Shown here one piece after another: positions 1 to 19,582 of a stretch of 19,582 nucleotides of DNA. Position numbers and translations under genes: made by a program. Within the stretch, counting starts at the first letter, position 1, and each line of letters begins with the position of its first letter. Under the pieces are notes generated by a model. That model saw nothing but the letters and a program-made list of their open reading frames with translations, was not told the DNA's origin and did no database searches. The DNA comes from Kofleriaceae bacterium (GTDB taxonomy: Bacteria > Myxococcota_A > Polyangia > Haliangiales > Haliangiaceae). The stretch covers positions 1 to 19,582 of the forward strand of contig JBKJLC010000135.1 in the NCBI GenBank assembly GCA_046597055.1. Direction: 5' to 3'.

Positions 1-149
1 TTCGCAGAAGGGGTAAAGGGCGAAACCACGCGCGTGGGGCCTGAGGAGCCGGCCGGCGGGCTGGCGTCGCAAGAGTGGCAGAACGGCCTGGATTGCGTTC
101 TGCGTTCGCAACTGCGAATCACGCCTGACGGGGCTGGCGGGGGTGACCG

Positions 150-1853
150 TCAGTCGATCGCGTGCGGTACCGCGGACACCGCGCCCGGGTCGCCGCGGCG
201 CCGGCGCGCGCGCACGGTCTCGATGATCGCGAGCAAGGTGTCGAGCGGGACCGGCTTGTCGAGCAGCTGGCCGCCGAGCGCGACGACTCGGTCCCGGATC
301 GGATCGGAGAACACGCCGGCGGTCATGAGCACGACCTTGTGGGTCAGGTCGGGCCGGTTCTTGCGCAGCGCCTCGAGCACGGCGAGGCCATCGGTGCCGG
401 GCATCATCACGTCGCACAGGATCACGTCGAAGTCCTGGCGCAGGATCGCGGCGAGGCCGGCCGCGCCGTCGTTGATCACGGTGATGTCGTGGTGCCCGCG
501 CAGCTGGCGGCGGAGCGCGCTGGTCAGCGCGACCTCGTCGTCGATGATCAGCAGGCTGGCGCGGGTCGAGGTCCCGGCCACAGCGACCGCGGGCTTGCTG
601 GATGTCGCGCGGCGCTCGACCGGGAACGCGGCGATGAACGTGCTGCCGCGCCCGACCTCGGTCTCGACGGTGAGCTTGCCGCCGAACCGCTCGACGATGT
701 CGCGCGCGATCGCCAGGCCGAGGCCGGAGCCCTCGCCGCGCGCCTTGGTGGTGAAGAACGGCTCGAAGATGCGGCCGCGCAGCGCGGGCGCGATCCCGCT
801 GCCGGTGTCGGTGACCGACAGCTCGACCCGCCCGCCCCGCTCGGCACATCGCATGCGGATCTCGTGGCCGCGGCCGTCGCCGACCGGGATCGCATCGGCG
901 GCGTTGATCAGCAGGTTGATGACGACCTGCGACAGCTTGCGGGCGTCGGCGGTGACGGTCGGCACCGAGGCCAGATCGAGCGACAGCCGGGCCCGGTGGC
1001 GGAGCTGGTTGCCGACCAGGTCGCAGGCGTCGCGGCAGACCCCGGCCAGATCCACCGAGGTGATCTCGTCGGGTTCGCTGCGCGCGTACGAGCGCAGGGC
1101 GTGGACGATGGCGACGATGCGCTCCACCCCGCGCAGGTTGTCTTCGAGCATCTCCTGGATCTCGTCGAACATCGTGGCCGAGGTGACCGGGTCGGGCTCG
1201 CCGAGCTCGAGCGACCGGCGCAGCGCGGCGGCGTGCTCGCGGCAGGTCTTGAGGTTCATGAGCACGTAGGCGGCCGGGTTGTTGACCTCGTGCGCGACCC
1301 CGGCGGCCAGCGTGCCGAGCGCGGCCAGTCGGTCGGCGTGCTCGAGCCGGCGGCGCAGCTCGCGGGCGCGGTTGCGCGCGACCGCCGCCTCGATCGATCG
1401 GCGCAGGCCCGGCCCGGTCAGCGCCTCGCGCGCCAGATGATCGTCGGCGCCGGCCTCGAGCCAGCCCCGGGCGCGGCTGTCGTCGCCGCTGCCGTCGATC
1501 ACGATCGCCGGCGTCGATGGGGTCGCGCGGAGAAGCGCCTCGAGGGCGTCGGCCGCGCGCAGGCCCAGGTTGACCGCGTCGATCAGCGCGACATGATGAT
1601 GGTGGGCGACCACCTCGGCCGCGAGCTGCTCGATCGCCACCACCGTCACCGAGTAGCCGAGCGCGCGCGCCATCTCGACCGCGCGGCCGGTCGCGGCCCC
1701 GGCCACCACCACCCGCACCGAGCTGGCGTGGCCGTCACGCGCGCGATCGATCGCGGTGAGCCCGCTGGTGGTCCCGAACGCCGCGGCCTCGACGATCGCA
1801 CCGTCGCGCTGGTCGTCGGGATCTGTCATGCGGGGATCGTCCGTCGACCGCAT
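150..1853 (-). CDS. Hybrid sensor histidine kinase/response regulator (degenerate N-terminal receiver, HisKA, HATPase, C-terminal receiver); cytoplasmic
   Basis: H-box LGTLAAGVAHEVNNP; N-box QVVINLLINAADA; G1/F/G2 boxes DTGSGI, IFEPFFTTK, GSGLGL; C-terminal REC LLIIDDE...DVILCDVMMPGTDG...LMTAG...LLDKP. No TM segment seen. Start could be 1853 or 1829. Confidence 0.93.
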   Translation of the reverse strand: MRSTDDPRMTDPDDQRDGAIVEAAAFGTTSGLTAIDRARDGHASSVRVVVAGAATGRAVEMARALGYSVTVVAIEQLAAEVVAHHHHVALIDAVNLGLRAADALEALLRATPSTPAIVIDGSGDDSRARGWLEAGADDHLAREALTGPGLRRSIEAAVARNRARELRRRLEHADRLAALGTLAAGVAHEVNNPAAYVLMNLKTCREHAAALRRSLELGEPDPVTSATMFDEIQEMLEDNLRGVERIVAIVHALRSYARSEPDEITSVDLAGVCRDACDLVGNQLRHRARLSLDLASVPTVTADARKLSQVVINLLINAADAIPVGDGRGHEIRMRCAERGGRVELSVTDTGSGIAPALRGRIFEPFFTTKARGEGSGLGLAIARDIVERFGGKLTVETEVGRGSTFIAAFPVERRATSSKPAVAVAGTSTRASLLIIDDEVALTSALRRQLRGHHDITVINDGAAGLAAILRQDFDVILCDVMMPGTDGLAVLEALRKNRPDLTHKVVLMTAGVFSDPIRDRVVALGGQLLDKPVPLDTLLAIIETVRARRRRGDPGAVSAVPHAID

Positions 1854-2017
1854 CGGTGGACCACGCTATCAGGGGCGCTGTCGGGGCGCCATCACCCCTC
1901 CGGTCTGACGCGCGACCGCACGGTTGGTGAGCGTGCGGTGGGCGCGCCCACGTTCGGGGCGTCGGCTTCGCTCGCGGTCGGCCCGGCGCCGCGCCGTTTC
2001 CGTGGCACCTTGCGGGC

Positions 2018-3328
2018 ATGCCCGACCTGGCCGCGCTCTATCGCGATCACCTCGACGTCCTCGGCCGGGCCGCGGCCGGCGTGCTGGCGAGCCACGAGCT
2101 CGACGCGCTGGTGATCGCGGCCGGATCCCCCGCGCTCAAGAACCGCTTCGACGACCAGTACTGGAACCAGGCGCCGACGCCCACCTTCGCCCACTGGCTG
2201 CCGCTGCCCGAGCCCGACGCGGTGCTGGTGGTGACCGCCGGCGCGCCGCCGCGGTTGGTGCGCGTGCTGTCCGAAGATTACTGGGAGCTGCCGGCCCGCC
2301 CCGAGTCCGATCACTTCTGGGAAGGGTTCGAGGTGGTCACCGTCCGCACCGCCTCGGCGGTGGCCGACCACCTGCCGCGCGGCCGGGTCGCGGTGATCGC
2401 CTCGGGCGAGCTGCCGTTCGTGACGCCGGGGCCGATCAACCCGCCCGCCGTGGTCGCCGCGCTCGAGAGCCAGCGCGTGCACAAGACCGCCTACGAGATC
2501 GCGTGCATCGCCGAGGCCACCCGGCGCGCGGTGCCCGGGCATCGGGCCGCCGCCGCGCAGTTCGCCAGCGGCGAGCCGTCGGAGCTCGACCTCCACCTCA
2601 CGTACCTCGCCGCCACCGGCCAGGACGACACCGACACGCCCTACAAGAACATCGTCGCGCGCGGCGCGCATGCTGCGGTCCTGCACTGGGTCACCTACGA
2701 CCGGCAGCGCGGCGGCGGTCCCGACTCGCTGCTGGTCGATGCCGGGGCGCGTCGCCTCGGCTACGCGTCCGACATCACCCGCACCTGGGTCCGCGGCAGC
2801 GGCGCGGCGGCCGCGCAGTTCGGCGCGCTGATCGCCGCGGTCGATCGGCTGCAACAGCAGATCTGCGGCGAGATCCGGGTCGGCATGGCCTACGAGGCGC
2901 TCCACGATCGCTGTCATCAACTGCTGGCCGAGGCCCTGGTCGAGGTCGAGATCGCCACCGGCGCCGCGTCGACGCTGGTCGAGCGCGGGGTCACCCGTCA
3001 GCTGTTGCCGCACGGCCTCGGCCACTCGCTCGGCATCCAGGTCCACGACGTCGGCATGAAGCCGCGTCCGCCCCGCGCCGACAACCCGTACCTGCGCAAC
3101 ACCAGCACGATCGAGGTCGGCCAGGTGTTCACGATCGAGCCGGGTTGCTACTTCATCGACGCGCTGCTCGCGCCGATGCGCGACGACGATCGCAAGGGGC
3201 TCCTCGACTGGTCGGCGATCGACGCGCTGCGCCCGTTCGGTGGGGTCCGGATCGAGGACGACGTGCTGGTCACCGCGACCGGCGTGCGCAACTTCACGCG
3301 CGAGGCCTGGGCCGCGACGACGGCGTGA
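2018..3328 (+). CDS. pepQ: Xaa-Pro dipeptidase (prolidase), M24B family, PepQ type
   Basis: All five metal-ligand motifs present: LVDAG, YASDITRT, PHGLGHSLG, FTIEPG, RIEDD. The N-terminus LYRDHLD...LDALVI...FDDQY...FAHWLP and C-terminal LRPFGGVRIEDD are typical of PepQ. Confidence 0.93.
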   Translation: MPDLAALYRDHLDVLGRAAAGVLASHELDALVIAAGSPALKNRFDDQYWNQAPTPTFAHWLPLPEPDAVLVVTAGAPPRLVRVLSEDYWELPARPESDHFWEGFEVVTVRTASAVADHLPRGRVAVIASGELPFVTPGPINPPAVVAALESQRVHKTAYEIACIAEATRRAVPGHRAAAAQFASGEPSELDLHLTYLAATGQDDTDTPYKNIVARGAHAAVLHWVTYDRQRGGGPDSLLVDAGARRLGYASDITRTWVRGSGAAAAQFGALIAAVDRLQQQICGEIRVGMAYEALHDRCHQLLAEALVEVEIATGAASTLVERGVTRQLLPHGLGHSLGIQVHDVGMKPRPPRADNPYLRNTSTIEVGQVFTIEPGCYFIDALLAPMRDDDRKGLLDWSAIDALRPFGGVRIEDDVLVTATGVRNFTREAWAATTA

Positions 3329-3353
3329 CAAGGCCGGACCGCGGTCGTAGAGT
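3325..3353 (+). promoter_or_regulatory. Putative sigma70-type promoter for the FKBP gene (likely leaderless transcript)
   Basis: GTGACA (3325-3330), 17-nt spacer, TAGAGT (3348-3353), then 7 nt to ATG 3361; no Shine-Dalgarno sequence. Confidence 0.45.
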
Positions 3354-3360
3354 CCGCGCG

Positions 3361-4707
3361 ATGATCTCCCCGATGTCGTCGGTCCGCGCGGTCGCGGCCG
3401 CCCTGGTCGCGACCACGCTCGCCGCCGGCTGCCAGCGCACGCCGACCACCACCGACGAGGCCCGGCCGACGGCCGCCCAGCAGGAGGCGGCCCGCCGCCG
3501 GCGTACCGACCCGACCAAGCCGGGCCAGGCCGTGCCCACCGCGCAGGTCTCGCCCCCGCTCGCGGTGGCCCAGCCTCCGGCCGACGCCGAGCAGATCACC
3601 GGCCTCGACGGGGCGCCGCGCGCGACCATCTTCGTCAAGCGGCTGAGCCCCGGCCAGGGTCCCAGCCCGGCGCGCAACGACACCGTGATGCTCAACTTCA
3701 CCGGCTGGCGTACCAGCGGCGAGACGTTCCTCTCGACGAAGTCGCGCAACCGGCCGGTGCAGCAGAGCCTGGCCGTGCTCGCGCCCGGCTTCGCGGCCGC
3801 GGTGACCACGATGAAGAAGGGCGAGCGCGCGATGGTGTGGGTGCCGCCCGAGCTCGGCTACCTGGGGCCGCCCAGCGCCACGCCGGAGACCACGGTGTAC
3901 GAGATCGAGCTGGTCGACTTCGAGCCGGCCCCGACGACGCCTTCCGACGTCGCCGCGCCGCCGCCGACCGCGACCCGGACCCCGACCGGGGTCGCGCTGC
4001 TGACCGTCAAGCCGGGCGACGGCAAGACCCGCCCGCGCTCGTACGATCAGGTCACCTATCACTACACGGCGTGGGACGCGAAGGCGCGCATGTTCGACTC
4101 GACCGAGGTGCGCAAGCGCGCCAAGCCGTCGTTCCCGTTCCGCGAGTGGCCCGGGATCGAGGAGGCGCTGGTGACGATGTCGGTCGGGGAGCGCACCCGG
4201 GTCTGGCTGCAGCCGGCGCACACCGAGCCGCTGCCCGGGCTGCCCGAGGGCACGCTCACCTACGAGCTCGAGCTGCTCGAGGTCAAGCCGATGCACGCGC
4301 CGCCGCCGGTGCCGACCGACGTCGCCGCGCCGCCGACCGGCGTGCGCAAGACGGCCAAGGGCGTCTTCTACCGGGTGCTGTCCCCGGGCACCGGCACGGT
4401 CCACCCATCCCCGTCGGACACCGTGCAGATCAACTACAGCGGGTGGACCAGCAACGGCCGGCTGTTCGACAGCTCGGTGGTCCGCCAGCAGCCGGCGCAG
4501 TTCCCGCTCGCGCGCGTGATCGCGGGCTGGACCGACGGCATCCCGACCATGGTCGTCGGCGAGACCACGCGCTTCTGGATCCCGGTCGAGCTCGCGCACA
4601 ACCACGAGCCCGGCCGCCCCGCCGGCATGCTCGTCTTCGACATCGAGCTGCTCGAGATCATGAAGGCGCCCGCGGCCCCGCCGTCGGCTCCGGCGGGACC
4701 GCCGTGA
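3361..4707 (+). CDS. Lipoprotein with three tandem FKBP-type peptidyl-prolyl cis-trans isomerase domains (448 aa)
   Basis: Signal peptide MISPMSSVRAVAAALVATTLAAG-C with lipobox. Three FKBP units: DTVMLNFTGW...MKKGERAMVWVPPELGY; DQVTYHYTAW...FDST...MSVGERTRVW; DTVQINYSGW...FDSS...VIAGWTDGIPTMVVGETTRFWIP. The 1924-3360 part of the track ORF is an out-of-frame overlap with pepQ. Confidence 0.92.
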   Translation: MISPMSSVRAVAAALVATTLAAGCQRTPTTTDEARPTAAQQEAARRRRTDPTKPGQAVPTAQVSPPLAVAQPPADAEQITGLDGAPRATIFVKRLSPGQGPSPARNDTVMLNFTGWRTSGETFLSTKSRNRPVQQSLAVLAPGFAAAVTTMKKGERAMVWVPPELGYLGPPSATPETTVYEIELVDFEPAPTTPSDVAAPPPTATRTPTGVALLTVKPGDGKTRPRSYDQVTYHYTAWDAKARMFDSTEVRKRAKPSFPFREWPGIEEALVTMSVGERTRVWLQPAHTEPLPGLPEGTLTYELELLEVKPMHAPPPVPTDVAAPPTGVRKTAKGVFYRVLSPGTGTVHPSPSDTVQINYSGWTSNGRLFDSSVVRQQPAQFPLARVIAGWTDGIPTMVVGETTRFWIPVELAHNHEPGRPAGMLVFDIELLEIMKAPAAPPSAPAGPP

Positions 4708-5753
4708 CGCCGCCGCCGGCGATCCGCGCGGCGTGGGGCTGGGAGGGCTCGGACGTCGAGCTGGTCACGATCCCGGTCGGGCTGATCAACGCGACCTTCG
4801 CGGTGCGCCAGGCCGGCGTCCCGATCGCGGTGGTGCAGCGCCTGCATCCGGTGTTCGGCGCCGAGGTCAACCTCGACATCGAGGCGGTGACCACCCATCT
4901 GGCCGCGCGCGGGCTGGTGACGCCGCGCCTCCTGCGCACCCAGCGCGGCGAGGCCTGGCTCGCGCTCGACGGGGCGGTGTGGCGCGCGCTGACGTGGGTC
5001 GAGGGCAGCTCGGTCAACGCGGTGCCCGACCCGGCGTGGGCCGCGGCCGGCGGCGCGCTGGTCGGGCGCTTCCACCGCGCGGTCGACGACCTCGCCCACG
5101 ACTACAAGTTCACCCGGGCCGGCGTGCACGATACCGCCGCGCACCTGGACCGGCTGCGCGCGCGGGTCGCCACGGTCGGTGACGCGGCCGGCGCCGACCC
5201 GACCGAGCGCGACGCGGTCGAGCTGGCCCGCGCGATCTTCGCCGCCGCCGCCGAGCTGCCGATCATGCCGGCGCTGCCGCTGCGCCACACCCACGGCGAT
5301 CTCAAGATCTCGAACCTGCTGTTCCGCACCGGGCCGGCGCCGACCGCGGTCGCGCTGGTCGATCTCGACACGCTGGGCCGACAGACGCTCGCGTTCGAGC
5401 TGGGCGACGCGATGCGCTCGTGGTGCAACCCGCGCGGCGAGGACGTGACCGCGGTCGTCTTCGAGCTGGCGATCTTCGCGGCCGCGATCGAGGGCTGGTC
5501 GTCGGCCGCGGGCGCGCTGGTGTCCATCGACGAGCGCCGGTCGATCGTCGAGGGGCTCGAGACCGTGTGCATCGAGCTGGCCGCGCGGTTCGCGGTCGAC
5601 GTGTTCGAGGACCGCTACTTCGGCTGGGACCCGAGCCGGTTCCCGTCCCGGCGCGCGCACAACCTGGTCCGGGCCCGCGGACAGCTCGCGCTGGGCCAGG
5701 CCGTGCGGGCGGCGCGCGCCGACGCGCTGGCGATCGTCCTGGCCGGTACCTGA
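4704..5753 (+). CDS. Aminoglycoside phosphotransferase/choline kinase-fold small-molecule kinase (NahK-like), 349 aa
   Basis: GTG start overlaps the upstream TGA (GTGA). Motifs GLINATF, QRLHPVF, Brenner motif HGDLKISNLLF, LVDLDT, ELGDAMRSWCN. Substrate not determinable from sequence. Confidence 0.88.
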   Translation: MTPPPAIRAAWGWEGSDVELVTIPVGLINATFAVRQAGVPIAVVQRLHPVFGAEVNLDIEAVTTHLAARGLVTPRLLRTQRGEAWLALDGAVWRALTWVEGSSVNAVPDPAWAAAGGALVGRFHRAVDDLAHDYKFTRAGVHDTAAHLDRLRARVATVGDAAGADPTERDAVELARAIFAAAAELPIMPALPLRHTHGDLKISNLLFRTGPAPTAVALVDLDTLGRQTLAFELGDAMRSWCNPRGEDVTAVVFELAIFAAAIEGWSSAAGALVSIDERRSIVEGLETVCIELAARFAVDVFEDRYFGWDPSRFPSRRAHNLVRARGQLALGQAVRAARADALAIVLAGT

Positions 5754-5772
5754 ACCATTCCGGCAGCTTGCG

Positions 5773-5793
5773 CCGGCGGGCAGGCCCCGCCGG
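5773..5793 (+). terminator. GC-rich hairpin after the kinase gene, possible terminator
   Basis: ccggcggg-caggc-cccgccgg, 8-bp stem about 20 nt after the stop codon; no U-tract. Confidence 0.3.
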
Positions 5794-5882
5794 GGGTGCG
5801 CTGCGCAGGACGCAGCCGCTGGCGGTGGCTGTCAGCCAACGCGCCGATTCGGCCCCGCCCGATCTGGGTCATCATGCCGGAG

Positions 5883-8831
5883 ATGCTCACCCGCCGACGT
5901 CTGGTCACCGCGGTCCTCGCGGTCGCCGCTACCGGTTCGAGCGCGCTGGCCGTGCGCGCGCCCCGCGCTCGCCACGCGCATGATCAAGACACCGTCGCCC
6001 TGGCCGGCGCCGGGGTCAGCAAGCTGCGCGCCCACGTCGACGTCGCCTGGGGCGGCGTCCCGGCCGCGCGCGCCACCGCGTGGCAGCGGCTGCGCGCCGC
6101 GGCGCCCGGGCTGGCCGAGGTCAGCTGGGATCGTGCGACCGAGGTGCCCAGCCGGATCTGGGGCCGTGGCCTCGACGTCCCCGGCAGCGTCGCTGACCCG
6201 GCGATCGCGGCGGCCGCCGCCCGGCGCTTCTTGCGCGAGCACCTCGACCTGCTCGCGCCCGGCGCAGCCGAGACCGACTTCGAGCTGGTCGCCAACGATC
6301 TCGACGGCGATCTGCGGACGATCGGCATGATCCAGCGCCACGGCGGCCTGGCCGTGCTCGGCGGCCAGGTGTCGTTCCGCTTCAAGCGCGACCGCCTGTT
6401 CGTGATCGGCTCCGAGGCGCTGCCGTCGGTGCAGGTGAGCTGGCCGCGCACCGCGCTGGGCCGGCGCGCGCTCGGCGGCCACGCCCATGCCGCGACCGTC
6501 GCCGAGCTGGGCCTCGATCCGGCGCGGGTGACCACCGGCCCGACCGGGGCGCTCGCGATCGTGCCGCTGGTCGGCGAGCGCGGCGTGCTCGGCTACCGGG
6601 TGGCCGCGCCGGTCGAGGTCGACGCCGGCGCCGACGGCAGCTGGCAGGTGTGGCTCGATCCCGCGACCGGCGCGCCGCTGGTCCGGCGCTCGCTCACCCG
6701 CTACGCCAGCGGCACCGTGCAGTTCGACGCGGTGGTGCGCTGGCCGGGTCGCCCGCGCCAGGTGTATCCGGCGCCCGGGCTCGAGGTCACCGTCGCCGGC
6801 GGGCCGGCGACCACCGCGGCCGACGGCGGCGTGAGCTGGGCCGGCGGCGACACCCAGCTCATGACGACGGTGCGCGGCCCGCTGGTCGCGGTCGAGAACG
6901 TCGCCGGCGAGGTGGCGACCACCAGCCTCGCGCTGGTCGATGGTGGCGCCGCGACCTGGTCGCCCGGCGACGATCGCAACCTCGACGCCCAGCTGTCGGC
7001 GTACATCCATGCCGATCGGGTCAAGACCTACGTGCGCGGGTTCGCGCCGGCCTTGGCCTTCCTCGACGAGACCTTGCCGGTGAAGGTCAACATCGCCGAC
7101 GAGTGCAACGCGTTCTCCAACGGGACCGCGATCCACTTCTTCCAGGCCAGCGCGCGGTGCGAGAACACCGCGACCCTCGCCGACGTCGTCTATCACGAGT
7201 TCGGTCACTCGATGCACGCGCAATCGCTGATCCCGGGCGCCGGCTTCTTCGACGGCGCGTTCAGCGAGGGCCTGTCGGACTACCTGGCGGCGACCATCAC
7301 CGGCGACTCCGCCATGGGCCGCGGCTTCTTCAAGAACGATGAACCACTGCGCGAGATCGACCCGCCGAACCAGGAGTATGTGTGGCCGCGCGACGTGTCC
7401 CAGATCCATGCCACCGGCATGATCTTCGGCGGCGCGATGTGGGACCTGCGCAAGGGGCTGATCGCGGACCTCGGCGCGACCGCCGGCGTCGCGCTGGCCG
7501 ACCGGCTCTACTATGCAGCGGTCCGCCGCGCGCCCAGCATCCCGGCGACGCTGATCGAGATCCTGGCCGCCGACGACGACGACGGCGACCTGGCCAACGG
7601 CACGCCGCACGAATGCACGATCCGCGCGGCGTTCGGACGCCACGGCCTGCGCACGATCGGCGGCGACGTGGTCGCGCCGGGGACGATCGCGGCGACCACC
7701 GAGGCCACCACGGTGCCGGTCACGCTGACCCTGGCCGGCCAGGACGCGCGCTGCGGCGACGCGGTCACTGGCGTCGCCATCGAGTACCGCCAGCGCGGCA
7801 GCGGCACACCGAGTGTGATCGCGGCGATCCGGACCGACGACGTGTGGCAGGTCGACCTGCCGCTGCTCGGCGACGGCATCGTGGTCCAGCACCGGATGCG
7901 GGTCCAGTTCGCCGACGGCAGTGACATGTTGTTCCCCGACAACCGCGCCGACCCGTGGCGCGAGCTGTACCGCGGCGACGTGATGCCGCTCTACTGCACC
8001 GACTTCGAGACCGACCCGTTCGCCGAGGGCTGGCGCGCCGACGACGGCGGCAGCTGGCAGTGGGGCCAGCCCGGCGGCAGCCGTGGCGTTGGCGATCCCG
8101 GCCGCGCCTACTCGGGCACGCGCGTGCTCGGCACCGGCCTGGCGTCGACCGCAGGCACCTACCCGGCCGGCCGCGAGACCTGGGTCGAAACTCCGGAGAT
8201 CGAGCTGGGCCAGTGGAGCGACGTCCGCCTGCACTACCGGCGCTGGCTCGGCGTCGAGGACGGCTACTACGATCAGGCGTCGATCGCGATCGACGCGCAG
8301 CAGGCGTGGACCAACCTCAGCTCGCGCGGCAACAACAGCAAGACCCAGCACCACGAGGACCGGGCCTGGATCTTCAACGACGTCGCGGTCAGCCCGCGGG
8401 TGACCGGCCGCGCGGCCCGGATCCGGTGGCAGGTCACCGCCGACGATAACTTCGAGCTCGGCGGCTGGACGCTCGACGACGTGTGCGTCGTCGCCAACCT
8501 CAACTCGGTGTGCGGCGACGGCCGCCTCAGCGGCGCCGAGCAGTGCGACAACGGCCCCGCCAACGCCGACGCCGCCGACACCTGTCGCACCAACTGCCGG
8601 GTCGCCGACTGCGGCGACGGCATCAAGGACGGCCTCGAGGCCTGCGACGACGGCAACGAGGACGACAGCGACGACTGCAGCGCGCTCTGCGTGATCGTCC
8701 TCCAGCCCGAGGAGGTCGTCGAGCCCGACGGCTGCGGCTGCGCGACGACCGGCGGCCCCGGCACCGCCCTGATCCCGCTCGGCCTGGCCCTGCTGATGTT
8801 CCGTCCTCGCAAGCGGCGCGCGCGCGCCTGA
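5883..8831 (+). CDS. Secreted/surface gluzincin metallopeptidase (M4/M36-like) with propeptide, beta-sandwich domains, Cys-rich repeats and MYXO-CTERM-like tail (982 aa)
   Basis: Signal MLTRRRLVTAVLAVAATGSSALA; FTP-like propeptide (QRHGGLAVLGG); HEXXH in DVVYHEFGH; third ligand in GAFSEGLSD; IHATGMIFGGAMWDL; C-terminal GCGC + hydrophobic helix + RPRKRR. Alternative start at 5874. Confidence 0.9.
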   Translation: MLTRRRLVTAVLAVAATGSSALAVRAPRARHAHDQDTVALAGAGVSKLRAHVDVAWGGVPAARATAWQRLRAAAPGLAEVSWDRATEVPSRIWGRGLDVPGSVADPAIAAAAARRFLREHLDLLAPGAAETDFELVANDLDGDLRTIGMIQRHGGLAVLGGQVSFRFKRDRLFVIGSEALPSVQVSWPRTALGRRALGGHAHAATVAELGLDPARVTTGPTGALAIVPLVGERGVLGYRVAAPVEVDAGADGSWQVWLDPATGAPLVRRSLTRYASGTVQFDAVVRWPGRPRQVYPAPGLEVTVAGGPATTAADGGVSWAGGDTQLMTTVRGPLVAVENVAGEVATTSLALVDGGAATWSPGDDRNLDAQLSAYIHADRVKTYVRGFAPALAFLDETLPVKVNIADECNAFSNGTAIHFFQASARCENTATLADVVYHEFGHSMHAQSLIPGAGFFDGAFSEGLSDYLAATITGDSAMGRGFFKNDEPLREIDPPNQEYVWPRDVSQIHATGMIFGGAMWDLRKGLIADLGATAGVALADRLYYAAVRRAPSIPATLIEILAADDDDGDLANGTPHECTIRAAFGRHGLRTIGGDVVAPGTIAATTEATTVPVTLTLAGQDARCGDAVTGVAIEYRQRGSGTPSVIAAIRTDDVWQVDLPLLGDGIVVQHRMRVQFADGSDMLFPDNRADPWRELYRGDVMPLYCTDFETDPFAEGWRADDGGSWQWGQPGGSRGVGDPGRAYSGTRVLGTGLASTAGTYPAGRETWVETPEIELGQWSDVRLHYRRWLGVEDGYYDQASIAIDAQQAWTNLSSRGNNSKTQHHEDRAWIFNDVAVSPRVTGRAARIRWQVTADDNFELGGWTLDDVCVVANLNSVCGDGRLSGAEQCDNGPANADAADTCRTNCRVADCGDGIKDGLEACDDGNEDDSDDCSALCVIVLQPEEVVEPDGCGCATTGGPGTALIPLGLALLMFRPRKRRARA
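8511..8690 (+). repeat. Two Myxococcus-type cysteine-rich repeats inside the metallopeptidase
   Basis: CGDGRLSGAEQCDNG...CRTNC and CGDGIKDGLEACDDGN...CSALC. Confidence 0.88.
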
Positions 8832-8943
8832 CTCGGCGGGCCGGGGCACGCGCGGCCGGCCGCGCCGTCGGCCAGTGCGCGGCGCGGCCCCTGAACGCCG
8901 GGCGCCAGAGCGCCGACAAGACGCGATGCACACCCATGTGATC

Positions 8944-9109
8944 GGAAGCGCTCACCCTTGCCCGGTGGCCCTGAGCCGGCGCCGCCGGCGCCGCGTCGAA
9001 GGGCAGAGCGGCAAGGAGCCGCACGCCGCTCCGACGGGCTGCCCGGAGGCGGCGGGCTCGCGTGCGCTCGCCCTGGCTCAGGGACACCGGGACCGTCGTG
9101 CGGGCCCCT
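8944..9109 (-). ncRNA. ssrS: Probable 6S RNA (~166 nt rod-shaped RNA)
   Basis: Hand-folded: closing stem ggggcccgcac/gugagcgcuuc; 17-bp stem with one mismatch (9075-9091 with 8961-8977) containing CCCUGAGCC/GGCUCAGGG; central bubble; cgccgc-CUCC-gggcag opposite cugccc-uuCGAC-gcggcg; apical agcggc/gccgcu. CCCUGAGCC, CUCC and CGAC occupy the same relative positions as I recall for E. coli 6S. Lies in a convergent intergenic gap with a promoter upstream. No covariance search run. Confidence 0.6.
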
Positions 9110-9115
9110 CGCGCC

Positions 9116-9145
9116 AGGATGACCGGGGCCCGCCGAGCGAGTCAA
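9116..9145 (-). promoter_or_regulatory. Putative sigma70-type promoter of the 6S-like RNA
   Basis: Minus strand TTGACT (9145-9140), 18-nt spacer, CATCCT (9121-9116). The predicted +1 A at 9109 coincides with the 5' end of the folded rod. Confidence 0.5.
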
Positions 9146-9196
9146 CCACGGCGCCGGGGCCGGCCGGTCACGGCCAGCGCCGCCTCGCGCGCTCGA

Positions 9197-9523
9197 TCAG
9201 GCGGGCACCAGCGCGGGGTGGCGGCGCGCCCACGCCTGCCGCAGCTCGTCGAGCGAGCCGCCGAGGCCAGCGAGCGCCTCGAGTGACTCGGGCAGGCCGA
9301 CGTGCAGCACGTCGAGCAACGTGTCGAGCTCGTCATCGCCAGCGCTGGCCTGCCACGCGTCGAGGGCGCGGCCGACCTTCACCAGCTGCACCGCCTCGTC
9401 GGAGATCGCGGCGTGGTGCCAGCGCATCGCGCCGCCGCAGCGGCGGCACGGTCGGGTGTCCGGCCACAGCAGCGCGCACACGAAGCAGTCGTCGCCGGCA
9501 AACCCGTCGCGGATGCCCTCCAT
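9197..9523 (-). CDS. Small hypothetical protein with CxxC-x9-CxxC putative zinc ribbon (108 aa)
   Basis: CFVC and CRRC motifs followed by an acidic helical region; starts 3 nt after the stop of the upstream gene; host-like codon usage. Confidence 0.7.
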   Translation of the reverse strand: MEGIRDGFAGDDCFVCALLWPDTRPCRRCGGAMRWHHAAISDEAVQLVKVGRALDAWQASAGDDELDTLLDVLHVGLPESLEALAGLGGSLDELRQAWARRHPALVPA

Positions 9524-9526
9524 GGC

Positions 9527-10888
9527 TCAGCCGTTGACGGCGCGGCGCGCGCTGGTGACGCGCGGTTGGGCCACGACCGCCTGGACCAGCCCGGCCACCA
9601 CGTCGCCGAGGCGACCGCGGCCGCTGACCACGCGCGCGCCGAGCTGCGCGAGCATCGCGACGTCGCGCTCGGCCAGCGAGTCGCCGATGACGACCAGGGC
9701 GGCGCTGGCGACCTCGTCGAGCCCGCGGGCGTACATGATGAGCTCGAGCGCGTTCATCCCCGGCTGGCTCAGGCCGAGCGCGGCATCGATCAGCACCAGC
9801 TCGGGCCGATCGCGGGTGAGCTTGGCCGCGGCCTCGCGGCCGTCGCGGGCGGCATCGACCTGGGCCCGGGGATGGGTGCGCCGGACCACGCTCCACAGCG
9901 TGCGGACCCGGTCGGTGTCGTCGTCGACGATCAGGACCCGGACCGTGCGCCGGGCCGCCGCCGCGCGCTCGGCGATGACATCGAGCTGGGCCAGCACGGT
10001 CGCGGCGTCGAGCGGCCGCGCCAGCGGATCCTTGGCCAGCAGCTCGCCGACCAGATCGGTCAGCTCGACCGGCAGGTCGGTGCGGGACTCGCCCAGCGCC
10101 GGCGGGCGGTGGTGGACGTGTCCGAACGCGGTCGCCTTGGCCGACTCGGCGGCGAACGGCGCCGCGCCGGTGGCGAGCTCGAACGCGAGGCAGCCGAGGC
10201 CGTAGAGATCGATCGCGCTCGCCGCCGCCGGATCGGTCGCCGCGTACGCGCCGGTGATCACCTCGGGCGCCAGGCAAACACCGTCGGGTCCCGCTGCCGG
10301 GATCTGCCCGAGCGACAGCCGTCCGAACACGATCCGGGGCCCGGCGACCAGCAGGGTCTCGGGCGCGAGATCGCCGATCGCGAACCCGGCCCGGTGGGTG
10401 AGCACCACCGCGCGGGTCACCTGCTGGAGCAACTCGAGGAGCTCGACCGGCGTGAACCGACCGCCGACCGCGCCGCTCGCGAGCAGCTGGTCGCGCACGG
10501 TGACGCCGCTGATCCGCTCGCCGACCACGTACTCGAGGCCGCGATGGTTGCCGACCGCGAACACCGCCGCGCCGGCCCCGCCGCCGACCGCGGCCGCCCG
10601 CCGCGCCTCGGGCACCAGCGAGGTCGCGCCGGGATCGCGCCAGCCAACCCGCAGCACGACCGGCCGCTCCATCAACATGTCCCAGGCCTCGAACGCGGAG
10701 CCGCCCTCGGCCCGCGCCAGCTCGCTGCGCACCGTGTAGGCCGAGCTCACGACCTCGCCGACCCCGAGCGCCGGCTCGGGGCTCTCGCGGAACCCGGCCG
10801 GCGCGGTGAAGGTCCGCCCAGGTCCGGTCCCCGGCTTCCCCGGACCGGTGCCGGGTACCAGGGGAAACTTCTGTCCACGCCAGCTCAT
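9527..10888 (-). CDS. Ser/Thr protein kinase-like (pseudokinase) domain fused to a C-terminal receiver domain (453 aa)
   Basis: Hanks-type scaffold (YTVRSELA, CLAPEVI, IDLYGLGCLAFELATGAAPF, LLAKDPLARP) with catalytic motifs altered; REC VLIVDDD...DGREA...PELVLIDAALG. ATG 10888 preferred because 10972 overlaps the alkA-like gene. Confidence 0.85.
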   Translation of the reverse strand: MSWRGQKFPLVPGTGPGKPGTGPGRTFTAPAGFRESPEPALGVGEVVSSAYTVRSELARAEGGSAFEAWDMLMERPVVLRVGWRDPGATSLVPEARRAAAVGGGAGAAVFAVGNHRGLEYVVGERISGVTVRDQLLASGAVGGRFTPVELLELLQQVTRAVVLTHRAGFAIGDLAPETLLVAGPRIVFGRLSLGQIPAAGPDGVCLAPEVITGAYAATDPAAASAIDLYGLGCLAFELATGAAPFAAESAKATAFGHVHHRPPALGESRTDLPVELTDLVGELLAKDPLARPLDAATVLAQLDVIAERAAAARRTVRVLIVDDDTDRVRTLWSVVRRTHPRAQVDAARDGREAAAKLTRDRPELVLIDAALGLSQPGMNALELIMYARGLDEVASAALVVIGDSLAERDVAMLAQLGARVVSGRGRLGDVVAGLVQAVVAQPRVTSARRAVNG

Positions 10889-10943
10889 AACGACCGACCC
10901 CAGCCTATCCTGATTTCTCTCAGAGGAGGTCGCGAGGCGACGG

Positions 10944-11570
10944 TCAGGGGTTCCGACCATCCTCGACCACACGCCACATGTACCACGCGGCCAGCGAGCG
11001 CCAGGGCCGCCAGGGCGCGGCCGACTTCACCAACCGCGCCGGGTCCGGCAGGCTGCGCAGGCGCAAGAACTGCTGGGTCCCCAGGCGAACGCCGAGGTCA
11101 CCGACCGGCCACACGTCGGGGCGCCCCAGTCCGAACATCAGGAACATGTCGACCGACCACGGGCCGATGCCGCGCACCGGCAGCAGCATCGCCGCGACCT
11201 CGTCGTCGCCGCCGCGCATGAGCGCGCTCGCGCGCACGCGGCGGTCGGCGAAGTGCGCCGCCAGATCGAGCAGCGCCAGCGCCTTGGGGCGCGACACGCC
11301 GGCCTGCCGCAGATGAGAGGCGGAGCTGGCGGCCAGCACCGCCGGCCGCGGGAACCGGCCGAACAGGGCCACGAAGCGGCGCAGGATCGCCGCGGCCGCG
11401 GCGCCGGCGAGCTGCTGGTAGATGATCGATCGGGCCAGGCTCGCGAACGGATCGCGGGTCGGCGTGAGGTCGGGCAGCCCGTGGCGGTCGACCAGCGGGC
11501 CGAAGCGAGGCTCGACCGCGCGCAGGTGCGCGGCGGCGACGACGAGGTCGGGGCCGGGGCCGGGCGTCAT
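10944..11570 (-). CDS. alkA: DNA-3-methyladenine glycosylase II family (HhH-GPD), short form, 208 aa
   Basis: DPFASLARSIIYQQL, HhH LLPVRGIGPWSVDMFL, catalytic Asp in DVWPVGDLGV, WRPWRSLAAWYMWR. ATG overlaps the upstream TGA (ATGA). Confidence 0.92.
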   Translation of the reverse strand: MTPGPGPDLVVAAAHLRAVEPRFGPLVDRHGLPDLTPTRDPFASLARSIIYQQLAGAAAAAILRRFVALFGRFPRPAVLAASSASHLRQAGVSRPKALALLDLAAHFADRRVRASALMRGGDDEVAAMLLPVRGIGPWSVDMFLMFGLGRPDVWPVGDLGVRLGTQQFLRLRSLPDPARLVKSAAPWRPWRSLAAWYMWRVVEDGRNP

Positions 11571-12586
11571 CCGTCGGGAGGAGCTACCACGCCGCGCGCG
11601 GTCCGGATCGCGTGATCGTGGGGCGCGAACGCGTCGAGCGACTGGGCCTGCATCGGCCGCCAGAACGCACCCCACGCGGCGCGGGCCCGGGTCCGCAGCG
11701 GCGCCGGCGCCGGCGGGAACCACAGCTCGATCGACGCGTTGATGCTCATCGCCGCGACGCTGCGATCGCGCCCGAGCTGGATGCCGAGCGCCTGGTAGGC
11801 GGCGTTCAGCGCGGCCAGCTGCTTCTTGCGCACGACCTCGATGATCGCCCGCGGCTCGATGCCGAGCGTCCGGAAGTCGTCCTGCATCAGCCGCAGCTCG
11901 GCCAGCCCCCAGTACAGGATGCGGGCCTGGAACAGGACCAGCTTCGCGACCTGCCGGCGCGACATGGTCGCCATCAGGCTCGGCAAGTACTGCATGCCGA
12001 GCCCGACGTGGCGCGCCTCGTCGCGCTCGTAGTAGCGCAAGAGCTCGGTCAACACGGGCTCGACCGCCTGCTCGCGGACCGCCTGGAACAGCGCCAGCGC
12101 GATCGTCTCGATCATGAGCTGCATGCCCATGAGCTTGCAGGCGAGGTCATCGGTCTCGAGCACCAGGTCGAGCAGCGCCTGCGGTGCGCGGGCCAGCTTG
12201 CCGGGGCTGAAGCCGAGCGCGGCCAGGTAGTCGTGCATGACGTAGAAGTGGCGGGCCTCGTCGAAGGCCTGGCTGGTCGCGGCCAGCTTGGCCTCGAGCG
12301 GCACCAGCTGGTCGGCGAGCTGCGCCGAGATCTTCCACGCCGCCAGCTCGCCCCACAGGATGATCGTGAACACCCGCTCGAGCGCGCCGCGCTTGTCGTC
12401 CGGCACCCGGACACCCTGGTGGCGGGCGAGCAGCTCGCCGAGGATGTCCTTGCCGTCCCACGCCAGCACCTGGCTGCGGTGGTAGATGTTCTCGCACTTC
12501 ACCAGTCGACGCGCCTCGTCGGCCGAGCGCGTCAGGTCGAACATGTCGTAGCGGAGCTGGGTGTGACCGAATCCGGCGATCGTCAT
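11567..12586 (-). CDS. Ferritin-like superfamily diiron-carboxylate protein (339 aa), function unknown
   Basis: Two E...ExxH sets: WGELAA...FDEARH and MIETIA...RDEARH. Shine-Dalgarno CAGGAGGG just before ATG 12586. Confidence 0.88.
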   Translation of the reverse strand: MTIAGFGHTQLRYDMFDLTRSADEARRLVKCENIYHRSQVLAWDGKDILGELLARHQGVRVPDDKRGALERVFTIILWGELAAWKISAQLADQLVPLEAKLAATSQAFDEARHFYVMHDYLAALGFSPGKLARAPQALLDLVLETDDLACKLMGMQLMIETIALALFQAVREQAVEPVLTELLRYYERDEARHVGLGMQYLPSLMATMSRRQVAKLVLFQARILYWGLAELRLMQDDFRTLGIEPRAIIEVVRKKQLAALNAAYQALGIQLGRDRSVAAMSINASIELWFPPAPAPLRTRARAAWGAFWRPMQAQSLDAFAPHDHAIRTARGVVAPPDG

Positions 12587-12659
12587 GCGTCCCTCCTGAC
12601 CAAAGTTCAATAATGCCACGAGATGCCGCCGGTGGGCAGCTCGTCGCGCACGGAGGTTG

Positions 12660-12748
12660 GTCACCGTCACAACCTCAGGCTGCCCAGCGCCTCCCGCACG
12701 CGCTCACGCACCACCAGGAACTCCTCCACCCCCGGATGCGCCGCGGTC
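12660..12748. repeat. Left copy of 89-bp direct repeat (displaced copy of the AbiEii-like gene 3' end)
   Basis: gtcaccgtcacaacctcaggctg...ggatgcgccgcggtc matches 14213-14301 except at 12675 (t) versus 14228 (c). On the minus strand it encodes TAAHPGVEEFLVVRERVREALGSLRL-stop. Confidence 0.97.
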
Positions 12749-12780
12749 GAGCTCGCGCTCGTGGCCCCCTTCGCTGGGGT

Positions 12781-12802
12781 CCCCTGACGATGGCGTCAGG
12801 GG
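12781..12802 (-). terminator. Perfect 9-bp hairpin overlapping the PRTase-like stop codon
   Basis: cccctgacg-atgg-cgtcagggg; no U-tract. Confidence 0.4.
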
Positions 12803-13350
12803 GCGTCGATGTGACCGGCGAGCGTCGCGTCATCCGGGTCGTAGCTGATCTCGAACTTGCGCGGCGTGTAGGCGTCCTCGCGGGGTTGGCTGTCGGTGAT
12901 GGCCACCGCGAACGCTGCAACCCGTCCCGTAGCGCCAAGGAATCGATCCAGGGCGATGATGCTGCGACCTCGGTGGACGTTGTCGTCCACCATCACGATG
13001 ATCCCGGTAAGCGGGACCGCCGCGGACGTGCGTCGAAGGTTGGCAACGAGCGCCGCCGTCGAGTTGTCGTGCCCGTCATGCTTGGCTAAAAGCGGCGCAG
13101 CCTGCGCGGCGAGCACCCGCACCTCCCCGAGACCGGCGCCTGCTCGATGGCATTGGTCCGGTCGACGCGGACGGGCGCCGACGAGGGATGCCGGGGATGC
13201 GCGATCACCTGGGGTGGGTTCGGCCTCGCCCGGTTGTCCTTCACCGCGTAGAGCAAGCCCCGCATCGGCGACGAGTTCGGCGTCCACGCCGCGCGCGGTC
13301 GCACCCTTGGCGTAGTAAGTGCCGAGAGCAAGACCTTTGATGACACGCAT
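12796..13350 (-). pseudogene. Phosphoribosyltransferase-fold protein (DprA-associated, ShosT-like), apparently frameshifted and internally deleted
   Basis: PRPP-loop-like motif IIVMVDDNVHRGRSI; starts 4 nt after the dprA-like stop. Over 13260-13141 the annotated frame has 20/40 G/C-ending codons while the +1 frame (WTPNSSPMRGLLYAVKDNR...) has 36/40. Confidence 0.7.
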
Positions 13351-13354
13351 CGCG

Positions 13355-14050
13355 TCACGCGCCCAGGACGTAGCGGATCACGTCGTCGGAGGAGCGCAGC
13401 GGGCGGCCCAGCGGCTTGCCCTCGCCGACGAAGCGCCGCGGCCAGCTTACGTTCGGATTGTCGAGCACGGCGCCAGCGATGAACACTGGGTGCTGTGCCG
13501 TGACGCTCTCGGCAGCCTGATGCAACGAGCCGCTGGTGTCACTCGCCTCGATGATGACGGTGGCCTGGGCGAGGCGCGCCATGATGCGGTTCCGTTCGGG
13601 GAAGTTCGACGGCACGAACTTCTGGCCCCACTCGAACGGAGACACCAGCAGGTGGTCTCTGTAGATGAGCTGCTGGAGTGCAGCATGCTTGGACGGGTAC
13701 ACCTTATCGAGCGGCGTGCCTACCACTGCGATGGTGCGTCCGCCGTGGTCGATGCACGCCGTGTGCGCGGCGTAGTCGATGCCTTCAGCCAGTCCGGAGA
13801 CCACGACTACCCCGGCGCGCGCGCAGTCACGGGCGAGTTGTGACGCTCGTTTGCGTGCCTCGGGGGTCGCCTTCCGCGCGCCGACGATGGCGATACGAGG
13901 CTGGTCGAGTAACGAGAGATCACCGACGCAGTGAACCTGAGGAAACCGCAGCATCAGGCCGTTGGAGATCCCGAGGCGCTGCGCTGGTACCGTGGCCACG
14001 TCGCCCCGGTCGGGCGGCGCGTATTCGGCGGTGGGCGATGCGGCGGACAT
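13355..14050 (-). CDS. dprA: Short DprA/Smf-family protein, Rossmann domain only (231 aa)
   Basis: GDLSLLDQPRIAIVGARKAT, VVVSGLAEGIDYAAH, GGRTIAVVGTPLDKVYP, NFPERNRIMA, TVIIEASDTSGSLHQA. No N-terminal SAM or C-terminal winged-helix domain, so probably not the competence ortholog. Start uncertain (14050, 14104 or 14125). Confidence 0.93.
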   Translation of the reverse strand: MSAASPTAEYAPPDRGDVATVPAQRLGISNGLMLRFPQVHCVGDLSLLDQPRIAIVGARKATPEARKRASQLARDCARAGVVVVSGLAEGIDYAAHTACIDHGGRTIAVVGTPLDKVYPSKHAALQQLIYRDHLLVSPFEWGQKFVPSNFPERNRIMARLAQATVIIEASDTSGSLHQAAESVTAQHPVFIAGAVLDNPNVSWPRRFVGEGKPLGRPLRSSDDVIRYVLGA

Positions 14051-14165
14051 CAGCAACGGGTCGGGACCATAGCCGGCGGGGGTGACGGCGCACCGCGGCA
14101 CCATCCGAAGGTGCCGGGATTCCACGGAGGCGGCGGCACGTTACACCGGCGTGCAAGCCCAATAT

Positions 14166-14190
14166 CCGAAGCGCGCCGGGCACGCTTCGG
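14166..14190 (-). terminator. Hairpin about 30 nt after the AbiEii-like stop, inside the islet
   Basis: Minus-strand RNA ccgaagcgugc-ccg-gcgcgcuucgg (11 bp including one G-U pair) followed by auauu. Confidence 0.45.
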
Positions 14191-14212
14191 GTCCACGCAA
14201 GTTCGCCTCTCC

Positions 14213-14301
14213 GTCACCGTCACAACCCCAGGCTGCCCAGCGCCTCCCGCACGCGCTCACGCACCACCAGGAACTCCTCCACCCCCGGATGCGCCGCGGT
14301 C
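14213..14301. repeat. Right copy of 89-bp direct repeat (current 3' end of the AbiEii-like gene)
   Basis: 88/89 identical to 12660-12748; contains the stop codon at 14220-14222 plus 7 nt beyond it. Confidence 0.97.
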
Positions 14302-14828
14302 AGCGCCCGCCACTTCCGCACGCCACCCCGCGACGTCCCCCAGTCACCGCGGCTCCGGAAGTCATCGAGCGCCGCCAGCCCTAGCCCGCGCGAGCCAAAC
14401 GCGACCGCGACCCCGGCCCGGGTCGCCTCCCGATCGAGCCCCGCATGTCGCCACAGCAGATCGAGATCGAACAGGTCCTTGGCCCGCCAGCGGCCCCGCC
14501 CGTGCTCGCACAGGCCATGCAGCTTCCACCCGAACAGGGTCTCGGCCGCGCACGCGACCACCGCCCCGACCCCGGGGATCAGGACCGGCCGCGCCGGTAC
14601 CGCCATCGGGTCGCCGATCGCCAGGTCGATCTGGAACTGATGACCGCGCACGCCGCCGACGTCGCCGGCGACGATCGCGCGCAGGCCGGGTGACGCGGTC
14701 CCCGCGAAGTCGACGTCCACCGGCGCCCGCGCGCCCGGGCACAGCGCGGCGGTGACCAGGCTGCCGCGCAGCACCCACCCGTCGGCGGCTGGGGCGACCC
14801 GCGCCCGCCGCAACCACCCGGCGAGCAA
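14220..14828 (-). CDS. AbiEii/AbiGii-family nucleotidyltransferase (type IV toxin-like), orphan, possibly degenerate
   Basis: WVLRGSL (cf. LKGG), RAPVDVDF (DxD), QIDLAIGDP, ETLFGWKL, RWRAKDLFDL, VAFGSRG. Only a TTG start in frame, although the frame stays open upstream (…RRDGVNATDALIELLAGW). The segment after DxD is unusually short. Confidence 0.8.
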   Translation of the reverse strand: MLAGWLRRARVAPAADGWVLRGSLVTAALCPGARAPVDVDFAGTASPGLRAIVAGDVGGVRGHQFQIDLAIGDPMAVPARPVLIPGVGAVVACAAETLFGWKLHGLCEHGRGRWRAKDLFDLDLLWRHAGLDREATRAGVAVAFGSRGLGLAALDDFRSRGDWGTSRGGVRKWRALTAAHPGVEEFLVVRERVREALGSLGL

Positions 14829-14930
14829 CTCGATCAGCGCATCGGTCGCGTTGACGCCGTCGCGCCGGACCCGACCCCGTTGCTGATCGGCTTCATCGAG
14901 CGCCTGCCCGCAGCATCCCCGAAACGACGA

Positions 14931-14954
14931 CGGCCCGGCAAGGACGCCGGGCCG
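14931..14954 (-). terminator. Intrinsic terminator of fusA
   Basis: Perfect 9-bp stem cggcccggc-gtcctt-gccgggccg followed by tcgtcgtttc on the minus strand, 26 nt after the fusA stop. Confidence 0.7.
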
Positions 14955-14980
14955 AGGTGACCACCATGGCGGGCGGTCAG

Positions 14981-17092
14981 CTACTTCTTGGCGTCAGCCT
15001 TGGCCTTGGCGGCCTTGGCCAGGAGCTCCTCGCCGATCACCGACGGCACGTCGGCGTAGCGCGAGAACTCCATCGTGAACTCGGCCTTGCCCTGGGTCGC
15101 CGACCGCAGCGGGGTCGAGTAGCCGAACATCTCGGCCAGCGGCACCTCGGAGTCGACGCGGACCGAGCCGTCCTCCTCGGAGGACTGGACGATCACGCCA
15201 CGGCGCTGCATCAGGGTCGACAGGATGTTGCCGGAGAACTCCGACGGACCCTCGACCGAGACCTTCATGATCGGCTCCAGGATGCGCGGCTTGGCCTTCG
15301 GCCAGAACTCGCGGAACGCGCCGCGGGCGGCTTCCTGGAAGGCGATGTCGCTCGAGTCGACCTGGTGCGACTGACCATCGTTGATGGTCACCCGGACGCC
15401 GGTGACCGGCACGCCCAGGCGGGGCGACTTGGCGATCATGGACTTGAAGCCCTTCTCGCAAGCCGGGATGAACTCGCGGGGAATCGAGCCGCCGCGGATC
15501 TCGTCGTTGAACTCGAACTCGCCGTCGAACGGCTCGGCGAAACCCGCGACGCGACCGTACTGGCCGGAGCCACCGGTCTGCTTCTTGTGGGTGTAGTTGA
15601 ACTCGATCCGCTGACCGATCGTCTCGCGGTACGCGACCTGGGGCGGGCTGGTCATGACCTCCGCCTTGTACTCGCGCTTCATGCGCTCGATGTAGACGTC
15701 GAGGTGGAGCTCACCCATGCCGGCGACGATCGTCTCGTTCGACTCGGGATCGACCCAGCACTTGAAGGTGGGGTCTTCCTTGGTGAAGCGGTTGAGCGCC
15801 TTCGACATGTTGATCTCGGCGCCGGAGTCCTTGGCCTTGATCGCGACCGAGATGACCGGCTGCGGCACGAACATCGAGGTCATCGCCAGGTTGACGGTGC
15901 CGTCGGTGAAGGTGTCGCCCGAGTTGCAGTCGACGCCGAACAGCGCGCAGATGTCGCCGGCGCTGGCGTCGGTGATGTCTTCCTTGTCGTCCGAGTGCAT
16001 GCGGACCAGGCGGCCGACCTTCACCTTCTTCCCGCTACGGGTGTTGGTGATGAAGTTGTCCTTCTCCAGGTGGCCCTGGTAGACGCGGACGTAGGTCAGC
16101 TGGCCGTAGCGACCGTCCTCGAGCTTGAACGCGAGCGCGACCAGCGGCTTCTTGGGATCCGAGTCGAGGACCTGCGCGGCCTCTTCCTTGTCGAGATCGA
16201 GGGCGATGTTCTCGACCTCGCGCGGCTCGGGGAGGAACTGGCAGACGCCGTCGAGGAGGATCTGGACGCCCTTGTTGCCGAGCGCCGAGCCCATCATGAC
16301 CGGCGTGCACTTGAGCGCGATCACGGCCGCGCGCAGCGAGGTGCGGATCAGCTCGGGGGTGACCTTGTCCTCGAGCATCGCCTCGGTGAGCTCGTCGGAG
16401 ACCATCGACAGCTGGTCGAGCATCTCCTCGCGGAGCTTGTCGGCCTCGGCCTTGAGCTCCTCGGGGATCGGGCCGAACTCGATCTGGTGGCCGTTGTCGC
16501 CGAAGAAGCGGATCGCGGTCATCTCGATGAGATCGACCACGCCCTCGAGCTTGTCCTCGAGGCCGATCGGCATCTGGATCATGACCGGGTGCAGCTTGAG
16601 CTTCTCGCGGAGCTGGTCGCGCACGCGGTACGGGTTGGCCCCCGAGCGGTCGAGCTTGTTGATGAAGGCGATGCGCGGCACCTTGTACCGGCGCATCTGG
16701 CGGTCGACCGTGTACGACTGGCTCTGCACGCCGGCGACGCCGCACAGCACCATGATGGCGCCGTCGAGCACGCGCAGCGACCGCTCGACCTCGATGGTGA
16801 AGTCGACGTGGCCGGGGGTGTCGATGATGTTGATGTGGTGCGACTTGAGGTTGACCTTGGCGGTCGACCCGCTCCACGTGCAGTACGTGGCGGCGCTCTG
16901 GATCGTGATGCCGCGCTCCCGCTCCAGCTCCATCGAGTCCATCTTGGCGCCGACGCCGTCCTTGCCCTTCACCTCGTGAATCGCGTGGATCCGCTTCGTG
17001 TAGAACAGGATGCGCTCGGTCAGCGTGGTCTTGCCGCTGTCGATGTGGGCCGAGATGCCGATGTTGCGAACTTTCGAGAGGTCGGTGATCAC
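14981..17092 (-). CDS. fusA: Elongation factor G (spdEFG1/mitochondrial EF-G1-like subtype), stand-alone, 703 aa
   Basis: [126 protein letters not shown] precedes GTG 17092. Confidence 0.98.
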
Positions 17093-17276
17093 GTCAGGTT
17101 CTCCTCTGGTCGCCACCGGATCGGCGGCAGCGGGCGTAGGGGCGCGCGATGACTACCCTTTAGTCGGCAGCCGGTCAAGGGATCAGTGGTGGCTGCCCTG
17201 GGCGCACCCTGGCCAGGTTCTGACAGGCCCTTGAATTCATTCGAGGTCGACCGGGTCGTCTGCTAGCTTCGACGAT

Positions 17277-19127
<1,851 letters not shown>

Positions 19128-19172
19128 CGGATCCCATTCACGTCGTGCCGGGTTCTGTAGTATTCGGCGGCC

Positions 19173-19582
19173 ATGACCAAGCTGGCCGTCGTCCTAGCTG
19201 CCACGTTCGCCGCCGGCGTCGGCCTGCTTTCGCCCACCGCCTCCGCCGAGCCGCGTCTGCGGTTCGATCCCGAGGCCTACCTGCAGCCGATGGCGCCGAT
19301 CTCGGGCGGGACCCGCGGCTACATCGCGACGCCGGCCGACGGCTTCGCCGAGAACCACGGCCCGACCTCGCACATCGTCTACCTGAACCGCTGCGTCGGT
19401 GGCTGCACGTTCACCAAGTCGAACATCAACGACGCGATCACCAACCAGACGATCATCGGCGAGTACGCGATGGGCACGCAGTTCACGATCCAGGAGTTCG
19501 CGCAGAGCGAGCAGATGTGGACCGAGACGGTGCAGTGCGTGCGCGAGGTCTACGCGCCCTACAACGTCCAGGTCGTCACCGA
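19173..19582 (+). CDS. Secreted protein, N-terminal part only (runs off the window; not in the ORF track)
   Basis: Open frame MTKLAVVLAATFAAGVGLLSPTASA-EPRL...IVYLNRCVGGC...VQCVREVYAPYNVQVVT with a Sec signal peptide and strongly G/C-ending codons. Confidence 0.85.
   Translation, partial: MTKLAVVLAATFAAGVGLLSPTASAEPRLRFDPEAYLQPMAPISGGTRGYIATPADGFAENHGPTSHIVYLNRCVGGCTFTKSNINDAITNQTIIGEYAMGTQFTIQEFAQSEQMWTETVQCVREVYAPYNVQVVT

Follow-up and report, generated by a model that had tools for sequence, protein, structure and literature searches.

A foreign dprA-PRTase cassette between long direct repeats of an abiEii-like gene end in a soil myxobacterium

The window analyzed in this work, a stretch of 19,582 nucleotides from a soil myxobacterium (contig C93; the metagenome assembly to which it belongs has 8.4 Mb, a completeness of 94% and a contamination of 7.55%), carries a small foreign insert lying between two long direct repeats of the 3′ end of an abiEii-like gene. 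This is likely a known kind of insertion scar with a new kind of cargo; the scar itself represents a known mode of integrase-free gene gain, and the cargo, a gene pair resembling ShosTA, is what this case adds. Long target duplications accompany this module at two unrelated genes clearly and at three probably, and a literature search covering titles and the openings of abstracts, with subscription papers mostly outside it, found no long target duplication around a DprA/ShosTA cassette. The identity of the cargo, on which an earlier, sequence-only reading of this DNA was silent, is the more interesting part of the case. The features referred to below are the following (coordinates of the window; G010 is a genome of the same genus):

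11567..12586, minus strand: ferritin-like diiron gene, the conserved downstream flank of a variable interval
12660..12748, minus strand: repeat copy 1, the displaced abiEii 3′ end (79 coding nt, stop and 7 nt)
12749..12795, minus strand: linker of 47 nt, from the PRTase stop to copy 1
12796..13350, minus strand: ShosT-like PRTase-only gene, broken (frameshift and deletion relative to G010)
13355..14125, minus strand: DprA/ShosA-like gene, an open frame starting at GTG 14125 or ATG 14050, without an N-terminal SAM domain
14126..14212, minus strand: region of 87 nt ahead of dprA, single copy, without similarity to its G010 counterpart
14213..14301, minus strand: repeat copy 2, the current 3′ end of abiEii
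14220..14896, minus strand: orphan abiEii-like nucleotidyltransferase gene, probable pseudogene (Pfam AbiEii, PADLOC AbiEii)
14981..17116, minus strand: fusA (EF-G), the conserved upstream flank of the variable interval

The repeats, the insert and the sequencing runs

The two direct repeats (12660-12748 and 14213-14301) are identical at 88 of 89 positions, are spaced by 1553 nt and align locally with a score of 174 (shuffled sequences: mean 23, maximum 37). Copy 2 comprises the final 79 coding nucleotides of abiEii, its TGA (14220-14222) and 7 nt past the TGA; copy 1 is followed by about 70 nt and then by the ferritin-like gene, and the stretch past copy 1 is similar to the region upstream of the ferritin-like gene in relatives. 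A BLASTN search of the 8.4-Mb assembly with the 89-mer retrieved the two copies only (next match: E 0.14), which rules out a dispersed multicopy repeat. The alignment and the BLASTN search are in agreement with the sequence-only reading, according to which the repeats correspond to the end of an AbiEii-like gene that was restored by the insertion, with the displaced 3′ end left downstream; copy 1 is indeed the abiEii tail.

The insert (1464 bp) has a moderately lower GC content than the genome (68.1% vs. 72.3%) and a strongly foreign codon use, the GC3 of its two genes being 0.82 and 0.72 vs. 0.91-0.96 in seven neighbors, and their hexamer coding scores falling at the 0.6th and 0th percentile among the genes of the genome. 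No recombinase was found by Pfam in the three scanned ORFs of the insert, where only DprA-type families match. The earlier description of a foreign insert devoid of a recombinase is thus supported by GC, GC3, hexamer scores and Pfam alike. The non-homologous junction is located at 12748/12749, that is, at the end of the linker, and exhibits an imperfect 10-nt match to the bases preceding copy 2; the 51-nt linker of G010 is dissimilar to the 47-nt linker of the window. A REP-like nature of the linker was ruled out, its 16-mers being near-unique in the genome. A sigma-70 scan found no promoter, and terminator-like hits on the plus strand numbered two vs. 0.7 expected.

Eight of the ten sequencing runs listed were compared with the window, X6 and X10 being left out; X1-X3 belong to one study, possibly the source study, and X4 and X7 to a second one. 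The contigs of X1-X3 end exactly at the repeat, with flanks matching at 99% at least; a 460-nt contig of X4 links the insert to abiEii by way of copy 2, X8 yielded short unrelated pieces only, and no RNA run carrying the sequence was listed. Both junctions appear in X1-X3, and the insert-abiEii junction is also present in the second study, whose runs cover the insert, copy 2 and the abiEii side, not copy 1. This argues against an assembly artefact, which we regard as extremely improbable, and so do the seven differences between the repeat copies of G010 (see below). On the other side, the window comes from a metagenome assembly with 7.55% contamination, and the 31-mer contigs do not order the paths through the 89-bp repeat, none of them spanning the whole stretch. 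Nor do these contigs distinguish an insert in integrated form from a circle alongside an empty site, and among those listed none joins the two flanks without the insert; the evidence for the integrated form is the assembly of the window itself.

The depth of the insert is similar to that of the flanks (12 and 9.6 vs. 9.1 in X1; 17 and 15 vs. 12 and 14 in X2; 20 vs. 25 and 15 in X3), so that strong amplification or loss is not apparent in these three runs. The mismatch between the copies, at 12675, looks polymorphic, since X1 contains one repeat contig of 89 nt and X2 one of 73 nt starting at 12676. In the strain of the second study, which is about 2% diverged, the cassette already adjoins abiEii; at a depth of about 3, this strain differs from copy 2 at 8 of the 89 sites listed, against 7 differences over 321 sites of the gene body next to it (Fisher p 0.006), and X7 confirms five of the eight differences in copy 2. 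X7 also holds bases absent from the PRTase gene of the window. The proposal of a recent event consequently holds only in part, given that a diverged strain has the same cassette and that the PRTase gene of the window has since lost 160 nt.

The cargo and its target gene

The product of the open frame at 13355-14125 matches Pfam PF02481 (E 4e-49) and the PADLOC ShosA profile (E 5e-58). It aligns with residues 125-266 of ShosA only, and solved DprA and ShosA chains match it only from chain residue 26-126 onward. In an alignment via H. pylori DprA, two essential ssDNA-binding arginines are conserved, the equivalents of R52 and R143, not of R170, being kept.

The product of the second gene (12796-13350) gave no family match, and its identity comes from relatives. 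Compared with the intact 236-aa gene of G010, it has undergone a net +1 frameshift at about 13287-13295 and a 160-nt deletion at 13142/13143; a PRPP-loop-like motif, MVDDNVHRG, is retained. Two intact PRTase homologues match the 237-position PADLOC ShosT profile (E 5e-7 and 5e-8). The G010 PRTase gave no PADLOC or Pfam match; its structural model (pLDDT 90.7) retrieved APRT and ShosT (8zvc) by Foldseek (E 1e-4 to 1e-3, TM about 0.35), and solved structures searched by sequence, with the PRTase alignment as query, gave only E values of 0.27 or worse. Based on the matches to the PADLOC ShosA and ShosT profiles and to the APRT and ShosT folds, the cargo is a ShosTA-like dprA-PRTase pair, not ShosTA proper. 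By analogy, an intact cassette would function as an abortive-infection or addiction module. Since the PRTase of the window is broken, only the antitoxin is likely to be active here, and recombination of one repeat with the other could remove the insert; the possibility of such a loss, raised in the sequence-only reading, is supported.

Two further observations concern the PRTase gene. At 13286-13294, X2 has three substitutions and one base fewer relative to X1, X3 and the window; the palindrome of 10 bp that the window allele forms there is a hint of a template-switch mutation. Moreover, the PRTase is split across frames also at L065, L067 and L069 (genomes G108, G128 and G139), suggesting that the toxin has been lost repeatedly and dprA retained.

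AbiE is a type IV toxin-antitoxin system. In relatives, abiEii closes an operon consisting of an RNA ligase gene, a Ham1-AbiEi gene and abiEii itself, which in G007 and G012 lies behind fusA, as abiEii does in the window. The operon, whose middle gene fuses Ham1 (nucleotide pyrophosphatase-like) to AbiEi, can be seen at L038:2395-5130 and also at L043, L048 and L050-L053; the fusion is an unusual AbiE arrangement. A tblastn search found neither the Ham1-AbiEi partner (the AbiEi query being the G007 protein) nor the RNA ligase gene in the 94%-complete assembly. Furthermore, the ATG of the window gene (14896) is out of frame with the gene body, which near 14705 lacks 40 codons; the matching ATG is the start in all seven relatives examined, whose proteins are 256-279 aa long. 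The target is therefore an orphan and, judging from its sequence, probably a pseudogene, and what was read at the outset as an AbiEii-like toxin gene is not an intact one, given the frameshifted start and the loss of 40 codons. Both toxin genes, that of the target and that of the cargo, have thus decayed later on.

The fusA-ferritin interval differs in content among the relatives examined (L036-L043, L055), with no integrase in evidence; endonuclease dU, Phd-ParE, EamA, AbiE and repeat proteins are encoded there. The exact empty site, with abiEii located directly before the ferritin-like gene and one repeat copy, was not found in 61 genomes; the organization nearest to the empty site is that of G007, where the order is abiEii-eamA-ferritin.

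Homologous cassettes and possible routes of arrival

A search for homologues of the cassette gave 13 positive genomes among the 147 of the order, 7 loci in a species collection and 24 in metagenomes; a wider search with an alignment gave 6 positives among 401 genomes in the class, and one, the window's own, among the 401 of a phylum sample. With this query, the PRTase-only ShosTA-like subfamily was found almost exclusively in one myxobacterial family and order. None of 69 pattern matches in viral contigs was confirmed as a phage-borne copy. Thirty-seven loci were examined for a repeat across the cassette; 14 of them have a flank shorter than 300 nt and 3 an incomplete cassette, and 19 evaluable loci result once the window and a duplicate are set aside and L133 is added.

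A repeat across the cassette is present at two of the 19 (L045 and L087) and was not found at the remaining 17. At L045, in G010, a 136-nt repeat at 95% identity ends 2 nt past the stop of a conserved gene, whose 3′ end it duplicates and which has no relationship to abiEii. The two copies differ at seven sites (four synonymous, two Val/Ile and one Pro/His), and the repeat was not found at 16 homologous loci of the genus, all of which have a downstream sequence other than that of G010. At L087, a decayed 56-nt repeat at 75% identity involves the end of hsdM, with a score of 38 that none of 1000 shuffles reached. Each of the three repeats (window, L045, L087) ends at most about 10 nt from a stop codon. 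In a tree built from 29 DprA rows, G010 is the sister of the window (support 96/94), and L087 pairs with L099 (88/84); both these latter cassettes follow an hsdM-like end, and the repeat is found in L087 only. More generally, a gene on the same strand ends within 200 nt of dprA at 9 of the 20 loci with a called upstream gene. A flanking match at L080 was attributed to chance, its score (30) being lower than the shuffle maximum (31), and weak ones at L081, L092 and L110 were likewise taken as chance.

We favor, at somewhat better than even probability, an integrase-free arrival of the cassette as a donor piece made up of a gene tail plus the cassette, through a RecA-type crossover. We infer a donor haplotype in which the gene was directly followed by the cassette. 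A piece of it would have been trimmed and then joined end to end into a closed form, and a single RecA-type crossover within the shared gene tail would have integrated this closed piece, with the resident gene restored and the displaced 3′ end left beyond the cassette. On this model, each repeat would end just past the stop because the likeness between donor and recipient ends there, and its start would be arbitrary (89, 136 and about 56 nt) because the donor piece was trimmed at that point. A homology-driven integration, one of the options named in the sequence-only reading, is favored by the three targets with three repeat lengths, all ending near a stop, and by the unshared ends of the sister cassettes. 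It is also favored by gene-plus-cassette haplotypes without a repeat being common (the 9 of 20 loci mentioned above, as well as L099) and by the differing content of the fusA-ferritin interval among relatives. The seven differences of G010 fit two working alleles rather than a decaying copy, which suggests that the incoming DNA brought its own gene tail; the ComEC and Ku homologues of the genome also count for this route. The second-study strain is excluded as the donor in a single crossover by its 8 of 89 differing copy-2 sites (vs. 7 of 321 beside them). The window copies carry the same allele, so that the model requires a same-allele donor or a later conversion between the copies.

Against a homology-driven integration stand the empty site, not found in the 61 genomes, and the frequency of displaced 3′ ends in the window's own genome. 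Of 5987 gene 3′ ends scanned, 57 have a nearby copy, and in 6 cases this copy is downstream and intergenic; a control with 5′ ends gave 9, so displaced 3′ ends are not enriched. Two of the 6 copies are more than 300 bp away, namely the islet of the window and one on contig C288. A second scan retrieved 39 same-contig direct repeats, 12 of them two-copy, and none other with the layout of the window.

The C288 locus (L106:1850-3890; G000:C288:31350-33390) harbors a codon-foreign gene between two convergent genes; its product is cysteine-rich, probably exported and without a Pfam match, and its flanks are a 31-bp copy of the 3′ end of a kinase gene and joined perfect copies, of 104 bp and 29 bp, of an ABC-ATPase gene. 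This is possibly a second, more complex target-duplication insertion, or an assembly patchwork. At L107:230-4300 (G000:C58), repeats of 101 bp at 96% surround a tyrosine-recombinase fragment and a macro-domain gene, and a nearby 281-bp repeat brackets a JmjC gene.

A patchwork insert such as that of C288, with pieces of both neighboring gene ends, would also suit a one-step duplication during replication or break repair, an explanation that we consider unlikely, although it deserves some weight. In one version, the nascent strand would copy the gene past its stop, jump to the donor at a few matching bases, copy the cassette and return 89 nt upstream; in the other, a staggered break would be filled in and end-joined around the cassette. 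Both are consistent with window copies that are identical or differ by one polymorphic base, with the tandem TGACGG at the copy-2 junction and the imperfect 10-nt match at the copy-1 junction, and with the Ku homologue. They are at odds with the G010 copies, which differ like two selected alleles, and a random switch would favor ends close to a stop, as observed in all three cases, only as far as the gene must stay whole.

An origin by site-specific integration, with the recombinase supplied in trans, or from a larger element that targeted abiEii and left this remnant, is improbable. The layout is of the Campbell type, and the genome has nine tyrosine-recombinase matches over the Pfam cut-off; the sister cassettes of the window and G010, however, lie at unrelated targets with unrelated junction sequences, no recombinase remnant was found in the insert, and a search of the assembly gave no match to large serine recombinases. 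Indeed, immediately inside the repeats the window and G010 have unrelated sequences, so that conserved element ends were not found, and the different targets of the window, L045 and L087 exclude a fixed attachment site. Sister cassettes thus lack the same target or conserved att core of an integrase-mobilized island or a cis-mobilizable element. The evidence does not support abiEii as a dedicated attachment site, since the sister cassette duplicates the end of an unrelated gene, and neither does it support a minimal element mobilized in trans.

Some homologues probably do ride integrative elements, as the cassettes of L078, L081 and L096 lie near an apparent remnant of a tRNA 3′ end. They share, about 300 nt before dprA, a sequence that by eye is the reverse complement of such an end and in which ARAGORN called no tRNA; together with the L091 cassette they form one clade and may be island cargo. 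A tRNA-Sec called by ARAGORN (L046:900-997) lies about 2 kb from the cassette of G013. Just past the displaced copy in G010, a VapBC-type PIN/RHH pair is located (L045:210-850), and the G010 site thus also gathers toxin-antitoxin genes.

A further possibility, to which we assign a small probability, slightly below that of a one-step duplication, is that the cassette promotes its own mobility. It would then be a two-gene selfish cassette moving without integrase, transposase or nuclease, whose antitoxin, a DprA/ShosA-type RecA loader, would raise recombination between the repeats and drive integration, amplification and excision (as a 1553-bp circle) more frequently than with other cargo; by analogy with ShosT, the PRTase toxin would provoke duplications and kill the cells losing the cassette. 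In E. coli, ShosA is described as binding ssDNA and RecA (PMC12961424) and as promoting deletion of a gene between repeats, and ShosT expression as giving DNA duplications (PMC11961720). The two ssDNA-binding arginines aligned via H. pylori DprA and the long repeats of both sister cassettes (96/94) at different genes point in the same direction. Repeats occur at 2 of the 19 other cassette loci vs. 3 of 258 intergenic gaps of the window's genome (Fisher p 0.04), a comparison in which unequal windows favor the cassette set, the genomes differ and the loci are related. When only near-identical repeats are counted, the figures become 1 of 19 vs. 0 of 258 (p 0.07). On the opposite side are the 17 of 19 loci without a repeat, the lack of a SAM domain in the window DprA and the similar depth of insert and flanks in X1-X3, without strong amplification or loss. 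Self-promoted mobility of the cassette is thus weakly supported (p of about 0.04-0.07).

Relation to known systems and significance

The scar of the window resembles ILTD but is not the ILTD of restriction-modification (R-M) genes. The original ILTD paper is reportedly that of Nobusato et al. in 2000. In the account of Furuta, Abe and Kobayashi 2010 (PMC2853133), ILTD is an insertion with long target duplication of R-M genes, marked by a genome-unique repeat longer than 30 bp, an insert shorter than 20 kb without any other mobile element and an empty site with one repeat copy in a related genome, with repeats that often span a start or a stop codon; its authors suggest a feature shared by R-M systems, double-strand breakage for example, and there leave the mechanism open. 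The window shares the long target duplication, here of 89 bp and genome-unique in its two copies, the short insert (1464 bp) without another mobile element and the variable direct repeat that spans the stop codon, so that the gene stays whole. The difference lies in the cargo, which is DprA-PRTase rather than R-M genes and in which no nuclease family match was found; moreover, the 61 genomes examined yielded no exact empty site for the window.

The arrival that we favor has an experimental counterpart in E. coli, where 56 of 60 clones are reported to have given a PCR product diagnostic of a lacZ-end duplication, with duplications of 109-950 bp in 14 sequenced cases, and where trimming, recircularization and a single crossover were proposed (PMC3240628). 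As described there, that case has in common with the window an integrase-free, variable duplication of a gene end around foreign DNA and a displaced 3′ end downstream; it involved conjugation in E. coli and an engineered plasmid, at about 4e-9, whereas the route proposed for the window is deduced from genomes. Classical homology-facilitated illegitimate recombination, as presented in PMC5361080, gives instead an insertion with a deletion, not a duplication.

As for the cargo, a DprA plus PRTase pair is reported to protect E. coli against T7 and lambda (PMC9122126). The cassette has in common with ShosTA the adjacent DprA-like and PRTase-fold genes, the PADLOC ShosA and ShosT matches, the two key ssDNA-binding arginines, the modeled fold of the G010 PRTase, which matches APRT and ShosT (8zvc), and the acidic PRPP loop of intact homologues. 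It differs in that the PRTase has no N-terminal pyrophosphatase domain (236 aa vs. 424), the DprA has no SAM domain, structural-alignment identity is 12-14% and the PRTase of the window is broken. Similarly, the target matches AbiEii profiles, and in relatives AbiEii is paired with the Ham1-AbiEi fusion and the RNA ligase; in the window assembly these partners were not found, and abiEii has a frameshifted start and a 40-codon deletion.

ILTD has been tied to DNA-cutting restriction enzymes, and the cargo of the window, without a nuclease match, encodes a homologue of a RecA loader. If the cassette were indeed selfish, it would be a mobile element driven by a recombination mediator, and ILTD would occur without DNA cutting encoded by the cargo. 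A small construct of the two genes allows a direct test of whether the cargo promotes its own repeat-mediated mobility. If it does not, the islet would be an ordinary recombination scar, which still documents a PRTase-only ShosTA-like family present at many sites in one myxobacterial family.
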